Shown: positions 1 to 64,000 of the stretch, piece after piece
Layout of the letters: every line of letters starts with the position of its first letter
Position numbering within the stretch: the stretch's first letter is position 1
From: an uncultured Actinomycetes bacterium
GTDB taxonomy: Bacteria; Actinomycetota; Thermoleophilia; Gaiellales; Gaiellaceae
Assembly (NCBI GenBank): GCA_963736055.1
Contig: CAVTNM010000008.1
Coordinates: 1,012,599 to 1,076,598 of the forward strand
Length of the DNA stretch: 64,000 nt
Direction: 5' to 3'
Made by a program: the position numbers and the translations under genes
Notes under the pieces: model-generated
Databases searched by the model: none
The model's input: the letters and a program-made list of their open reading frames with translations, nothing else
What the model was told of the DNA's origin: nothing

Positions 1-336
1 GACCGGCTCTCGGGCGGCCAGCAGCAGCGGGTCGCGATCGTGCGCGCCCTGGCGATGAAACCGGAGCTGATGCTCCTGGACGAGGTGACGAGCGCGCTCG
101 ATCCGGAGCTCGTCGCCGAGGTGCTGAACGTGATCCGCGAGCTCGCCGAGGGCGGCATGACGATGCTGATCGCGACCCACGAGATGAGCTTCGCGCGGGA
201 CATCGCCAACCGCGTGTGTTTCCTCGACGCCGGGCGGATCCTGGAGCAAGGCCCGCCCCGCGAGATCTTCTCGCACCCGAAGGAGCAGCGGACACAGCAG
301 TTCCTCGAGCGGATCATCGAGGCCGGTCGCCTCTAA
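1..336 (+). CDS. Amino-acid-type ABC transporter ATP-binding protein, C-terminal part (5' end outside window)
   Basis: Frame 1 is open from base 1. [36 protein letters not shown]...IATHEM gives the ABC signature, Walker B and H-loop. TAA at 334-336. Confidence 0.9.
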   Translation, partial: DRLSGGQQQRVAIVRALAMKPELMLLDEVTSALDPELVAEVLNVIRELAEGGMTMLIATHEMSFARDIANRVCFLDAGRILEQGPPREIFSHPKEQRTQQFLERIIEAGRL

Positions 337-345
337 GCTTCCGGT

Positions 346-588
346 GTGGCCGAGCTCGTCGTGTTGGAAGTTGTCGGTTCCGAGCCGGAGGCCGAGCTGA
401 TCTGCTCGTTCCTGCGGAGCGCGGGGATCCCGTGCATCCAGCAGCGCACGAACTACGCCGCGGGGGTCGGCGACGGGATGTCCGTCATCGGCGGGCCGCG
501 GGAGATCGTCGTGCACGAGCAGAACCTGGCCGAGGCGCAGGAGGTCCTCAAGCAGCAGCGCCCGCTCGGCACAGACGACATCGAGTAG
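346..588 (+). CDS. Small DUF2007-like (PII-like putative signal-transducing) protein
   Basis: 80-aa ORF with GTG start 10 nt after the upstream stop. VVLEVVGSEPEAELICSFLRSAGIPC...EIVVHEQNLAEAQEVL resembles DUF2007. Family call is from memory. Confidence 0.55.
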   Translation: MAELVVLEVVGSEPEAELICSFLRSAGIPCIQQRTNYAAGVGDGMSVIGGPREIVVHEQNLAEAQEVLKQQRPLGTDDIE

Positions 589-614
589 CGCAAACGACAT
601 CGAGTGGGAGGTGC

Positions 615-1268
615 ATGATGGAGGCAGGCGCTTCGCAGAACTACCCGGTGGAATTCTCGGTCGACTACCCGGAGCGCGTTCTCAACCGGGTCTCGACAGC
701 GTTCCGGATCTTCGCCGCAATCCCGATCCTGATCGTCGCCGCCACGCTCGGGGGCGAGGGGTCGAGCTACTACGGCGGCGCGGGCAACGAGAACTGGGCC
801 TGGGGCGGTGGCGGAGCGGCGGCCTTCCTTTTCCTGGGCCCGCTGCTGATGATCCTGTTCAGGCAGAAGTACCCGCGCTGGTGGTTCGACTGGAATCTCC
901 AGGTCCTGAGGTTCGAGAACCGGATCGCCGCCTACCTGGCGCTGATGGATGACCGCTACCCGTCCACCGACGAGCAGCAGTCGGTGCAGCTCGAGTTCCC
1001 GTACCCCGACGCCGAGCGCGACCTCAACCGCTGGCTGCCGCTCGTGAAGTGGTTCCTGGCGATCCCGCACTACATCGTGCTGCTCTTCCTCTGGCTGGCC
1101 GCGTTCGTCTCGGTCGTGATCGCGTGGTTCGCGATCCTGTTCACGGGGCGCTATCCACGCGGGCTGTTCGACTTCGTCGCCGGCGTGCTGCGCTGGGGGA
1201 ACCGCGTGATCGCATACGCGTTCGTCCTCGTCACGGACGAATACCCCCCGTTTCGGTTGAGCCCGTGA
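615..1268 (+). CDS. DUF4389-like integral membrane protein
   Basis: ATG 615 lies in frame inside ORF 216..1268; the upstream part is an Arg/Pro-rich shadow. Duplicated module YPVEFSVDYPERVLNRVSTAFRIFAAIPILIV / FPYPDAERDLNRWLPLVKWFLAIPHYIVLLFLW, with about 4 TM segments. Confidence 0.7.
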   Translation: MMEAGASQNYPVEFSVDYPERVLNRVSTAFRIFAAIPILIVAATLGGEGSSYYGGAGNENWAWGGGGAAAFLFLGPLLMILFRQKYPRWWFDWNLQVLRFENRIAAYLALMDDRYPSTDEQQSVQLEFPYPDAERDLNRWLPLVKWFLAIPHYIVLLFLWLAAFVSVVIAWFAILFTGRYPRGLFDFVAGVLRWGNRVIAYAFVLVTDEYPPFRLSP

Positions 1269-1269
1269 G

Positions 1270-1848
1270 CTAGTTCGCGGACGCGGCGGAGACGCCGTCG
1301 AGCAGCGCCCAGTTTGCGGCCAGGGCAGCCTCGGCGAGGCCGACCAGGCGTCCGTCCTCCTGCTCCGCGAGCTGTGCGCGGGCTTCCGCGGCGTGCTCGT
1401 GGTCGCGCTCGCCGTGGAGGACGAAGTACTCGACCGCCTCCGAGCCCTCGGCGAAGCCGTAGTGCTCGACGAGGCCGCGCAGCTTCGTCTCCGAGATCGC
1501 CGGCTGGCCCGACTCGATCGCGTACAGGATCGCGGCCGCGCCGAGCTCGTCCTCGGCGGCTGCCCAGGCCGACGCGCAGCAGCGTGTCTCCGGCAGAGGC
1601 TCGGCGGCCTCGGTGCCCAGGGCCGACGCGAAGTCGTCCCAGAGCCCGATATGAGCTGCCTCTTCGTCCGCGTGCAGGTCAGCCGTCCGCGCGGCCCGCG
1701 CGAGCGCGACGACCGCGTGGCGGTACTCGCCGGCGTAGTGGGCCAGCTCGTCGCGGGTCAGCTCACCCCGCTCCCAGCGGACGTAGAAAGGATGCTCGAG
1801 GACGTCCCAGCGCTCTCGAGCCGCGTCGATCCCGGCGATCACGTTCAT
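1270..1848 (-). CDS. Haem-oxygenase-like fold (TenA/PqqC-like) iron-containing redox enzyme family protein
   Basis: ATG 1848 preceded by GGGAGGAG. HPFYVRWERGELTRDELAHYAGEYRHAV...EAAHIGLWDDF...YAIESGQPAISETK is typical of this family. Confidence 0.7.
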   Translation of the reverse strand: MNVIAGIDAARERWDVLEHPFYVRWERGELTRDELAHYAGEYRHAVVALARAARTADLHADEEAAHIGLWDDFASALGTEAAEPLPETRCCASAWAAAEDELGAAAILYAIESGQPAISETKLRGLVEHYGFAEGSEAVEYFVLHGERDHEHAAEARAQLAEQEDGRLVGLAEAALAANWALLDGVSAASAN

Positions 1849-1877
1849 GTGTCTCCTCCCGTCGAGCGACCTCGTCC

Positions 1878-2825
1878 TCACGATCCTACAACCACCCACC
1901 GACGCTCTCGATGGCTGGCGGCGATTGCGTCCCCGATCAGCATCGCCGCGTGCCCGTCGGCGAAGGTCGGGTACTCGCCTCCGCCGTAGACCGCCTCGAA
2001 GCAGTGCCTGAAGGTGTCGGCGAAGCCCTCGACGTGGCCGGGCGGGAGGAACCCGCGCTCGCGCGGCCGCACCTCGGCCGGGCGCTCACGGTGCCCGAGC
2101 CAGAGCTCGTCCGGGCGCTCCGAGCTCCACGCGGCCGAGCCCGTCGAGCCGTCGACCTGAAACGAGAGCGAGTTCTTGCGGCCCTGGCTCACCTGTGACA
2201 CGACCATCGACCCGCGTGCGCCGCCCTCGAAGCGAAGGAGCACGTTCGCGGCGTCCTCCGTGTCCCGCCCGGGCACGAAGGTCGCGAGGTCGGCGCAGAC
2301 GGACTCGATCCGCAGGCCCGTGACGAACTGAACGAGGTCGAGCCAGTGCGAGCCGATGTCGCCGATCACGCGAAGCGCGCCGCCGAGCTCGGGGTCCACG
2401 CGCCAGTTCGTGTCATCCGGGAAGGCGAGCCAGTCCTGGAGGTAGGAGCCGTGCACGTGCCGGATCTCCCCGAGATCCGTCGCGCGGGCTTCGTGACACT
2501 GCGGGTAGAAGCGGAGGTTGAAGCAGGTCGCAGCGACGAGGCCCGTCTCGTCTGCGAGCCGAGAGAGCTCCGCCGACTCGGCCGAGGTGCGCGCGAGCGG
2601 CTTCTCGCAGACGACGTTCTTCCCAGCCTCGAGCGCCGCCCGGGCCTGCGCGAGGTGCAGGTGGTTCGGCGTTGCCAGGTGGACGAAGTCCACGGCCGGG
2701 TCGGCCAGCGCGGCGTCGAGGTCGCCCGAGGAGCCGAAGGCCGCGGCCACCTCGATGTCCAGGCGCCGCAGCGCCTCGACGTGCAGGGTGCCCGCGAACC
2801 CGGTTCCCACGACGACCGTCGCCAC
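1878..2825 (-). CDS. Gfo/Idh/MocA family NAD(P)-dependent oxidoreductase
   Basis: GTG start at 2825. N-terminal Rossmann motif VVVGTGFAG, then ATPNHLHLAQARAALEAGKNVVCEKPLA and a C-terminal alpha/beta domain. Confidence 0.85.
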   Translation of the reverse strand: MATVVVGTGFAGTLHVEALRRLDIEVAAAFGSSGDLDAALADPAVDFVHLATPNHLHLAQARAALEAGKNVVCEKPLARTSAESAELSRLADETGLVAATCFNLRFYPQCHEARATDLGEIRHVHGSYLQDWLAFPDDTNWRVDPELGGALRVIGDIGSHWLDLVQFVTGLRIESVCADLATFVPGRDTEDAANVLLRFEGGARGSMVVSQVSQGRKNSLSFQVDGSTGSAAWSSERPDELWLGHRERPAEVRPRERGFLPPGHVEGFADTFRHCFEAVYGGGEYPTFADGHAAMLIGDAIAASHRERRWVVVGS

Positions 2826-2844
2826 GCGGTGACGATAAGCCAGA

Positions 2845-2872
2845 CGAGGGGCGGCCGCCGAGCCGCCCCTCG
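2845..2872. terminator. GC-rich hairpin (11-bp perfect stem, 6-nt loop) between the permease stop and the oxidoreductase start
   Basis: cgaggggcggc-cgccga-gccgcccctcg, 23 nt downstream of the minus-strand stop at 2895. The U-tract is weak. Confidence 0.45.
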
Positions 2873-2894
2873 CTTGCCGTCCACGAGCCTGTCG

Positions 2895-5451
2895 CTACTC
2901 GTACTGCAGCGCCGAGAGCACGTCGAGCCGGGAGGCGCGCCGCGCGGGCGCGACCGCCGCGAGAATCCCGGCCACGATCGCCGTCAGCGTGAAGGCTGCG
3001 ATCGAGACGAGCGGGAACGAGAACGCGACGCCGTACTTCCCGACGGCATGCGTGACCGAGGCCGCGAGCAGGATCCCGAGCGGCAGCCCGAGCGCGGCGC
3101 CGATCAACGCCGTGATCACGCTCTCGTGCCGCACCATCCGGCGAGCCTGCCGCCTGGTCAGGCCGACCGCCCGCAGCATCCCGAGCTCGCGTGTCCGCTC
3201 GAACACCGAGAGGACGAGCGTGTTGACCATCCCGAAGAGGCTCACGACCACCGAGAGCGCGAGCAGCACGTAGAGCAGGTTCGTCATGGTGGAGATCCAC
3301 GACGACTGGCTCTTCACGAACTGCGCCTCGGTCTCGATCTTCGTGTCCGGGAACGAGGCCAGTGAGCGCTCGAGCGACGACCGGGAGACGTTGCCGTCGA
3401 TCAGCGTGAGCTGGTTCCCCGGCCGGGCGAAGTCGCGGTCGAAGGCCTGCTTCGAGATCACGATCCCGCCCAGCAGCTCGTACAGGCGCGGCGGCTGGAA
3501 GAGGCCCACCACCTTCATGTGCATGGGCCTGCCGGCGGGCGTCCGGAGCGTGAAGGCGTCGCCGAGGTGCAGGTCGTGCTTGCTCGCGAACGACTGCTTC
3601 ACGAGGGCGCCGTTCTCGCCAAGGGCGACGAGGCTGGCGTTCGACGAGCCCTGCTTCCAGGTGAAGTTGTAGAGCCCGGAGACCGTCTTCGGATCGACGC
3701 CGTTCACCGTCGCGTTCGTGTTTCTCACCCGGCCGCGATCGGAGCGGATGCTCGTCGAGCGGGCGATCCCGGGCGCCTTCTCGGCAGCCGTGCCGGCTGC
3801 GGCCGTGAAGGCCGACCAGCCGTTCTTCGAGCTGATTACCCAGTCAGCGCTGACCTGCTCGTGTAGCGCCCGGTCGACCGAGCCGTGCAGGCCCTTGCCG
3901 AGGACGGCCACGAACGAGACCAGCGCGAGGCCGATCATCAGCGCCGCCGCGGTCGAGGCAGTGCGGGCCGGGTTGCGGACCGCGTTGCTGGAGGCCAGCT
4001 GTCCGGCCGGGCCGCCGAGCGACCGCGCCGGGAAGCCGACCAGCTTCGCGAGCCCGGAGACGAGAGCCGGTGCGAACCCGGCCACTCCGAGCAGGCCGAT
4101 CAGCGTGCCGGCCGCCAGCGCGAGCAGGCTCTTGCCGGCGCCGACGTTCCCGCCCAGGGTCGCGTAGCCGATCAGGGCCGTCGCGATCCCGAACAGTACG
4201 AGCCCGGCGATCGGGCCCACGCGCTTGCGGCCGCTCGGGCACCGCTCCCTCGCGAACGGCCGCGATCGGGGGCACGCGCGTCGCGCGGATCGCCGGCCAC
4301 AGTCCTGCGAAGAGCGTGACGAGCACGCCGAGCAGGATCGAGACGACGAACGTCCTGGTCGCGTAGACGGGCGAGCTCTGCGGCAGCGACAGGCCAAGTG
4401 CGTCGAAGAGCGCCGTGAGCCCGCGGGCGAGCCCGATCCCGGCCGCGATCCCGATTGCCGATGCGAGCACGCCGATCGCAAGCGACTCGACGACGACCGA
4501 GCGGAGCACCTGCCGTCGGCTGGCGCCGAGCGTCCGTAGGGTGGCCAGCTCGCGCGTGCGCTGGGCGATCGTGATCGAGAGCGTGTTGAAGATCACGAAC
4601 GCGCCGACGAAGAGGGCGATTCCGCCGAAGCCGAGCAGGAACCCGCGGATGAACGAGAGGAACGCGTTCACGTTCTTCTGATCCGCCTTGGCCTGCTCGT
4701 CCGCGGTCTTGACCTGGACGCCGCCGGGGATGGCCGAGCGCAGCTCGCGCATGAGGCGGTCGGTCGAGACCCCGGGCCTTGCCGCTACCGAGATGGCCGT
4801 GAAGCCGTTCAGCTCCAGCATGGCCTGGGCCGTCGGGATCGTGAACACCGCGATCGTGGCGCCGCCGAGGCTGTCGACGTCGCCGTACTTCGCGATGCCG
4901 CTGATCCGGAAGCGCTGCTTCGGGCCCTTCGCCGCGGCGTCGATGTAGTCGCCGACCGTGAAGTGGTGCTTCTTGGCCGTGTTCGAGTCGATCACGACGT
5001 CGTGGCGGCCGTGCGCCCAGCTCCCGGCCACGAGGTGCAGCGGGTTGAAGCGCGGCTGCGAGGGATCGATCCCGAAGCCGAAGGTCGGGTTGCCGCCCGA
5101 GTCGATCGCGTTCCCGTCGCGGTCGATCAGCTTCGTGTTGGTGGTGTCGTTGTTGAGGTCGATGATCGAGCCGGCGGCGGCTCCGACCTCGGGAAGCGAG
5201 CGGACCTTCACGAGCAACTTGTTCGAGACCGTGCCGTTGCCGCTGTTCGAGTAGTCGACGAGCGACTTCTTGCTGACTACGGCGTCCGTGTGCGCGTACG
5301 AGCTGGTGAAGATCGTGTCGAACGCCTTGGTGATCGTGTCGGTGACGACGAAGCTGCCGCTCACCATCGCCACGCCGAGCACGATCGCGAGCGCCGTCAG
5401 GACGGCGCGGACAGGGCGGGCCGCGAGGCCCTTGAGCGAGACCCGGATCAT
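2895..5451 (-). pseudogene. MacB/YbbP-type ABC permease with two FtsX domains, interrupted by a 1-nt frameshift
   Basis: ATG 5451 overlaps the ATPase stop (ATGA). The N-half is in the frame of ORF 3844..6120 ([13 protein letters not shown]...[16 protein letters not shown]...). The C-half is ORF 2895..4481 (...TRELGMLRAVGLTRRQ...LSALQYE). The span is 2557 nt, which is 3n+1. The frames meet at about 4227-4240 (AVREGAVPE / SGRKRVGPIAGL). Confidence 0.85.
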
Positions 5452-6227
5452 CGCCCCGTCACCTCCTGCATCGCGGCGAGGACCTCGACCGCCGTCGACT
5501 CGGAGATGTCCTTGACGATCAGACCGTCGGCGATGAAGAGGATGCGGTCGGCCATCGCTGCTGCGCGCGGGTCGTGCGTCACCATCACCGTCGTCTGGCC
5601 GAGCTCGTCGACCGAGCGGCGCAGGAGATCGAGCACCTCGCCGCTCGACGCCGAGTCGAGGTTGCCGGTCGGCTCGTCGGCGAAGATCACCTTCGGCCTC
5701 GTGACCAGCGCCCGGGCGAGTGCGACCCGCTGCTGCTGACCGCCGGAGAGCTGCGCCGGCCGGTGCGAGCGGCGCGCGGCGAGGCCGAAGCTGTCGAGCA
5801 GGCTGTCGAGCCACTCCCGCTCCGGCTTGCGGCCGGCGATCGTGAGCGGCAGGACGACGTTCTCCTCCGCGTTCAGCATCGGAAGGAGGTTGAAGAACTG
5901 GAAGACGAAGCCGATCTTCTCCCGCCGGAGCCTGGTCAGCTTCTTGTCGGAGAGATTCGTGATCTCGACCCCGTCGAGCAGCACGCTGCCGCTCGTCGGC
6001 CGGTCGAGCCCGGCGAGGATGTGCATCAGCGTCGACTTGCCGGAGCCCGAGGGCCCCATGATCGCGGTCAGCTTGCCGTCGGCAACGTCGAGCGAGACGC
6101 CGCGGAGGGCTTCGACACACGTTCCGCCTTCGCCGTAGCGACGGACGAGGTTCGTGGCTGAAACTACTACCGGCCGCTCGGCGTAGGCGTCCGGAATGAC
6201 TTCGGCGGGAATGGCGACAGTGGACAT
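5448..6227 (-). CDS. ABC transporter ATP-binding protein (MacB/LolD-like)
   Basis: Walker [11 protein letters not shown]-loop, signature [15 protein letters not shown], Walker [14 protein letters not shown]-loop VTHD. Confidence 0.92.
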
Positions 6228-6381
6228 GGCATCTCCTCCTGCTTTGTGCCGTGTGGACTGCCCGCAGTGTCCGCGCGCGTGGGTGCCATTCGCATTGGGG
6301 GCACCCCTAAACCCGCCCCTAAGGTTTCGTTAGCTTGGCTCTACAATTGGCATTTCCGGGTCGTCGATCGGGGATCAAGAC

Positions 6382-9300
6382 GTGAGCGTTCCAGCAATTC
6401 GCGAGGCTTCGACAGGCCTGCCCACGGGCACGGTGACCTTCCTGTTCACCGATATCGAAGGCTCTACCCGGCTGCTCAAGAGCCTGGGCCGCGACCGCTA
6501 CGGCGAGCTGCTGTCCACTCACAACAAGCTGCTTCGCACGGCGTTCACCGAGGGTGGCGGGATCGAGATCGACACCAAAGGGGATTCGTTCTTCGTCGTC
6601 TTCGGCAGCGCCGGCGCGGGGGTCGCCGCCGCCGGGGCCGCTCAGGCCGCGCTGGCAGAGCACGACTGGCCCGAGGGCGCGGAGGTGAGTGTTCGCATGG
6701 GCCTCCACACCGGCGAGGCGAACGTCGGCAGCGACGGGTACGTGGGCTACGCGGTGCACCAGGCCGCACGCATCGGGGACGCGGGGCACGGCGGCCAGGT
6801 GCTCATCTCGAGCACGACCGCCGGCCTCGTCCGCCACGATCTGCCCAGCCAGCTCGAGCTGCGCGACCTGGGCGAGGTCGCACTTCCCGACATCGACCGC
6901 CCGGAGCGGCTCTACCAGCTCGTGGTCCCCGGCCTCCCGGAAGAGTTCCCGCCGCTCTCGGCGCGCGAGAAGGTCCGGCCACGTGCCCCTCGCAGGCGAC
7001 CGGACGTCCAGGTCTCGCGGGTGCCGCTGCTCGAGCGAGAGGCCGAGCTCGCCGCAATGCACGCGGTCGTGGACGCGGCGCACACCGGAGACGGCCGGGT
7101 GATCGCGATCGAAGGGCGTGCCGGGATGGGGAAGACCCGGCTCGTGGCCGAAGCGCGGGCCCTCGCGGACGACGTCGGGTTCGAGGTGCTGGTCGCGCGG
7201 AGCGCCGACCTGGAGCAGGAGTTCGCCTACGGCGTCGTGCGGCAGCTCTTCGAGCCGTACCTGGCCTCGCTCTCGCAAGACGAGCGCGACGAGGTGATGG
7301 CCGGCACCGCGGGCCTCGCCGACCGGCTCTTCGGCGACGAGGAGCTGACGGGGTCGGCCTCGGGCGACGTCTCGTTCGCCGTGCTGCACGGTCTCTACTG
7401 GCTCGCCGCGAACCTGGCCGCACGTCAGCCGACCGCGATCGTGATCGACGACCTGCACTGGACCGACGCTCCCACGCTGCGGTGGCTCACGTACCTGGGC
7501 CGGCGGCTCGAGGGCCTTCCGCTGCTCGTCGTCCTCGGGCTGCGACCGCCCGAACAGGCCGTCGAGGCAGACCTCTTGACCGAGCTGATCTCGGACCCGT
7601 CGGCGCTCGTGATCAGGCCGACCGCCCTCGGGGTGACGTCGGTCGCCTCACTGGCCCTCGAGGAGTTCGGGGTCGAGCCGGAGGAGCCGTTCGTCGTCGC
7701 CTGCCACTCGGCCACCGGCGGCAACCCGCTCTTCCTGCGCGCGATCCTCGACGCACTCCACGGTGAGGGCTTCTCGCCGACGGCCGAGAACGCGCACCGG
7801 GTGCGCCAGATCGGGCCCGAGTCGGTCACGCGCGCCGTGACGCTGCGGCTTTCGCGGCTTCCTACGGAGGCGAGGCGGCTGGCCGCGGCGGTCGCCGTCC
7901 TCGGCGGCGACGCCGAGATCGGTGACGCCGCCGCGCTCGCGGAGCTCGACGACCGGCACCTCGCCTCGCTTGCTGCGACCGCTCTAGCCCGCACCGACCT
8001 GATGCGCGTGTCGAGCCTGAACATCGAGTTCGTCCACCCTGTCGTTCGCGCCGCCGTGTACGAGTCGATCGACCCGGGGCAGCGACTGACGGCGCATCGG
8101 CGCGCCGCTCAGCTCCTCGACGAAGGCGGCGCCGAGCCGGAGCACGTTGCCGCTCACCTCGACCTGGTGCACCCGGCGGTCGACCCCTTCGTGGTCGAGA
8201 CGCTTCGCGTCGCGGCCGACCGGGCGCTCGTTCGCGGCGCCCCGGAGGCGGCGGTCCGTTATCTGCGGCGCGCGCTGGCCGAGCCGCCGCTCGAGGAAGT
8301 GCGCGTGGACACGCTGCTGGAGCTCGGCCTCGCCGAGCAGCGCGTCGATATCGCCAGCGCGTCCGAGCATCTGGCCGAGGCGCTCGAGGCGATCGAAGAG
8401 CCGTTGCGGCGCGCGCGAGTCGCTCTCGAGCTCGGCCGCTCGCTCTTCCGCCTCAACCGCGGCCCCGAGGCCGTGTGGGTGTTCGAGGACGCGATCACGC
8501 GGCTGAGCGACTCGGAGCCGGAGCTCCGGGAGATGCTCGAGGCCGAGCTGATCAACTCCGCGGGCTTCGACACCGCCGTGATCGACGTCTCGCGCGAGCG
8601 GATCCTCCGCATCGACGAGGAGGCCCTCGTCGGGGAGGTCGGGAGCGCCGTGATGAGGGCGACCCTGCGCTACTTCGACGCTCGGTCCGGCACCAACCGC
8701 GATGCCGTCTGGGGGCTCGCGGAGCCGAGGGTGATCGCCGCCCTGGTCGACAGCATGCCGTCCGTGGCCATCTCCTGTGCCGCGGCCGCCCTCATGTACG
8801 CGGAGGATCCGGTGGCCGTCGATCGCTTCTTCGACGCGGTCATGAAGGCGGCGAAGGAACGCGGCGAGCTCGTCACGCTCTCGAACATGCTCTGCTTCCG
8901 CGGGCTCACGCTCGCCCAGCGCGGCGACCTCGATTCGGCGATGTGCGACCTGCGCGAGTCCGACGAGCTGGTCCCGTATCTGCCGACCCAGCAAGGCGCG
9001 ATCTACTTCCACTCCTACCTGGCCGACGTCCTCACGAACCGCGGCGAGCTCGACGAGGCCGAGCGCACCCTGGCCAAGCTCGGCCTGCCGGAGGAGGTGG
9101 CCGAGAGCGGGCACCTGATCTTCTTCCTCGGCGCGCGCGGCTGGCTGCGGCTCGCAAGCGGCAACGCTGCCGGCGCACGCGACGACTTCGAGCGCCTGGG
9201 CCGGTGCATGGAGGCCTTCGGGCTGCGCAACCCGGCTTTGGTGGCCTGGCGCACGCATCTCGCGCTGGCGCTCATCGCTCTCGACCGCCGCGACGAGGCA

Positions 9301-9834
9301 CTCGAGCTGGCGCGGGAGGAAGTCGAGCTGGCCCGCGATTGGGGCGCGCCCAGGCCGATCGGCGTCGCGCTCCGGGCCCTCGGCCTCGCGCAGGGCGGCG
9401 AGGAGGGCATCGCGACCCTGCGCGAGTCGCTCGAGGTGCTCGGCCGCTCGTCCGCGAAGCTCGAGCGTGCACGCACGCTGGTCGAGCTCGGGGCGGCGCT
9501 TCGCCGTGCGAACAAGCGAGCCGAGGCGCGCGAGCTGTTGAAGGAGGGCCTCGACCAGGCCGTCCGCTCCGGCTCGCAGCCTCTCGTCGACCAGGCCGAG
9601 GCGGAGCTGGCCGCCACCGGCGCGCGACCTCGCCGGCTCCTGCTCTCCGGGGTCGAGTCTCTGACAGCGAGCGAGCGCCGGGTCGCCGACTTCGCCGCGA
9701 AGGGCCTTTCGAACAAGGACATCGCGCAGACGCTCTTCGTCACGACGAAGACCGTCGAGGTGCACCTCAGCAACGTCTACCGCAAGCTCGGGATCGGCTC
9801 GAGGAACGAGCTCCCGCAGGCTCTGGGAACCTAG
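6382..9834 (+). CDS. Class III adenylate/guanylate cyclase domain, AAA/STAND NTPase, TPR-like region and LuxR-type HTH regulator (LAL-like)
   Basis: N-terminus VTFLFTDIEGSTRL...GDSFFVVF...GLHTGEA. P-loop GRAGMGKTRL with IDDLHWTD. Long helical repeat region. C-terminus LTASERRVADFAAKGLSNKDIAQTLFVTTKTVEVHLSNVYRKLGI. Confidence 0.9.
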   Translation: MSVPAIREASTGLPTGTVTFLFTDIEGSTRLLKSLGRDRYGELLSTHNKLLRTAFTEGGGIEIDTKGDSFFVVFGSAGAGVAAAGAAQAALAEHDWPEGAEVSVRMGLHTGEANVGSDGYVGYAVHQAARIGDAGHGGQVLISSTTAGLVRHDLPSQLELRDLGEVALPDIDRPERLYQLVVPGLPEEFPPLSAREKVRPRAPRRRPDVQVSRVPLLEREAELAAMHAVVDAAHTGDGRVIAIEGRAGMGKTRLVAEARALADDVGFEVLVARSADLEQEFAYGVVRQLFEPYLASLSQDERDEVMAGTAGLADRLFGDEELTGSASGDVSFAVLHGLYWLAANLAARQPTAIVIDDLHWTDAPTLRWLTYLGRRLEGLPLLVVLGLRPPEQAVEADLLTELISDPSALVIRPTALGVTSVASLALEEFGVEPEEPFVVACHSATGGNPLFLRAILDALHGEGFSPTAENAHRVRQIGPESVTRAVTLRLSRLPTEARRLAAAVAVLGGDAEIGDAAALAELDDRHLASLAATALARTDLMRVSSLNIEFVHPVVRAAVYESIDPGQRLTAHRRAAQLLDEGGAEPEHVAAHLDLVHPAVDPFVVETLRVAADRALVRGAPEAAVRYLRRALAEPPLEEVRVDTLLELGLAEQRVDIASASEHLAEALEAIEEPLRRARVALELGRSLFRLNRGPEAVWVFEDAITRLSDSEPELREMLEAELINSAGFDTAVIDVSRERILRIDEEALVGEVGSAVMRATLRYFDARSGTNRDAVWGLAEPRVIAALVDSMPSVAISCAAAALMYAEDPVAVDRFFDAVMKAAKERGELVTLSNMLCFRGLTLAQRGDLDSAMCDLRESDELVPYLPTQQGAIYFHSYLADVLTNRGELDEAERTLAKLGLPEEVAESGHLIFFLGARGWLRLASGNAAGARDDFERLGRCMEAFGLRNPALVAWRTHLALALIALDRRDEALELAREEVELARDWGAPRPIGVALRALGLAQGGEEGIATLRESLEVLGRSSAKLERARTLVELGAALRRANKRAEARELLKEGLDQAVRSGSQPLVDQAEAELAATGARPRRLLLSGVESLTASERRVADFAAKGLSNKDIAQTLFVTTKTVEVHLSNVYRKLGIGSRNELPQALGT

Positions 9835-10262
9835 TGCGCCTGCGCCGCAAGAACGACGACGGGCTCTCGGTGCGGCGCGTCCTGGTGGCGACCGACCGGT
9901 CCGAGACCGCCGAGCGCGCGGTGCGGTTCGCAACCGACATGGCAGCGCGCTACGAGGCTGAGCTGTTCGTGCTGCGCGTCCTGCTCTCCGACGACGGGAC
10001 GCGCGCCGAGGCTGCGCGTGAGCTCTCCGAGTACGCGGCCGAGCTGGCCGGCGAGCGGGGACGATCCTCGGTGGTCATCGGCGAGGACCCGGCCGAGGCG
10101 ATCGTCGAGGCGGCCCGCCGGGAGCAGGCGGACGTGCTCGTGGTCGGCAGCGTCGGCATGAGCGGCCGCCGGGAGTTCCTGCTTCGCAACGTCCCGAACC
10201 GGGTCTCCCACAACGCTCCTTGCACTGTCGTGATCGTGCAGACGCAGCGAGAGTCGACGTGA
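9834..10262 (+). CDS. Universal stress protein (UspA family)
   Basis: GTG 9834 overlaps the TAG of the regulator; an alternative GTG is at 9870. VLVATDRSETAERAVRFA...DVLVVGSVGMSGRREFLLRNVPNRVSHNAPCTVVIV. Confidence 0.85.
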   Translation: MRLRRKNDDGLSVRRVLVATDRSETAERAVRFATDMAARYEAELFVLRVLLSDDGTRAEAARELSEYAAELAGERGRSSVVIGEDPAEAIVEAARREQADVLVVGSVGMSGRREFLLRNVPNRVSHNAPCTVVIVQTQREST

Positions 10263-11842
10263 GCGCGGCTGCCGACGAGCGCCTGCTCGGGCGGGCCGCG
10301 CGGATCGCGAAGGTTCTCGGCAAGTACGGGTTCAACGAGGCCCGTCGCGACTCCGACCCGCCGGAGGCCCGCGCGCGGCGGCTGCGACAGGCCCTCGAGG
10401 AGCTGGGCCCGACCTTCGCCAAGCTCGGCCAGATCCTCTCGACGCGCCCGGACCTGATCCCGCCCGAGGCGGTGGCCGAGCTCGCGGCGCTCCAGGACCA
10501 GGTCACGCCGCTCGACGAGCACGAGGTCGTGATCGTGATGGAGCAGGAGCTGGGCGTGCCGTGGGAGGACGTCTTCGCGTCGATCGAGGCGGAGCCGCTC
10601 GCCGCCGGAACGATCGGCCAGGTCCACCGGGCCGTGCTCGACAACGGCGAGCGTGTGGTCGTCAAGGTGCAGCGGCCGACCGCGGAGAACGACATCATGC
10701 GCGACCTCAGCCTGCTCGAGCTCTTCGCCCAGAAGACCGCGAATCGCCAGGCGCTGCGCCAGATCGTGGACCTGCCTGCAGCGATCGAGCACCTCTCGGA
10801 GTCGCTGCGCCGCGAGCTCGACTTCGAGCTCGAGGCCTCGAACGTCGAGCGCCTGCGCGCTGCGCTGGGCGCCTTCCCGCGGCTCGGCGCGCCGCGCGTC
10901 TACGAGGAGCTCTCGACCAGCCGCCTGCTCGTGCTCGAGGAGATCCCCGGCGTGGCGGTCCGCGACATCCCCGACGGGCCCGAGCGCACAGAGTCGGCCC
11001 GGCAGCTGCTCGAGTGCTACTACCGCCAGATCCTCGTCGAGGGGTTCTTCCACGCCGACCCCCACCCCGGGAACATGCTCTGGTGGAACGAGCGGATCTA
11101 CTTCCTCGACTTCGGCATGGTCGGCGAGCTCTCGCCCGAGATGCGCGGCCAATTGCTGCTCCTGCTGCTCGCGTTCTGGCAGGAGGACGTGCCATTCATG
11201 ACCGAGGTCGTGCTGATCATGGCCGGCCCCGAGGGCGAGGACGCCGACGCGACCGGGCTCGAGGCCGACCTGACGCAGCTGCTGCGCCGCTACCGCCACG
11301 CCTCGCTGGGCGAAATCTCCCTCGGTCCGCTGCTCCAGGAGGTCGCGCACACCTCGACCCAGCACGGCGTGCGGCTGCCGGCCTCGCTGGTGCTGACCGG
11401 CAAGGCGCTCGCGCAGATGCAGCTGGCCGCAACCGAGCTCGACCCGGAGCTCGACCCGTTCTCGGTCGTCGGGCGCTTCCTGATGAAGAATCTCGTCGCC
11501 CGCGCCCAGGCAGGCGCCGACCCAAAGCGGCTCTTCTACGACGTGCAGAAGCTGAAGGTGCGCGGAGAGCGGCTGGTCGAGTCGTTCGAGCGGATCTCGG
11601 GCGCACGGCCCGGTCAGCGCCTTCAGGTCGACGTGCGCGGGATCAGGCCGCTGGAGCACACGGTGACGGTCGCGGCTCGACGACTGGCGCTCGCGATCAC
11701 CGCCGGCTCCGCCCTCGTTGCCACCGGGACGACCGCCGCAGCGCAAAACGTCGAGCGCTGGGTGCCGTCGAGCCTCGGGGCGCTCGCCGGAGGTCTGACG
11801 CTGCTCCTGCTCCTCGACCTGTTCCGGGGCCGGAAGGGCTAG
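10259..11842 (+). CDS. ABC1/UbiB (AarF) atypical kinase family protein with C-terminal TM segments
   Basis: GTG 10259 overlaps the USP stop (GTGA). LGPTFAKLGQILSTRPDLIP...AAGTIGQVHRAVL..GERVVVKVQRP...FFHADPHPGNMLW...LDFGMVG. Confidence 0.85.
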   Translation: MSAAADERLLGRAARIAKVLGKYGFNEARRDSDPPEARARRLRQALEELGPTFAKLGQILSTRPDLIPPEAVAELAALQDQVTPLDEHEVVIVMEQELGVPWEDVFASIEAEPLAAGTIGQVHRAVLDNGERVVVKVQRPTAENDIMRDLSLLELFAQKTANRQALRQIVDLPAAIEHLSESLRRELDFELEASNVERLRAALGAFPRLGAPRVYEELSTSRLLVLEEIPGVAVRDIPDGPERTESARQLLECYYRQILVEGFFHADPHPGNMLWWNERIYFLDFGMVGELSPEMRGQLLLLLLAFWQEDVPFMTEVVLIMAGPEGEDADATGLEADLTQLLRRYRHASLGEISLGPLLQEVAHTSTQHGVRLPASLVLTGKALAQMQLAATELDPELDPFSVVGRFLMKNLVARAQAGADPKRLFYDVQKLKVRGERLVESFERISGARPGQRLQVDVRGIRPLEHTVTVAARRLALAITAGSALVATGTTAAAQNVERWVPSSLGALAGGLTLLLLLDLFRGRKG

Positions 11843-11940
11843 CGCCGCTTCGCCATCGCCTTGACGATCCGGCGCTCCACCAGGAACGCGACCGCGCTCA
11901 TCAGCACCCCCAGGATCGCCCGCTCGAACCGTCTCCGCAT
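11839..11940 (-). CDS. Possible 33-aa small membrane protein
   Basis: ATG 11940 encodes MRRRFERAILGVLMSAVAFLVERRIVKAMAKRR, ending at TAG. It lies downstream of the DUF6510 gene. No homology argument; too short for the ORF track. Confidence 0.2.
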   Translation of the reverse strand: MRRRFERAILGVLMSAVAFLVERRIVKAMAKRR

Positions 11941-11950
11941 GCTGGCGACC

Positions 11951-12214
11951 CTAGCCGAGCTCGAGGCCGCTGGTCCCGCCGAGGTCGATCCACGTGCGGG
12001 TCGGGCTCCGGACGATCCTGATCATCACGTTCTCGCAGTGACGGCAGCGGACGACGACGCCCGGGGCATGCAGATAGACGTCGAGGCGCGCCATCTCCTC
12101 GCGCGCGCCGCAACCGCCGCACACGCAGGGCGCGGCGGTCAGGTCGGCGCCGAGGAGCTCGTACAGGAGCCCGCCGATCGCGTTTCCGTCGAGGAGCAGG
12201 TCGCGGGTCTCCAT
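11951..12214 (-). CDS. DUF6510 family protein (Cys-rich, zinc-ribbon-like)
   Basis: 87 aa with CVCGGCG...CRHC. The ATG overlaps the upstream TGA by 1 nt. This is the usual partner of the MsrP-like/FNR-like pair in actinobacteria (from memory). Confidence 0.7.
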   Translation of the reverse strand: METRDLLLDGNAIGGLLYELLGADLTAAPCVCGGCGAREEMARLDVYLHAPGVVVRCRHCENVMIRIVRSPTRTWIDLGGTSGLELG

Positions 12215-12955
12215 CAGCCCGTCGCTCCGAAACGCTCGGTCCGAATCCAGCGCGGGTCGTAGCCGAGGCGCACGAGCCCGTCGGCTGCAGCGTCGACGAA
12301 CCGGGTCGAGCCGCAGACGAAGACCTTCGGCTCGTCCTCCACGGGCCAGGCGACGTCACGGAGGAGCTCGTCGTCGATTCGCCGGCCGTAGCCGGTCCAG
12401 CCGGGCGGCTGCTCGCGGGTGAGCGTGTGCACCACCTCGAAGCCGTTTCCGGCACGCGCCTCGAGCTCGTCCCGGTAGATCACGTCCTCCAGTGTGCGCG
12501 AGGAGAAGAGCAGCCGCATCGGCGTGCTGCCTCCCTCGACGCGCGCGGTTGCGCGCCATCGACATCAGCGGCACGACACCCGAACCTCCCGCGACCAGCA
12601 GCACCGGCGAGGAGTCTCCCGGCTCCCAGACGAAGTAGCCGCCGATCGGGCCGCGCACCTCGAACGAGTCGCCTCCCCGGGCTTCGTCCACGAGGTACGG
12701 CGAGACCTCGCCGTCGTCGAGCCGCTCGACGGTCAGGGCGAGCGGCTCACCGGGCGCGGAGGCGATCGAGTAGCTCCGCTCGGCCTGGTAGCCGTCCTCC
12801 GCGGTCAGGCGCACGTCGAGGTGCTGGCCGGCGACGTGGCCCGGCCAGCCGGAGGCCTCGAGCTCGAGCGTCTTGACCCGCGGCGTCTCCCAGCTTCCTC
12901 CCGCCACCTCGGCGGTGAGCCAGGTCAGTCGCCCCAGTACCGCTGTTCTAGCCAC
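12214..12955 (-). pseudogene. FNR-like FAD/NAD(P)-binding oxidoreductase (ferredoxin reductase-type), 1-nt frameshift
   Basis: The N-part is in the frame of ORF 12356..13390 (LTWLTAEVAGGSWETPRVKTLELE...RSYSIAS...LLVAGGSGVVPLMSMARNRA). The C-part is ORF 12214..12519 (MRLLFSSRTLEDVIYRDELE...VFVCGSTRFV). The span is 742 nt, which is 3n+1. Junction at about 12535-12545. Confidence 0.8.
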
Positions 12956-13521
12956 GGATCCCCCCGCAGGTGGTAGCCGTTGGTCTCCCAGAAGCCCGGC
13001 TCGTCGTTGTCTCGCAAGGTGAGCCCGCGGACCCACTTGGCGCTCTTCCAGAAGTAGAGGTGCGGCACGAGCAGCCTGGCGGGCCCGCCGTGTTCGGCCT
13101 CGAGCGGTTCGCCGCCGTAGCGGAATGCCACCCAGGCCTTGCCGTCGGTCACGTCCTCGAGCGGCAGGTTGGTCGTGTAGCCGCCGTCGCTGAAGGCGAG
13201 CACGTACTCGGCGTCGTGCTCGACCTGGTCCAGGAGGGTGTCGACCGAGACGCCCTCCCAGACCGTGTCGAGCTTCGACCATTTGGTGACGCAGTGGATG
13301 TCCTTCGTGACCGTCTCGGTCGGGAGCCGGCGGAACTCGTCCCAGCTCCAGCTCACCGGCTCGGCGCCGCCCTCGATCGAGAATGTCCACTCTTCGAGCG
13401 GCGTGTGCGGCGTCGGCCCGGCGGAAAGCACGGGGAAGTCGTCTGTCAGGTACTGGCCGGGCGGGACGCGGTCGGGCGGGCCGTCTTGTCGCCGCCCTCT
13501 GAACCCTCGCGAGATGATCAT
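12925..13521 (-). CDS. Sulfite-oxidase-like / MsrP-like molybdopterin-dependent oxidoreductase
   Basis: ATG 13521 (MIISRGF...). GQYLTDDFPVLSAGPTP...KDIHCVTKWSKLDTVWEGV...HGGPARLLVPHLYFWKSAKWV. Confidence 0.85.
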   Translation of the reverse strand: MIISRGFRGRRQDGPPDRVPPGQYLTDDFPVLSAGPTPHTPLEEWTFSIEGGAEPVSWSWDEFRRLPTETVTKDIHCVTKWSKLDTVWEGVSVDTLLDQVEHDAEYVLAFSDGGYTTNLPLEDVTDGKAWVAFRYGGEPLEAEHGGPARLLVPHLYFWKSAKWVRGLTLRDNDEPGFWETNGYHLRGDPWLEQRYWGD

Positions 13522-13525
13522 CCGC

Positions 13526-14542
13526 TCAACTCGCCGCGAGCCCGGCGACCGTAGCGGGGACACCTTCGAACTCGCCCACGGGCGCGAGGCTGCCGTCGTC
13601 GCCGACCGTCCAGCCGAACACCCGCTGCGCGTCCGCGTCGATCGCGTAGAGGTGACGGCCGTCTCGGCTGATCGCCTCGTCGCGGATGCCCTTCTCGCCG
13701 AGCCGGGTCGAAGCGGCGACCGGCTCGAGCAACTCGATGCTGCCGTCGCCGCCGATCGCGTAGCTCGAGATCGTCCCGTCGCCGAAGTTCGTCACGTAGG
13801 CAAAGCGCCCGTCGTTCGTGATGGCGGCCCAGCAGACCTCGCTCCGCGTGTCGCCGATCGAGGCGCTGACCGGTGCCAGCCGGCCGGGCTCGTCGATCGA
13901 GTAGGAGGATGCCGCGGCAGCGCCGACCTCGCCGCCGAAGGCCTCCGTCACGATCACGGCGCCCTCCGCGAAGCCGAAGCCGTAGGGCGTGGCGCCCGAG
14001 GAGGCGATCGTGGCCGGGCCGTCCGCCTTCCCGCGCTCGTCGATGGTGAACGTGCTGATGCTGTTCGTGCCCCGCTCGGTGACGACGATCGTCCGTCCGT
14101 CTGGGCTGAATGCGATCTGCGCCGGATCGGCGCCGTCCTCGAGTTTCCTCGACGAGCCGACCAACGGAGTTAGGGCGCCGCCCGCGAGCGAGAAGCCGCT
14201 GATCCCGGGCTCGCCGTTGTTGAGGACGTAAGCGATCTCGCCGTGCGCCGCGATGCTGGTCGGCGTCCTCCCGCCGGAAGGTGCCGTTGCCACGAGCAGC
14301 AGCCCGTCGGGCTCGACTTCGAACAATGAGATCTCGTCGCTGCCGGTGTTCGTGACCAGCAGCAGCGTGCCGTCGTCGTTCAGCACCACCGAGCTCTGCG
14401 ACGGCAGATGCGGCTTGCCGGTCCCGCGCCCGCCGGTGTCAAAGGTGCCCAGCTGCTCGAGCCGGCCGTCGGCCGAGCGGTCGAACGCGACGATCTCGTT
14501 TCGCTTCGCGTCGTTCGTCTGTACGTAGATCCGTTCGGTCAT
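13526..14542 (-). CDS. Lactonase-family (YncE/6-phosphogluconolactonase-like) beta-propeller protein
   Basis: 338 aa. Repeated motifs: ...GG.GT.HL....DG..L.V.N..S..IS.F, and FSPDGRTIVVTERGTNSISTF. Confidence 0.8.
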   Translation of the reverse strand: MTERIYVQTNDAKRNEIVAFDRSADGRLEQLGTFDTGGRGTGKPHLPSQSSVVLNDDGTLLLVTNTGSDEISLFEVEPDGLLLVATAPSGGRTPTSIAAHGEIAYVLNNGEPGISGFSLAGGALTPLVGSSRKLEDGADPAQIAFSPDGRTIVVTERGTNSISTFTIDERGKADGPATIASSGATPYGFGFAEGAVIVTEAFGGEVGAAAASSYSIDEPGRLAPVSASIGDTRSEVCWAAITNDGRFAYVTNFGDGTISSYAIGGDGSIELLEPVAASTRLGEKGIRDEAISRDGRHLYAIDADAQRVFGWTVGDDGSLAPVGEFEGVPATVAGLAAS

Positions 14543-14608
14543 CTCGTTCCTTTCGCGACCCCGTGATTGCCAACTACGTCACGGCTGGAGCCTCAGCGTT
14601 ACGCGGCG

Positions 14609-15730
14609 CTAGCGACGCGGGACGATGAAGGCCGCGCTCCCGATGCTCCGGTAGTTGGCGAACGAGCGCCTTCCGATGCCCTCCCAGACGTACCAGCGGT
14701 ACTTCGCATGTGTGAGGCGGTAGCGGTGGCCGGCCCAGCGCCAGGTGTCCGGGAGCACCAGCTCGGGCCGGTTCGGCCAGGCCGCCAGCACACGCTTTGC
14801 GCCCCGGAAGAGCTGTACGTGGTAGTAGGTGGCGCCGCGCGCAGCCGGCCAGCGGAGCACCGGGTTGGCCGCAGCCCGCGGGGTGTACGGCGTCTTGCGG
14901 AGCGTCAGGACCTTGGGGAGCGCGACCGCCGAGACCGCCTTCGAGGCATTCCCCGCCTGGTCGTAAGCCTGGAGCGAGTAGACGTACTCGAGGCCTCTCT
15001 GGATCTTGGTGTCGGCGTAGCTCACGGCGGTTCCCTTGAACACGGTCGCCTGCGCCTTGTTTCCTCGTGCCGACCGGCGGACGAGCACCGTGTCCGACGG
15101 GCTCGTCGAGGCCCAGTGCAGGAGCTCGGAGCCGGCGCGGCTCGTTACCCCGACCTTGCTCAGGGCCGGAGCCGTCGCGTCGTAGTGCAGGCCGAAGGCG
15201 TTCGCTCCGGTGTTCCCGGCCTTGTCCCGGCAGACGCCGGCGACGGCCGCGTTCGCGCTGTCCGGGCCTTTGTAGGTCATCTGGGAGCACGACGCGATCC
15301 CCGAGCCTCCGTCGGTCCCGGCGAACGTCACGGCGACCGGGTGGTTGTACCAGCCGTTCGCGTCAGGGGCCCGCTGCGGCTTGGCGGTCGTGACGAGCGG
15401 GGCTGTCTTGTCGATCTTGATCGTGACCGAACGCGACGCGGGCACTCCGTTGATGTCGACGGCCGCGCACGACTGCACGCTCCCGGCTGTGTCGTTGAAC
15501 AGCGTTGTCGACACGCAGCCGCTCGTGGCCATCCCGTCTGTCACCCAGACGATGCGCACGGTGGAGCGATACCAGCCGTTGTCCCCCTGGGTGGCGGTCA
15601 GCGTGTACGAGATGTCGGGTCCCGCGGCGGCGGCTGCGGAGACAACGACACCGGAGACCACGATTAGGGCGAGCGCAAGCGGGACTCGTGTCCCGATCCG
15701 CCGCAGCAACGGAGTCGGATTCCTACGCAT
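14609..15730 (-). CDS. Secreted protein with Ig-like/fibronectin-III-like domains
   Basis: ATG 15730 preceded by GGGAGGGG. Signal peptide MRRNPTPLLRRIGTRVPLALALIVVSGVVVSAAAAA. GWYRSTV/GWYNHPV motifs, a YVYSLQAYDQAGN (FN3-like) motif and a Trp/Tyr-rich C-terminus. Confidence 0.65.
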   Translation of the reverse strand: MRRNPTPLLRRIGTRVPLALALIVVSGVVVSAAAAAGPDISYTLTATQGDNGWYRSTVRIVWVTDGMATSGCVSTTLFNDTAGSVQSCAAVDINGVPASRSVTIKIDKTAPLVTTAKPQRAPDANGWYNHPVAVTFAGTDGGSGIASCSQMTYKGPDSANAAVAGVCRDKAGNTGANAFGLHYDATAPALSKVGVTSRAGSELLHWASTSPSDTVLVRRSARGNKAQATVFKGTAVSYADTKIQRGLEYVYSLQAYDQAGNASKAVSAVALPKVLTLRKTPYTPRAAANPVLRWPAARGATYYHVQLFRGAKRVLAAWPNRPELVLPDTWRWAGHRYRLTHAKYRWYVWEGIGRRSFANYRSIGSAAFIVPRR

Positions 15731-15781
15731 GGCCCCTCCCGAGTGCTCTCTTGAAAGCATAACTCGCTGCAAATCGGGTTG

Positions 15782-16660
15782 TCATTGCTGCCTCGGATAC
15801 GCGAGCGGCGCCGGCGGAGCGCTATGGCTGCTCGGTGCGGGAAGCGGCGCCGGGCCGCCCCCGCTGGGTGACGGAGTGCTCGGACGCTGGGTCGCGGTCG
15901 ATGTCGCGGGCGCGGTGGTGGTGCGAACGACCTGAACCGCCAGGTCGCGGCCGGACTGGGACGTGTTCGGGCGGACGGGCGGCGAGACGCGGCGAACCCT
16001 CCGCCGGATCGGCCGCGCAGGCTTCGTTTTCGCACGGGTGACGCTGGGCCTGGGCGTGCTGACCGCGTCGCGGGCGGCCGTTCGGTTGTCCGGAGCCGCG
16101 ACGGCGCGTCCGGCCGGTGTGTGCCGGTTGTGCTGGAAGACGGCACCGGCGACTCCGAGGAGCACTGCCGCGGAGACGGTCGCGACAGCTGCCCAGCGCA
16201 AGAGCGGCCGGAAGGAGGGTGTTGGCCGACGGCGCGGCGCCGCTCGGGCGGGCCGGGAGAACCCGAGGTCCGCAGCCCAGAAGCCGATTCCGCCGTAGCG
16301 GCTGGCTGCCACGTAGAGGTCGGTATGGCCGGCCGCCTTGAAGTCGCCGGCCGAAGGCCACGTCGTCCGGCTGCCGCAGAACTCGACGAGAGCCGCACGA
16401 ATGCGCTTGTTCGTCCAGTGGCGCTGGGAGGGCTGCGACCGGCGCGGCAGGCGGTAACGGGTCGAACGTCCGCCGCCGAGCCGCTCGACCAGGCCGGCCT
16501 GGACGAGCTCCGCGAGATCGTAGGCAGCCTGCGAGCGGCTCACCCCGGTGAGCTGCTGGTACTCCCCGCGCGTGAGCTCTTCGGCCGTTCCCTCGTTCAG
16601 GGCGGCCAACGCGTCCCGCTGTGCGGGCTTCAACTCGTTTCGACCGGCCCTGTGCGGCAT
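15782..16660 (-). CDS. Membrane-tethered winged-HTH protein with Pro-rich extracytoplasmic tail
   Basis: N-terminus ELTRGEYQQLTGVSRSQAAYDLAELVQAGLVERLGGGRSTRYRL (Fic-C-terminal-type wHTH). WTNKRIRAALVEFCG...DFKAAGHTDLYVAASRYGGIGFWAADLGF repeat. One TM segment (LLRWAAVATVSAAVLLGVAGAVF), then a P/T/R-rich tail. Confidence 0.6.
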   Translation of the reverse strand: MPHRAGRNELKPAQRDALAALNEGTAEELTRGEYQQLTGVSRSQAAYDLAELVQAGLVERLGGGRSTRYRLPRRSQPSQRHWTNKRIRAALVEFCGSRTTWPSAGDFKAAGHTDLYVAASRYGGIGFWAADLGFSRPARAAPRRRPTPSFRPLLRWAAVATVSAAVLLGVAGAVFQHNRHTPAGRAVAAPDNRTAARDAVSTPRPSVTRAKTKPARPIRRRVRRVSPPVRPNTSQSGRDLAVQVVRTTTAPATSTATQRPSTPSPSGGGPAPLPAPSSHSAPPAPLAYPRQQ

Positions 16661-16812
16661 CGTGCCCTCCCCAGGTCACGCAGAAGCCGTGCAGGTCCAA
16701 CTGTAGCGCAGTTTCGGCGAAACGATAGATCCGAGCCATCGCCGGCCGGTTGAAATCGCGATTTTCACCGCTCCAGGCCGCGAAACGTCGCATTCTCAGG
16801 GCTCTGGAGGCT

Positions 16813-16842
16813 TTCGTCCAACCGCCTGAGCTATTCGTCCAA
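16813..16842 (+). promoter_or_regulatory. Direct repeat TTCGTCCAA-N12-TTCGTCCAA (21-bp phase) in a low-GC divergent intergenic region
   Basis: Exact 9-mers at 16813-16821 and 16834-16842. The surrounding region 16780-16985 is visibly AT-richer than the rest of the window. Confidence 0.3.
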
Positions 16843-16988
16843 TGAAATGTTGTTAGAAATGTTTTACGCCTCTGGATTTGATTGTAAACGTAAGCGCTAG
16901 AGTCGTGAATTCGCAAAAGATTAGTGGAAATCACGGAGTCACTCTGGTAGCCTCAATTACGGCAGTCGAGTTTCTTACGCGCGTGAAA

Positions 16989-18014
16989 ATGGAGACCGTG
17001 ACCTCTTCGCCCCGCCCGCGCCTCCTCGGATGGCGAGCTCGCCTGTGCCTCGCGGCCGCGCTGTGTGCGCTGTATCCGCTGGCGGCGGCAGGCACTGCGA
17101 TGGCGGACGATGTGGTGCCGACGCTCCCGCCGCTCACGCAGAGCGCCACGACGGATCAGGGATCGGCCGCAAACGGCGTGGTTACGCAGTCTGGAGCCGA
17201 CAACCTGGTGATCTCGATCCGCATCGACAGCCCGGGCAACGACGGCCCGATCTCCCAGTCGAATCTCGCGACGGGCGCGGTCGGAGCCGGAAACGGCAGC
17301 GGCACGTCGCAGGCCGGCGGAGCCCAGCCGGGCGGCAGCCAGCAGGCCGCGACCGGGCAAGAAGCAGGTGCAACGGGCGAGGTTTCGCAGTCCCAACCGA
17401 AAAATGTCGTCATTTCCGTTCGAGTCAACAGCCCGGGCAACAACGGACCGATCGCGCAGACGAACATCGCGGGCGTGGGCGTTGATGCGATCAACGGAAG
17501 TGCCACCGATCAAGCGGGCGGAAAGCCCGCCGGGGAGACGCCCAGGACAGCAGTGCCTCGAGCGCACCCCTTGCGGCACGGAGCAGCGCCCGCCGAGGCA
17601 GCTCGCGGCACGAAGACCGCTGCAGAGGCACGCAGCAGTCAGCCGGCGCCTCGGCGGAGCGCTCCCGCACCCCATCCCGCCGTAAGCCAGGCGGAAAAGT
17701 CGCTCGGGCGGCCGGTCAGCGGAGCCGCAGCCGCTCAAACCGCCGGTTTTCCGGCGGCGGCCGCCCGGGCGTCCGGTAACGAACAAGCGCCACGGCACGC
17801 TGCACAGGCCGGCGCGCTTCGGCGCGCGGCGGCGACCGTTCTCGGGCCGGTCGAGCGCGTGCGGCTCCCGGCGGTGACCCCGCCGGCCGGTCAGCGGGCC
17901 GAGGGGGCCGGCCTGCTGACCCTCAGTGCCGTCGCGTTGCTCGGAGCACTGCTCGTGTGGCTCGTTTCGTCGCGGGTGGGACCGCTTCGCACCGCCCGGG
18001 GACGGCGGGCATGA
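16989..18014 (+). CDS. Secreted repeat protein P1 (SPGNxGPIxQxN repeats, Ala/Pro stalk, C-terminal TM anchor)
   Basis: ATG 16989. Signal peptide ending AMA|DD. NLVISIRIDSPGNDGPISQSNLA and NVVISVRVNSPGNNGPIAQTNIA repeats. C-terminus LLTLSAVALLGALLVWLVSS..RGRRA. Confidence 0.6.
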   Translation: METVTSSPRPRLLGWRARLCLAAALCALYPLAAAGTAMADDVVPTLPPLTQSATTDQGSAANGVVTQSGADNLVISIRIDSPGNDGPISQSNLATGAVGAGNGSGTSQAGGAQPGGSQQAATGQEAGATGEVSQSQPKNVVISVRVNSPGNNGPIAQTNIAGVGVDAINGSATDQAGGKPAGETPRTAVPRAHPLRHGAAPAEAARGTKTAAEARSSQPAPRRSAPAPHPAVSQAEKSLGRPVSGAAAAQTAGFPAAAARASGNEQAPRHAAQAGALRRAAATVLGPVERVRLPAVTPPAGQRAEGAGLLTLSAVALLGALLVWLVSSRVGPLRTARGRRA

Positions 18015-18847
18015 GGAACCGGACGAATAGCGGCGGTCGATTGGACGATTACGGACGAAACCGCAGCACCCAAGCCGATCTCGGCCCCCGTTGCAACACG
18101 CTTCTGAAGGGCTGCGCGGTAGCCGTCGCAGTCCTGGCCGCGGCCAGCCTGCATGTCGGCTCCGCGCGGGCGGCCGGCGAGGCGGTCCCGACCGACCTTT
18201 CCGCACAGGTCGACGAAATCGTCTCGTCGGCGCTCGCCACGGCGCAGGCACCCTCGAGCGAGGCGCCGGCCAGGGCGACGAATCTCGTCAACCAGGCCAT
18301 GGCGCTCGCCAACAACGCCGCTGCGGAGGCGACAGCGAGGGCAGCGCCGCTGGTGCCCCAGAGCGCCGGCGCGGAGGTGCCGGTCTCGACCGCGGCCTCG
18401 AACGAGCTCGGCACGCCTGCGCGCACGCCGCCTGCGCGGTCGCGTCACGCGCGCGCGAGGAAACACGCCCATGCGCCGGCGCCTCGCCCAAAGACCCAGG
18501 CTCGGACGATTCCGGGCTTCGCCCCCTCTCACGGCTCCGCGCTCTCAACCTCTCCCCCCACGGCGAGGTCTTTGTCGTTCTCGCCGAAGCGAGCGGCGAA
18601 GACCTCGCCGCGCCCGGAGCGCTCGGCGCCGCCCGAGCATCCGCGGCCGCCGGGGCCGATGCCTCCGAGACCGGATGCCTCGTCGGCCGGCCAGAGCGGG
18701 GGCCAGAACGCGCCGGTGCCGCTGTTACTTGCGGTGGTGCTTGGTGTGTTGCTCGTCTTTGGATTCCAATTTCTGCCTCGCCTGCTTCCGTTATTGGCCT
18801 TCCGGAAGCCGAGGCGCATCGTTCTCCCCTCCTGGCACCCGGGCTGA
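18011..18847 (+). CDS. Secreted/anchored Ala- and Pro-rich protein P2
   Basis: ATG 18011 overlaps the P1 stop (ATGA). Hydrophobic leader CAVAVAVLAAASLHVGSARA. C-terminal TM segment PLLLAVVLGVLLVFGF. Low complexity, so the frame is less certain. Confidence 0.5.
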   Translation: MRNRTNSGGRLDDYGRNRSTQADLGPRCNTLLKGCAVAVAVLAAASLHVGSARAAGEAVPTDLSAQVDEIVSSALATAQAPSSEAPARATNLVNQAMALANNAAAEATARAAPLVPQSAGAEVPVSTAASNELGTPARTPPARSRHARARKHAHAPAPRPKTQARTIPGFAPSHGSALSTSPPTARSLSFSPKRAAKTSPRPERSAPPEHPRPPGPMPPRPDASSAGQSGGQNAPVPLLLAVVLGVLLVFGFQFLPRLLPLLAFRKPRRIVLPSWHPG

Positions 18848-18949
18848 CGCCCTTCTCCGGCCATACGGAGCGTGCCGTTCTGCGACGGCGCGCCGACGTA
18901 CGCGCGCTGTTCTGCGACAGCGCGTAGCCCCTACGACCAAGGAGAAGGG

Positions 18950-20983
18950 ATGAAAGCCATAGTGATGAGCGTGGCCGTGGTGCTTGCCGCACTCGCCATT
19001 GCTCCCGCGGCGTTCGCCGACGGCTCCGGTGGTCCCGGTGGTGCGCAAGCCGGGATCCAGGCCGCGTCGACCGTCCAGGGAGCCTTAGGCGTGGCGCTGA
19101 GCCACCAGAACGCGGTCAACGCCAACGTGCCCGTGAACATCGCCGGCGGCAACATCACCGCCGCCGGTCCGAGCACGGCCACCCAGATGGCCACTTCGAG
19201 CGCCAACGCGGACGTCTCGAACAAGGCCAAGACCGATCAGGACCAACACCTCACTCAGAACATCGGCGGCTCCGGCTGTGTGGCCGGATGCGGCGGTGCG
19301 GGAGGATTCCAGGCCGGGGTCCAAGCAGCCGACACCAAGCAGATTGCCGTCGGGGCCGCCAAGAGCGACCAGAACGCAGTGAACGCGAACGTGCCCGTGA
19401 ACATCGCGGGCGGAAACGTCAACTCCGGCCCGAGCTCGGCGACGCAGACGGCGAACTCGACGGCCAACACGAACGTCAAGAACAAGTCCAAGACCGACCA
19501 GCATCAGACGCAGGATCAGAACATCGGTGGTAGCGGCTCCTGCAAGCTCGGTTGCGGCGGTGCCGGCGGCTTCCAGGCCGGCGTCCAGGCAGCCGACACG
19601 AAGCAGGCCGCGCTGGGGATCTCCGACAGCCACCAGAACGCAGTGAATGCCAACGTGCCCGTGAACATCGCGGGCGGCGACATCAACTCCGGCCCGAGCT
19701 CGGCGACGCAGACGGCGAACTCGACGGCCACCACGAACGTGAAGAACAAGTCGAAGACCGACCAGGACCAGCACCTCACCCAGAACATCGGCGGCTCAGG
19801 CTGCTACGCGGGTTGCGGTGGTCCAGGCGGCTTCCAGCTCGGTGTCCAGAAGGCCGACACCCAGCAGCTGGCGCTCGGATTCTCAAAGAGCGACCAGAAC
19901 GCGGTCAACGGCAACTCGCCGGTCAACATCGCCGGAGGTGACATCAACTCCGGGCCGAGCTCGGCGACGCAGACGGCGACGTCCACCGCGGACACCGACG
20001 TCGAGAACAACGCCAAGACCGACCAGGATCAGGGGCTGAACCAGAACATCGGCAACAGCGACATGAAGGCCCCGGTCCTGTGCTCCTGCGAGGGGAGAAA
20101 CAAGGACAAGGTCGGCCGTCAGGATCATCGGAAGAACGGCAAGTACGGCAAGAAGGGCCGCAAGAACGGCTCGCCCAGCCGCACTGCCAGCCCGATCGGC
20201 AACAACAGCTCGGTCAGCCCGATCGGCAACAACAGCTCGGTCAGCCCGACCGGCAACAACAGCTCGGTCAGCCCGACCGGCAGCAACAACTCGGTCAGCC
20301 CGACCGGCAACAGCCGCACCGCCTACCCGCTCGGCAACAACGCGCGCCGGAGCGGGACGCTCGGCAACGAGGCCAGCAAGGGCAGCCCGAACGACAAGGG
20401 CAGCGGCAACAACAGCGGGTCCGGCGGCATCCCGGACGCCCAGAGGGCTAGCCGCAAGGGCGGCTGCGTCGTCGGTTGCGGCGGCGCGGGTGGGTTCCAG
20501 CTCGGGATCCAGGGCGCCGAGACCAAGCAGGGTGCGCTCGGCATCGCGAAGAGCCACCAGAACGCCGTCAACTCGAACGCACCCAGCTCGGTAGCCGGGA
20601 AGGACATCGACTCCGGCCGCGCCCCGAGCAGTGCGACGCAGACGGCGACGTCGTCCGCGAACGCGGACGTCAAGAACAAGGCGAAGACGGACCAGGACCA
20701 GGACCTCCACCAGAACATCGGCGACTCCGGCTGCGTGGCCGGCTGCGGCGGTGCGGGTGGGTTCCAGGCCGGGGTCCAGCTGTCCAAGACGGAACAGCTC
20801 GCGCTCGGGTTCGGCATCAGCGACCAGAACGCGGTCAACGGCAACGCGCCGCACTCCGTAGCCGGAGGGAACATCTACGACGGCGGGAGCAACGCGACGC
20901 AGACAGCGACGTCGACTGGTAAGACTGACGTCAAGAACAAGGGCAAGACCGACCAGAACCAGTGGGAGGACCAGCTGCTCTGA
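18950..20983 (+). CDS. Secreted 677-aa Q/N/T/G-rich protein P3 with six repeats of about 82-88 aa, each bounded by a CxxxC pair
   Basis: AAGGAGAAGGG RBS before ATG 18950. Signal peptide ending AFA|DG. Repeat unit: GGSGC.AGCGGAGGFQAGVQAADTKQ.A.G...S.QNAVNANVPVNIAGGN.NSGPSSATQTANSTANTNVKNKSKTDQDQ.L.QNI. Confidence 0.75.
   Translation: MKAIVMSVAVVLAALAIAPAAFADGSGGPGGAQAGIQAASTVQGALGVALSHQNAVNANVPVNIAGGNITAAGPSTATQMATSSANADVSNKAKTDQDQHLTQNIGGSGCVAGCGGAGGFQAGVQAADTKQIAVGAAKSDQNAVNANVPVNIAGGNVNSGPSSATQTANSTANTNVKNKSKTDQHQTQDQNIGGSGSCKLGCGGAGGFQAGVQAADTKQAALGISDSHQNAVNANVPVNIAGGDINSGPSSATQTANSTATTNVKNKSKTDQDQHLTQNIGGSGCYAGCGGPGGFQLGVQKADTQQLALGFSKSDQNAVNGNSPVNIAGGDINSGPSSATQTATSTADTDVENNAKTDQDQGLNQNIGNSDMKAPVLCSCEGRNKDKVGRQDHRKNGKYGKKGRKNGSPSRTASPIGNNSSVSPIGNNSSVSPTGNNSSVSPTGSNNSVSPTGNSRTAYPLGNNARRSGTLGNEASKGSPNDKGSGNNSGSGGIPDAQRASRKGGCVVGCGGAGGFQLGIQGAETKQGALGIAKSHQNAVNSNAPSSVAGKDIDSGRAPSSATQTATSSANADVKNKAKTDQDQDLHQNIGDSGCVAGCGGAGGFQAGVQLSKTEQLALGFGISDQNAVNGNAPHSVAGGNIYDGGSNATQTATSTGKTDVKNKGKTDQNQWEDQLL
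19022..20050 (+). repeat. Four tandem intragenic repeats of about 246-264 nt (P3 repeats 1-4)
   Basis: Repeats 2 and 3 are about 93% identical over a 133-nt block that I compared base by base (19369-19501 vs 19632-19764). Confidence 0.8.
20189..20314 (+). repeat. 27-nt tandem repeat, about 4.6 copies, encoding SP[IT]GNNSSV
   Basis: agcccgatcggcaacaacagctcggtc x2, then agcccgaccggcaacaacagctcggtc and diverged copies. In frame within P3. Confidence 0.85.
20458..20980 (+). repeat. P3 repeats 5-6 (diverged copies of the 87-aa unit)
   Basis: GGCVVGCGGAGGFQLGIQGAETKQ... and GDSGCVAGCGGAGGFQAGVQLSKTEQ... Confidence 0.75.
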
Positions 20984-21000
20984 TCGGGTAGGTCAAGCGT

Positions 21001-21028
21001 GGAGGGCCGCACGCCGCAGCGGCCCTCC
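21001..21028. terminator. Bidirectional hairpin between convergent genes
   Basis: ggagggccgc-acgccgca-gcggccctcc (10-bp stem), followed by atctcttatctcc. It lies 18 nt after the P3 stop and 6 nt from the stop at 21034. Confidence 0.6.
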
Positions 21029-21033
21029 ATCTC

Positions 21034-22389
21034 TTATCTCCGGGCGACGGCGATCAGCGTCGGCGTCGTCCTGCCGCCGCTGCGGGGTCGCAGGATCGTC
21101 ACGTAGGCGGTCGTGTCCGAGAGCGCGGTCGTCCAGAGGATCCGCGCCGTCGGCCTCGGCCGGTGCGGGCACGGGACGCGCTCGCCCTGGCTCGTGTGGC
21201 CTTCCTCGTGGCCCCGGTCCTGGCCGGCCAGGGGTGGCAGCTCGTAGAGGACGCGATCCTTTCCGCCGCGCAGCGGGCCGAGCCGCAGCTCCTGGGCGCA
21301 GCGGGAGACGCGGACGTAGAGGAGGCTCGACCCGAGCAGGGACGGGTTGAGGAGCTGGGCGTCGCGTGAGAACCGCACACGCCGTCTCGTTCCGTCGGCG
21401 ACGTTCACCGCCGTCAGCCAGCTGCCGCCCGCCGTGGAGTAGTGGTAGACGACGAGGTCGCCGTCGAGGGCCGGCCTGCCGAGCTCCGCGACCCGCTTCG
21501 CCTCGACCACGAGCGCGCTCCGGCTCGTGTCGCTCAGCGCCTGCACGCGGATCTGGCGGCCGCTGCGCCAGACGAGCCAGCGGTCGGAGACCGCCAGCTT
21601 CTGCGCTCCGGGGATCGACTCCTGGACGACCGGGGCGAGGGTGTCCCGCGAGGCCACCGTGACGGTCGGGCCGGAGCGCCAGGCGACGAGAGCCCCGCCG
21701 ATCGCCGGGTCGTTCCCGGGGAGCTGCGCTCGAAGGCCGCTGCGCGAGAGGAAGCCCCCGACACCCGGCTGCTGCCAGGCGAGATCGGCGCCCGCTGCGC
21801 TCGGGTCGCCCCCGTGCGCCGCGACGGTTCCGGCGGCCTTGACCTCGCCTGCGGCGAGCGCCAGCAGGAGCGAGGCCGCGATCAACGCACGTAGTGCCCG
21901 CAGCCCCATGGGCCGCTCGGCGAGGACGGTCTCTTCGCCCCGCGCGGCGAGCACGAGCACCGGCACCGCGCGGCCGAGCGCGAACCCGAGCCCGATCGCG
22001 AGCGAGCCGGTCACGCTGCCGAGCGCCAGCCCGAGTGCCGGGAGCGCCCAGGCGGCGGTCGCGGGCACGTAGGTGGAGAGACCGGTCCCGAGCAGCAGCC
22101 CGTAGAGAAGGAGCGCGAGCGGGAGCGGCATCGTCCGCCGCCAGGGCTCCGGCACCTGGAAGTGGATCTGCGGGCGCACGCGTAGCCCGGCCGCGTCGCT
22201 CAGGATCGCCGCCGCCGCGACCGCCAAGGCCACGACGACGATGGCACGTGACTGCACCGCCTCGCCGAGCAGGCCGAGCACGCCGAAGACCAGCGCCGCG
22301 CCGAGCGCAAGGCCGACGGCGAAGGCGGCCGCGGTCAGCGCAAAGGCTCGTCGTCCGTCCTGGCGTGCGGCACTCACGGTGCCGACCAT
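21034..22389 (-). CDS. Polytopic membrane domain (DsbD/CcdA- or MauF-like?) fused to an extracytoplasmic beta-propeller-like domain
   Basis: N-terminal 190 aa with 5-6 TM segments and RPQIHFQVPEPWRR. The C-terminal 260 aa carry repeated strands: LAWQQPG, ALVAWRSG, RWLVWRSG, DLVVYHYS, SLLYVRVS, TAYVTIL. Confidence 0.6.
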   Translation of the reverse strand: MVGTVSAARQDGRRAFALTAAAFAVGLALGAALVFGVLGLLGEAVQSRAIVVVALAVAAAAILSDAAGLRVRPQIHFQVPEPWRRTMPLPLALLLYGLLLGTGLSTYVPATAAWALPALGLALGSVTGSLAIGLGFALGRAVPVLVLAARGEETVLAERPMGLRALRALIAASLLLALAAGEVKAAGTVAAHGGDPSAAGADLAWQQPGVGGFLSRSGLRAQLPGNDPAIGGALVAWRSGPTVTVASRDTLAPVVQESIPGAQKLAVSDRWLVWRSGRQIRVQALSDTSRSALVVEAKRVAELGRPALDGDLVVYHYSTAGGSWLTAVNVADGTRRRVRFSRDAQLLNPSLLGSSLLYVRVSRCAQELRLGPLRGGKDRVLYELPPLAGQDRGHEEGHTSQGERVPCPHRPRPTARILWTTALSDTTAYVTILRPRSGGRTTPTLIAVARR

Positions 22390-22457
22390 CGAGAGGCTTC
22401 AGGGCGACCAGGCGCCCGCCAGCCCGACGAGCAGCCCGGTCAGCGAGAGCGCCGCGG

Positions 22458-23027
22458 TCAGCACTTGATCTTCGTGTCGTAGTACATGACGCAGAAGACC
22501 CTGCGGCCGCTGTAGCAGTAGCCCGTGAGCGCGGCGTCGCCGTTGATCCGGTGGCGGACCGCGCCACAGCAGTCGACGAGCTTGCGTACGTGGCCGCCGC
22601 AGCAGCGGTACCACGCTCCGTCGATCTGCGGGCGGAAGCCGAACTCCCGTCCGGCGGCCGTGCAGACGCGTGTCCGCGCCGCCGGTGGGAGCGGATTGCC
22701 GTCGGGATCGCGCAGGAGGCCGCCGCCGGGCGCGACGGGCCGGCCGCGAGCGTCGATCGGGCGACCGAGGTCGTCGACCGGCTTCCCGTCGGCGGCGCGC
22801 AGCGGGAAGCCGTTGCGGTCGATCCGGGGCAGGCCGACCGGGTGCGGGCAGGAGCCGGTCGTGTAGATGTGGCCGCAGAAGTGGTAGGCCTCGGCCTTCT
22901 GGGCGCGCAGGGCCGCTGCGAGGAAGCCTCCGCCGGTCACGCCGAGGAGCAGTCGCCCCGCCCGGGCGATGAACCCTCGCCGCGAGGTCGAGCCGGCGAC
23001 GGCCTCGCTGAGCCTGAGGTCAGGCAC
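22458..23027 (-). CDS. Tat-exported, 10-Cys methylamine-dehydrogenase-light-chain (MauA)-like protein
   Basis: GTG 23027 overlaps the upstream stop (GTGCCTGA). Twin-arginine leader STSRRGFIARAG. YHFCGHIYTTGSCPHP...AWYRCCGGHVRKLVDCCG...GYCYSGRRVFCVMYYD aligns by eye with MauA blocks CDYWRHCS..C.C / AYRDCCGY / WCFG..TYHC. Confidence 0.65.
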   Translation of the reverse strand: MPDLRLSEAVAGSTSRRGFIARAGRLLLGVTGGGFLAAALRAQKAEAYHFCGHIYTTGSCPHPVGLPRIDRNGFPLRAADGKPVDDLGRPIDARGRPVAPGGGLLRDPDGNPLPPAARTRVCTAAGREFGFRPQIDGAWYRCCGGHVRKLVDCCGAVRHRINGDAALTGYCYSGRRVFCVMYYDTKIKC

Positions 23028-23916
23028 CCACGGGTCTGGTCGCGTGTGCGATGAGGCTCTCCAGCTGGAAGAGCGAGTTGAACGTGCCCTTCGCGAGCAC
23101 CTCGCCGTCGCGGCCGAGCACGACGCCGTAGGGGCTTCCCGGCACGCCCAGCGACGACCAGGCCTCCGCATCGGCCTCCTCGTCGAAGAGCTCGAGCTCC
23201 ACCTCGGGATCGGTGGCGACGAGTCGCAACGAGGGCTCGAGCGCGCGGCAGAGGGCGCAACCCGCGGAGGTGAAGACCGCGACCGCGAGCGGCGCGCGGC
23301 CCTCGAAGCGGTCGATCAGCCCGACTCGCCCCCCGAGCTCCGGCCCCTCGTGGTCGAGCGACAGGGCGGCCTGCGGGGCGACGGCGAGACGCAGCTCCCC
23401 GAGCTCGCGGGCGAGCGCGAGCACCGCGACTGCGACCGCGACCAGGCCGAGGAGCGACAGGACGAGGCCCGCGCCCAGCCAGGCCTCGGTCGACGGCTTC
23501 GTGTCCGGAAGGAAGGCGACCGCCGCGGCTCCGGCTGCCAGGAGCGCGGTGCGCGTGAAGGCCGGCCACCCGATCCGCGAGCGGCCGCCGAAGCACCCGC
23601 AGGGCGCGCCCGCTCGTCCACGGAGGATCGCGAGCGCGAGTGCCGAGGCAAAGACGCCGAACAGGACGGCAGCCGCCCCGGCCGCGCCGGGAACATCGGC
23701 GGCGAGGGCGACCGCGATCCCGATCTCGGCGACGATCGTCGCGGTCCACAGAGTGGCACGCGAGCGGACGGATCCGATCCCGTAGGAGCGCAGTGCATCG
23801 CGGCCGGAACGGCCCGAGGCGAGCTTCGCCGCCGCGGAGACGAGCAGCACGGCGGCCAGCAGGAACCGGAGAAGACCCACGACGGTCAAGCGGGCGGGAG
23901 GATACATAGCGCCCAT
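23020..23916 (-). CDS. MauE/DoxX-like membrane domain fused to a thioredoxin-fold (MauD/TlpA-like) domain
   Basis: 4 TM segments with the GAPCGCFGG motif. C-terminal domain AVAVFTSAGCALCRALEP...LGVPGSPYGVVLGRDGEVLAKG (CxxC). An alternative ATG is at 23907. Confidence 0.7.
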   Translation of the reverse strand: MGAMYPPARLTVVGLLRFLLAAVLLVSAAAKLASGRSGRDALRSYGIGSVRSRATLWTATIVAEIGIAVALAADVPGAAGAAAVLFGVFASALALAILRGRAGAPCGCFGGRSRIGWPAFTRTALLAAGAAAVAFLPDTKPSTEAWLGAGLVLSLLGLVAVAVAVLALARELGELRLAVAPQAALSLDHEGPELGGRVGLIDRFEGRAPLAVAVFTSAGCALCRALEPSLRLVATDPEVELELFDEEADAEAWSSLGVPGSPYGVVLGRDGEVLAKGTFNSLFQLESLIAHATRPVGA

Positions 23917-24700
23917 GCGCCCACTGGCCCTTCTTTCGCTCTCGCTGCTCCTCGTCGGGGCGGCGAGCTCGAGCGTCGGAGTGCGGGCCGCGGCCCTCGG
24001 CCGGTCGCTCCAGGGCCGGAGGATCGTCGCCTACGAGCTCGGAGCTCCGAAGAGCCCGCGCAAGGTGCTCGTCGTCGGCTGCGTCCACGGCAACGAGTGC
24101 GCCGGGATCGCCGTCCTCGACCGGCTCCGCGGCCTCGGCCCGATTCCGGGAGTCGACCTCTGGCTCGTGCCGGACGCGAACCCCGACGGCCGGGCGGCGG
24201 GGGTGCGCGGCAACTCGCGCGGCGTCGACCTGAACCGGAACTTCCCCTGGCGCTGGCGTCCGCTCGGCGGCGTCAACTACTCAGGCGCCGGCCCCGCCTC
24301 GGAGCGCGAGACGCGCATCGCCATGCGCCTGATCCGGCGGCTGCACCCGAAGGTCACGATCTGGTTCCACCAGCACCTGAACATGGTCGTCCTCACCGCC
24401 GGGAACCTCGGCCTGCAGCGCCGCTTCGCCCGCCTTGCCGGTCTGAGGGCCGGGCGGCTGCCCAGTTACCCGGGCACGGCGACCGGCTGGTCGAACGCGA
24501 CCTTTGCCGGGACGACGGCCTTCGTGGTCGAGCTCCCTGCCGGGCGGCTGCCGGCCCGGGCCGTCGCTCGGCTCGCGCGGGCGGTGCGCGAGACGGCTGG
24601 GTGCGGCTCACAGCGAGTGCAGGATGTAGGCCTCGATCGGGTCGCCCTTCCCCTTGACCTGGAGGGGCGGCAAGCGCTCGAGCACGGCTCCGGGCGGTAG
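23915..24700 (+). CDS. M14-family zinc carboxypeptidase (MpaA / gamma-D-Glu-DAP amidase-like), secreted
   Basis: Signal peptide MRPLALLSLSLLLVGAASS. VGCVHGNECAG, PDANPDG, GVDLNRNF. The last 93 nt overlap the convergent cyclase gene, so the 3' end is uncertain. Confidence 0.75.
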   Translation: MRPLALLSLSLLLVGAASSSVGVRAAALGRSLQGRRIVAYELGAPKSPRKVLVVGCVHGNECAGIAVLDRLRGLGPIPGVDLWLVPDANPDGRAAGVRGNSRGVDLNRNFPWRWRPLGGVNYSGAGPASERETRIAMRLIRRLHPKVTIWFHQHLNMVVLTAGNLGLQRRFARLAGLRAGRLPSYPGTATGWSNATFAGTTAFVVELPAGRLPARAVARLARAVRETAGCGSQRVQDVGLDRVALPLDLEGRQALEHGSGR

Positions 24701-25993
24701 GGCCGCCGCGGTCTCGGCGCCGACGACGACCTTCCCCACCGGCGCCTCGGCCTCGAGACGGGCGGCGAGATTGACGGTGTCGCCGACGACGCCGTGCTTG
24801 CGATGCCCGGTCGGGCCGCCGACGAGGCCGGCGAGCACCTCGCCGCTGTTCACGGCGGCGCGGAAGCGCGGCCAGTCGGGATGGCTCGCCGCCACCTCGG
24901 CGGCCGCCTCCTGGAACTCCAGCGCCGTCCTGGCTGCGCGTTCGGCGTGGTCGGGGAGGTCGCCGTTCTGGTTGAAGATCACCATCACGGCATCGCCGAT
25001 GATCTGATGGACGACACCGCCTTCCCCTTCGAGCAGCGGCACGAGCCGGCCGAAGTACCCGTTCAGCATCGCCGCCACCTGCGCGGGCGGCATCCGCTCG
25101 GAGAACGAGGTGAAGCCCTGGAGGTCGGCGAAGAGGATGCTCGCCTCACGCGTGTTGGCGAGCGTCTCGTCGAGGTAGAGCGGGCTGAACCGCTCCTCGT
25201 GCCACTCGCCTCGGGCGCTGACGGCGATCGTGACGAAGGCGATCAGCATCAGCAGGTGCCATTCCCACCACGAGACCCGCCAGTTCCGCGCCCACGCAAT
25301 TACCAGCATCGCCTCCGCCAGCAGCGAGAACGCGAGCGCGACCCCGAGCAGGAACGGCGCGCGGCGGGCCCGGTAGAGGCGGAAGTAGCCGAAGGCGGCG
25401 GTCGAATACAGGACGACCCCTACCGCGGCGAGCGTGATCTGCCAGCCGTTGAGCTCCTCTGCGCCCAGTTCGCCCGCAAGCGGCTCGATCCCCGACACGG
25501 AGACCGCGGCCCAGCCGGCGAGCAGCACCGATAGCGCCACGACCAGCGGCACCGCCCAGCGCAGCACGCGCTCGGCCGCCGCGGGCCTGAGCGGCAGGCC
25601 CGAGGCGGCCGCGAACACTCCCGCGACCGCAAGCCCGAACGGCGTCGCCAGCTCGAACCCTCCGTTCTTGCCGAGCAGGACTCCCGGCGTCGCGAGCGCG
25701 TGCAGCCCGAGGAAGCCGGCAGCCGAGACGAAGGCGAGCGAGACCAGGAAGAGGCGCGCGTCCCGGCGGCGCCTCGCGGCGACCCCGACCGCGTAGCCGA
25801 GGCCGACGCTCAGTGACGCCGCGCCGAGCACCAGCCAGAAGTGCGCCGGATGGTTCTCCCAGGCCTCGTCGATCCCGGGGTGCAGGAGCAGGAGCGCGAG
25901 CATCCCCGCCCCAACGAGGAGCGCGAGTCCCGGCCAGAGCCTCGGTGCTCGCGCCGCAGCGGCCTCGACCGCGGGGCGAGCGGTGCCGCTCAT
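24608..25993 (-). CDS. Membrane-bound class III adenylate/guanylate cyclase
   Basis: ATG 25993 overlaps the upstream stop (ATGA). About 7 TM segments, then ASILFADLQGFTSFSE...IGDAVMVIF...VNSGEVLAGLVG...GDTVNLAARLE. Confidence 0.85.
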   Translation of the reverse strand: MSGTARPAVEAAAARAPRLWPGLALLVGAGMLALLLLHPGIDEAWENHPAHFWLVLGAASLSVGLGYAVGVAARRRRDARLFLVSLAFVSAAGFLGLHALATPGVLLGKNGGFELATPFGLAVAGVFAAASGLPLRPAAAERVLRWAVPLVVALSVLLAGWAAVSVSGIEPLAGELGAEELNGWQITLAAVGVVLYSTAAFGYFRLYRARRAPFLLGVALAFSLLAEAMLVIAWARNWRVSWWEWHLLMLIAFVTIAVSARGEWHEERFSPLYLDETLANTREASILFADLQGFTSFSERMPPAQVAAMLNGYFGRLVPLLEGEGGVVHQIIGDAVMVIFNQNGDLPDHAERAARTALEFQEAAAEVAASHPDWPRFRAAVNSGEVLAGLVGGPTGHRKHGVVGDTVNLAARLEAEAPVGKVVVGAETAAALPPGAVLERLPPLQVKGKGDPIEAYILHSL

Positions 25994-27192
25994 CGCAGCT
26001 CGACTTGGCCGTGCGCCTCCCCGTAGTCGCCGAGGAGGTCGAGGAACGGCACGGCGTCGAACGCCTCCGGGCCGAGCACTCCGGCTCCGGTCCACGTGCC
26101 GTTCGCGAGCAGCTCGAGGGCCACGACGGGGTTCAGCGCCGTCTGCAGCACGACGGCCTGCGAGCCGTACTTCTGCATCGTGTCTTCGTTGTCGGAGACG
26201 TGGTAGAGGTAGGTCGCGCGCTCCTCGCCGTCCTGCCCGCGGCCGGTCACGAGCGTGCCGGCGCAGGTCTTGCCGTGCATCCGGTCGCCCAGCGTCGCCG
26301 GATCGGGCAGCGCGGCCGCGACGACGTCGCGCGGAGAAACCTCTGTGCCACGCACCGAGACCGGCTCCTTGGAGTCGAGCCCCAGCTTGTGCAGGGTCCT
26401 GAGCACGTCGATGAACTCCTCGCCGAGCCCGTACTTGAAGGTGACGCGCTTGCACTCGATCTCGCGTGGCACGAGCACCACCTCCTCGTGCTCGACGTTG
26501 ACGCACTCGATCGGCCCGATCCCCTCCGGGAAGTCGAACACCTCCGGCTCCGAGAACGGCTCGGTAGTGAAGAAGCCCCGCTCGCGCTCCCAGACGAGCG
26601 GCGGGTTCAGGCACTCCTCGATGGTGGTCCAGATCGAGAACGTCGGGGCGAAGTCGTAGCCCTCGACGGCGAGGTCGGCGCCGTCGCGCACCGCGACCTC
26701 GTCGATCTCGGAGAACAGGTGATCGGAGGCGTAGCGGGCGAAGACGTCCGAAAGCCCCGGCTCGACCCCGATCCCGCAGAGCGCCAGCAGGCCTGCCTCC
26801 ACCCAGCGCTCGTGCTCGGCGAACTGCGCGTCGCCCAGCATCACGCCGGTCTTCGAATAGGGCTCCTGCGGGTGCGGCTCGGAGAGCGTCATCGCCATGT
26901 CCAGGTAGGTGCACCCAGCTTCGAAGGCCCCCGCGAAGATGCCGGGGTTGAAGCGGGGATCGGTCGCGTTGAGGACGGCGTCGGCGCCGCGGGCCAGGGC
27001 AGCCACCCCGGCCGAGTCGGAGGCGTCCACCTCGGCCGCGGAGAAGCGGGGGTCGTCGAGCCGCGCGACGAGGCTCTCGGGACGGGCGGGATCGAGGTCG
27101 GCGAACGTCATCCGCTCGAAGAAGTCGCGCTGCCTGGCCACCGCCCCGACGGCCGCGCCGACCCCACCCGTGCCGACGACGAGGATCTTCAT
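25990..27192 (-). CDS. Saccharopine dehydrogenase family NAD(P)-binding protein
   Basis: MKILVVGTGGVGAAVG Rossmann motif. CGIGVEPGLSDVFARYA and a C-terminal Sacchrp_dh-like domain. Confidence 0.8.
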   Translation of the reverse strand: MKILVVGTGGVGAAVGAVARQRDFFERMTFADLDPARPESLVARLDDPRFSAAEVDASDSAGVAALARGADAVLNATDPRFNPGIFAGAFEAGCTYLDMAMTLSEPHPQEPYSKTGVMLGDAQFAEHERWVEAGLLALCGIGVEPGLSDVFARYASDHLFSEIDEVAVRDGADLAVEGYDFAPTFSIWTTIEECLNPPLVWERERGFFTTEPFSEPEVFDFPEGIGPIECVNVEHEEVVLVPREIECKRVTFKYGLGEEFIDVLRTLHKLGLDSKEPVSVRGTEVSPRDVVAAALPDPATLGDRMHGKTCAGTLVTGRGQDGEERATYLYHVSDNEDTMQKYGSQAVVLQTALNPVVALELLANGTWTGAGVLGPEAFDAVPFLDLLGDYGEAHGQVELR

Positions 27193-28142
27193 CGGCGTGT
27201 TCTTATCACGCGCCGCTCGCGGAGGAGCTCGAGCACCTGGTCGTGCGGCAGGCCGCGCACGAGCCGCCCCTCCCGCCCCTTCACGTCCGGCGCCGCCCAG
27301 AGGGCGTTCAGCACGGCTTCCTCGGTCGCCTCGACGGCGGCGGCGAAGAGCTCGTCGAGCACGTCGGATTCGACGTTTGCCCCGGCGCGGGACGTCGAGA
27401 ACGCCATGAAGATCTCACCGCTGCCGTGGTGGGCGACCGACCCCATCCGCCCGAGGCCGAGGCCTGCACGGCGCGCCACCCGCTCGAGCCCGGCGGGCGC
27501 AAGCGGGGCGTCGGTGGCGATCACCACGATGCAGCTGCCCGCGGGCGTCACGGGCCCGGCTCCTTCGGCCAGCAGGCGGCCCACCGGCACGCCGGCGACC
27601 TGCAGCTCGTGGGACGAGCCGAAGTTGGCGAGGACGAGCGCGCCGAGCGCGTGACCTGCGGCCGTCCGGCTCGCCGTCCCGATACCGCCCTTCCAGCCGA
27701 GGCAGCTCATGCCCGTGCCCGCGCCGACGGCGCCCTCGGCGATGGGCCATCCCGAGGCCGCCTCGACCGCGAGCGCCGCGTCCCCGGCCTCGACCTGCAC
27801 CGTGCGGGCATCGCTGAGATGGCTGTCGTCGCACTCGCCGACGACCGGGATCACGACGTCGTCCACGCCGACACGGGGGTCGGCGGCCAGCGCCACCGAG
27901 ACGGCCCCGTCGTAGATCCGGCCGACGGCCATCGTCGCGGTCAGGTAGACGGGCGTGTGGATCTCGCCCCACTCTCGGATCTCGTGCGAGGCGGTCAGCT
28001 CGCCCGCCCCGTTCAGCACCGCCACCCCCGCGGGCAGCGGCAGCCCCTCCGGGACGACCGCGGTCACGCCTGTACGGGCCACCCCTCGACCGGCTGGAGG
28101 GTCGGGCTCGTCCCGCCATACGGTCACGTGCCCGACCGTCAC
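27189..28142 (-). CDS. P1/DmpA (S58) family aminopeptidase; true N-terminus probably at GTG 28248, displaced by a 1-nt indel
   Basis: GAGTGMSCLGWKGGIGTAS and IVVIATDAPL motifs. The conserved LRLGGLEPGQTNSIADVPGV continues upstream of GTG 28142 with no start codon. VSEPPEPRGPRPRELG from GTG 28248 is in the +1 frame. 28248-27189 spans 1060 nt, which is 3n+1. Junction at about 28199-28203. Confidence 0.8.
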   Translation of the reverse strand: MTVGHVTVWRDEPDPPAGRGVARTGVTAVVPEGLPLPAGVAVLNGAGELTASHEIREWGEIHTPVYLTATMAVGRIYDGAVSVALAADPRVGVDDVVIPVVGECDDSHLSDARTVQVEAGDAALAVEAASGWPIAEGAVGAGTGMSCLGWKGGIGTASRTAAGHALGALVLANFGSSHELQVAGVPVGRLLAEGAGPVTPAGSCIVVIATDAPLAPAGLERVARRAGLGLGRMGSVAHHGSGEIFMAFSTSRAGANVESDVLDELFAAAVEATEEAVLNALWAAPDVKGREGRLVRGLPHDQVLELLRERRVIRTRR

Positions 28143-28270
28143 GCCGGGGACGTCTGCGATCGAGTTCGTCTGCCCCGGCTCCAGGCCGCCGAGGCGAAGG
28201 CCCGAGCTCTCTCGGTCGTGGCCCGCGCGGCTCGGGAGGCTCGCTCACGGGAGGAGTGTAGAGTCGGCCG

Positions 28271-29309
28271 GTGGAGCTCTCGATGCCGGTCGTCTGGAGC
28301 GATCGCTGCCTTCTCCACGAGCCGGATGCGGAGATCTGGGTGGGCGTTCGCACCGACGCCACCGAGGTTCCGGCCCGGATCACGGCGATCCGTGAGGCTC
28401 TGGGAGCGCGCGTCGTCGAGGCGGAGCCGCATCCCGACGAGGCGCTCCACGAGGTGCACGACCCGGAGCTGCTCGCCTACCTCGCCTCGGCCTGGGCGGA
28501 CTGGGAGGCCGCGGGCCTGCCGGCCGATCCGGGCCAGGATCGCGTCGTCCCGTACGTGTTCGCCCACTCGTCGCTCGGCGTTCGCCGCGTTCCGGCCGCG
28601 GCCTGGGCGAGGCCCGGCTACTACGCCTACGACACGATGACCCTGGTCGGCCCCGGAACCTGGGAGGCGGCGCGGGCGGCCGTCGACTGCGCCCTGACCG
28701 CGGTCGACCTCGTGCTCGGTGGGGAGCCGGTCGCCTACGCCTGCACGAGGCCACCGGGCCACCACGCCGGCCGCGCCTGCTACGGCGGCTCCTGCTACCT
28801 GAACAACGCGGCGGTCGCCGCGGGAGCGCTCCTCGCCGGGCTTGAGGGCCCCGTGGGGGTGCTGGACGTCGACGCCCACCACGGCAACGGCACGCAGGAG
28901 ATCTTCTACGAGCGGCCCGACGTGCTCGTGGGCTCGGTCCACGTCGATCCCGGGCGCGGGCTGGTTCCCGCACTTCCTCGGCTTCGCGGACGAGACGGGC
29001 GACGGCACGAACCGCAACCTGCCGCTGCCGCCGGGGGCCGGAGACGAGGCCTGGCTGGAGGCCGTGGCCGAGCTTGCCGAGTGGGCGCGCGGCCTCGCCG
29101 GGATCGTCGTCGCGCTCGGGGTGGACGCGGCGGCCGGTGATCCCGAGAGCCCGCTCCAGGTGACCGAGCCCGCCTTCCGCGCCGCGGGCGCGCTGCTCGG
29201 CGGCCTCGGCCTGCCGACGGTCGTCGTCCAGGAGGGCGGCTACGACCTGGAGCGGATCGGGCCGCTGGTGCGCGAGGCGCTGCTCGGGCTCGAGGAGGGG
29301 CGCGCGTGA
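28271..29309 (+). pseudogene. Histone-deacetylase-family amidohydrolase (acetylpolyamine/AcuC-like), 1-nt frameshift
   Basis: RPPGHHA and LDVDAHHGNGTQEIFY in ORF 28271..29140. Continuation ...HVDPGAGWFPHFLGFADETG...VVQEGGYDL in ORF 28842..29309. The span is 1039 nt, which is 3n+1. Junction in the cccggg run at 28949-28954. Confidence 0.8.
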
Positions 29310-31135
29310 TCGCGATCTCGCCCGAGTACCTGCGGCACGTCGTCGAGCGGCTGGCGTCGCTCGGCTCGCACCCGCTCGGCTTCCGCGTCGCCGGCACGCC
29401 CGAGGAACGCGAGGCGACTGCCTTCGTGGCCGCGGAGATGCGCGATCTCGGCCTGCAGAACGTGACCGAGGAGCCGGTGCCGGTCGACGGGTGGCGGCTG
29501 CAGGAGGCGTTCGTGGAGCTCCCCGACGGAGCCCGGTTCGAATGCGCATCGTTCGGCGGCGTTCCCGAGACCGGGCGCGAGGGGGTGAGAGGCGAGCTCG
29601 TCGCGGTCGGACGCGGCGGACGGAGGCAGCTCGACCGCCTCGACGTCCGCGGCAAGGTCGCGCTCGTCGAGTGGCAGGTGGCGCGGCTCTGGCCCTACCA
29701 CGTCGGGCTCGAGCTCGGCCTGCGCGGAGCGGCGGCGATGATCGTCTACTCGCCGCCCGGCGGGCCCTTCTACCAGGCGCCGGGAGCGCTCGGCACCTTC
29801 GACGGCATCTGGCACGCCGAGGGGCCGCCCTGCGTGACGGCGACCAAGGAGGACGGCGCGAGGCTGGCCGCGCGGGCCGGCGAGGAGGCTCGCGTCGTCC
29901 TGTCGGCGCCGCTGGCCCGGGGAGCCGAGGCCGCGAACGTGGTCGGCGAGCTGCCGGGCCGCCGCGCCGGCGCACCCACGGTCGTCGCCGGCCATCACGA
30001 CGGCTGGTTCCGGGCGGCCTTCGACGACGCCACCGGCGTCGCGGTCACCCTCGAGCTCGCCCGCGCCTTCGTCGAGGCCGGGATCCGGCCGCGGCGCACG
30101 ATCGCCTTCGTCTCGCACACCGCGGAGGAGTACGGCATCGCCGAGTCGGCCTACGACTGGTGCTACGGCGCCTGGTACCAGGTCGTCGCGCAGCACCGGG
30201 AGTGGTCGACCGGCTCGCCGTTCTACCTCAACGTCGAGGGCTCCGGCCGCCCCGAGCTCTTCACCCTCGACGTGCCGCCCGAGCTGACCGGCTGGGTGAG
30301 GCGGGCCTGCAGGCAGGCGAGCCGCGACGGCCTGCTGCCGCACGGCTACCGCCTCGCGCCGCCGACCACCTGGACCGAGGTGTGGCCGTTCCTCGCCGCC
30401 GGGATCCCGGCGATCAACGTCTCCACGTTCACCACCGAGTTCGAGCGCACCGAGTACCACACCCAGTACGACACCACCGACGGCGTCGACTTCGACTACC
30501 TCGCACGCCTGACGGAGGTGTGCGCCCGGCTCGTGCTCGAGTCGCCGGAGCTCGACTTCGCCGCGAGGGCGAGCGACGTCCGCCGCTCGCTGCACGGCAA
30601 GGCTCCGAGGAAGCTCGAGCGCGCTCTCGACGGGCTCGCCCGGGCCGAAGGGCGGAAGCGCTTCACGGCAGTCGGCCGAGGGCTGCACGGGATCGACGCA
30701 GTCGACGCTCCGCGCTACCCGCACGAGCAGACTGCAGGCGACATCGAGCGGCTCGAGGAGGCGTTGGCTGATCTGGAGAAGGGGGCCACGCCGCTGGCCC
30801 GCGTCGGGCTCAACTGGCTCTGCTCGGATCTCTCGCACGAGGCATTCAGGCTGGAGCGGGCGCGCCGCAGCCGCAACGCGCCGCGTGCCTGCTGGGGCGG
30901 TCAGGGCGACGCCGACCCGGGCCCCGACCTCTGGCGCGAGCTCGCGTCGCTTCGGGGCGAGTCGGGTGCGCGGCCTCCGGGGCCCTGGCTCGAGCGGAGC
31001 CTGCGGCGCCACCTCGAGCGCTCTCGCCGCGAGCTCGCCCGGCGGCTCGATCGAATGGCGGAGGCCGCCGCCGGCCGCGTCTACCCGCTTCGCCGTCCGC
31101 GCCCCGTCGATCTTCCTGTACAAACGCGCGGATGA
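29306..31135 (+). CDS. M28-family metallopeptidase with PA domain and C-terminal helical extension
   Basis: GTG 29306 overlaps the stop (GTGA). VVAGHHDGWF..AFDDATGVAVTLELAR...SHTAEEYG...YHTQYDT. Confidence 0.8.
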   Translation: MIAISPEYLRHVVERLASLGSHPLGFRVAGTPEEREATAFVAAEMRDLGLQNVTEEPVPVDGWRLQEAFVELPDGARFECASFGGVPETGREGVRGELVAVGRGGRRQLDRLDVRGKVALVEWQVARLWPYHVGLELGLRGAAAMIVYSPPGGPFYQAPGALGTFDGIWHAEGPPCVTATKEDGARLAARAGEEARVVLSAPLARGAEAANVVGELPGRRAGAPTVVAGHHDGWFRAAFDDATGVAVTLELARAFVEAGIRPRRTIAFVSHTAEEYGIAESAYDWCYGAWYQVVAQHREWSTGSPFYLNVEGSGRPELFTLDVPPELTGWVRRACRQASRDGLLPHGYRLAPPTTWTEVWPFLAAGIPAINVSTFTTEFERTEYHTQYDTTDGVDFDYLARLTEVCARLVLESPELDFAARASDVRRSLHGKAPRKLERALDGLARAEGRKRFTAVGRGLHGIDAVDAPRYPHEQTAGDIERLEEALADLEKGATPLARVGLNWLCSDLSHEAFRLERARRSRNAPRACWGGQGDADPGPDLWRELASLRGESGARPPGPWLERSLRRHLERSRRELARRLDRMAEAAAGRVYPLRRPRPVDLPVQTRG

Positions 31136-32100
31136 GGCCCCTCCCCAAAGGCGGGACGATCGGCGTCGCCGCTCCCGCCAGTCCCTACGATGCGCGCTCC
31201 GAGGTGCTGCGCGGCGTCGAGTGGTGGGAGGCACGTGGGTACCGGGTCAAGCTCGCCGATGGCACGTACGCGCGCGACGACTACGTCGCAGGCGGCGCGG
31301 AGCAGCGGGCGGCCGACCTGAACGCGCTCTTCGCCGACCCCGAGGTCGACGTCGTGCAGGCATTGCAGGGCGGCTACGGCTCGGCGCAGACGATTCCGTA
31401 CCTGGACTTCGACGCGATCGGCGCGAACCCGAAGCCGCTCGTCGGCTTCTCCGACATCACGGCGCTCCACGTCGCGATCGGCCGGCGCACCGGGATGCCG
31501 ACGTTCTACGGCAACGGCCTCGTCGGCGTGGGCGATCCCGAGACGACGGAGTTCACTCGGAAGCGGCTGCTCCAGGTGCTGGACGGCGACGCGACTGGTG
31601 AGGTCCCGCGCAATCCCGACGACCCGTACGTGCGAGCCCTTCACGGCGGCAAGGTGACGGCACCGCTCGTCGGGGGATGCCTCTGGCTGCTTCAGCACAC
31701 GATGGGCACGCCCTGGGAGCTCGAGCTCGACGGCGCGATCCTCTTCTTCGAGGACTACAAGGCCCCGCCCTACTACGTCGACGGGATGCTCACGCAGCTC
31801 GGCCACGCGGGGAAGCTGGAAGGCGTTGTCGGCGTGGTCGTCGGCGAGATGGAGGGCTGCGACTGGGGCGACCAGCGCCAGGCCTCGGACTGGGCCCGCT
31901 CGCGCTCGATCGAGGACGTCCTGGAGGAGCATCTCGAGCCGCTCGGCGTGCCCGTGCTCTACCGCCTGCCGCTCGGGCACGGCAAGCACCTCGCTGCCCT
32001 CCCGCTCGGCGTTCGGTATACGCTCGACGCCGACTCTGCGCTCGCTGGCGGTCGACGAGTCGCCGTTCGACGAATGAGCTCGACGAGGAGGCGTAGATGA
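31132..32100 (+). CDS. LD-carboxypeptidase (S66, LdcA/MccF-like)
   Basis: ATGA overlap at both ends. GTIGVAAPASP...GFSDITALH...GGCL...EDY...LPLGHG. The Arg-rich last 20 aa look odd. An alternative frame ends at 32077 (..SLAVDESPFDE), so the 3' end is uncertain. Confidence 0.8.
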   Translation: MRPLPKGGTIGVAAPASPYDARSEVLRGVEWWEARGYRVKLADGTYARDDYVAGGAEQRAADLNALFADPEVDVVQALQGGYGSAQTIPYLDFDAIGANPKPLVGFSDITALHVAIGRRTGMPTFYGNGLVGVGDPETTEFTRKRLLQVLDGDATGEVPRNPDDPYVRALHGGKVTAPLVGGCLWLLQHTMGTPWELELDGAILFFEDYKAPPYYVDGMLTQLGHAGKLEGVVGVVVGEMEGCDWGDQRQASDWARSRSIEDVLEEHLEPLGVPVLYRLPLGHGKHLAALPLGVRYTLDADSALAGGRRVAVRRMSSTRRRR

Positions 32101-32134
32101 GCAAGGGTGGCAGGCAGCAGCGCTTCTCGGCATC

Positions 32135-33724
32135 GTGGCCGTGCTGGCCGGGTGCGGCAGCAGCAGCTCGGGCGGCAGCGGGGGAACGTTCCGAATGGGG
32201 ACGAGCTCCCGGATCGACTCCACCAACCCCTACGTCGCCTTCAACCAGGACGCCTACTCGGCGTTCGAGTACATCTACCCGACGCTGGTCCAGTACGACC
32301 GGAAGAACGCGAAGTTCGTGCCGGATTTCGCCACCTCGTGGAAGGCGTCCGACGGCGGCAAGACCTGGACGTTCAAGACCCAGGCGAACGCGAAGTGGTC
32401 GGACGGCAAGCCGATGACGGCCGAGGACGCGGCCTGGGCGATCAACACCGACGTCAAGTACAAGGACGGCGGCGCCGCGAACGTGGCCGGGCTGATCGCA
32501 CACATCAAGGACGCCCAGGCGCCGAACCCGACCACCCTGGTGATCCACTACGAAGCGGCTGCGGGGAACGTGCTCGGGCAGTTCCAGCAGTACCCCATCC
32601 TGCCGAAGCACATCTGGAGCCAGCACACAGGCAACAAGGGCAACGACCTGAAGACGTTCGCGAACCCGGCGCCGATCGTCAGCGGCGGGCCCTTCAAGCT
32701 GACGAAGTTCAAGAAGGACGAGATCGCGCTGTTCGAGCGCAACCCGACCTTCTACGGGCCGAAGCCGAAGGTCGACGCGTTCGGGCTGCGCATGTTCTCG
32801 AACGTGGACGCGCTCATCGCGGCGCTCAAGGCGAACGAGATCGACGCGATCGAGGATGTGCCGGCGACGGGGATCGAGACCCTGCGCAAAGCGGGCTTCG
32901 ACGTCTCCGACGTGCCCGGTGTCGACCAGACCGACTTCATCATCAACTCGACCCCGAACAAGACGAATCACCGCGAGCTCCTCAACCCGCAGGTGAAGGA
33001 CGCGTTCATGCACGCGGTCGACCGGAAGCACATCATCCAGGTCGTCTTCCTCGGCCACGCCAAGCCGGCTGACTCGATCATCCCTGCGGCCACGGGGGCC
33101 TGGTACAACCCGAACCTCGAGCCGGAGACGTTCGACATCGCCGCGGCCAACAAGATCCTCGACAAGCTCGGGTACAAGCGCGGCAGCGACGGGATCCGCG
33201 TCGCGGACGGGCACAAGATGGCCTATTCGGTGATCACGCCGACCGACGTCCCGAGCACCTTCCGGACGTTCCAGATCCTCCAGCCCGACTTTCGCAAGAT
33301 CGGCGTGCAGCTGAGCCAGCGCTCGCTCGATTCGAGTGCCGCGTTCGACACGATCACCGCGCCTGACAACAAGTACCTCAACTTCGACCTAGCGCTGTGG
33401 GACTGGGTGGGACTGATCGACCCCGACTTCATGCTCTCGGTCGTGACGTGCGCCCAGTACGGCGGCTGGAGCGACAGCGGCTACTGCAGCAAGAGCTACG
33501 ACGCGATGTACTCGAAGCAGCAGCTGACCCCGAACCAGTCGCAGCGGAAAGAGGTCGTGTGGCAGATGCAGGACTTCCTCCAGAAGCAGCACCCGTACAT
33601 CTGGCTGGCCGCGCTGAACCACGTCGACGCCGTCAGCCCCAAGTGGACGGGGCTCGTCTACTCGCCGCAGGGGCCGTTCAACTCCCTCTCGAAGATCAGC
33701 CTGACCGAGGTCCACAAGAGCTGA
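32135..33724 (+). CDS. ABC transporter substrate-binding lipoprotein, family 5 (Dpp/Opp-type); signal-peptide start displaced by an indel
   Basis: VAVLAGCGSSSSGG lipobox, then FRMGTSSRIDSTNPY...KWSDGKPMTAEDA. The ATG at 32097 (MSKGGRQQR) is in another frame. 32097-33724 spans 1628 nt, which is 3n+2, consistent with a 1-nt deletion near 32117-32125. Confidence 0.85.
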   Translation: MAVLAGCGSSSSGGSGGTFRMGTSSRIDSTNPYVAFNQDAYSAFEYIYPTLVQYDRKNAKFVPDFATSWKASDGGKTWTFKTQANAKWSDGKPMTAEDAAWAINTDVKYKDGGAANVAGLIAHIKDAQAPNPTTLVIHYEAAAGNVLGQFQQYPILPKHIWSQHTGNKGNDLKTFANPAPIVSGGPFKLTKFKKDEIALFERNPTFYGPKPKVDAFGLRMFSNVDALIAALKANEIDAIEDVPATGIETLRKAGFDVSDVPGVDQTDFIINSTPNKTNHRELLNPQVKDAFMHAVDRKHIIQVVFLGHAKPADSIIPAATGAWYNPNLEPETFDIAAANKILDKLGYKRGSDGIRVADGHKMAYSVITPTDVPSTFRTFQILQPDFRKIGVQLSQRSLDSSAAFDTITAPDNKYLNFDLALWDWVGLIDPDFMLSVVTCAQYGGWSDSGYCSKSYDAMYSKQQLTPNQSQRKEVVWQMQDFLQKQHPYIWLAALNHVDAVSPKWTGLVYSPQGPFNSLSKISLTEVHKS

Positions 33725-33752
33725 GTCGGGCTCGCGCGTCAGAGGCGGCGGG

Positions 33753-34715
33753 GTGAGAGGCACCGATTACGTCGTCAAGCGGATCCTCTTCGCGCTGGTC
33801 ACGATCTTCATCGCGATCACGCTCAACTTCGTCCTCTTCAGGCTTGCGCCCGGGGACGCGATCTCGAATCTCTCGCGCGTCCCGCACGCGACTCCGCAGA
33901 CTCGCCAGGCCTTGAGGCGCGAGTTCGGCCTCGACAAGTCGAGGTTCCAGCAGTACGTCATCTACCTCAAGCAGCTCGCGCACGGGAACATGGGGATCTC
34001 GTTCGCGAACCAGCAGCCCGTCGCGCACAACCTGCGTTCGGCGCTCGTGAACACGATCCCGATGGTGCTGCTCGGGACGCTGTTCGCGATCATCCTCGGC
34101 ACGCTGACGGGGGTGATCTCCGCCTGGCGGCGCGGGACAGGAGTGGAGGGGGCGACCGTGACGACGGCGCTCGGCTTCTACTCGATGCCCACGCACTGGC
34201 TCGGGCTGATGCTCGTCATCCTGTTCGCCGGGACCCTGCCCACCGGAGGGATGACGAACGACTTCCTGATCAACCCCTCCTTCTTCACACACGTGAAGGA
34301 CATCGGCGAGCACATGATCCTGCCCTCGCTGACGCTGGGACTTGTCCTCTTCGGCGAGTACACGCTGATCGCGCGCTCGGCGATGCTGGAGACCCTGGGC
34401 GAGGACTACATCCTCACCGCCCGGGCCAAAGGGCTCAAACCCTGGGCGATCGTGCGGCGGCATGCCCTGCCGAACGCGATGCTCCCGATCGTGACCCTGA
34501 TCGCGCTCTCCCTGGGGTACATCGTCGCCGGCGCGATCCTGATCGAGACGGTCTTCTCGTGGCCGGGCATCGGGCGCGCGGTCTACGAAGCGGTCCTCCA
34601 GCGCGACTATCCGATGCTGCAGGGCGCGTTCCTCGTGTTGACGTTCTCGGTCGTCTTCTTCAACCTCGTCGCCGACCTCCTCTACTTCAAGCTCGACCCG
34701 AGGATCACCGAGTGA
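33753..34715 (+). CDS. ABC peptide transporter permease (DppB-like)
   Basis: YVVKRILFALVTIFIAITLNFVLFRL...EDYILTARAKGL (EAA loop). Confidence 0.9.
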   Translation: MRGTDYVVKRILFALVTIFIAITLNFVLFRLAPGDAISNLSRVPHATPQTRQALRREFGLDKSRFQQYVIYLKQLAHGNMGISFANQQPVAHNLRSALVNTIPMVLLGTLFAIILGTLTGVISAWRRGTGVEGATVTTALGFYSMPTHWLGLMLVILFAGTLPTGGMTNDFLINPSFFTHVKDIGEHMILPSLTLGLVLFGEYTLIARSAMLETLGEDYILTARAKGLKPWAIVRRHALPNAMLPIVTLIALSLGYIVAGAILIETVFSWPGIGRAVYEAVLQRDYPMLQGAFLVLTFSVVFFNLVADLLYFKLDPRITE

Positions 34716-35668
34716 GCGTCGTCCTGCACGAGCCGGGCGCGGTCGCCGAGCCGGATTCGGTCCAGACGCGCCGCGGGTTCGTCTGGCAGACGATCAGGAG
34801 CCGGCCGTCGGCCGCCGTGGGCGCGGTCATCCTCACCGTGATCGTCCTGGCGGCGGTGCTGGCGCCGTGGATCGCCCCGTACGACCAGCACGAGCAGGTC
34901 GGCCCGGTGTTCGGCCATCCGTCCTGGTCGCACCCGCTCGGGCTCGACGACGGCGGCATCGACATGGTCACGCTGCTCATGTGGGGCGCGCGGATCTCGC
35001 TCGTCGTGGGTCTCGCGGCGACCTTCGTCTCGATGCTGATCGGCGGGACGATCGGCGTGCTGTCGGGCTACTTCGGCGGCAAGACCGACACGGCGCTGAT
35101 GCGCTTCACCGACTACTTCCTGGTCATCCCGGACGTGCCGCTGATGATCGTGATCGCGGCGATCTGGGGACCGAGCTTGTTCCACATCGTGATCGTGGTC
35201 GGGATCCTGCTCTGGGCGAGCACGGCCCGGGTGATCCGCGCCCAGGTGAAGAGCGTCCGCGAGCGGGTCTACGTCAAGCGGTCGCGGGCGCTCGGCGCTG
35301 GACACACGCGCCTGGTGCTCAAGCACGTGCTCCCCCAGGTGGCGCCGCTCCTGATCGCGAACACGGTGCTGACGATCGCCGTCGCCGTGTTCGACGAGAC
35401 GGCGCTCGCCTTCCTCGGGCTCGGCGACCCGGCCCGCGTGTCGCTGGGGAAGATGATCGAGAACGCCTTCGAGCGGGCGGCCATCTCGACGGGCGCCTGG
35501 TGGGCGATCGTGCCTCCCGGGATCGTGGTCGCGCTCCTGATCCTCTCCTGCAGCCTGCTCGGGCAGGCGCTCGAGGACTCGCTCAACCCGCGGCTGAAGG
35601 TCGCGCACCTCTCGGCTCGCACCTTCCGGCTGCGCCCGCTCGTCGGCCGCGGCCCCGAGGCGCTGTGA
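34712..35668 (+). CDS. ABC peptide transporter permease (DppC-like)
   Basis: GTG 34712 overlaps the stop (GTGA). The upstream part of ORF 34559..35668 overlaps the previous gene. ...LGLDDGGIDMVTLLMWGARISL...YVKRSRALGAG. Confidence 0.88.
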   Translation: MSVVLHEPGAVAEPDSVQTRRGFVWQTIRSRPSAAVGAVILTVIVLAAVLAPWIAPYDQHEQVGPVFGHPSWSHPLGLDDGGIDMVTLLMWGARISLVVGLAATFVSMLIGGTIGVLSGYFGGKTDTALMRFTDYFLVIPDVPLMIVIAAIWGPSLFHIVIVVGILLWASTARVIRAQVKSVRERVYVKRSRALGAGHTRLVLKHVLPQVAPLLIANTVLTIAVAVFDETALAFLGLGDPARVSLGKMIENAFERAAISTGAWWAIVPPGIVVALLILSCSLLGQALEDSLNPRLKVAHLSARTFRLRPLVGRGPEAL

Positions 35669-36636
35669 GCTCGCTCCTCGAGATCGAGGATCTTCACGTC
35701 TGGTTCGACCTCCCGAGCGGCCGCGAGCTGCACGCGGTCCAGGGCGTCAACCTCGCGCTCGACGCGGGCGGGCGGCTCGGGCTCGTGGGCGAGTCGGGCT
35801 GTGGCAAGACGACCACCGCCCTGGCCCTGATGGGCCTCCTGCCCTCGAACGCGAGCGCTGCGGGGCGCGTGCTGCTGGACGGGGAAGACCTTCTCGCCGG
35901 CGGCGAGGACACGATGCTCCCGCACCGCTGGGTGGACGTCGCGATCGTCTTCCAGGGAGCGATGAACGCGCTCAATCCGGTGCAGACCGTCGGCAGGCAG
36001 ATCGTCGAGGCGCTCGAGCTCCACGGGAAGGGGCGCAGCTCGTCGGCCAGAGCGCAGACAGGCGAGCTGCTCGAGGCCGTCGGGATCCCGGCCTCGAGAG
36101 CCGAGCGTTACCCGCACGAGCTCTCCGGCGGGATGCGCCAGCGTGCCGCGATCGCGATGGCTCTCTCGTGCCAGCCCCGCGTCCTGATCGCCGACGAGCC
36201 GACGACGGCGCTCGATGTGATGGTGCAGGCGCAGATCCTGGAGCTCCTCGACTCGCTGTGCCGCGACTTCGGGCTCGCGCTCCTGCTCGTCACTCACGAT
36301 CTGCCCGTGGTCGCCCAGCTCTGCGACCGCGCGGCGGTCATGTACGCGGGCGAGATCGTCGAGAGCGGCTCGGTCGACGCCCTCTACCACGACCCGCGCC
36401 ACCCCTACACCCGGCTGCTCTTCGCGGCAACGCCTGATCTGCAGGGCAACGGCGTGCCCATCTCGATCCCAGGCTCGCCGCCGCGGCTCGACCGGCCGCT
36501 GACCGGATGCCCGTTCCGAGACCGCTGCGACAGCGCCTTCTCCCGCTGCGCCGACGAGCGCCCCCTGCTGCGCAGGCTCGACGGCGGCCGCGCGGCCGCC
36601 TGTCATCTGAACGACGTCCCGGCGGAGGTCGGGTGA
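35665..36636 (+). CDS. ABC peptide transporter ATP-binding protein (DppD-like)
   Basis: GTG 35665 (GTGA overlap). GESGCGKTT, LSGGMRQRAAIAMAL, LIADEPTTALD, and the oligopeptide C-terminal domain HPYTRLL..CPFRDRC. Confidence 0.9.
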   Translation: MSSLLEIEDLHVWFDLPSGRELHAVQGVNLALDAGGRLGLVGESGCGKTTTALALMGLLPSNASAAGRVLLDGEDLLAGGEDTMLPHRWVDVAIVFQGAMNALNPVQTVGRQIVEALELHGKGRSSSARAQTGELLEAVGIPASRAERYPHELSGGMRQRAAIAMALSCQPRVLIADEPTTALDVMVQAQILELLDSLCRDFGLALLLVTHDLPVVAQLCDRAAVMYAGEIVESGSVDALYHDPRHPYTRLLFAATPDLQGNGVPISIPGSPPRLDRPLTGCPFRDRCDSAFSRCADERPLLRRLDGGRAAACHLNDVPAEVG

Positions 36637-37631
36637 GCCAGAACGGACGGCTGCTCGAGGTCGAGGACCTCGTCGTCCACTACCCGGTCCCGCGCGGGCT
36701 CGTCGCCACGATCGCGCGCCGCCCGGAGACGCTTGTCCGCGCCGTCGAGGGAATCAGCTTCACGGTCGAGCGGGGCGAGCTGCTCGCGCTGGTCGGCGAG
36801 TCGGGCTGCGGCAAGACGACGACGGCGCAGACCGTGCTCCGCCTGATCGACCCGGCCGGAGGGCGCATCGCCTTCGACGGTCGAGACATCACCACCCTCT
36901 CGAACAAGACGCTGAGGCCGCTGCGCAAGCGGATGCAGATCATCTACCAGGACCCGTACGAGTCGCTGGACCCGCGCCTCAAGGTGCGAGCTACGGTCGA
37001 GGAGCCCCTTCTGATCCATCGCGAGGGCGGCTCGAAGGAGCAGCGTGCGCAGCTGGTCCACGACGCTCTCGAGCGCGTCGAGCTGACTCCACCCGAGCTC
37101 TTCCTCGACCGCTACCCGCACGAGCTCTCGGGCGGCCAGCGTCAGCGGGTCGCGATCGCGGCGAGCATCGTGCTCGGGCCGGAGCTGCTCGTCGCCGACG
37201 AGCCCGTGTCGATGCTGGACGTCTCGGTGCGGGCGGGCGTGCTCTCGCTGCTCGACCGGCTGCGGCAGGGCGGGCTCGGGATCCTGATGATCACGCACGA
37301 CCTGTCCACCGCGGCGCGCTTCGCCGACCGGATCGCGGTCATGTACCTGGGCCGGATCGTCGAGGAAGGCCCCGCCGAGGCGGTCGTCCGCGACCCGCAG
37401 CATCCGTACACCAAGGCGCTCCTCTCGGTAGTCCCACGGCGCGACCCCCGCGAGCGCATGCGGCCACAGATCCTGACCGGCGAGGCGCCCGACGCGGTCC
37501 GGATCCCGCCCGGCTGCCGCTTCCACCCGCGCTGCCCGGCGGCCATCGCGGACTGCCGCGAGATCGACCCCGCGCTCGAGGCCCATGGCGAAGGGGCCGG
37601 GCACCGGGCGGCGTGCATCCTCGCAGGCTGA
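36633..37631 (+). CDS. ABC peptide transporter ATP-binding protein (DppF-like)
   Basis: GTG 36633 (GTGA overlap). GESGCGKTT, LSGGQRQRVAIAASI, LVADEPVSMLD, HPYTKALL..GCRFHPRC. Confidence 0.9.
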   Translation: MSQNGRLLEVEDLVVHYPVPRGLVATIARRPETLVRAVEGISFTVERGELLALVGESGCGKTTTAQTVLRLIDPAGGRIAFDGRDITTLSNKTLRPLRKRMQIIYQDPYESLDPRLKVRATVEEPLLIHREGGSKEQRAQLVHDALERVELTPPELFLDRYPHELSGGQRQRVAIAASIVLGPELLVADEPVSMLDVSVRAGVLSLLDRLRQGGLGILMITHDLSTAARFADRIAVMYLGRIVEEGPAEAVVRDPQHPYTKALLSVVPRRDPRERMRPQILTGEAPDAVRIPPGCRFHPRCPAAIADCREIDPALEAHGEGAGHRAACILAG

Positions 37632-37773
37632 ATCGCAGCCTCGCAGGTGGACGCTTCTGAGCGTGATCGCGCTGGTCAGCGTCCGGACGCGGCCTGGCGG
37701 CGGCGCGCAACCGTGTTCAGCGTGAGGCGGCGAGCAGGATGAACAAAGGTTACCTACGCCTGTTTGCAGGTGA

Positions 37774-39133
37774 TTGACTAGCCCTGTGAGGGCCGCGGAG
37801 CTGCTGCCGAGGGAGCTGGAGCGCTTCGAGCGCGAGCATCCGCGCTCGCACGAGCTCGCCCGTCAGGCCGAGGGCTCGCTGCTTTCCGGGGTACCCATGC
37901 CGTGGATGATCCGCTGGGCCGGCGGCTTCCCCGTCTTTGCAGCGGATGCCGCAGGTGCGCGGTTCCGGGACGTCGACGGGCACGAGTACGTCGACTTCTG
38001 TCTCGGCGACACGGCCGCGATGACGGGCCACTCGCCGGAGCCGACCGCGCGGGCGCTCGCGGAGCAAGGGCGTCGCGGGATCACGTTGATGCTCCCGAGC
38101 GAGGACGCGATCTGGGTCGGCGGAGAGCTGGCGAGGCGGTTCGGGCTCCCGCGCTGGCAGTTCGCGCTTACCGCCACCGACGCCAACCGGTTCGCGATCC
38201 GGCTGGCGCGCGAGCTCACGGGTCGGCCGAAGATCCTCGTCTTCAACTGGTGCTACCACGGCAGCGTCGACGAGACGGTTGCCGCGCTGGAGGGTGGCTC
38301 GGTGGTGGCGCGTGAGGGCAACGTCGGCCCGCCCGTCCCGCTGGACGAGACGACCCGCGTGGTCGAGTGGAACGACCCCGAGGCGCTGGAGCGCGAGCTC
38401 GCCCACGGCGACGTTGCCTGCGTCCTGGCCGAGCCCGCGCTGACGAACATCGGGATCGTCCTGCCCGAGCCGGGCTTCCACGAGGCCATGCGGGAGGCGA
38501 CGCGCCGCCACGGGACGCTGCTGATCATCGACGAGACGCACACGATCTGCGCCGGCCCGGGCGGCTACACGGCCGCCCACGGCCTCGAGCCGGACCTGCT
38601 GACGATCGGCAAGCCGATCGCCGGCGGCGTTCCCGCCGCGGCGTACGGGTTCTCGGCCGAGGTCGCGCGGGGCATCGAGGAGCTGCTGCCCCGCGACGAG
38701 CGGGCAGACGTGGGCGGGATCGGCGGCACCGTCGCGGCCAACGTGCTCTCCCTCGCCGTCACGCGGGCCACCCTGGCCGAGGTCCTCACCGACGAGGCGT
38801 TCGAGCACATGATCGCGCTGGGCGAGCGCTTCGAGGCGGGCGTCGCGGAGGTGATCGAGCGCCACGGGTTGCCGTGGCACGTGACGAGGCTCGGCTGCCG
38901 CGTCGAGTACCTCTTCCGCCCGGATCGCCCCAGGACCGGGAGCGAGGCCGCGGCCGGCGGCGACGCCGAGCTCGACCGCTTCATCCATCTCTACGCGCTC
39001 AACCGCGGGATCCTGCTGACGCCGTTCCACAACATGGCGCTGATGTCGCCGGCGACCACCGAGGCGGACGTCGACCTGCACACCGAAGGTCTTCGACGAG
39101 GCGGCCGCGGAGCTCTCCGCTACTCCCCGCTAG
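37774..39133 (+). CDS. Class III PLP aminotransferase (glutamate-1-semialdehyde aminomutase-like); C-terminus restored across a 1-nt indel
   Basis: TTG 37774 or GTG 37786. ...DFCLGDTAAMTGHS...LIIDETHT...TIGKPIAGG. After ..TTEADVDLHTE the +1 frame reads VFDEAAAELSATPR and stops at TAG 39131-39133. The as-given frame runs on into 39471, antisense to the AKR gene. The extra G is at 39088-39089, and the span is 1360 nt, which is 3n+1. Confidence 0.8.
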
Positions 39134-40109
39134 AGCCGGCCCAGAGGTTGATCCCGCTGTCGGAGGCGAAGCGGTCGATCTCGTCCAGCTCGTCCTGGGC
39201 GAACTCGAGCTTCTCGAGCGCGGCGACGTTGTCTTCGAGCTGCTCGACGCTGCTCGCTCCGACGAGCGCCGAGGTGACGCGTGGGTCGCGCAGCGCCCAG
39301 GCGATCGCCATCTGGGCGAGGCTCTGGCCCCGACGCTTCGCGATCTCGTTCAACGCGCGGATCTTCTCGAGCGCCTCCGGCGTGAGGAGGTCGGGAGAGA
39401 GGGAGCTCTCCCGGCTCGCGCGCGACCCGGCGGGGATCCCGTCGAGGTACTTGTCGGTCAGCATCCCCTGAGCGAGCGGGGAGAAGACGATGCAGCCCAG
39501 GCCGAGCTCCCCGAGCGTGTCGAGCAGCTCCGGCTCGATCCACCGGTTGAGCAGGGAGTAGGACGGCTGATGGATCACGAAGGGCGTCCCGAGCTCGCGC
39601 AAGATCCCCGCGGCCTCTCGCGTCTTCTCCGCCGAGTACGAGGAGATGCCGACGTAGAGCGCCTTCCCCTGCCGCACCGCGGTGTCCAGCGCGCCCATGG
39701 TCTCCTCCAGCGGCGTCTCGGGATCGAACCGATGCGAGTAGAAGAGGTCGACGTAGTCGAGCCCCATTCGCGCGAGGCTCTGGTCGAGGCTCGCCAGCAG
39801 GTACTTCCGGGAGCCCCACTCGCCGTAGGGGCCGGGCCACATGTCGTAGCCGGCCTTCGTCGAGACGACGAGCTCGTCCCGGTAGGGCGCGAGGTCGGTC
39901 GCGAGCAGGCGGCCGAAGTTCTCCTCGGCCGACCCGTACGGAGGGCCGTAGTTGTTGGCGAGGTCGAAGTGCGTGATGCCGAGGTCGAAGGCGCGGCGGA
40001 CGATCGCACGGCTCGTCTCGAACGGGTGGTCGTGCCCGAAGTTGTTCCAGAGGCCGAGCGAGACGGCCGGGAGCAGAAGGCCGCTGCGGCCCGAGCGGTT
40101 GTAGATCAT
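39120..40109 (-). CDS. Aldo/keto reductase (YghZ / Kv-beta-like)
   Basis: GRSGLLLPAVSLGLWNNFG...THFDLANNYG...YVDLFYSHR. The conserved PDRYERM lies in frame upstream of ATG 40109 without a start. GTG 40146 (VTYVP) is in another frame, so an N-terminal indel is possible. Confidence 0.88.
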   Translation of the reverse strand: MIYNRSGRSGLLLPAVSLGLWNNFGHDHPFETSRAIVRRAFDLGITHFDLANNYGPPYGSAEENFGRLLATDLAPYRDELVVSTKAGYDMWPGPYGEWGSRKYLLASLDQSLARMGLDYVDLFYSHRFDPETPLEETMGALDTAVRQGKALYVGISSYSAEKTREAAGILRELGTPFVIHQPSYSLLNRWIEPELLDTLGELGLGCIVFSPLAQGMLTDKYLDGIPAGSRASRESSLSPDLLTPEALEKIRALNEIAKRRGQSLAQMAIAWALRDPRVTSALVGASSVEQLEDNVAALEKLEFAQDELDEIDRFASDSGINLWAGSSGE

Positions 40110-40160
40110 CCGCTCGTAGCGGTCCGGCTGCGGGGACGTAGGTCACGAGGTGAGTGTGGT

Positions 40161-41174
40161 CTATCGGATCCAGGCGCGCGGCTCGAACAGGTAGTGCGAG
40201 ACGAGCCACTCGGTGCCCTGGCGGAAGCCCCACAGCTCTGCGCAGGCGAGGAAGAACACGCGCCAGTTCTCAAACGCGGCGCGCGCAGCATGTGAGCCGT
40301 GCGCCTCCGCGAGCACGGCCCTGACCGCCTCCTCGTTGGCGTCGAGCCGCTCGAGCCACGCCTCGGCCGTCCGCGAGTAGTGCCGGCCGCTCACCCGCCA
40401 GTGGCCCCGGCAGGCGAGGTCGCGCTGGAACTGGAGCAGCAGGTCGTCCGAGGGCATGTTCCCGGCGGTGAAGAACTTCCGCGCCATCCAGGTGCGGTCG
40501 TACGGGTAGGCGTAGGTGCGGTGGCTGAAGACGTGGGCGAAGAACTTGCCGTCCGGCTCGAGCCAGCTCGCGATGCGGCCGAACAGGCGCTCGTAGTTGC
40601 GCACGTGCTCCAGCATCTCGACCGAGAGGATCCGGTCGAAGCGCTCCTGCGGCTGCCAGCGGTTCACGTCCGCGGTCACGATCCGGACATTCGCCGGCGA
40701 CCGCGGCTCGAGGAACTCCCGCTGGACCTTCGAGTTCGAGACCGCCACGATCTCGGAGGCCGGGTAGCGCTCCGCCAGCCAGAGGGTCAGCGAGCCCCAC
40801 CCGCAGCCGAGGTCGAGCAGCGTCATCCCGTCCTCGACCCGAGCGCGCTCACAGGTGAGGGCGAGCATCGCCTCCTCGGCCTCGGCGAGCGTCTCGGTGC
40901 CCTCCTCCCAGAGACACGAGCTGTACTTGAGCCGCGGGCCGAGCACGAGCTCGAAGAACGCGGCCGGCAGCTCGTAGTGCTGCTCGTTCGGCTTCTCGAC
41001 CTGCTCCGCGATCGCAGAGCCGCGCAGCCGCTCGACGAACTCCCGCTTGGCGCCCGCGCCCTTCCGGCGCTCGCGCGCCAGGCGCAGGCCGAGGTTCGCC
41101 CGAATGCCGAGCCGCAGGACCGGGTCCGGGACGCGCCCGGACTCGATCAGGCCGTCGAGGACCTGGGAAACCAT
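40161..41174 (-). CDS. Cyclopropane-fatty-acyl-phospholipid-synthase-family SAM methyltransferase (second copy)
   Basis: ATG 41174 lies inside the 594-aa read-through ORF. HYELPAAFFELVLGPRLKYSSCLW...LLDLGCGWGSLTLWLA...ILSVEMLEHV. Confidence 0.85.
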   Translation of the reverse strand: MVSQVLDGLIESGRVPDPVLRLGIRANLGLRLARERRKGAGAKREFVERLRGSAIAEQVEKPNEQHYELPAAFFELVLGPRLKYSSCLWEEGTETLAEAEEAMLALTCERARVEDGMTLLDLGCGWGSLTLWLAERYPASEIVAVSNSKVQREFLEPRSPANVRIVTADVNRWQPQERFDRILSVEMLEHVRNYERLFGRIASWLEPDGKFFAHVFSHRTYAYPYDRTWMARKFFTAGNMPSDDLLLQFQRDLACRGHWRVSGRHYSRTAEAWLERLDANEEAVRAVLAEAHGSHAARAAFENWRVFFLACAELWGFRQGTEWLVSHYLFEPRAWIR

Positions 41175-41945
41175 GGGATGAAGGCGCTCGTCTCGCGCTG
41201 GTAGCGGCGGAAGTCGTCGCCCCGGCTCTCGAGCGCGGCCTCCTCCGAGGGCTTCACGCCGGTGACGAACAGGATCAGGTACAGGATCAGTGCGGGGGCG
41301 AGGACGCCGAGCCAGCCCCAGGGCGCCGCGAGCGCGACGAGCGCGTAGGCGACCCAGGTCAGCCACTGGAAGAAGTAGTTCGGGTGGCGGGAGTAGCGCC
41401 AGAGGCCGTCGCGCATCGTCTTGCCCCGTGTTCGCGGGGTCGGACTTGAAGCGCCGCAGCTGGCGGTCGGCGAGCGCCTCGAGCGGCGCGGCGGCGAGCC
41501 ACAGCGCGGCGCCCGCCCACTCGATCGGCTCCAGGCCGCGGTGGCGGTTGAAGACCGTCAGCAGGACCGGCAGCGAGAGGGCCGCGGCCAGGAAGGCCTG
41601 GGCCTGGTAGAAGATCGCGAAGGTCGACTGCTCGCGGCCGCGGGCCCGCCAGCGGGCGCGAAGCTCCCGGTAGCGCGAGTCCTCGCTCGGGCCGGCGCGC
41701 GCGATCACGAGCGCCGCGATGCGCAGGTTCTCGAGCCCGACCATGGTCGCGATCAGCACCCGGTGGCTGAGGTCGCCCGGGCCGAGGACGGCGTAGAGCA
41801 CCGCGATCAGGACGAGGCTGAGCGCCCAGCCCGCGTCCACGGCGGTCGCGTCGCGGGTGCGCCGCTGGACGAGGTAGAGCACGCCCAGGAGCGCCGCCGC
41901 GAGCGCCCAGCCGAGCAGCCACAGGGCCCAGCGCTGCTCGATCAT
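41147..41945 (-). pseudogene. DUF1295 (steroid-reductase/ICMT-like) membrane protein, 1-nt frameshift
   Basis: The N-part ends ...FKSDPANTG. The C-part is ORF 41147..41416 (MRDGLWRYSRHPNYFFQWL...). Removing one C from the cccc run at 41424-41427 gives NTGKTMRDGLWRYSRHPNYF. The span is 799 nt, which is 3n+1. Confidence 0.8.
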
Positions 41946-42526
41946 CCGGCGCCCTCGGAGATCGTCTGCTCGAGGCGCTGGGTCAGCGCCTTCGCCGCGG
42001 CGACCGTCGGCTTCGCCGGGGCGACCGCGATCGGCTCGCCCACGACGATGTGCGCAGGCGGTCGGCCGGGACGGGGGAAACCACGCGTCCCGACCAGCCG
42101 GACCGGCACGAGCGGCGCGCCGGTCGCGAGCGCGAGCCGCGCGGCGCCGCGGTGGAACGGCCGGCTAGGCCGCGGCTTGGAGGTGCCCTGGGGGAACATT
42201 CCGAGCACTTCGCCCTCGCGGAGGAGATCGGCCGCGCGGGAGATCGCCGTCGCGTCGCCGGCGCCGCGCTCGACCGGGAACGCCCCGAACGAATCGAGGA
42301 CGCGGGCCACGGGCCGGTAGCGCCAGAGCTCGGCCTTCGCCATGTAGCGCACCGGCCTCGGCGTGACGAGCGCGAGCAGCCAGGGGTCGAACATCGACTC
42401 GTGGTTCGCGACGAGGATCACCGGGCCGGACGCAGGCACGTGCTCGGCGCCGGCGATCCGAACGCGGTAGAGGCGCTGCACGAGCTCGCGGAAGCGGCTC
42501 CGCTCGAGCAGCTCGTAGGCGTTCAC
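41942..42526 (-). CDS. plsC: Lysophospholipid (1-acyl-sn-glycerol-3-phosphate) acyltransferase
   Basis: VANHESMFD (HX4D) and FPQGT motifs. ATGA overlaps at both ends. Confidence 0.8.
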   Translation of the reverse strand: MNAYELLERSRFRELVQRLYRVRIAGAEHVPASGPVILVANHESMFDPWLLALVTPRPVRYMAKAELWRYRPVARVLDSFGAFPVERGAGDATAISRAADLLREGEVLGMFPQGTSKPRPSRPFHRGAARLALATGAPLVPVRLVGTRGFPRPGRPPAHIVVGEPIAVAPAKPTVAAAKALTQRLEQTISEGAG

Positions 42527-43757
42527 GCGAGCGTCTCGTTGAAGGGTCGCGTGAGGGTGAGCTGGACGTCGCGCAGGGCGCGGGTCCTGAAGGCGGCCTC
42601 GCAGAAGGCGAGATAGAAGTCCCAGGTCCGCTCGAAGCGCTCGTCGTACCCGAGCCCGCGCACCTCGGGGAGGTGTGCGTAGAAGCTCTCGCGCCAGCGC
42701 CGGAGCGTCTCGGCGTAATGGCCGCCGATCTCGTCGAGCTCGTGCACCATCAGCCGCGAGCTCCTCGCCATCGCGGTCGTGAGCGCGCTCAGGGAGGGGA
42801 TCAGGCAGCCCGGGAAGACGTAGCGCTCGATCCAGTCCGGCGAGCGGCGGTAGCGGTCCCAGCGCTCGTCCGGCACGAGGATCGTCTGGACGCAGGCGAC
42901 GCCGCCGGGCTCCAGCAGCCGGTCGATCGAGGCGAAGTAGGTCGGGAACTGGCGCTCGCCGATCGCCTCGAGCATCTCGATCGAGGCCACCTTGGTGTAG
43001 CTGCCGCGATGCACCCGGTAGTCCTCCTCGAGGATGCGGACGTCGAGCCCGGCCGTGCGCTCACGCGCCGCGCGCTGCCTGCTCGGACGAGATCGTGAGC
43101 CCCGTCACGCCGCAGCCGTACTCCTCGGCTGCGAGCCGCGCGAAGCCACCCCAGCCGCAGCCGATCTCCAGCACGCGGTCGCCGGGCCCGAGGCGGAGGC
43201 GGTCGCAGATCCGCCGGTACTTGCGGCGCTGCGCCTCGGCGAGCGGCTCGCCGGGGTGCTCGAAGATCGCGCACGAATAGGTCATCGTCTCGTCCAGCAT
43301 CAGGCGCGAAGAGCTCGTTGCCGAGGTCGTAGTGGTAGGCGATGTTGCGCCGCGCGCCGGGGAGGCCGTTGCGCCGGTTCAGCCGCGGGCGCGCCTCGAG
43401 CATCCGGCGCACGCGCCGGTGGCGCAGGGCCGCGCCGGCCGAGTTGCGGAGCAGCAGCTCGAAGAGCGCCACCAGGTCGTCACTGTGCCATTCGCCTGCC
43501 GTGTACGACTCGCCGACCCCGACCTTCCCGCGCGTCGCGATGCGGCGGAAGAACCGCGGGTCGTCGATCGCCATCGTGACCGGCGGTCCCGAGCCGAACC
43601 GGCGCTCGGCTCCGCCCGGAAGCCGTACCACGAGCGTCCCTCCGTCCAGATCCGCGAGAGCATGCTCGAGGATGCTGAATGCCGTCCGCTCGAGCAGGCG
43701 TATCCGGCGGGCGCCGGGTGGCCTGCGCAGCGTGCGCTCGTACGGCGTGCTGCTCAC
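42523..43757 (-). pseudogene. cfa: Cyclopropane-fatty-acyl-phospholipid synthase, two 1-nt frameshifts
   Basis: Three ORF-track pieces: ...IAYHYDLGNELFA | LMLDETMTYSCAIF...VLEIGCGWGGFA...TISSEQAA | RERTAGLDVRILEEDYR...IEMLEAIG...FCEAAFR. Junctions at about 43303-43305 and 43066-43072. The span is 1235 nt, which is 3n+2. Confidence 0.85.
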
Positions 43758-44489
43758 ACGCGCTCCGAGCCCTTGCCGGGAACGAATGCGGGCTTGTGGT
43801 GGAACGGCACGCGCTTGAGCCAGAGGCGAAGCGCTTGCCAGTGGATGAGCGAGATCACCTGCACGGGCATCAGCGGGTACCGAAGCAAGAGGCGGGCGAC
43901 CGAGGCGTTCGTCAGCTCGGTCCGCCGGCCGTGCAGGACCGCAGTCAGCGGCCGGTCGCCGTTCTCGCGCAGGTGGATGCGTGCGAAGACCTCCTCGCGG
44001 GCTCCGAAAAGGCGTACTCGTAGGAACCGTCGAGCCCGAAGAAGGGCGAGACGTGAAGGCGCTTCTCGTGCTCGTACTCGAGCGAAGGCCCGTGGAGGAG
44101 CTCGGGCAGCCGCTCGCCGAACGTGTTGTTCAGCTCGGCGATCATGCAGGCGAGCGAGCCGTCGCCCCGGTAGCACCAGTAGAAGCTGACCGGGTTGAAG
44201 ACGTAGCCCAGCACACGGAGCTGCGTCAGCACGAGCACGCGCTCGATCGTGCGGGTCGCCCGCGAACTCGACTGCGGCCTGCTTCAGCGGCTGGTCACCG
44301 TCGAAGTGGTCGGCGTCGCGGAACGAGAGCACGTTCGGCGCATTGACCGACACGAGCGACAGGCGGCGCTCGAGCTCGGGGAGCTCGTCCAGGTCGAGCA
44401 AGCCAGTACGAGACCGGGTAGCGGAAGACGTTCCGCGTCGGGGTCCGGCGCGCGTGCACGAGCGTCCCGGTGTAGAGGGCGGACCTCAC
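43754..44489 (-). pseudogene. DUF1365 family protein, three frameshifts (+1, +1, -1)
   Basis: VRSALYTGTLVHARRTPTRNVFRYPVSYWL | LDLDELPELERRLSLVSVNAPNVLSFRDADH...EFAGDP | TIERVLVLTQLRVLGYVFNPVSFYWCY...FGERL...HVSPFFGLDGSYEYAFSEP | EEVFARIHLRENG...IHWQALRLWLKRVPF. Junctions at about 44400, 44250-44253 and 43997-44003. Confidence 0.8.
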
Positions 44490-45698
44490 CAGCTCACCCC
44501 CAGGGCAGCCGCCGCACGCACGCCGGACGCCAGGCCGTCCTCGTGGAATCCGTTGCCGTGGTGCGCACCGGCGTAGTGAGTGTGCCGGCGGCCCGAGAGC
44601 GCCGGCAGCTCGCGCTGGGCCTGCAGCGAGTCGAGCGTGTAGAGCGGATGGTCGTAGGCGATGCGCCGGATCACGTGCTTCTCGGCGATCTCTTCGTTCA
44701 GCGTCACGCAGAAGGCGGTCTCGTCCTCGAGCGGCCTGGAGCTTGTTCAGGTAGTAGGTGATGGTCGGCCGCCCGTCGTCGCCGAGCCGGTAGTTCCAGG
44801 ACGCTCGGGCCGCGCGGGCCTTGGGCAGACGGCTCTCGTCCGTGTGCAGGACGGCCTCGTTCCTCGTGTACCGGAACGCGCCGAGCACGCGGCGCTCCTC
44901 CTCGCTCGGGTCCTCGAGCAGAGCCAGCGCCTGGTCCGCATGCGTCGCGATCACCACGTCGTCGAACCGGTGGGTGATGCCGTCGTCGGTCGTCACCTCG
45001 ACCCCGCCGAGGTCGCGCCTCAGCGAGCGAGCGCCGAGCCCGAGCCGAAGGCCGGGCCCGAGTCGCGCCGCGATCGCCTGGACGTACGTCTGCGAGCCGC
45101 CGGTCACCGCCCGCCAGCCGAAACGGTCGAATCCCAGCATCCCGTGGTTGTCGAAGAAGCGGATCGCGTAGGCGGCGGGGAACTCGAGCGCACGCCCCGG
45201 GGCCGTCGACCAGAGCGCCGAGGTCAGCGGCACCAGGAAGTGACGCCGGAAGCGCTGCGAGTACCTGCGCTCGTCGAGATAGGCGGCAAGCGAGTGGCGC
45301 TCGTAGTCGGCCTCGTCGAGGGAGCGCCTCGCCGTGCGCAGCCAGCGGCCGATCTCCCAGAGGAGCGCTGCGAAGCGCGCGCTGGCCGCGTTGCGCAGCT
45401 GCGCGAGCGGCCTGCGACCCGAGTACTCGAGCCCACAGCCGTCGCAGCTGACCGAGAACGACATCTCCGACGCCTGTGTCTCGACGCCGAGCTCGTCGAA
45501 AAGCCGCAGCAGCAAGGGGTAGTTGCGCTCGTTGTGGACGAGAAAGCCGGTGTCGAGGGCCCGACCTTCGTGCACGACGGTATGCGTGTGGCCGCCTGCT
45601 CGGTCGTCTCGTTCGAATACGGTGACATCATGCGTGCGCGCGAGGAGATACGCGGCCCCGAGCCCGGAGATACCGCTGCCGACGATTGCGATCTTCAC
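44486..45698 (-). pseudogene. FAD-dependent (amine-oxidase-like) oxidoreductase of the CFA/DUF1365 cluster, 1-nt frameshift
   Basis: MKIAIVGSGISGLGAAYLL..VTVFERDDRAGGHTHT. After ...ITYYLNKLQ the +1 frame continues LEDETAFCVTLNEEI...HYAGAHHGNGFHEDGLASG (ORF 44486..44707). Junction at about 44732-44737. The span is 1213 nt, which is 3n+1. Confidence 0.82.
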
Positions 45699-45716
45699 GA
45701 GCCGGAGGTCCTCAAC

Positions 45717-45750
45717 GAACCGGTATTCGCCCGCACGCGAAGACCGGTTC
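45717..45750. promoter_or_regulatory. Inverted repeat GAACCGGT-N18-ACCGGTTC in the 74-nt divergent intergenic region
   Basis: Exact 8-mers at 45717-45724 and 45743-45750, each containing the palindrome ACCGGT. They lie between the lipid-operon start (45698) and the desaturase start (45773). Confidence 0.35.
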
Positions 45751-45772
45751 AGAAAACAGCGGAGGGAGACCC

Positions 45773-46720
45773 GTGAGCGAGCAGACGATGACGCAGGTGT
45801 CGATCGCGACAGTTCGGCCGAGGACGAGCCGCATCAGCCAGGTCGTCACGCTGATCGCGGTCATCGTCCCGCCGATCGGGATCCTCTCCGCCATGGGCAT
45901 CCTCTGGGGAGTGGCGTTCCACTGGTTCGACCTGCTGCTGCTGGCGGGCTTCTACGTCCTGTGCGCGTTCGGCACGACGATCGGCTTCCACCGCTACTTC
46001 ACGCATCGCGGCTTCACCACGCGTAGGCCGGTCGAGGCGACGCTCGCGATCCTCGGCTGCATGACGATGCAGGGCCCGCTCACCCAGTGGGTGACCGACC
46101 ACCGCAAGCACCACGCGCTGTCGGACCGCCCGGGCGATCCGCATTCACCCCACGTCGGCCACGACGACAGCGCCTGGGGGGCGGTCCGCGGCTTCGTGCA
46201 CGCACACGTCGGCTGGCTCTTCGACAACCTCGGGATGGAGCAGGGCCGGGAGTACGGCAAGGATCTGTACGAGAACCGGCTCGTTCGGACGATCGACCGC
46301 CTCTACCTGCTCTGGGTCGTGCTCACGCTCGGCCTGCCGTTCCTGTTCGGCTACGCGGTGGGCGGGACGGTCGGCACGGGCCTCGAGGCCATGGTCTGGG
46401 GCGGCCTGATCCGGATCTTCCTCTACCAGCACGCGACCTTCAGCGTGAACTCGATCTGCCACATGTTCGGCCGGCAGGACTTCCGCTCGCGGGACGAGGC
46501 GCGCAACAACTGGGTCGTCGCGCTGCTCGTCTTCGGCGAGGGCTGGCACAACAACCACCACGCCTTCCCAGCGTCGGCCCGTCACGGGCTGCAGCGATGG
46601 CAGGTCGACCTCTCCTGGTGGGTGATCCGGGGCCTCGAGAAGCTCCGGCTGGTCTGGGACGTGAAGGTGCCCGAGGCCGAGCAGCTCGCGCGGCGCAGGG
46701 TTCAGTCGGCGCCGGCCTGA
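45773..46720 (+). CDS. Acyl-CoA (stearoyl-type, Delta9-like) membrane fatty acid desaturase
   Basis: GGAGGGAG RBS before GTG 45773. Histidine boxes HRYFTH, HRKHHA and HNNHH. Confidence 0.88.
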   Translation: MSEQTMTQVSIATVRPRTSRISQVVTLIAVIVPPIGILSAMGILWGVAFHWFDLLLLAGFYVLCAFGTTIGFHRYFTHRGFTTRRPVEATLAILGCMTMQGPLTQWVTDHRKHHALSDRPGDPHSPHVGHDDSAWGAVRGFVHAHVGWLFDNLGMEQGREYGKDLYENRLVRTIDRLYLLWVVLTLGLPFLFGYAVGGTVGTGLEAMVWGGLIRIFLYQHATFSVNSICHMFGRQDFRSRDEARNNWVVALLVFGEGWHNNHHAFPASARHGLQRWQVDLSWWVIRGLEKLRLVWDVKVPEAEQLARRRVQSAPA

Positions 46721-47346
46721 AAGCGCGAGAGCTCGGCGGCGACGAGCCTCGCCCAGGTGCTCGCTCGCGGCAGCGGTCGCGCCTTCGAGCCCGAGCGGAA
46801 GGCGATCCCGTGCAGGGCACCCGGGATCAGGGTGTAGTCGCCGGGGACGCCCAGTGCCTGCGCACGCTCGAAGCCGTGGCGGGATGCCTTCGCGCTGACG
46901 CCCGGGATTCCAGGCAGCCAGCGGTCGAGCGACCCGTGCAGGACGTCGAGCCGCCGGCCGCGGAGCGTCTCGAGCGGCAGCCGGTCGGGGATCCAGGGGG
47001 CGAGTCCCAGAACGGCCTCGACCCCCGGCTCCGCCGCGGCCTGGATCGCAACCGCACCGCCCATGGAGAAGCCGATCAGGAGCGCGCGCTGCGCCGCTGT
47101 CTCCCTGATTGCCGCCCGCGCGTCCGCGACGCACCAGTCCAGGCGCTTCCAGGACTTGATCCGGTAGCGCACCTCGGCGAACCCCAGCTCGGGGAAGGCC
47201 GGCGCCAGCCGGTCGACGAGCCACTCGAGCGAGGCGCTCCAGGTCCCCTCCACCTCCGCGCCCTGGCCGCCGTTCACGCAGACGACCGCCGCGCCGCCGG
47301 TCGGGCCGGTGACGCGCAGCTCGGCGCCTGTCGAGAGTCGGTGCAC
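46702..47346 (-). CDS. Alpha/beta hydrolase (dienelactone-hydrolase-like)
   Basis: GTG 47346. GFSMGG nucleophile elbow, ...VLHGSLD..., ...GALHG. Confidence 0.7.
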   Translation of the reverse strand: MHRLSTGAELRVTGPTGGAAVVCVNGGQGAEVEGTWSASLEWLVDRLAPAFPELGFAEVRYRIKSWKRLDWCVADARAAIRETAAQRALLIGFSMGGAVAIQAAAEPGVEAVLGLAPWIPDRLPLETLRGRRLDVLHGSLDRWLPGIPGVSAKASRHGFERAQALGVPGDYTLIPGALHGIAFRSGSKARPLPRASTWARLVAAELSRFQAGAD

Positions 47347-47355
47347 GGAGCTCGT

Positions 47356-47645
47356 CTAGTGCGGCCGGTCGAGGACGGCCTTGAGGCTTGCGAGCGCGTC
47401 GTCACCCATCCGTCTCATGACGGGGGCCAGGAGCGGTCCGGCCGGGCGGTACAGCCCATTGTGGTGGAAGTCGACGATGTACGTGATTCGAACCCCGTCG
47501 CCCGCAGGTTCACCTCGATCTCCTTGTGAATCCCCACCGCCGCCGATCGTAGTCGCGCGTATCTCTCAGGCGAGAGCCCTAATCCGTGGACGACTCGGCA
47601 CACTCTCGACACATCGAGCGCTTGACAGAAAACGGTGTCTGACAC
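47356..47645 (-). pseudogene. Possible SRPBCC (polyketide-cyclase/START-like) remnant
   Basis: The last 55 codons read GDGVRITYIVDFHHNGLYRPAGPLLAPVMRRMGDDALASLKAVLDRPH (TAG 47356-47358), which is typical of an SRPBCC C-terminus. No credible N-terminal half in the same frame; the 76-aa ORF 47415..47645 is in another frame. Confidence 0.25.
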
Positions 47646-47647
47646 CG
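47633..47647. promoter_or_regulatory. Palindrome CGGTGTC-T-GACACCG in low-GC intergenic DNA
   Basis: Exact 7-bp arms. The surrounding region 47560-47800 is AT-richer than the rest of the window. Confidence 0.25.
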
Positions 47648-47710
47648 ATTTTGAGATCTCTTTGCACGAGGGGTTGTGTTCTCACGGATCGTGACCTCAA
47701 TAGGGACAAG

Positions 47711-47755
47711 GCTGCGCCCAGAAGCGGAGGGAGAGGGGGAGCTTCTGGGCGCAGC
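47711..47755. terminator. 15-bp perfect-stem hairpin with 15-nt purine loop, downstream of the sigma factor gene
   Basis: gctgcgcccagaagc-ggagggagaggggga-gcttctgggcgcagc, 53 nt after the minus-strand stop at 47808. There is a T-rich tract on the plus side (ttaagtttgcccggtttctttg). Confidence 0.6.
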
Positions 47756-47807
47756 TTAAGTTTGCCCGGTTTCTTTGTAGTCATGTCCGCCACCTGTCGG
47801 CCTCCCC

Positions 47808-48701
47808 TCAGGCAACCTCGAGATAGTCGCGGAGCTCGGGCGCAAGCGTCCGCATCTTCTCGAGCGCCCTTGCCTCGAGCTGGCGAGCCCGTTCGCCCGT
47901 CACGCCCAGCTCCTTCCCGATCTCGACGAGCGAGCGCGGGACCTGGCCCGAGAGTCCGAAGCGCAGCTCGAGCACTCGGCGGAGCCGTTCGTCGAGCGAG
48001 TTGAGCGTGGTCGCGACCGCCTCTCGCTGGAGGCGCTCGGACATGGTCGACTCGGGATGAGCCGCCTTCGTGTCCTCGAGCAGCTCGTTCTGAGCCCGTC
48101 GCCCCTCCTCCGGAGGAGACTCCAGGCTGATCGGATACTGCTCGTAGTCGAGGAGCTCCGAGACGCGGTCGACGCCGAGCCCGGTCTCGACGGCGATCTC
48201 GCTCAGCAGCGGCTCGCGATTCAGGCGCTGGACTAGAGCCTGGCGCGACCTCCGAACCGCCCGCATCTGCCTCCAGATGTGGATCGGCACCGGAACGACG
48301 CGAGCGTGACGCTCCGCGGCGTTCTCGACGGCCCAGCGGATCGACTGGGTGGCGTACGTCGAGAACCTGAAACCGAGGCGAGCGTCGAACCTCTCGACCG
48401 CTCGTGTCAGCGCCAGGTTCCCCTCCTGGATCAGGTCGAGCAGCGGTACGCCGCGATGCGCGTACGGACGGGCTATCCAGATGACGAGACGCAGGTTGGC
48501 CTCGATCAGGAGCTGCTTCGCCTGTTCGTCGCCGGCGTCCCTGCGACGGAAGAGCTCGCGCTCCTCCGCCGGCGTGAGAAGCGGCACCCGCCCGACGCCG
48601 CGTGCGTAGAGGGCGAGCGAGTCCTCTAGCTCTGCACCGTTGGCGACTGCTGTGTTGGCGGTAGTTCGATCGAGCTGTCGATCTGCACAGTCGATACTCA
48701 T
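47808..48701 (-). CDS. RNA polymerase sigma-70 family factor (group 2/3-like, regions 1.2-4)
   Basis: AAAGGAGG RBS. LYARGVGRVPLLTPAEEREL, DLIQEGNLALTRAVERFD, FSTYATQSIRWAV, and region 4 SLVEIGKELGVTGERARQLEARAL. Confidence 0.9.
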   Translation of the reverse strand: MSIDCADRQLDRTTANTAVANGAELEDSLALYARGVGRVPLLTPAEERELFRRRDAGDEQAKQLLIEANLRLVIWIARPYAHRGVPLLDLIQEGNLALTRAVERFDARLGFRFSTYATQSIRWAVENAAERHARVVPVPIHIWRQMRAVRRSRQALVQRLNREPLLSEIAVETGLGVDRVSELLDYEQYPISLESPPEEGRRAQNELLEDTKAAHPESTMSERLQREAVATTLNSLDERLRRVLELRFGLSGQVPRSLVEIGKELGVTGERARQLEARALEKMRTLAPELRDYLEVA

Positions 48702-48788
48702 TGAAAGCCTCCTTTCGCATTTGAGCTCGTCCCGCCACGGGGGTAGCCGGGGCGGTCCCGCATCAGCGGGCTGGCGGGCCGTTAGGCC

Positions 48789-49802
48789 TTAGCCAGGACG
48801 CTCGAGCGAAAGAACGACAAACAGCCCGTGCCGGCGCTGCTTGGGAGGCGTGATCAGACGTGTGCTCTGAACGAGAGCGAAACCGAGCAGGATTGCAACG
48901 AAGCCGAAGATGCCCGCGCCGTGAGAGCCTGCGGAGCTGCTGAACCCCACGAGGGCGCCGGGAGTGCCGGGACCCTGGGGCTGATGATTCGGAGCGGGCG
49001 GGATGGGCGGCGGCTGCTGCGCGCCACCCTGCCGGCTGGTGCTGCTGCTGTCACCGCCGGACCTGGAGCCCGGCTGCGTCGGCGAAGACTCGCGGATCGA
49101 CCACGGATCGACGAGAGGCGCGTGCGGAGTCGAAGGCTGCAGGCGCCATAGCCAGCGGGGCCAGGCTGCAGACACCGCCGACTCGACACTCGGTCATCCA
49201 GCGAATCGCGTGCGTGGCGCCGGTCTTGCGCGCGCGCCCGGCCGCCTTCATGGCGACGAGGGCAACTCTTTCCGGGCCGATCGGCGGCGCTGTGTACGGC
49301 GGAGACAGGTAATCGCTGTCGGGAGACGTAGACACCGGACCCGGGCCTGGAGTCGCCGGAGAGACCTGGGTCGGTGGCGCGCTATCAGACGTCTTCGTCT
49401 CGGATCCTGTCCCCGTGTTGTCCGGCGGAGTGGCGGTCCCCGTGTTGTCCGGCGTAGTGGCGGTCCCGTGTTGTCCGGCAGGAGTGGCGGTCCCGTGTTG
49501 TCCGGAGGAGTGGCGGTCCCCGTGTTGTCCGGAGGAGTGGCGGTCCCCGTGTTGTCCGGAGGAGTGGCGGTCCCGTGTTGTCCGGCGGAGTGGCGGTCCC
49601 CGTGTTGTCGGAGGAGTGGCGGTCCCCTGTTGTCGGGGAGTGGTCAGTGGTGTCCTGCGAAGTGGATTGGACGTCCTGGCGGAGTGGGCTGGCCGTCAGG
49701 CCGGTGCCACCCGCGGCCGGCTGGCGGCGGATCATCGGCCTTGGCCGTTCCGACGAACGCGGACGCGCAGACGAAGACCCCCACCAGGGCCAGAGTTCCC
49801 AT
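48789..49802 (-). pseudogene. Secreted Pro/Thr-repeat protein with C-terminal TM anchor, reading frame broken repeatedly
   Basis: ATG 49802 gives signal peptide MGTLALVGVFVCASAFVGTAKA|DDPPP. This is followed by (GTATPPDNT)n encoded by 26/27-nt units, then SPDSDYLSPPYTAPPIGP..., then PPPIPPAPNHQPQGPGTPG...AGIFGFVAILLGFALV. The pieces are spread over three frames (ORFs 49385..49735, 49051..49335 and 48789..49175). Confidence 0.5.
49415..49650 (-). repeat. Tandem 27-nt repeat, about 8.5 copies, with unit lengths 27,26,27,27,27,26,27,26
   Basis: Plus-strand unit gtgttgtccgg[ac]ggagtggcggtcc(c)c. The shorter units lack one C of a C-run or of tccgg. On the minus strand the unit encodes GTATPPDNT. 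Confidence 0.9.
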
Positions 49803-50583
49803 CAGGACCCGGGGCGCTCGGCGCCGTCGGCTACGAGGCAGCCGACTGCTCAGAACGACGACCCATCTCCCCTCAACACCGCTCTCTCCTCACGATGGCC
49901 TGTTCCTTCCGGACGGGAGTATCGCACCTCACGCCCGGGACCACCACTGCAAGCGCCGAGCCCCGAAGGGCGGCCGGTCGTCATGGCGTCGAGCTAGGCG
50001 AGGAAGGGCGCGGTTGAAGTCGGGGTGACCGAGAGCATGTGCTGTGGGCGCCATCCGACGCCGGACGGCGCCCACGCACGAAGTGGCTCCTGCCGCAGCG
50101 GAGCCATGAACAAGGACACACAAGGCTCGCCAGTGTGTCCATAGGCCGTTCGGCCTATTCTGCGCCGCCTCCGACTCATTCGCGGGCGCTGCGGTGACGG
50201 AGGACTTTCGTGAGCTCGTGGACTTCCGTCCTGGGCGCTCCGACGAAATGACTGGGTAAGAAGAAGGCCCGCCGGAGCGAGCCTTCGACCTTAGCTCCTG
50301 CAGGTCAGTTTGACCTGCCCGCTCGGAGTGACTATTCCGGCGGTGACCCTCGTGAGCACCACACCGTTCAACTCCAAACAGGGCTGGCCCGCGAAGTCCG
50401 TAACGGGCCGCGACGGAAGCGGGCTGCTCTCCTCGGGGATGACCCCGGGTGCAAGCGACGCGGATCCTCCTCAGCAAAGGGTCAGGTGCGCCCCCGGGCC
50501 GATGTTTTCCGCCCCGGCCTAGGTACGGGCTACGCGCGCCCTACCACGAAGACCCCCCGTGATCTCCAGAGTTTTACGACCGG
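49803..50583. other. About 780-nt non-coding, lower-GC, hairpin-dense region (candidate structured RNA or long 5' leader)
   Basis: No protein-like ORF; ORFs 49929..50477 and 50310..50522 have junk composition. Back-to-back perfect stems at 50044-50075 (9 bp), 50085-50105 (6 bp), 50114-50140 (8 bp) and 50141-50158 (7 bp), plus 50300-50318 (8 bp). Confidence 0.4.
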
Positions 50584-50630
50584 CCTACACGGGCAATGGT
50601 GGCCTGGCTTACACGGGCAATGGTGGCCTG
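50584..50630 (+). repeat. Tandem direct repeat, 2 x 24 nt
   Basis: cc-tacacgggcaatggtggcctg / gct-tacacgggcaatggtggcctg. Exact 21-mers at 50586-50606 and 50610-50630. Confidence 0.85.
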
Positions 50631-50680
50631 CTAGGCGGACACCCGGGGCCGGGCACAACTAGGGCCCGGGCGACCCCCTT

Positions 50681-51037
50681 CTAGTGCGAAGCCACGGCGT
50701 CGTCGTCGCCGAAGACGTACGAGAGGACAGGCGGGGTGAAGAGGAAACCGGCCTGAATCAATACGAGCACGCAGCTGATCATGAACGCCGTCTCATACGG
50801 CCCCCCGATGAGCACGAACGAGGCCGTGTAGAGGAGTGAACCGAGCATCGCGAGGGACCAGGCGATTGCCGATCGGTGCAAGAGCCGCCAGACGATGAGC
50901 GCTTGAACGACGACGGCGATGAGGAATCCGCCAGCGCTCGTGAAGTCGGGATTCCCAGGGAGCAGGACGACGAGGTCGAACAGCGCCAGCAACGCGCCGA
51001 AGGTGAGGATGAGCGGGCGAGCGGGCCAGGTCAGCAT
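50681..51037 (-). CDS. Small 4-TM membrane protein, unknown function
   Basis: 118 aa with four hydrophobic helices (LILTFGALLALFDLVVLL, FLIAVVVQALIVW, AWSLAMLGSLLYTASFVLIG, FMISCVLVLIQAGFLF). Confidence 0.55.
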   Translation of the reverse strand: MLTWPARPLILTFGALLALFDLVVLLPGNPDFTSAGGFLIAVVVQALIVWRLLHRSAIAWSLAMLGSLLYTASFVLIGGPYETAFMISCVLVLIQAGFLFTPPVLSYVFGDDDAVASH

Positions 51038-51231
51038 GCAGCGATTGTCTCACAGCCACGCCCGGGGACCGCCTTGTCGTCCCGAGTGTTGGCGCCGCCA
51101 GGGCCACAAAGTACGCGCCAGTCTGTGCGCCACAGACAGCCCTTTTGGGCACCCCTCGGGCGGATTAGCGACGCAGGCTGGGAGATGACAAACCCGCCTA
51201 CGCAATCGGGTTTTGGCTTGGCTGACGGTAG

Positions 51232-51302
51232 TGCCCCCGGCAAGAATCGAACTTGCGCACGTGGTTTAGGAAACCACTGCTCTTCCACTGAGCTACGGGG
51301 GC
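51232..51302 (-). tRNA. tRNA-Arg (anticodon CCU)
   Basis: Hand-folded cloverleaf: acceptor GCCCCCG/CGGGGGC plus discriminator A, D-arm GCTC-AGTGGAA-GAGC, anticodon arm GTGGT-TTCCTAA-ACCAC, T-arm GCAAG-TTCGATT-CTTGC. 71 nt; CCA is not encoded. Confidence 0.9.
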
Positions 51303-51324
51303 GCTACCTCAAGTCTAGAAGCGG

Positions 51325-52359
51325 TCAGGAGGGGCGGCTGCCGAGCTTCACGTCGACTGTGAGCGTCTTGCCGTCCCGGCGGATCTTCAGCGTCACGGTG
51401 TCGCCGGGCTGGTGGGAGTCGATCGCCTGGCTGACTCCGTCGGCGCTGTCGATGCTCGTTCCGTCGACCGCGATGATCACGTCGCCCGAGCGCAGGTCGG
51501 CCTGCGCGGCCGCCGTGCCGGGCCTGACGCCTGCGACGCGCGCGGCGGTCGAGGAGGAGTCGAGGGAGACGCCGAGGTACGCGTGCACGGCGTGGCCGTT
51601 CGAGATCAGCTGGTTCGCGATCGAGCGCACCGTGTCGGACGGGATCGCGAAGCCGATGCCGTCGCTGCCGCCCGAGTCGCTCCTGATCTGGGCGTTGACC
51701 CCGATCACCTGGCCACCTGAGCTCAGCAGCGGGCCGCCGGAGTTGCCGTGGTTGATCGCAGCGTCCGTCTGGATCGAGTCGATGATGCGGAAGCCTTCGT
51801 TGAGCGAGTCGATCGAGCGGTGCAGCGCGCTGACGATGCCGGAAGTCACGGTCTCCTCGAGGCCGAACGGGCTTCCGATCGCGACGACCGAGTCGCCGAC
51901 CTCGAGCTCGCGCGAGAGACCGAGAGAAAGGGGGTAGAGCTGGGAGTCCGGCGCGTCGACCTTGATCACCGCGAGATCGGTGGAGCTGTCGCTGCCGACG
52001 ACCTGGGCGTCGTAGGTCTTGCCGTTCCAGAACTTCACCGAGACGGCCTGGGCGCCGTTCACGACGTGGTCGTTCGTGACGATGTGTCCGCTCGAGTCGT
52101 AGACGAAGCCGGAGCCTTCGGCCGTCCCCGAGTCCGTGCGGACCGTGATCTCGACGACGCCGCGGTACGCGCGCCGGTAGATCGCGTTCACGGAGAGAGC
52201 GGAGGTGCTGGCAGTCGGCTCGGCGTTCTGGACGGTGACCTGTCGCACGACCGTGTCTCCGCTGGAGAGCGTCGAGTAAGCGACTGCCCCGCCGCCGGCA
52301 CCGATGCAGGCTGCTGCTACGAGGGAGATGAGAAGCGGGGTGCTTGGACGGCGGGGCAT
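51325..52359 (-). CDS. HtrA/DegP-family (S1C) serine protease with PDZ domain, membrane-anchored
   Basis: ATG 52359. TM segment PLLISLVAAACIGAGGGAV. Catalytic motifs TNDHVV, DLAVIK and GNSGGPL. C-terminal PDZ domain (GVRPGTAAAQADLRSGDVIIAVDG). Confidence 0.88.
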   Translation of the reverse strand: MPRRPSTPLLISLVAAACIGAGGGAVAYSTLSSGDTVVRQVTVQNAEPTASTSALSVNAIYRRAYRGVVEITVRTDSGTAEGSGFVYDSSGHIVTNDHVVNGAQAVSVKFWNGKTYDAQVVGSDSSTDLAVIKVDAPDSQLYPLSLGLSRELEVGDSVVAIGSPFGLEETVTSGIVSALHRSIDSLNEGFRIIDSIQTDAAINHGNSGGPLLSSGGQVIGVNAQIRSDSGGSDGIGFAIPSDTVRSIANQLISNGHAVHAYLGVSLDSSSTAARVAGVRPGTAAAQADLRSGDVIIAVDGTSIDSADGVSQAIDSHQPGDTVTLKIRRDGKTLTVDVKLGSRPS

Positions 52360-52421
52360 GGGAGAGGGGTTCCTTTCAGTCGCTTTCGGTTGGGAATAGC
52401 CTCTATGAGAGCAATCGGTTC

Positions 52422-52449
52422 TAAGACCGTGCTGAGACAAGGATAAGAA
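52422..52449 (-). promoter_or_regulatory. Three 11-bp-phased direct repeats TTCTTA-N5-GTCTCA-N5-GTCTTA upstream of the protease gene
   Basis: Minus-strand hexamers start at 52449, 52438 and 52427. The last box ends 63 nt before ATG 52359. Confidence 0.45.
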
Positions 52450-52620
52450 CTTCGTGAAAAAAAGACCCCGCTGACTGCGGGCTGGTCGTCGCAGGCAGCG
52501 GGGTCGAATCGCACAAGGGTGGGGATCCCTTATTCGATGACGGGTCCATCAGAACAGTCCCGCCTAAGAGCCATGTGAAGGTTTCCTAAGAAGACTCTAA
52601 GAGGCCGCTCGCGGCCTTGA

Positions 52621-52637
52621 ATCTCAGGAAGTTCTCA
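52621..52637 (+). promoter_or_regulatory. Two 11-bp-phased direct repeats ATCTCA-N5-TTCTCA upstream of the response regulator gene
   Basis: Hexamers at 52621 and 52632. A CACAAT -10-like element at 52649-52654 lies 6 nt (52655-52660) before GTG 52661, suggesting a leaderless transcript. Confidence 0.45.
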
Positions 52638-52660
52638 CGCTGAACACGCACAATGCGCAC

Positions 52661-53341
52661 GTGAAGATCCTGGTCGTCGACGACGAGCGCGCAGTACGAG
52701 AGTCGCTGCGGCGGGCCCTCGAGCTGGAGGGCTACCAGATCGACCTGGCCGAGGACGGCAGCCAGGCGCTCGAGCGCCTCGAGGCCGAGGCGCAGCCGGA
52801 CGCGGTCATCCTCGACGTGCTCATGCCCGGCATGGATGGGCTGGAGGTCTGCCGCACGCTCCGCCGCCAGGGCAGCCGGCTGCCGGTGTTGATGCTGACC
52901 GCGCGCACCCAGGTCGAGGACCGGGTCGAAGGGCTCGACGCCGGCGCGGACGACTACCTGACGAAGCCTTTTGCGCTCGAAGAGCTGTTCGCCCGCGTAC
53001 GTGCTCTCCTGCGCCGCTCCGGTGACGACGACTCCGACGGCGAGATCCTTCGCTTCGCCGACCTCGAGCTGGACCCGGGCACCCGCGAGGTTCGGCGCGA
53101 CGGCGAGCGGATCGAGCTGACGCGCACCGAGTTCTCGCTCCTGGAGCTCTTCCTCCTCAACCCGCGCCAGGTCCTGACGCGGTCGGTCATCTTCGAGCGC
53201 GTCTGGGGGTACGACTTCGGCTTCGCCTCGAACTCCCTCGACGTCTACATCGGCTACCTGCGGCGCAAGACCGAGGCCGGCGGCAAGCCGCGGCTGATCC
53301 ACACGGTCCGCGGCGTCGGGTACGCGCTGCGCGAGGAATGA
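52661..53341 (+). CDS. OmpR/PhoB-family response regulator (MprA/MtrA-like)
   Basis: MKILVVDDE...[14 protein letters not shown]...MLTAR...[10 protein letters not shown], plus a winged-helix domain [13 protein letters not shown]...VRGVGYAL. Confidence 0.92.
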
Positions 53342-54679
53342 GCTTCCGGACCCGTCTGGCCCTGGTGTCCGCGGCGGCGGTCGGCCTTGCCGTGGTGATC
53401 GCGTCGGTCGCCGTGTTTCTCGTCGTCCGGGGGCAGCTGTTCGGGCAGGTCGACCGGGCGCTCGATAGCCGGGCGGTGGCGATCTCAGAGGAGCCGGGCG
53501 GCCTCCATCTCAACGGCGAGGGGTATCTCGACATCCCGCCTGCGCCGTTCGGCACCGAGCGCGACTTCGTCCAGGCCGTTCCGCGACAGGGGCCTGTGAT
53601 CATCCAGGAGGGATACACGCGGTCGCTCCCGGTGGACGCGCGGGATCGCCAGGCCGCGGCCGGCGAAGGCGGCATCCGGTACAGCAACAAGCGCGTCGGA
53701 GACGTCGACTGGCGCGTGCTCACCATCTCCGCGAGGCCATACGCGCTGCAGGTCGCGCGGCCGCTGACGGAGGTGAACCGCACGCTGCACCGGATCACGC
53801 TCTTCCTGGTCCTGATCGCGATCGCCGGCATCGCGGTGGCGGCTCTCGCTCGGTCTCGTCGTCGCGCGGGCGGCGCTCGCGCCTGTGAAGCGCCTGACCC
53901 AGACGACCGAGTCGGTGACCGAGACGGGAGACCTTTCCGAGCGGATCGAGGTGACCAGCGAGGACGAGCTCGGCCGGCTCGCGACCAGCTTCAACACCAT
54001 GCTCGCCGCGCTCGAGGACTCGAGCCGCGCACAGCGGCAGCTCGTGGCCGACGCCTCGCACGAGCTGCGCACGCCGCTGACCAGCCTGCGGACGAACATC
54101 GAGGTCCTCGCGCGCGGGAACGAGCTGTCGCAGGTCGACCGCGAGCAGCTGCTCGACGACGTGGTCGAGCAGATCGGCGAGATGACCGCGCTGATCGGCG
54201 AGTTGATGGAGCTCGCCCGCGGCCAGCGGCAGGAGGAGCGGCCCGAGGACGTGCGGCTCGACCTGATCGCCGCCGACGCTGTCGAGCGCGCCCGGCGGAA
54301 CCTGCCCAACGTCGCCTTCTCCACCGATTTCGAGGAATCGCTCGTCCACGGCGCGCCTTCGACGATCGAGCGCGCCGTCGCGAACCTGCTCGACAACGCC
54401 GCGAAGTGGAGCCCGCCCGGCGGCGAGGTCGAGGTCGGCGTGCGCGACGGCGAGGTCTCGGTGCGCGACCACGGCCCCGGGATCGAGGAGGAGGACCTGC
54501 CGTACATCTTCGACCGCTTCTACCGAGCCCGCTCTGCCCGCGGCCAGCCGGGATCCGGGTTGGGCCTGGCGATCGTGAAGCAGGTGGCGGACACGCACGG
54601 CGGCCAGGTGGTCGTCGAGCGCGCCGAGGGCGGGGGCACGCGCATGCGGCTCCGCCTCAACGGCAGCAACGGCTCTTAG
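53338..54679 (+). pseudogene. Sensor histidine kinase (HAMP-HisKA-HATPase), 1-nt frameshift in TM2/HAMP
   Basis: ATGA overlap with the regulator. The N-part ends ...LVLIAIAGIAVAAL. The +1 frame continues LGLVVARAALAPVKRLTQ...ADASHELRTPLT...DNAAKWSP...GSGLGLAIV (ORF 53885..54679). Junction at about 53845-53853. The span is 1342 nt, which is 3n+1. Confidence 0.85.
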
Positions 54680-54683
54680 GCAC

Positions 54684-54711
54684 TTCTCACCCCGTTTTCA
54701 GCTCGTTCTCA
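54684..54711 (+). promoter_or_regulatory. Three 11-bp-phased direct repeats TTCTCA-N5-TTTTCA-N5-TTCTCA
   Basis: Hexamers at 54684, 54695 and 54706, 50 nt upstream of ATG 54761. The block 54671-54700 matches 56411-56440 at 27/30 positions. Confidence 0.5.
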
Positions 54712-54760
54712 GTCCGCGCTGCTCTCCTTGGAGCTCGAAGACACGAGCAAGGAGGCATGG

Positions 54761-55033
54761 ATGACAGCGAAGACCGCGCCCACCAGGATCGAGTCCGCAC
54801 GTCGCCGCGCGGCTGCCGCGAAGAAGGGGGCGGTCGCCGCGGCCGCCCTGGCCTTCATTGCCGTCGCGCTGCTCGCGCGCGAGAGCCATCCGGGCCAGGC
54901 GAACAGCTCGTCGTCAGGCGGTCAGCCCAGCCTGAGCTCGACCTCCGAACAGAGCACCGACGACTTCGGTTTCGACTCGGGGTCGGTCGCCCCCTCCACC
55001 GCCACTCCCGATGTCCAGTCGAGCGTTTCCTGA
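54761..55033 (+). CDS. Small single-TM protein with Ser/Thr-rich extracytoplasmic tail
   Basis: AAGGAGG at 54749-54755, then ATG 54761. KKGAVAAAALAFIAVALLA TM segment. The tail is SSSSGGQPSLSSTSEQSTDDFGFDSGSVAPSTATPD. Confidence 0.5.
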   Translation: MTAKTAPTRIESARRRAAAAKKGAVAAAALAFIAVALLARESHPGQANSSSSGGQPSLSSTSEQSTDDFGFDSGSVAPSTATPDVQSSVS

Positions 55034-55886
55034 GCCGCTCTCGTTTCGCGCGATGGGCGTCGACGTGTTCGTCGGCGGGGCGACCGATCCCGAGCAGCGC
55101 GAGATCGTCGGCTTGTTCGAAGCCTGGGAGCGTGTCTTTTCGCGCTTCCGGCCCGAGAGCGAGCTGAACCGCGTCAACAGCGCCCCTGCGGCGGTGCTGA
55201 CGACCTCGAGGCTCTTTGCCTCGGTCGTGCGCGCCGCACTCGGTGCTGCCTCCGCCACAGGCGGTCTCGTCGACCCGACGCTCGGACAGGCGATCGAGGC
55301 AGCAGGCTACGACCGCGATTTCTCCCTCCTCCCGGCCGGCCACGAGCATCCGCTCGGACCGACCGCGCCCGGGCGTTGGTCGGCCCTGCGCCTTCACGGG
55401 CGGCTGCTCTCACGGCCCGTCGGCATGCAGATCGACCTCAACGGCGTCGTGAAGGGTCTGGCCGTCGACGCCTCGCTCGACCTGATTCGCGGCGACGGCT
55501 TCGTCGTTGCGGGGGGCGATGTCGCCGCCCGCGGAGGCGCTGTCGTCGGGCTGCCGCGCGGCGGCGCGCTGAGTCTCCTCTCAGGCGGCGTCGCCACGAG
55601 CGGACGTACGCACAGGCGCTGGCGACGCGGCGGCACCTGGCAGCATCACCTGATCGACCCGCGCACCGGCCGTCCTGCCCGGTCGCGCTGGGATGAGGTG
55701 ACGGTGGTGGCTGCCAGCTGCGTTGCTGCCGATATCGCGGCCAAGGCCGCCTTCCTCCTCTCCCACGAAGGCCCCAACTGGCTCGACGAGCGAGGGCTCC
55801 CGGGCCGATTCGTGGCCGGAGACGAGATCGTCGAGAACCGAGCGTGGTGCGAAGCTCTTCGCTCCCAGAAGGTGAGGGCGGCATGA
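55011..55886 (+). CDS. apbE: FAD:protein FMN transferase (ApbE family)
   Basis: FRAMGVDV...FSRFRPESELNRVN...GGLVDPTLG...IDLNGVVKGLAVD...HHLIDPRTGRP...ADIAAKA. Confidence 0.85.
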   Translation: MSSRAFPEPLSFRAMGVDVFVGGATDPEQREIVGLFEAWERVFSRFRPESELNRVNSAPAAVLTTSRLFASVVRAALGAASATGGLVDPTLGQAIEAAGYDRDFSLLPAGHEHPLGPTAPGRWSALRLHGRLLSRPVGMQIDLNGVVKGLAVDASLDLIRGDGFVVAGGDVAARGGAVVGLPRGGALSLLSGGVATSGRTHRRWRRGGTWQHHLIDPRTGRPARSRWDEVTVVAASCVAADIAAKAAFLLSHEGPNWLDERGLPGRFVAGDEIVENRAWCEALRSQKVRAA

Positions 55887-56419
55887 CCTGGTATGTCGCA
55901 CGCGCAGGCGGAACGCTCGCGTACCTCCTGCTCAGCTCGTCCGTCGTGGTGGGCCTGTTGCTCTCGGGGAAGGCGCACGGGAAGCGCTGGCCGCGGTTCG
56001 CGCTCGAAGACGTGCACCGCTTCCTGGGGCTGCTCACGGGCATCTTCATCCTCGTGCACGGCGGGGCGCTCCTACTCGACGGGTACATGCCGTTCTCGCT
56101 CGCCCAGCTGCTCGTGCCCGGCACCGCTCCGTACCGGCCGCTTGCGGTCTCGCTCGGGGTGGTAGCGGCCGAGCTGCTCGCCGCGCTCGCGCTCACCAAT
56201 CGCTACCGCACCCGGCTCTCGTACGGGTTCTGGCGCCGCGCGCACTACCTCAACTTCGCGGTCTGGGTGCTCGCGCTCGCGCACGGGCTGACTGCGGGAA
56301 CCGACAGATTCACGACCTGGGACCTCGTGCTCTACGCCGGTTCGGCGTGGATCGTCCTGAGCTTGACCGTGCACCGAGCGACCATGCACTCCGCCCGGCC
56401 GGCGGCGCGCGTCTCTTAG
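55883..56419 (+). CDS. Ferric-reductase-like (MsrQ/YedZ-type) haem-b transmembrane protein
   Basis: ATG 55883 overlaps the ApbE stop (ATGA). Six TM segments with conserved His residues (VHRFLG, LVHGG, RRAHYLNF, LAHGL). Confidence 0.7.
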   Translation: MTWYVARAGGTLAYLLLSSSVVVGLLLSGKAHGKRWPRFALEDVHRFLGLLTGIFILVHGGALLLDGYMPFSLAQLLVPGTAPYRPLAVSLGVVAAELLAALALTNRYRTRLSYGFWRRAHYLNFAVWVLALAHGLTAGTDRFTTWDLVLYAGSAWIVLSLTVHRATMHSARPAARVS

Positions 56420-56423
56420 GCAC

Positions 56424-56451
56424 TTCTTACCTCGTTTTCACCCCAATCTCA
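56424..56451 (+). promoter_or_regulatory. Three 11-bp-phased direct repeats TTCTTA-N5-TTTTCA-N5-ATCTCA
   Basis: Hexamers at 56424, 56435 and 56446, 50 nt upstream of ATG 56501. Near-identical to the 54684 site. Confidence 0.5.
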
Positions 56452-56500
56452 GGGCTCCGGTGTTAGCTGAGGATGGACAACGCAGCGAAAGGAGAGCTCG

Positions 56501-57229
56501 ATGGACGTCAAGCGCAAGGTGATCGCCGGGGCTGCGGCTGCGCTCGCGGTCGGCGGCGCCGGTGCAGGAATCGCGGCGACGAAGCTCAGCGACTCGCCGA
56601 GCGCGGAGAGCAAGGCGATAGTCGAGGACGCCGCCAACCAGCTCGGCGTGAAACCGCAGGCGTTGAGCGACGCGATCAAGAAGGCGCTCAGCGATCGGGT
56701 CGACAAAGCTGTCGCCGCGGGCCGCCTGACCAAGGAGCAGGGCGCCGAGCTGAAGAAGCGCATCGCCGCCGACGAGTTTCCGCTCTTCGGTCCGCCTGCA
56801 TTCGGCCCGCACTTCGGGGCGCCGCACCCGTTCTTCCGCGGGCTCCACGCGGCCGCCGACTACCTCGGGCTGACCGAGGCCCAGTTGCGCACACGGCTCA
56901 ACAACGGCAAGACCCTGGCCCAGATCGCGAAGGCGCAGAGCAAGTCCGTCGCCGGCCTCGAGACCGCGATGCAGAAGGACGCCAAGGAGAAGCTCGACGC
57001 CGCGGTCAAGGCGGGGCGGCTCTCCAAGGAGGACGAGACGCGGGTGCTCGAGGATCTGCAGAGCCGGATCGACGACCTCGTCAACGCCCAGCTCCGGATG
57101 CAGTTCCGCGATCACCGCGGCTTCGGCTTCCGTAACCGCGGATTCGACCGCCGGTTCGACCACGCTGGTCCCCCACCGTTCATGCCCGGCGGCGTCGATA
57201 CCGGCACCGGCAGCGACACCGCCGCCTGA
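56501..57229 (+). CDS. Secreted helical-repeat protein (envelope-stress-regulon candidate)
   Basis: GAAAGGAGAG RBS. Signal peptide ...AAALAVGGAGAGIAA. Internal duplication DKAVAAGRLTKEQGAELKKRI / DAAVKAGRLSKEDETRVLEDLQSRI. Gly/Phe/Arg-rich tail. Confidence 0.6.
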   Translation: MDVKRKVIAGAAAALAVGGAGAGIAATKLSDSPSAESKAIVEDAANQLGVKPQALSDAIKKALSDRVDKAVAAGRLTKEQGAELKKRIAADEFPLFGPPAFGPHFGAPHPFFRGLHAAADYLGLTEAQLRTRLNNGKTLAQIAKAQSKSVAGLETAMQKDAKEKLDAAVKAGRLSKEDETRVLEDLQSRIDDLVNAQLRMQFRDHRGFGFRNRGFDRRFDHAGPPPFMPGGVDTGTGSDTAA

Positions 57230-57268
57230 TCAAGCGGTTCTCACGCACGCGCCCGGTACGCTGGGCGC

Positions 57269-58249
57269 GTGCGTGACCTCGCCGAGTCCATCCGCCGCTG
57301 GCGCGCCCGGGGCGACCGGGTGGCGCTGGCGACCGTGGTTGCGACCAGGCGCTCCGCCCCGCGTCCGGTGGGGGCGAAGCTCGCCGTCTCCGAGCGCGGT
57401 GAGCTGCTGGGTTCGGTCTCCGGCGGCTGCGTCGAGAGCGACGTCGCCGTCCAGGCGGCCGATGTGCTCGCCGACGGCAAGCCCCGCCTCCTGACCTACG
57501 GGATCACGGACGACATGGCCCTGGAGGTCGGATTGCCCTGCGGCGGCGAGATCGACGTGTTCGTCGAGCGTTTCGAGGACGAGCTGCCGGACTCGTCGGA
57601 GCCCGCGGTGCAGGTGACCGTGCTGGAGGGCGACCGGGCAGGCGAGCGGCGGCTTCTCGGTCCCGACGCGATCGAGCCGGGACCGAGCCGCGTGCTCGAG
57701 CTCGACGGCGAGACGGTCTTCGCCGAAGTGCTGGGCCCGCCGCCTCGGATCGTCGCGATCGGCGCGATCGACACCGCCGAGGAGCTCTGCCGGGCGGCGA
57801 GCCGGCTGGGCTGGCGCACCGTCGTCACCGACCACCGGCCCGCGCTCACCACCCGCGAACGGCTGCCGAGCCCGGACGAGCTCGTCGTCGCCTGGCCCGA
57901 CGAGGCGCTGGAGCGGCTTGCGCCGGACCGTGACACCGCGATCGTGGTGCTCACCCACGAGGAGCGGATCGACGTCCCGGCGCTCAGCGCGGCGCTGGAG
58001 AGCGGGGCGTTCTACATCGGCGCGATCGGGTCGCGGCGCACGCAGGCGAAACGGCGCGAGCGGCTCCTCGAGGCGGGAGTGGGCGAGGAGGAGCTCGAGC
58101 GGCTCTCCGGCCCGGCCGGCCTCGATCTCGGTGCGCACACTCCGGCGGAGACGGCGCTTTCCATCCTGGCCGAGATCGTGGCGGTGCGCGGCGGCCGCTC
58201 CGGCGGCCGGCTCCGCGAGGGCAGCGGGCGCATTCACAGCACGGCCTGA
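57269..58249 (+). CDS. XdhC/CoxI family molybdoenzyme maturation protein
   Basis: VALATVVATRRSAPRPVGAKLAV...GSVSGGCVE...IVAIGAIDTAEEL...YIGAIGSRRT. Confidence 0.85.
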   Translation: MRDLAESIRRWRARGDRVALATVVATRRSAPRPVGAKLAVSERGELLGSVSGGCVESDVAVQAADVLADGKPRLLTYGITDDMALEVGLPCGGEIDVFVERFEDELPDSSEPAVQVTVLEGDRAGERRLLGPDAIEPGPSRVLELDGETVFAEVLGPPPRIVAIGAIDTAEELCRAASRLGWRTVVTDHRPALTTRERLPSPDELVVAWPDEALERLAPDRDTAIVVLTHEERIDVPALSAALESGAFYIGAIGSRRTQAKRRERLLEAGVGEEELERLSGPAGLDLGAHTPAETALSILAEIVAVRGGRSGGRLREGSGRIHSTA

Positions 58250-59119
58250 GTGCTCGCCGTCCTGCTCGCGTGCGCCTCGGCGGCGCTGTTCGGTGCCATG
58301 GCGGTCGCGATTCGCTTCGCGCTGCGCCGCACGGACGACCCCGTGCTCGGCGCGCTCTCGACCACGACGGTCGCACTCGCGGTGACCGTCGCGATCGGCC
58401 TCGTCTCCGCCACGGGCGAAGGCCTCCATGCCTCCGACCTCTGGCCGTTCTTGCTCGCAGGCGCCATCGCGCCGGGTCTTTCGCAGGTGCTGTTCACGCA
58501 GGCGGTGCGGCAGTCGGGCGCCGCCCGGACCGCCGTGCTGATGGGAACGGCGCCGCTCGCCTCCGTCGCGATCGCGCTGATCGTGCTCGGCGAGCCTCTG
58601 CGGGCGCCGCTCCTGATCGGCGCGGCGCTGATCGTCGCCGGCGGAGTCGCTCTGGCCGGGGAGCGCGTGCGGCCTGCGGATTTCCGGCGCCTGGGGATGC
58701 TCTACGCCGTGGCGGCGACGGTGATGTTCGCGATCCGCGACAACCTGCTTCGCTGGCTCGCGGGACACACCGACGCCCACGCGCTCGTGACGGCACCGGT
58801 GACGCTGCTCGCGGGGGCGTCGACGATCGCGCTCTACCTCGTTGCGACTCGCGGTCGAGGGTGGGCGAGCGGCTTCGGGCAGACCGTGCGGGTGTTCCTG
58901 CCGTCGGGGCTGCTCTTCGGCCTCTCGTATACGGCGCTCTTCGAGGCGTACTACCGCGGGCGCGTGACGGTCGTCGCGCCGCTCGTCGCGACCGAGTCGC
59001 TCTGGGGCGTCCTCTTCGCGGCGCTGCTCCTGAGGCGAAGCGAGCTCGTGGGGCGCCGGCTGGTGGTCGGCGCGGCGCTGATCGTGGCGGGCGGCGTGCT
59101 GATCGGCTCGTGGCGATAA
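58250..59119 (+). CDS. DMT (EamA-like) family transporter
   Basis: GTG 58250 begins immediately after the XdhC stop codon (TGA 58247-58249). Ten hydrophobic segments in two EamA-like halves (..LGEPL..LIGAALIVAGGV.. occurs twice). Confidence 0.8.
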   Translation: MLAVLLACASAALFGAMAVAIRFALRRTDDPVLGALSTTTVALAVTVAIGLVSATGEGLHASDLWPFLLAGAIAPGLSQVLFTQAVRQSGAARTAVLMGTAPLASVAIALIVLGEPLRAPLLIGAALIVAGGVALAGERVRPADFRRLGMLYAVAATVMFAIRDNLLRWLAGHTDAHALVTAPVTLLAGASTIALYLVATRGRGWASGFGQTVRVFLPSGLLFGLSYTALFEAYYRGRVTVVAPLVATESLWGVLFAALLLRRSELVGRRLVVGAALIVAGGVLIGSWR

Positions 59120-59126
59120 TTCCCGC

Positions 59127-60518
59127 GTGGGTTGGCTGAGCGAGCTCGTCGAGCAGCGGGGCGCCGAGGCGCTCGACCTCCACGCGCAGACGATCAATCC
59201 GCAGTTCGTCCGGCTGCTGCGGACGATCGGCTTCGACCGGCAGTGGGCCCGCGCCGAGGGCGCCTACCTCTGGGACTCCGACGGCAACCGCTACCTCGAC
59301 GTGCTCGGCGGCTTCGGGATGTTCAACGTCGGCCGCAACAACCCGCGGATCCGCGAGGCGCTGGTCGAGGCGCTGGAGCTTCGGCGCCCGGGCTCGGTGC
59401 AGCTCGGCGTCGATGTGCTTCCGGCTCTGCTGGCCGAGGAGTTGCTGCGACGCGTCCCGGCGAGCCTCGAGCGGGTGCTCTTCACGAGCTCGGGCACCGA
59501 GGCGGTCGAGGCGGCGCTCAAGCTCGGCCGCGCCGCGACGGGCCGTTCGCGCGTTCTCTCCGTCGAGCACGGTTTCCACGGGCTGACGCTCGGCGCGCTA
59601 TCGGCGAACGCGAGCCCGGAGTTCACCTCCCGTTTCGGGCCGCTGGTTCCCGGCTTCGAGCGCGTGCCCTGGAACGATCTTCGTGCACTGGAGCACAAGC
59701 TCGGTTCGGAGGACGTGGCCCTGTTGATCGTCGAGCCGGTTCAGGGCAAGGGGGTCAACGTCGCGCCGGACGGGTACCTCGAAGGGGCTCAGGAGCTGTG
59801 CCGCCGCTACGGGACACTCTTCTGCGTCGACGAGGTGCAGACGGGCTTCGGCCGCACCGGGCGCATGTTTGCCCTCGAGCACTGGGGGCTCGAGCCCGAC
59901 CTGGTCACCGTCGCGAAGTCGCTCTCGGGCGGCTACGTGCCCGTGGGCGCGCTGCTGATGAGCTCACGGGTCTACGACGGGGTCTTCGACTCGCTGCCGA
60001 ACGCAGTCAGCCACGGCTCGACCTTCGCCCCGAACGACCTCGCGATGGTGGCCGGCCTGGCGACGCTGCGCGAGCTGGACGAGCAGGGCCTGGTCGAGCG
60101 CTCGGCTGAGCTCGGCGCGGAGCTGCTCGACCGCACGAGGCCGCTGGTCGAGCGCTCCGAGGTGGTGCGCGACGTGCGCGGTCTCGGCCTGATGTGGGCG
60201 ATCGAGTTCGAGGAGCCGCCGGGCGGCTCCCGCACCTGGAAGCTGCTCGAGCGGATCCAGCCCGGGCTCTTCTCGCAGCTCGTGGTGGTGCCGCTCTTCC
60301 GCGACCACCGCATCCTCAGCCAGGTGGCCGGGCACGGGCTGAACGTCGTGAAGGCGCTGCCGCCACTCGTGGTCACCGAGGACGACCTCGACTGGTTCGT
60401 TTCTGCTCTCGAGGACACGATCACACGGGCCGAGCGCATGCCCCGAGCGCTCGTCCGCTTCGCCCTCGGCGCGGCCCGGGCCGGGCGGACGCCGCGGCGG
60501 CGAGTCGCGCGCGTCTAG
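59127..60518 (+). CDS. Class III PLP aminotransferase (acetylornithine/putrescine/GABA-type)
   Basis: YLDVLGGFGMFNVG...SGTEAVEAALKL...DEVQTGFGRTG...DLVTVAKSLSGG. Confidence 0.88.
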   Translation: MGWLSELVEQRGAEALDLHAQTINPQFVRLLRTIGFDRQWARAEGAYLWDSDGNRYLDVLGGFGMFNVGRNNPRIREALVEALELRRPGSVQLGVDVLPALLAEELLRRVPASLERVLFTSSGTEAVEAALKLGRAATGRSRVLSVEHGFHGLTLGALSANASPEFTSRFGPLVPGFERVPWNDLRALEHKLGSEDVALLIVEPVQGKGVNVAPDGYLEGAQELCRRYGTLFCVDEVQTGFGRTGRMFALEHWGLEPDLVTVAKSLSGGYVPVGALLMSSRVYDGVFDSLPNAVSHGSTFAPNDLAMVAGLATLRELDEQGLVERSAELGAELLDRTRPLVERSEVVRDVRGLGLMWAIEFEEPPGGSRTWKLLERIQPGLFSQLVVVPLFRDHRILSQVAGHGLNVVKALPPLVVTEDDLDWFVSALEDTITRAERMPRALVRFALGAARAGRTPRRRVARV

Positions 60519-60520
60519 TT

Positions 60521-61270
60521 CTACCCCTCGGTCGGCTCCCAGCGGAAGTAGCGCAGCGCCACGATCACGCCCAGCGCGCCCCATGCCGCGACGACGGCGA
60601 CATTCGTCCCCTGGGTCCAGATCGCCTCGCCGTGCAGCATCACGTTGCGCGTCAGCCGGAGGAAGTAGGTCAGCGGCAGCACGTCGGCGATCCCGCGCAG
60701 CACGGAGGGGAAGTGGCGCGGCGAGAAGAAGGCTCCCGCGATGAACGCCGTCGGCAGGTAGATCGCATTCACGACCGCGGAGGCGCCCTCGGCGCTGCGG
60801 ATCAGCGCCGTAATGCCGACTCCGAGGCCACAGAACGCGATCGCGCCGAGCAGCAGGGCGAGCACCAGCGACCCGAGGCGGTCCGGGACGGGGATCCCGA
60901 AGAGCACCCGTCCCAGGAAGATGATCCCGACGACCTCGAGCGCGAAGGCGAGCAGGAAGGCCGAGAGCAGCGCGGAGACGTAGGTCCAGGCAGGAAGGGG
61001 AGTGGCCCGCAGCCGCTTCAGGATCCCGTTCTCGCGCCGGATCACGAGCACGATCGCAAGGCCGGCGAACGCGATCGAGATCGCGCCGTAGCCGATCATC
61101 CCCGCCTCCAGGAATCTCGACCCCTTGACGCCGTCGACCGTGTCGTCGCCGTACGTGGAGCCGAGCAGGACGAAGAAGATCATCGGCAGCAGGAAGGTGA
61201 AGAAGGCGAGCTCGCGGCTGCGCGTGTAGAGCAGCAGCTCGGTCTTGATCTCGTGCCAGAGCACTCTCAT
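60521..61270 (-). CDS. ABC-2 type exporter permease
   Basis: ATG 61270 overlaps the ATPase stop (ATGA). MRVLWHEIKTELLLYTRSRELAFFTFLLPMIFF. Six TM segments. Confidence 0.85.
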   Translation of the reverse strand: MRVLWHEIKTELLLYTRSRELAFFTFLLPMIFFVLLGSTYGDDTVDGVKGSRFLEAGMIGYGAISIAFAGLAIVLVIRRENGILKRLRATPLPAWTYVSALLSAFLLAFALEVVGIIFLGRVLFGIPVPDRLGSLVLALLLGAIAFCGLGVGITALIRSAEGASAVVNAIYLPTAFIAGAFFSPRHFPSVLRGIADVLPLTYFLRLTRNVMLHGEAIWTQGTNVAVVAAWGALGVIVALRYFRWEPTEG

Positions 61271-62119
61271 CGCGTCTCGGCCTCCTCCGTCAGCGAGAGG
61301 TAGACCTCCTCGAGGGTGGGACGGCGGACGACGAGGCCGTCGAGCTCCCTCCCCTGGCCCAGCGCCTGCTCGGTCAGCTCGTGCAGAAGCCTCGTGGGCT
61401 CGTCGGTGTGGAGCACCACCTCGCGGCCGTTGTCGCGGTAGCGGATCTCCGTCTGGTGCACGGCGCCGGTCAGCTCGGCGGGCGTGCCCGAGGCGACGAT
61501 CTCGCCCTGCCGCAGCACGGCGACGCGGTCGGCCAGCTGCTCGGCCTCGTCGAGGTAGTGCGTGGTGAGCAGGATCGTCTTGCCGAGGCTGCGCAGGCCG
61601 CGGATCGTCTCCCAGGCGCGGCGCCTCGCGGCGGGGTCGAAGCCGGTGGTGGGCTCGTCCAGGAAGATCAGCTCGGGGTCGCCGACGAGCGCCAGGCCGA
61701 GATCCAGGCGGCGGCGCTGACCGCCGGAGAGCCGACGCACGCGGGTGTCCCGCTGCTCCTCCAGGCCGACGAGCGTCACCACCTCGTCCAGCGGCCGGGG
61801 CTGTTCGTAGTAGCCGGCGAAGACGCGCGAGCATCTCCGCGACCGTGAGCGTCTCGTACATCGCCGACGACTGCAGGACGACGCCGATCTGCTCGCGCCA
61901 GTCGCCGCCGGCAGTCGCCGGGTCGACGCCGAGCACCTCGACCTCTCCGCCGTCCCGCTTGCGGTAGCCCTCGAGGATCTCGACCGTGGTCGTCTTGCCC
62001 GCGCCGTTGGGCCCCAGCAGCCCGAAGACCTCGCCGCGGGCGACCTCGAAGCTGATCCCGCGCACCGCTTCGAGCGCGCCGTACGATCTGCGCAGGTCGC
62101 GGACGGCGATCGCGCTCAT
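61267..62119 (-). pseudogene. ABC-2 exporter ATP-binding protein (DrrA-like), 1-nt frameshift
   Basis: N-part GPNGAGKTT...YETLTVAEMLA. The +1 frame continues VFAGYYEQPRPLDEVVTLVGLEE...LSGGQRRRLDLGLAL...IFLDEPTTGFD (ORF 61267..61782). Junction at about 61824-61829. The span is 853 nt, which is 3n+1. Confidence 0.85.
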
Positions 62120-62527
62120 TCGGGGAGGTCGATCGCGACCATGGCGCCCGGCGGGAACGCGGGCTCAGGGCCGCCGGTGAGCGCGGCGGCGATCTGCGAG
62201 CAGTCGGGCTGGTGGGCCACGACGACCACCGTCTCACCGCGCTCGCCGGCCGCGGCGCGGACGGCGTCTGCGGTGGCCCCCGGGGCAAGCCGCTCGTCGG
62301 GCTCGGCCTCGAGGCCCGCCGGCCGGGCCAGCTCCTGTCCCGTCTCCCGCGCTCGGAGCAGCGGGCTCGTGAGCACCGCGTCCGGCCTCACGCCCGTCGT
62401 CCGCGAGGCGCTTGCCCAGCGCCCGCGCGGTCTCGCGGCCGTCGGCTGTCAGCGGCCGCAGCTCGTCCGGCTCGCCGTCGGCAGCCTCCGCGTGGCGTAC
62501 GAGGTAGAGCTGCACGCGCCGGAGCAT
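62116..62527 (-). pseudogene. sixA: Phosphohistidine phosphatase SixA-like, 1-nt frameshift
   Basis: LYLVRHAEA...RPLTADGRETARALGKRLADDG | VRPDAVLTSPLLRARETG...VVVAHQP. Junction at about 62392-62395. The span is 412 nt, which is 3n+1. The stop overlaps the ATPase ATG. Confidence 0.75.
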
Positions 62528-62547
62528 AGTGGCCGCGCGGCGTGCTG

Positions 62548-63615
<1,068 letters not shown>

Positions 63616-63639
63616 GGGCGGGAAGGCTATCGTCGGCCT

Positions 63640-64000
63640 GTGCGCACCCTGCGTTACGTCGTCGCGGACGTGTTCACCGACCGTCCGCTGGCCGGGAACC
63701 AGCTCGCCGTGTTCACCGACGCGCGGGAGGTTGCCGAGGACGAGATGCAGCTCCTTGCCCGCGAGTTCAACCTGTCCGAGACCGTGTTCGTGCTGCCGGC
63801 CGAGGCTGACGGGCACGCGAAGGTACGCATCTTCACCCCCGTCGCGGAGCTCCCGTTCGCGGGGCATCCGACGCTCGGGACGGCGTTCGTCCTCGCCGGG
63901 CCGATGCAGCTCCCGGAGATCCGGCTCGAGATGGGGATCGGGACGGTGGAGGTCACGCTGGAGCGGGACGGGAACCGGATCGTCTTCGGCTGGATGAAGC
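63640..64000 (+). CDS. PhzF-family isomerase-like protein, N-terminal part (3' end outside window)
   Basis: GTG 63640. VRTLRYVVADVFTDRPLAGNQLAVF...EMQLLAREFNLSETVFVLP...RIFTPVAELPFAGHPTLG. Open to the window end, so it is absent from the ORF track. Confidence 0.8.
   Translation, partial: MRTLRYVVADVFTDRPLAGNQLAVFTDAREVAEDEMQLLAREFNLSETVFVLPAEADGHAKVRIFTPVAELPFAGHPTLGTAFVLAGPMQLPEIRLEMGIGTVEVTLERDGNRIVFGWMK

Follow-up and report, generated by a model that had tools for sequence, protein, structure and literature searches.

The 64,000-nt window, from a soil actinobacterium of the class Thermoleophilia, contains a co-oriented trio of genes, termed P1, P2 and P3, which spans positions 16989-20983 of the plus strand and is preceded by a divergent low-GC intergenic and promoter region (16661-16988). 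This region measures 328 nt with 52% GC vs about 70% locally, which agrees well with the 330 nt of low GC described in the initial annotation. A direct repeat, TTCGTCCAA, is located within it at 16813-16821 and 16834-16842, and an alignment of 18 loci shows conservation of the repeat blocks in at least 85% of them. A single sigma-70-like match was found on its minus strand (16909-16881), and an Rfam search of the region gave no match. No plus-strand terminator-like site was observed between the three genes, the sole such hairpin being located after P3 at 20999-21030 (plus strand), 16 nt past the stop codon, with a 12-bp stem containing nine GC pairs. The order P1-P2-P3 is kept in about 20 Gaiellales-type loci and locus L075 displays an identical 4-nt P1-P2 overlap, so that coordinates, couplings and conserved synteny all bear out the three-gene operon that had been claimed. 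All three proteins have signal-like N-terminal hydropathy segments, and C-terminal transmembrane (TM) segments are present among them only in P1 and P2. Their earlier description as three Q/N/T/G-rich repeat proteins applies to P3 and part of P1, but not to P2, which is Ala/Pro/Arg-rich and without such repeats.

P1 (16989-18014, plus strand, 341 aa) is composed of a signal peptide, two modules of the type termed classical below at aa 50-109 (17136-17315) and aa 117-176 (17334-17516), an Ala/Pro/Arg stalk, a C-terminal TM segment at aa 304-333 (about 17898-17987 by hydropathy) and a basic tail, as had been claimed for signal peptide, modules, stalk and TM anchor. The module core, NxV[IV]S[IV]R[IV]xSPGNxGPIxQxN, is invariant across 24 homologues, and each of the 38 homologues of P1 is hypothetical. 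The reported lack of a sortase signal was also found here, with no LPXTG motif and no L[PA]x[TAS]G outside the signal peptide. The start of P2 (18011-18847, plus strand, 278 aa) overlaps the end of P1 via ATGA. Its signal peptide, Ala/Pro-rich stalk and C-terminal TM segment (aa 230-264, about 18698-18802 by hydropathy) match the previous description, and are followed by a conserved tail with the motif AFRKPRRxVLxxWHPG. Its reading frame has the highest GC3. In 20 loci the P2 ORF is conserved together with its C-terminal motif, and in 14 of these it ends 68-85 nt before P3.

P3 (18950-20983, plus strand, 677 aa) is preceded by a strong RBS, AAGGAGAAGGG, and begins with a signal peptide (18950-19018). 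The six repeats reported initially were recovered as units of 86-89 aa in a 4 + linker + 2 arrangement: units 1 and 2 at aa 20-106 (19007-19267) and 107-193 (19268-19528), units 3 and 4 at aa 195-281 (19532-19792) and 282-368 (19793-20053), and units 5 and 6 at aa 503-591 (20456-20722) and 592-677 (20723-20980). The units share 64-79% identity with unit 2, and TRF detected a 261-nt period (3.6 copies, score 1029). The linker (20054-20455, 134 aa, plus strand) is variable and K/R/G/S-rich with five SP[TI]GNNSSV copies, encoded by a 27-nt tandem repeat at 20188-20341 (plus strand; TRF 4.6 copies, 95% matches), the copy number of which varies among close homologues. Q, N, S, T, G, K and D are abundant in the protein, which is strongly hydrophilic overall (GRAVY -0.56) and displays same-charge Lys columns in every unit. 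A CxxxC pair is absent from unit 1 only, as had been noted. Across homologues this pair is all-or-none in 754 of 755 non-first units, whereas of 22 first units scored, 21 lack it. Neither His nor Asp partners accompany the P3-type loop.

The cassette extends beyond these three genes, since an Ig-like protein and a dedicated regulator co-occur with them across the class Thermoleophilia; in this genome both are on the minus strand and outside 16989-20983. The former, Ig387 (14609-15772), is a signal-anchored Ig-like/fn3-like surface protein with weak matches to Big_13, MXAN_2561_fam and OmpL47 and a hydrophobic segment near its N-terminus (aa 25-55 by hydropathy). Among 74 P3-type loci, 55 have a homologue of it next to the repeat gene; in Gaiellales this homologue is encoded upstream, on the minus strand, and in Solirubrobacterales on the plus strand, about 4 kb downstream. 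Homologues with 37-41% identity are also present in both classical-type loci (L077 and L078). The statement that no dedicated assembly genes were seen needs revision. The latter, HTH292 (15782-16660), is a divergently transcribed, membrane-anchored winged-HTH regulator that matches DIP2311-like_C (E 7.9e-9) and, weakly, MarR and ArsR, with one TM segment at aa 152-177. Its position is conserved in Gaiellales-type loci, and a sigma-70-family gene takes its place in the other Thermoleophilia loci examined.

A repeat superfamily of the Thermoleophilia

Profile comparison places the P1 modules and the P3 units in one repeat superfamily, connected transitively via a bridging family of "classical" Thermoleophilia repeat proteins (for example P0228, P0242 and P0289). 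The bridge profile aligned with the P1 modules at an hhalign probability of 98% (E 1e-13; iE about 1e-12) and with the P3 units at 96.6% (E 5.6e-10), scoring 38.4 and 28.0 bits, respectively, whereas none of 300 shuffles exceeded 5.4. The homology is only transitive because the direct comparison of module and unit was not significant (hhalign P 0.02-0.05; -1.4 bits). The superfamily defined here, the Thermoleophilia QxAxTxQ long-arm repeat superfamily, is characterized by a signal peptide, tandem units of 75-90 aa and alternating invariant Q/A/S/T/N, all of which fit the locus. The six P3 units match the family profile at iE 1e-34 to 1e-42, and the two P1 units match the classical profile at iE about 1e-10 to 1e-12.

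In the classical proteins, the unit reads ...GIQxxxQxAxxxQxAxAxSxAxQ..xxNxNxPxRVxSxGxxGxVxQSNxxxSxAxAxNxNxTxQ... and the cassette is alike, with a regulator, an anchored protein of two modules, a secreted protein of many units, a small TM protein rich in Pro and a homologue of Ig387. P3 differs in its derived tip, NAVNANVPVxIAGGNxxSGPSS vs NxNxPxRVxSPGxDGxVxQSN, and in carrying the CxxxC loop in nearly every unit, compared with CxC in alternate units of the classical proteins. The classical proteins are all uncharacterised and thus provide no functional information. Sister proteins also carry CGC(H) and DGHxCGCG motifs resembling metal sites.

A scan of 78 loci found two classical-type modules followed downstream by 5-20 units in 39 of them, and one of the two classical-type loci is among these; for about half of the 78, the threshold applied revealed no upstream modules of the P1 type. 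The number of units ranges from 5 to more than 20 among homologues. At least 70 species-level genomes carry the cassette, P3 alone has 370 homologues, and counting both repeat types there are more than 1,500 relatives, none of them annotated. Named relatives are Thermoleophilia MAGs, except one short contig binned as Polyangia; no cultured representative of the cassette was identified, and the organisms come from soil. None of Pfam, NCBIfam and the PDB provides an assignment for the family, and text searches of the literature returned nothing on it.

Conservation, covariation and predicted structure of the unit

Within the P3 units, every second position is occupied by a near-invariant residue (Q/A/T/S/G/N). 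Identity at the conserved parity is about 95% in the N arm and 91% in the C arm, vs about 43% and 56% at the alternate parity. This strict two-residue period, together with AlphaFold models that are all-beta, supports the beta-rich nature of the repeats proposed initially. The further suggestion of a beta-solenoid or amyloid did not gain from the models, which are of low confidence (pLDDT 56.8 for four units and 40.6 for two units), nor from Foldseek, in which no structural neighbour was found among PDB chains (TM < 0.1). The weak top Foldseek list comprised only parallel beta-solenoids, including CsgA, FapC (E 0.44) and an ice-binding protein, none of them significant. In the four-unit model, each unit forms two strands of roughly 30 residues, about 10 nm if extended, with confidence reaching 70-83 in the last unit.

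Covariation was analyzed by an independent DCA on 1203 units of the sister family (Neff 448). The best antidiagonal was i+j = 83, composed mostly of conserved-face pairs, namely (17,66), (21,60-62), (34,48-50), (25,58) and (27,56), which supports an arrangement of each unit as two long antiparallel arms in contact. The signal concerns arm-arm contact within units and is silent on the packing of unit on unit; outer-face charge covariation was absent for both parallel stacking and an antiparallel meander sheet.

Comparison with curli, chaplins and Fap

The earlier view that the motifs match neither curli nor chaplins was upheld, since scanning the three proteins against Pfam at E <= 0.1 yielded no families, Curlin_rpt (PF07012) and Chaplin (PF03777) included. 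Alignment of the P3 unit profile with an E. coli CsgA sequence gave an hhalign probability of 0.4%. The combined unit profile had CsgA (8enq) as its sole sequence match in the PDB, below significance (E 0.051, 16.8 bits). Repeats of the curli type, Sx5QxGxGNxAx3Q with 19-23 aa, were not found, nor was a period of roughly 66 nt in P3 (TRF), and a Pfam and NCBIfam scan of the flanking genes at 13526-23916 revealed no CsgE/F/G-like genes. Curli membership was rejected on the lack of a Curlin_rpt match, the unit length and the absence of such neighbours. A likeness to curli is nevertheless seen in the Sec-secreted, imperfect Q/N/S/G/A-rich beta-repeat protein, in the conserved Gln/Asn/small-residue face shared by CsgA and P3, and in the shorter cell-bound paralogue of the major subunit, in curli the nucleator CsgB and here the TM-anchored P1 with its two P3-homologous units. 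The 87-aa unit, the monoderm actinobacterial host, the Cys pairs and the anchoring by a TM helix on a stalk differ from curli.

Streptomyces chaplins comprise long forms (ChpA-C), in which a sortase signal is combined with two chaplin domains, and short secreted forms (ChpD-H); they are hydrophobic, and their domain contains a conserved Cys pair. The present system likewise belongs to Actinomycetota and combines a two-domain anchored protein with a secreted paralogue that shares the domain, and here too the repeat has a conserved Cys pair. Unlike chaplins, P3 is strongly hydrophilic and a multi-unit polypeptide rather than a single-domain peptide; chaplin membership was rejected on the former point, on the lack of a PF03777 match and on the absence of LAXTG/LPXTG. 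Pseudomonas Fap likewise has a major subunit of repeats and linkers alongside a shorter paralogue (FapC and FapB), but it matched neither in sequence nor significantly in structure, a FapF-type transporter was not found, and the lineage is a different one.

Proposed assembly and alternative readings

The best reading, held tentatively and at somewhat short of even chances, is an anchor-templated, homotypically stacking beta-rich assembly at the cell surface, its amyloid character being left aside. One repeat family in two forms would build it, P3 serving as the abundant Sec-secreted building block, with which the strong RBS is consistent. Each 87-aa unit would fold into two antiparallel beta arms of roughly 25-30 residues, touching through the invariant small and polar face (Q, A, T, S, G, N), with the short tip NANVPVxIAGGN linking them at one end and the Gly-rich CxxxC loop, which probably forms a disulfide, closing the base. 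Successive units would pack side by side into a continuous beta-rich body. We infer that the system is located at the surface and that P3 polymerises there, tethered and possibly templated by P1, whose two homologous units, presented on an Ala/Pro stalk that the C-terminal TM helix keeps in the membrane, would dock by homotypic unit-on-unit pairing. The earlier suggestion that the TM proteins act as anchor or nucleator gains real support for P1 because its modules are homologous to the P3 repeat via the bridge. In this reading P2 is another protein with a stalk and a TM helix, its cytoplasmic tail being conserved, and the Ig-like protein a conserved accessory. Expression would be controlled by the locus-specific, membrane-bound HTH regulator, whose place is taken by a sigma factor in other Thermoleophilia. 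In favour of the reading are the beta periodicity, the all-or-none Cys pair, the P1-P3 homology, the paired occurrence of modules and units, the conserved operon, the topology signals, the all-beta four-unit model and the arm-arm covariation. Against it are the low pLDDT, the missing structural neighbour, the purely transitive P1-P3 homology and the loci, about half, without detected upstream P1-type modules. Furthermore, a hydrophilic P3 with same-charge Lys columns is unusual for in-register stacks.

A non-polymerising adhesin or wall coat, in which P3 would be a monomeric, elongated, beta-rich protein, released or loosely wall-associated, and P1 a shorter anchored paralogue with the same binding function, without templating or fibres, is unlikely but the strongest of the alternatives. 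The finite number of units, with a Cys-less first unit and the last at the C-terminus, recalls capped solenoid adhesins, and the hydrophilic composition and the 4 + 2 division by the linker agree with it. Some annotation pipelines also label sister proteins "trimeric autotransporter adhesin", in name only. However, the invariant small and polar face is typical of buried packing rather than of a ligand site, two-unit anchored and multi-unit secreted paralogues are paired class-wide, and no known adhesin domain was detected.

A bolder extension of the assembly, which we consider doubtful, is an independent, Thermoleophilia-specific class of Gram-positive functional amyloid or beta-solenoid. Its 87-residue beta-arch rungs, each with two arms of roughly 30 residues, would be zipped by the Gln/Ala/Ser/Thr face and stapled by a disulfide in the Cys loop, and the stack would be seeded and tethered by a two-rung anchored paralogue. 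If true, a curli/chaplin-type solution would have evolved independently, with rungs about four-fold wider than in any known functional amyloid.

An S-layer-like two-dimensional lattice, with P3 self-assembled into a planar coat tethered via the P1 and P2 stalks, appears improbable. The apparent abundance and secretion of P3, given its strong RBS, the two stalked membrane anchors and the plank-like shape conferred by very long arms suit it; the Pfam scan detected no SLH or other S-layer anchoring domain, a number of units from 5 to more than 20 is ill-suited to a fixed lattice, and Cys-rich S-layer proteins are uncommon. Little credence is likewise given to a hydrophilic matrix, a desiccation protectant or a surface-active (ice, mineral or metal) binding protein with the polar face or Cys motifs as functional surface rather than core, as the composition, soil origin, metal-site-like motifs of sister proteins and non-significant ice-binding match might suggest, since the P3-type Cys loop lacks His or Asp partners, the face, which contains many Ala and Gly, is paired arm to arm by covariation and so appears buried, and the anchored paralogue is left unexplained.

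The Thermoleophilia (Gaiellales, Solirubrobacterales) rank with the most common Actinomycetota of soil but are barely cultured, and their cell surface appears to be little studied. The cassette appears to encode a fibre or coat system of the surface that is new and without annotation, built on a logic akin to that of curli and chaplins. If it is an anchored fibre or coat, it would represent a lineage-defining envelope structure bearing on soil aggregation, adhesion or desiccation survival, and an independent example of the principle by which an anchored paralogue seeds a secreted one. Structural biologists and protein designers would also gain a beta repeat with long arms, an architecture that is new. 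Whatever the mechanism, the unit profiles would make it possible to annotate a new domain family.

Gene layout and expression signals

P1, P2 and P3 were located on the plus strand within 16989-20983, and the coordinates of the initial annotation were borne out. P1 (16989-18014) begins with a signal-like segment and contains a TM helix at residues 304-333. P2 (18011-18847, plus strand) overlaps P1 through ATGA, as had been proposed, and contains a TM helix at residues 230-264 after its own signal-like segment, while P3 (18950-20983, plus strand) is preceded by AAGGAGAAGGG and also has a signal-like N-terminus. These segments, identified by hydropathy, agree with the signal peptides previously assigned to all three proteins, and C-terminal TM helices were found only in P1 and P2, the two proteins described earlier as anchored. 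The sortase motif is absent from P1-P3, in line with the earlier reading. All three reading frames are backed by frame-specific GC3 and by homologue conservation; GC3 was examined frame by frame, by hand, since a crude GC3 gene caller overlooked Ala/Pro-rich genes. On the plus strand, no terminator-like site was observed between the three genes, and a terminator-like hairpin lies 16 nt 3' of the P3 stop codon. The low-GC region of about 330 nt reported ahead of the operon corresponds to 16661-16988 (328 nt, 52% GC vs approximately 70% for the genome). Within this divergent intergenic region, the direct repeat TTCGTCCAA occurs at 16813-16821 and 16834-16842, with starts 21 nt apart, and is kept in no fewer than 85% of 18 related loci. 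The repeat is a candidate operator for HTH292, the membrane-anchored HTH regulator encoded next to it (15782-16660, minus strand). An Rfam search of the region returned zero matches.

Repeat unit of P3 and its relation to P1

P3 starts with a signal peptide; four units follow without interruption, then a K/R/G/S-rich linker of 134 aa and two units reaching the C-terminus. The linker holds five copies of SP[TI]GNNSSV, encoded by a 27-nt tandem repeat at 20188-20341 (4.6 copies, 95% matches). Homologues with the same linker carry from two to five copies, indicating that this segment expands and contracts quickly. In two metagenomic homologues, P0050 and P0057, Arg/Pro/Gly-rich inter-unit "linkers" resemble out-of-frame translations of repeat units, and are probably assembly frameshifts inside the repetitive gene.

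Alignment of 777 units from the window protein and 120 homologues gave the consensus -SSCYAGCGGAGGFQAGVQKAETNQWALGAAKSDQNAVNANVPVSIAGGNISSGPSSATQTATSNATTDVSNKAKTDQDQHLTQNIG. It can be seen that every second residue (Q, G, A, T, S, N) is near-invariant over Q15-Q35 and S56-Q84 while the positions between vary; read from sequence, such alternation is the hallmark of long beta strands in which one face is constrained. Of 755 non-first units, 754 have either both Cys residues of the CxxxC loop or neither, and among 22 first units scored, 21 lack both. AF2 prediction for P3 residues 1-368 with 41 sequences produced an all-beta model (pLDDT 56.8, pTM 0.56) in which every unit consists of two strands, each about 30 residues long, with a short meander between them, and confidence climbs to 70-83 in the last unit. 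A second run with two units and a mixed MSA was worse (pLDDT 40.6). Foldseek comparison of the P3 model with the PDB gave nothing with TM > 0.1, and its insignificant top list contained parallel beta-solenoids only, namely SufD, CsgA (8c50), an ice-binding protein, FapC (9u4u) and pectate lyases.

The relation between P1 and P3 was settled only through a bridging family, the larger "classical" repeat type, since direct hhalign comparison of the two P1 modules with the P3 units was collinear without being significant. The P3 unit profile recovers the distant members P0228, P0242, P0263 and P0289, whose unit form, GIQ.x.Q.A.x.Q.A.A.S.A.Q..xxN.N.P.RV.S.G..G.V.QSN...S.A.A.N.N.T.Q, is the P1 module motif. 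A bridge profile built from 46 classical units matched both P1 modules (hhalign 98%, E 1e-13; hmmsearch iE ~1e-12) and all six P3 units (hhalign 96.6%, E 5.6e-10; iE 1e-6 to 1e-9), scoring 38.4 and 28.0 bits vs at most 5.4 bits for composition-preserving shuffles. Judged by these profile comparisons, P1 and P3 are paralogues connected via the classical family, and within the 64-kb window the repeat occurs in P1 (two units) and P3 (six units) only. Classical units of P0228, P0242 and P0289 carry CxC motifs, often with His/Asp (SSCGCHGSDGG, DGHDCGCGP), which suggests unusual disulfides or metal sites. The motifs sit in alternate units, at times at the hairpin tip, and a two-unit super-repeat is thus implied.

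Covariation in the classical units served as a check independent of AF2. Mean-field DCA of 1,203 classical units (Neff 448) gave its best antidiagonal at i+j = 83; the signal stems mainly from conserved-face pairs and hence supports two long antiparallel arms in each unit, touching via the invariant face. With P3-type units alone the data were too shallow (Neff 58), and no coupling other than Cys-Cys was recovered. When the register was carried to P3 numbering by hand along the bridge-profile hhalign alignment, large Gln would oppose small Ala/Gly (e.g., Q35-A62, A37-Q60 and G17-Q80), which would fit tight face-to-face packing. A charge-complementarity test of the outer faces provided no signal distinguishing an H-bonded hairpin from a face-to-face beta-arch.

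Distribution, cassette and flanking genes

The repeat-protein system is real and conserved, and it is wholly without annotation. For P3, 370 relatives are detectable, none annotated, and the few carrying organism names are Gaiellaceae MAGs; the profile of the six window units matches only 157 among 1.84 billion representatives of clusters at 50% identity. Scanning the GTDB species genomes gave 70 loci, whose record titles place them in Gaiellaceae, Gaiellales, Thermoleophilaceae, Solirubrobacterales, Solirubrobacteraceae, Conexibacteraceae or unclassified Actinomycetota MAGs, the sole exception being a 4.6-kb contig binned as Polyangia. The classical type forms the larger family (1,202 matches among 8,000 candidates scored), and its members, all hypothetical, occur in Gaiellaceae and Thermoleophilaceae. 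Scanning P1-P3 and distant relatives with Pfam and NCBIfam models yielded no usable assignment. When P3 alone was compared with PDB sequences, only a spurious match to TRIM15 (E 1.7) came up and no PDB assignment was obtained, and the searchable literature held nothing relevant on the repeat motifs or on amyloid in Gaiella or Thermoleophilia.

Lack of joint conservation of the three genes, regarded beforehand as evidence against the proposed fibre system, was not found in Gaiellales-type loci, which keep the order P1-P2-P3 (+) behind HTH292 (-) and Ig387 (-), the latter encoding an Ig-like protein (14609-15772 in the window). The P2 ORF ends 68-85 nt 5' of P3 in 14 of the 20 loci where P2 was recovered. 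Behind the TM helix, the P2 C-terminal region (window 18698-18847) closes with a tail, AFRKPRRxVLxxWHPG-stop, that hardly varies among 20 loci, in contrast to the diverging remainder of P2. This tail may be a signal for sorting or interaction that has gone unrecognised. Classical-type two-module proteins likewise terminate in ...RDRPG. In one sub-lineage (L003, at about 6300-6940, L004, L006 and L013), a LuxR/GerE-type response regulator gene lies between P1 and P2. In Solirubrobacterales-type loci the Ig387 homologue is found some 4 kb downstream, in the same orientation, and those examined have a sigma-70-family gene upstream. Such a gene replaces HTH292 in the P3-type loci L030 and L057 and the classical-type loci L077 and L078. 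The latter two encode, on the minus strand, the sigma gene and a HicB-like membrane protein and, on the plus strand, a TM-anchored protein of 534-541 aa with two modules, the repeat protein, a small Pro-rich protein anchored at its C-terminus and a homologue of Ig387 (37-41% identity). In 39 of 78 loci scanned, a series of 5-20 units comes after two classical-type modules. Because the order and partners recur across loci, the three genes proposed initially stand, as part of a larger functional unit, conserved class-wide, that takes in Ig387 and the regulator.

Downstream on the minus strand, a three-gene cluster at 21034-23916 encodes d451, a 451-aa membrane protein of unassigned family, a Cys-rich protein of 237 aa that has a twin-arginine-like signal and a weak match to TIGR02659, the methylamine dehydrogenase small subunit model (E 0.03), and a MauE and thioredoxin-like fusion (PF07291, E 3e-17). 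The cluster resembles a maturation system of the MADH type for a Cys-crosslinked cofactor protein. Although syntenic near the repeat locus in Gaiellales, it was rejected as part of the system, since it lies on the opposite strand and unrelated genes intervene in L001 and L002. A 7-bladed beta-propeller lactonase (13526-14542, minus strand; PF10282, E 1.4e-24) lies on the opposite side of the repeat locus in related genomes, beside Oxidored_molyb/FAD-NAD/DUF6510 genes, indicating a local rearrangement in the window's lineage.

Possible assembly and comparison with known systems

Anatomy, homology, synteny and beta periodicity are established by the results. As a whole, the reading we prefer, tentatively and at a little under an even chance, is an assembly of P3 beta units tethered and possibly seeded by P1, with accessories and a regulator. 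P3 would leave the cell by Sec and fold as a row of long two-armed beta units, the bases of which would be closed by disulfide loops. P1 would display two homologous units atop a wall-spanning Ala/Pro stalk held by its TM helix, so that homotypic pairing of units could tether P3 and possibly seed it. P2 and Ig387 would act as conserved accessories, and the dedicated membrane-bound regulator would link expression to an envelope or environmental signal. Docking of P3 to P1, polymerisation and amyloid character are what we infer. Capped monomeric adhesins accompanied by an anchored paralogue are considered rather unlikely. An S-layer-like lattice is improbable, and the same low probability is given to a hydrophilic matrix or a metal-, ice- or mineral-binding protein.

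The system is best filed with designs that combine a secreted beta-repeat subunit and an anchored paralogue. A similar logic is displayed by curli (CsgB/CsgA), by chaplins (anchored long and secreted short forms) and by Fap (FapB/FapC); however, the window system fails membership in each. The repeat unit is 87 aa, in comparison with about 22 aa in curli, the sortase signal and hydrophobic composition are absent, and the Pfam/NCBIfam scan of the neighbourhood detected none of the accessory genes of the curli, chaplin and Fap systems. The initial view that the motifs match neither the curli nor the chaplin family is upheld, no model matching P1-P3. The match of CsgA to the unit profile (E 0.051) counts only as a lead, and on profile evidence the true relatives of P3 and P1 are the unnamed classical repeat proteins of Thermoleophilia.

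Follow-up and report, generated by a model that had tools for sequence, protein, structure and literature searches.

The three-gene locus and its conservation

The window, i.e., the whole stretch of 64,000 nucleotides (64 kb) that was analyzed, contains the three co-directional minus-strand genes described in the first-pass annotation, and all open reading frames (ORFs) were found to be present. These genes (the trio) and the gene next to them are as follows:

23020–23916, minus strand: gene 1, encoding a 298-aa protein with a MauE-type disulfide-forming membrane domain and a MauD-type thioredoxin domain
22458–23027, minus strand: gene 2, encoding a small Cys-rich protein with a leader and a 142-aa mature domain
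21034–22389, minus strand: gene 3, encoding a membrane domain and a six-bladed propeller
23915–24700, plus strand: divergent gene for an M14-family peptidase (PF00246, E = 1e-14), outside the core unit

The GC3 values of the three ORFs were coding-like (0.89–0.92). As previously proposed, gene 2 starts at a GTG that lies inside GTGCCTGA and overlaps the stop of gene 1.

Synteny of the trio in relatives, which had been suggested as a check, was borne out. The order gene 1–gene 2–gene 3 was kept in 79 of 81 related loci, with gene 1 upstream of gene 2 in 79/81 and gene 3 downstream in 79/81. The loci carrying the trio span Gaiellales, Solirubrobacterales and Thermoleophilaceae; it was still intact in the most divergent member (49% identity), and only the trio was constant, while the other neighbors varied between loci. 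The three genes are one conserved unit. Its best-conserved protein is the gene 2 product (62–92% identity across orders vs. 32–86% for gene 3), which was present in 439 species genomes, all named ones being Thermoleophilia; cultured Solirubrobacter strains are among the species carrying both the gene 2 and gene 3 proteins. The M14 peptidase gene adjoined the trio in 16 of 81 loci, upstream in some and downstream in others, and its link to the trio is possible, but weakly so.

The earlier statement that MauB, MauG and amicyanin are not recognizable nearby was also supported. Pfam searches of the neighboring genes did not detect any of the three, and tblastn of the complete 64-kb window and of 80 related loci (±6 kb) gave no match to MauG, amicyanin, MauB or MauJ/M/N.

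The MauE–MauD fusion and the MauF-like propeller protein

The following features were assigned within the gene 1 and gene 3 products:

23593–23601, minus strand: CGC (CXC) active-site motif of MauE, followed by F-G (gene 1 residues 106–108)
23050–23484, minus strand: MauD-like part of gene 1 (residues 145–289), with a fifth transmembrane (TM) helix as anchor and a thioredoxin fold
23248–23259, minus strand: CALC motif of the gene 1 thioredoxin fold (residues 220–223)
21835–22389, minus strand: membrane domain of gene 3 (residues 1–185), helical and without Cys in this lineage
21946–22335, minus strand: MauF-homologous stretch of gene 3 (residues 19–148)
21043–21831, minus strand: C-terminal six-bladed β-propeller of gene 3 (residues 187–449)

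The first-pass annotation had read gene 1 as MauE plus MauD in one chain and proposed a search with PF07291 (MauE). In line with this, a significant Pfam match to PF07291 was obtained over residues 12–134 (63.4 bits vs. a cutoff of 27, E = 3.4e-17). BLASTP aligned residues 89–128 with Paracoccus MauE (40% identity) and residues 145–289 with residues 2–177 of Paracoccus MauD (E = 2e-11). Further, the TIGR02661 model (MauD equivalog) matched below its cutoff (E = 1.5e-9, 37.6 bits vs. 188.6), so that this part is a MauD homologue rather than an equivalog, and the Pfam match to Thioredoxin_3 was weak. Cys106 and Cys108 were invariant in 73/73 covered relatives and the CALC cysteines, Cys220 and Cys223, in 77/77, while Lys31 was kept in 56/56 and Glu64 in 66/67. 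The active-site features of MauE comprise a CXC followed by F-G in the TM3–TM4 loop, a Lys in TM1 and a Glu in TM2 (bioRxiv 10.64898/2026.03.05.709764), and the CXC, CXXC and Lys/Glu pair of gene 1, as read from its sequence, match these experimentally defined features.

The membrane domain of gene 3 had not been related to any Mau protein in the earlier reading. When aligned by hhalign with six MauF sequences, which were assigned by their position in mau clusters since no curated MauF model exists, it gave a probability of 97.3% (E = 2e-11, 130 columns), with controls below 1%. BLASTP showed 38% identity to MauF over residues 69–146, and tblastn with Paracoccus MauF as the query matched 29 related loci. 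An SPCG motif in an N-terminal TM helix was found in 6/6 MauF sequences; it is missing from the gene 3 product of the window, whereas 11 Solirubrobacterales-type homologues have it, as does a divergent orthologue (L089) that itself matched MauF in BLASTP (E = 3e-16). On the strength of these alignments, the gene 3 membrane domain is a MauF homologue.

The proposal of a membrane-anchored propeller was in agreement with the helical domain of about 185 aa and six modelled blades. By the positive-inside argument, the sole basis for its orientation, the propeller most likely faces outward. In the AF2 model, it consists of 24 β-strands forming six blades (pLDDT > 90). A Foldseek search against the PDB gave 649 matches at E ≤ 1e-3, all to generic propellers (BamB, LRP6, TolB, etc.), and MADH (methylamine dehydrogenase) was not among the top 50. 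Neither hhalign against MauB (probability 0.3%) nor a Pfam search of gene 3 for PF06433 (MauB) supported a relationship, and the two propellers share only fold class and gene position, with six blades in gene 3 and seven in MauB. A six-TM reading of gene 3 would put the propeller in the cytoplasm.

Leader and mature domain of the cysteine-rich protein

The gene 2 product was divided into two parts:

22887–23027, minus strand: leader (residues 1–47), a predicted MauA-type twin-arginine signal peptide with a putative cleavage site between AEA and YH
22458–22886, minus strand: mature domain of 142 aa with 10 invariant Cys, belonging to an uncharacterised family

The Tat-type leader noted earlier was recovered. 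Its twin-arginine motif is STSRRGFIARAG, with SRRGFI in the leader, and a hydrophobic region and the AEA site are present as well; R16 was kept in 80/80 and R17 in 79/80 loci, and export is predicted. Generic TAT_signal models did not match this leader. By contrast with the mature domain, it did resemble that of MauA: TIGR02659 (MauA) matched residues 5–42 only, a MauA full-length HMM matched residues 6–37, and hhalign of the two leaders gave a probability of 96–97%. With an HMM built from the leaders of the gene 2 family, the median score of 115 MauA leaders was about 19 bits (19.2), and none of 18 other Tat leaders, a hand-assembled control set, exceeded 10.6 bits. From these profile comparisons, the MauA resemblance of the gene 2 product lies in the leader peptide and not in the mature domain, a point missed in the first-pass annotation.

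The mature domain indeed contains exactly 10 Cys, as reported earlier. Wherever the 80 genome loci covered these positions, none of the Cys was replaced; the C-terminal Cys189 was covered in only 67 of the 80. MauA has 12 Cys and six disulfides. Homologues of gene 2 (n = 2682) were all unnamed and none carried a Pfam domain. The first-pass annotation had lined up Cys blocks of this domain with MauA; in a column-shuffle test, this alignment was at chance level (15.7 vs. 13.8 ± 3.3 for shuffles). The PF02975 (MauA) search that it had proposed gave no match at E ≤ 10 in 60 family members. The hhalign probability against the MauA profile was 0.7%, a locally built HMM of the MauA mature domain reached at most 3.3 bits, a PDB profile search retrieved no similar chain, and Foldseek did not detect similarity to MauA. 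No homology to MauA (PF02975) was thus detected for the mature domain, with Pfam, PDB profile, hhalign, shuffle and Foldseek results all null. Since there is no statistically supported alignment between gene 2 and MauA, positional equivalence to the TTQ tryptophans cannot be shown, and the residues previously named as replacing them are unsupported. The AF2 model of the mature domain had a mean pLDDT of 61.7.

Relation to mau clusters and candidate functions

Six real mau clusters gave the canonical order mauF-B-E-D-A. The trio, ordered E·D–small protein–F·propeller, corresponds to it after a cyclic permutation, which was unnoticed in the first-pass annotation. The mau cluster of Paracoccus and Methylobacterium, mauF-B-E-D-A-(C-J-G-L-M-N), has homologues of MauE, MauD and MauF in common with the trio, and in both, MauD is followed by a small Cys-rich protein with a MauA-type leader and MauF by a β-propeller. 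With this permutation, gene 2 occupies the slot of MauA and the propeller that of MauB, so that the apparent absence of MauB is better read as a MauB slot filled by an unrecognizable six-bladed propeller fused to MauF. The cyclic gene order, together with the two fusions, indicates a probable common ancestry of the module and the mau cluster. In contrast with the latter, E and D as well as F and the propeller are fused in the trio; the gene 2 product is not PF02975, has 10 instead of 12 Cys, an insert of about 50 aa and no supportable TTQ Trp positions; the six-bladed propeller is not PF06433; MauG, amicyanin and MauJ/L/M/N are absent from the trio loci; and the MauF domain of this lineage has lost SPCG. 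Hosts also differ, being Actinomycetota (Thermoleophilia) for the trio and Proteobacteria for the mau cluster.

In quinohemoprotein amine dehydrogenase (QHNDH), a small γ subunit, cross-linked by thioethers plus CTQ, is held by a β-propeller subunit. We take the trio to be alike in idea, i.e., a small Cys-rich, heavily cross-linked subunit and a propeller subunit, and presumably distinct in its parts, as it has no radical-SAM QhpD, flavoprotein QhpG, dihaem subunit or QhpC-like sequence, and has a disulfide oxidase as the enzyme next to the small protein.

We favor, at a probability of roughly 50%, a model in which the trio, a deeply diverged counterpart of the MADH biogenesis genes, builds an extracytoplasmic, disulfide-rich two-part complex with the helper set of the MADH small subunit, in which the small protein sits on the membrane-anchored propeller and TTQ is lacking. 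Gene 2, translationally coupled to gene 1, would give a precursor with the MauA-type twin-arginine leader that is then exported and cleaved, leaving a 142-aa mature domain locked by up to five disulfides. Judging from its family, the MauD domain (CALC), held outside by the fifth TM helix, would draw electrons from the substrate cysteines, and the electrons would then reach a membrane quinone by way of the CGC loop in the MauE domain. The propeller of gene 3 would face outward as the most likely docking partner of the small protein, and may correspond to the MADH heavy chain in position and fold class. The absence of TTQ-making and electron-acceptor genes, along with a mature domain unrecognizable as MauA, suggests that the end product is not a TTQ amine dehydrogenase; it may instead be a surface complex with a structural or binding role, or with a different cofactor. 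As the trio mirrors the MADH assembly genes but lacks the cofactor machinery, it probably produces a cell-surface complex that is new and uncharacterised. The module put forward earlier, structural or cross-linked without TTQ and docked on a propeller, is compatible with the evidence as a candidate reading.

Gene 1 might alternatively be a general equivalent of DsbB/DsbA, with genes 2 and 3 being ordinary neighbors or two of its many substrates and no dedicated MADH-like module. MauE complements E. coli dsbB and was reported as a generalist disulfide catalyst; thioredoxin fusions make up 8.2% of MauE entries, and MauA is found in only about 10% of MauE-bearing species (bioRxiv 10.64898/2026.03.05.709764), so that MauE alone does not imply a link to MADH. 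In addition, tblastn detected a single MauE in the 64-kb window. We nevertheless consider this reading unlikely, given the overlap between the gene 1 stop and the gene 2 start, the conservation of the trio over several orders while other neighbors change, the MauA-like leader of gene 2, and the presence in gene 3 of a homologue of MauF, otherwise known only from mau clusters. Gene 1 shares with the described MauE–thioredoxin fusions (bioRxiv 10.64898/2026.03.05.709764) the four-helix MauE core, CXC-F-G, Lys/Glu and a C-terminal CXXC thioredoxin fold, and resembles VKOR–thioredoxin fusions by analogy. Unlike the other MauE fusions, its thioredoxin part is MauD-like and retains its own MauD TM anchor, and it is translationally coupled to one 10-Cys candidate substrate in a conserved trio; this coupling and conservation argue for a dedicated, not just general, role. 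Both roles of gene 1 can coexist.

A metal- or cluster-binding redox protein, folded around its cofactor in the cytoplasm and hence exported by Tat, with Cys as ligands instead of disulfides (e.g., in the N-terminal HFCGH…CPHP), would fit the Tat leader of gene 2, the conservation of H49, C51, H53, C60 and H62 in 80/80 genome loci, and the first 20 mature residues, which were unmodelled (pLDDT < 50), as expected of a cofactor-dependent region. Weak RZ-type zinc-finger matches over residues 136–158 in 49/60 members point the same way, but are far below threshold. However, H49 and H62 are substituted in P0251 and P0252, which diverge the most among the intact members, a coupled disulfide oxidase beside a thiolate-liganded protein would be counter-productive, and a Tat leader and six disulfides occur together in MauA itself, all of which renders this possibility rather doubtful. 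Equally doubtful is a Thermoleophilia-wide surface enzyme of the MADH lineage, tethered to the membrane by the MauF–propeller fusion, with a different protein-derived cofactor or cross-link formed without MauG (e.g., from the invariant Trp139, Tyr170 or Cys). That the trio encodes a true TTQ amine dehydrogenase, with MauG, the electron acceptor and a recognizable heavy chain elsewhere in the genome, is highly improbable: homologues of MauE, MauD and MauF and the MauA-like leader are present, and MauG may lie apart from mauBEDA, e.g., in Methylacidiphilum, but the mature domain failed every MauA test, the sole invariant Trp of the family (W139) lies in a context without a supported alignment to either TTQ Trp, and MauG, amicyanin and MauB were missing from the 64-kb window and from the 80 loci (±6 kb) searched. 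We give even less credence to a disulfide-rich product secreted as a toxin, bacteriocin or signal and matured by gene 1, with gene 3 providing immunity, export or reception. While a small, Cys-rich product with predicted export beside a dedicated oxidase and a membrane protein would suit it, no bacteriocin-type transporter or protease is conserved near the trio, and the conservation and spread of gene 2 are those of a housekeeping component rather than a diversifying toxin.

For the propeller-tethered, disulfide-rich complex that we favor, the locus would offer a clean system in which to study the newly proposed MauE disulfide pathway, with a MauE–thioredoxin oxidase and an apparent dedicated substrate. 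The 10-Cys protein and the MauF–propeller protein constitute two families without a Pfam or NCBIfam model in at least 439 Thermoleophilia species. To our knowledge, the role of MauF has been an open question ever since the mau clusters were sequenced. The natural MauF–propeller fusion beside a MauE–MauD fusion is Rosetta-stone evidence that MauF may act on or with the propeller subunit in small-subunit assembly. If the product were an enzyme of the MADH lineage with a new cofactor, the two fusions would reveal the long-sought partner of MauF, and a small subunit bearing such a cofactor would extend the family of enzymes with protein-derived quinones or cross-links.

Gene order, coding signal and surroundings of the trio

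The three co-directional minus-strand reading frames proposed by the first-pass annotation were confirmed with exactly the coordinates given there. All three had GC3 values of 0.89–0.92, as real genes do in this genome of 70% G+C.

Genes of the trio, with the identity of homologues to the window protein
23020-23916, minus strand: gene 1, MauE–MauD fusion, 298 aa; identity 46–83%
22458-23027, minus strand: gene 2, small 10-Cys protein, 189 aa, GTG start; identity 62–92%
21034-22389, minus strand: gene 3, membrane domain and propeller, 451 aa; identity 32–86%

The stop codon of gene 1 is overlapped by the GTG start of gene 2, located within GTGCCTGA, an arrangement that reads as the usual signature of translational coupling, and gene 3 follows gene 2 after 68 nt. 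As the description of a trio presupposes, the genes were kept together in relatives. By tblastn, gene 1 was directly upstream of gene 2 in 79 of 81 loci and gene 3 was downstream of gene 2 in 79 of 81, the exceptions being mostly contig ends. The identity range was highest for gene 2, which marks the small protein as the one under the strongest constraint.

No fourth class-wide conserved partner was found near the trio in the loci compared. An M14 peptidase gene occurred, on either side, in only 16 of 81 loci; a cyclase and a saccharopine dehydrogenase were limited to close relatives, and lactonase-like, Mo-oxidoreductase and FNR-like genes after gene 3 to Gaiellaceae. The latter group, encoding a lactonase-like 7-bladed propeller, a molybdopterin oxidoreductase and an FNR-like protein, immediately follows gene 3 in 17–24 Gaiellaceae relatives and lies at 12217-14542 (minus strand) in the window, approximately 6.5 kb from gene 3 (14.6–21.0 kb); this displacement points to an insertion or a rearrangement in the present genome. 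The reported absence of MauB, MauG and amicyanin around the trio held more widely: neither these nor MauJ, MauM or MauN were found in the 64-kb window or in 80 related loci.

Several further features were observed next to the trio. A single palindromic CATG (23914-23917) holds the putative start ATGs of both gene 1 and a divergent M14 peptidase ORF, which would leave zero intergenic promoter space between them; on a near-identical contig, gene callers placed both starts further in, giving products of 295 aa and 229 aa. Within the peptidase ORF, ARAGORN called a 79-nt tRNA-Gly(GCC) at 23964-24042 (plus strand); as the Rfam tRNA model did not find it at the gathering threshold, it is probably a spurious call within coding DNA rich in G+C. 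Convergent with gene 3, 18872-20983 (plus strand) encodes a 703-aa secreted repeat protein that matched nothing in Pfam. Its gene includes 3.6 copies of a 261-nt unit (19099-20053) and 4.6 copies of a 27-nt unit (20188-20312). Each unit of about 87 aa carries a GCxxGCGG cysteine pair and a NAVNANVPVNIAGG motif. A homologue was located near the trio in 11 of 81 loci, and the protein could be a further substrate of the disulfide system. The sole ORF with coding-like GC3 in the approximately 3 kb at 15800-18800 was 15782-16660 (minus strand), and this stretch gave no Rfam match.

Relationships of genes 1 and 3 to MauE, MauD and MauF

The proposed fusion of MauE with a MauD-type thioredoxin was borne out for both halves of gene 1. 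Pfam MauE (PF07291) matched residues 12-134 (E=3.4e-17), and residues 145-289 aligned with residues 2-177 of Paracoccus MauD (BLASTP, E=2e-11), including MauD's own N-terminal membrane anchor. The score against the NCBIfam MauD equivalog, 37.6 bits, was far under the cutoff of 188.6, so that gene 1 counts as a homologue of MauD but not as an equivalog. Its four cysteines form two pairs, C106-G-C108 (followed by F-G) and C220-A-L-C223, and both pairs, together with Lys31 and Glu64, were kept in all relatives covering those positions.

MauE proteins are reported to substitute for DsbB in E. coli, their active site is a CXC motif, and a conserved TM1 Lys and TM2 Glu lie close to a predicted quinone site; thioredoxin-superfamily fusions make up 8.2% of MauE entries, and MauA is present in only ~10% of MauE-bearing species (bioRxiv 10.64898/2026.03.05.709764, 2026 preprint). 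Because its observed domains and motifs match these features, the most fitting reading of gene 1 is a disulfide generator complete in itself. By analogy with the family, CALC would take electrons from substrate thiols and hand them to CGC, from where they would reach quinone.

The N-terminal membrane domain of gene 3 matched nothing in Pfam or NCBIfam, MauF itself being without a curated model. A DsbD_2/CcdA assignment, for which the first-pass annotation proposed a DsbD_2 check and which some JGI labels carry, was not supported, as neither library gave a match in gene 3, its relatives or MauF. A MauF reference set was assembled from six canonical mau clusters reached via their MauA genes, MauF being identified by its known position upstream of mauB; the order mauF-B-E-D-A, present in 6 of the 6 clusters fetched, agrees with the mau literature. 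In hhalign, the membrane domain matched MauF with a probability of 97.3% (E=2e-11, 130 columns, 31% identity), against less than 1% for the MauE and MauB controls. By these profiles, it is a clear MauF homologue.

The common core is a loop and helix, R-x-x-P-Q-x3-Q-V-P…R…P…L-Y-G…T-Y-V, which is also the most conserved stretch within the gene 3 family. Paracoccus MauF gave direct tblastn matches in 29 of the related loci, and the gene 3 orthologue of the most divergent trio (locus L089) matched MauF by BLASTP with E=3e-16 and retained its SPCG motif. Solirubrobacterales-type orthologues also retain SPCG, while the Gaiellaceae-type gene 3 of the window has lost the SPCG helix and has no Cys in its membrane domain; thus, any thiol chemistry of MauF is dispensable in Gaiellaceae. 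The motif was located in an extra N-terminal helix in related loci L052, L054, L056, L059, L064, L065, L067, L068, L075, L078, L080 and L089.

The 5–6 propeller-like repeats noticed earlier behind the membrane domain became, in the AF2 model, 24 β-strands in six four-stranded blades (residues 187-449, pLDDT >90). Foldseek returned 649 propellers at E≤1e-3, with BamB, LRP6 and TolB foremost. Homology to MauB, the heavy chain of methylamine dehydrogenase (MADH), was undetectable: no MADH heavy chain was among the top 50 Foldseek matches and no sequence similarity to MauB was found. If residues 110-149 cross the membrane once, the N-terminus, loop 67-87 and segment 150-167 (positively charged) all lie inside, from which we infer that the propeller faces outward; an alternative six-TM reading would place it in the cytoplasm.

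A low-confidence propeller loop, QDxGHExxHTxQGExxPCP, contains an HExxH-like motif at 21196-21210 (gene 3 residues 394-398). The loop and two cysteines are near-invariant in Gaiellaceae-type proteins and missing from the Solirubrobacterales type. Being confined to the former, the HExxH-like loop and the Cys364/Cys407 pair were rejected as a general feature; they may represent a metal site or a disulfide peculiar to this lineage.

Leader and mature domain of gene 2

The NCBIfam MADH small-subunit model covered only residues 5-42 of gene 2. In hhalign, the leader matched the MauA leader with a probability of 96–97%, and an HMM of the gene 2-family leader scored 115 of 115 MauA leaders (median 19.2 bits), compared to at most 10.6 bits for 18 other Tat leaders (hand-entered sequences, mostly E. 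coli). This leader drew no match at all from generic Tat-signal models.

The mature domain had been proposed to line up with MauA, the MADH light chain, through its Cys blocks. This did not survive comparison, as homology to MauA was undetectable in every sequence test. PF02975 was absent from gene 2 and 60 family members even at E≤10, and neither phmmer nor the family profile found a PDB match. The mature profile gave nothing significant against 115 genuine MauA proteins (hhalign probability 0.7%). Under a column-shuffle null, the line-up was at chance level (real score 15.7 vs. 13.8±3.3 over 100 shuffles, 20 of them equal or higher), and in global mode the real score fell under the shuffle mean. 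A locally built HMM of the MauA mature domain gave at most 3.3 bits. Foldseek against the PDB returned nothing for the AF2 model, whose mean pLDDT of 61.7 is too low for this to weigh for or against. On these comparisons, gene 2 has a MauA-like leader and a mature body with no detectable resemblance to MauA.

Homologues of gene 2 (n=2682) were all labelled 'hypothetical' and all lacked a Pfam domain. In the GTDB-representative set, the family occurred in 439 species genomes. Among the best 80 matches, the named loci were all from Thermoleophilia (Gaiellaceae, Solirubrobacterales, Thermoleophilaceae); cultured carriers include Solirubrobacter soli, S. deserti and S. phytolaccae. The family is tight, with ~6 intact clusters at 50% identity, after many apparently divergent representatives had been discarded as frameshifted gene calls. 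Residues R16, R17, H49, H53, H62, R118, W139, R141, Y170 and all 10 Cys were conserved across 80 genome loci. A 2Cys-2His site, HFCGH…CPHP, was rejected as a family-wide feature, being kept in the genome loci but lost in P0251 and P0252, the most divergent intact members. The best-modelled part (residues 66-118, window 22674-22832; pLDDT 76–91) consists of short D-x-x-G-x-P-(L/V) repeats, five or six in all, that recur every 7–8 residues and form a β-bridge ladder in the AF2 model, an insert with no MauA counterpart and no known family.

Comparison with the mau cluster and possible functions

The canonical order F-B-E-D-A and the trio, (E·D)-(small)-(F·propeller), describe the same circle cut at another point. 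In the trio, E and D form a single gene, as do F and the gene at the position of B; the small protein with its MauA-type leader occupies the MauA slot, and a propeller, the fold class of MauB, the MauB slot. This gene context, and not the earlier hand alignment, is the real evidence for a relationship with MADH, and a deeply diverged MADH-style module is the most economical model of the trio. In such a module, gene 1 would oxidise the 10 cysteines in the exported small subunit, which would then dock onto the membrane-tethered propeller, and the MauF domain of gene 3 may participate in the hand-over.

With no MauG, no electron acceptor and no alignable residues for TTQ, the cofactor made from two MauA tryptophans, the product is very unlikely to be a TTQ amine dehydrogenase; that the trio is nonetheless a genuine TTQ enzyme with partners encoded elsewhere is barely credible. 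The end product may serve a structural role, bind a ligand or carry a different cofactor. The least improbable alternative, though still unlikely, is that gene 1 serves oxidative folding in general, as a housekeeping enzyme, and that genes 2 and 3 are mere bystanders; the coupling of genes 1 and 2, the synteny of the trio and the link to MauF count against it. The conserved His and Cys of gene 2 would fit a Tat-exported metalloprotein, a reading somewhat less probable than the housekeeping one, but two of these His are lost in divergent members. The last alternative, a toxin-immunity pair, has the wrong conservation pattern and is the least probable of all.

No paper describing the trio came to light in full-text literature searches, and two of its three families are without annotation. 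The trio is chiefly of value for studying what MauF does and how the MauE pathway is put to a dedicated use; that it also holds a new protein-derived cofactor is a remote possibility.
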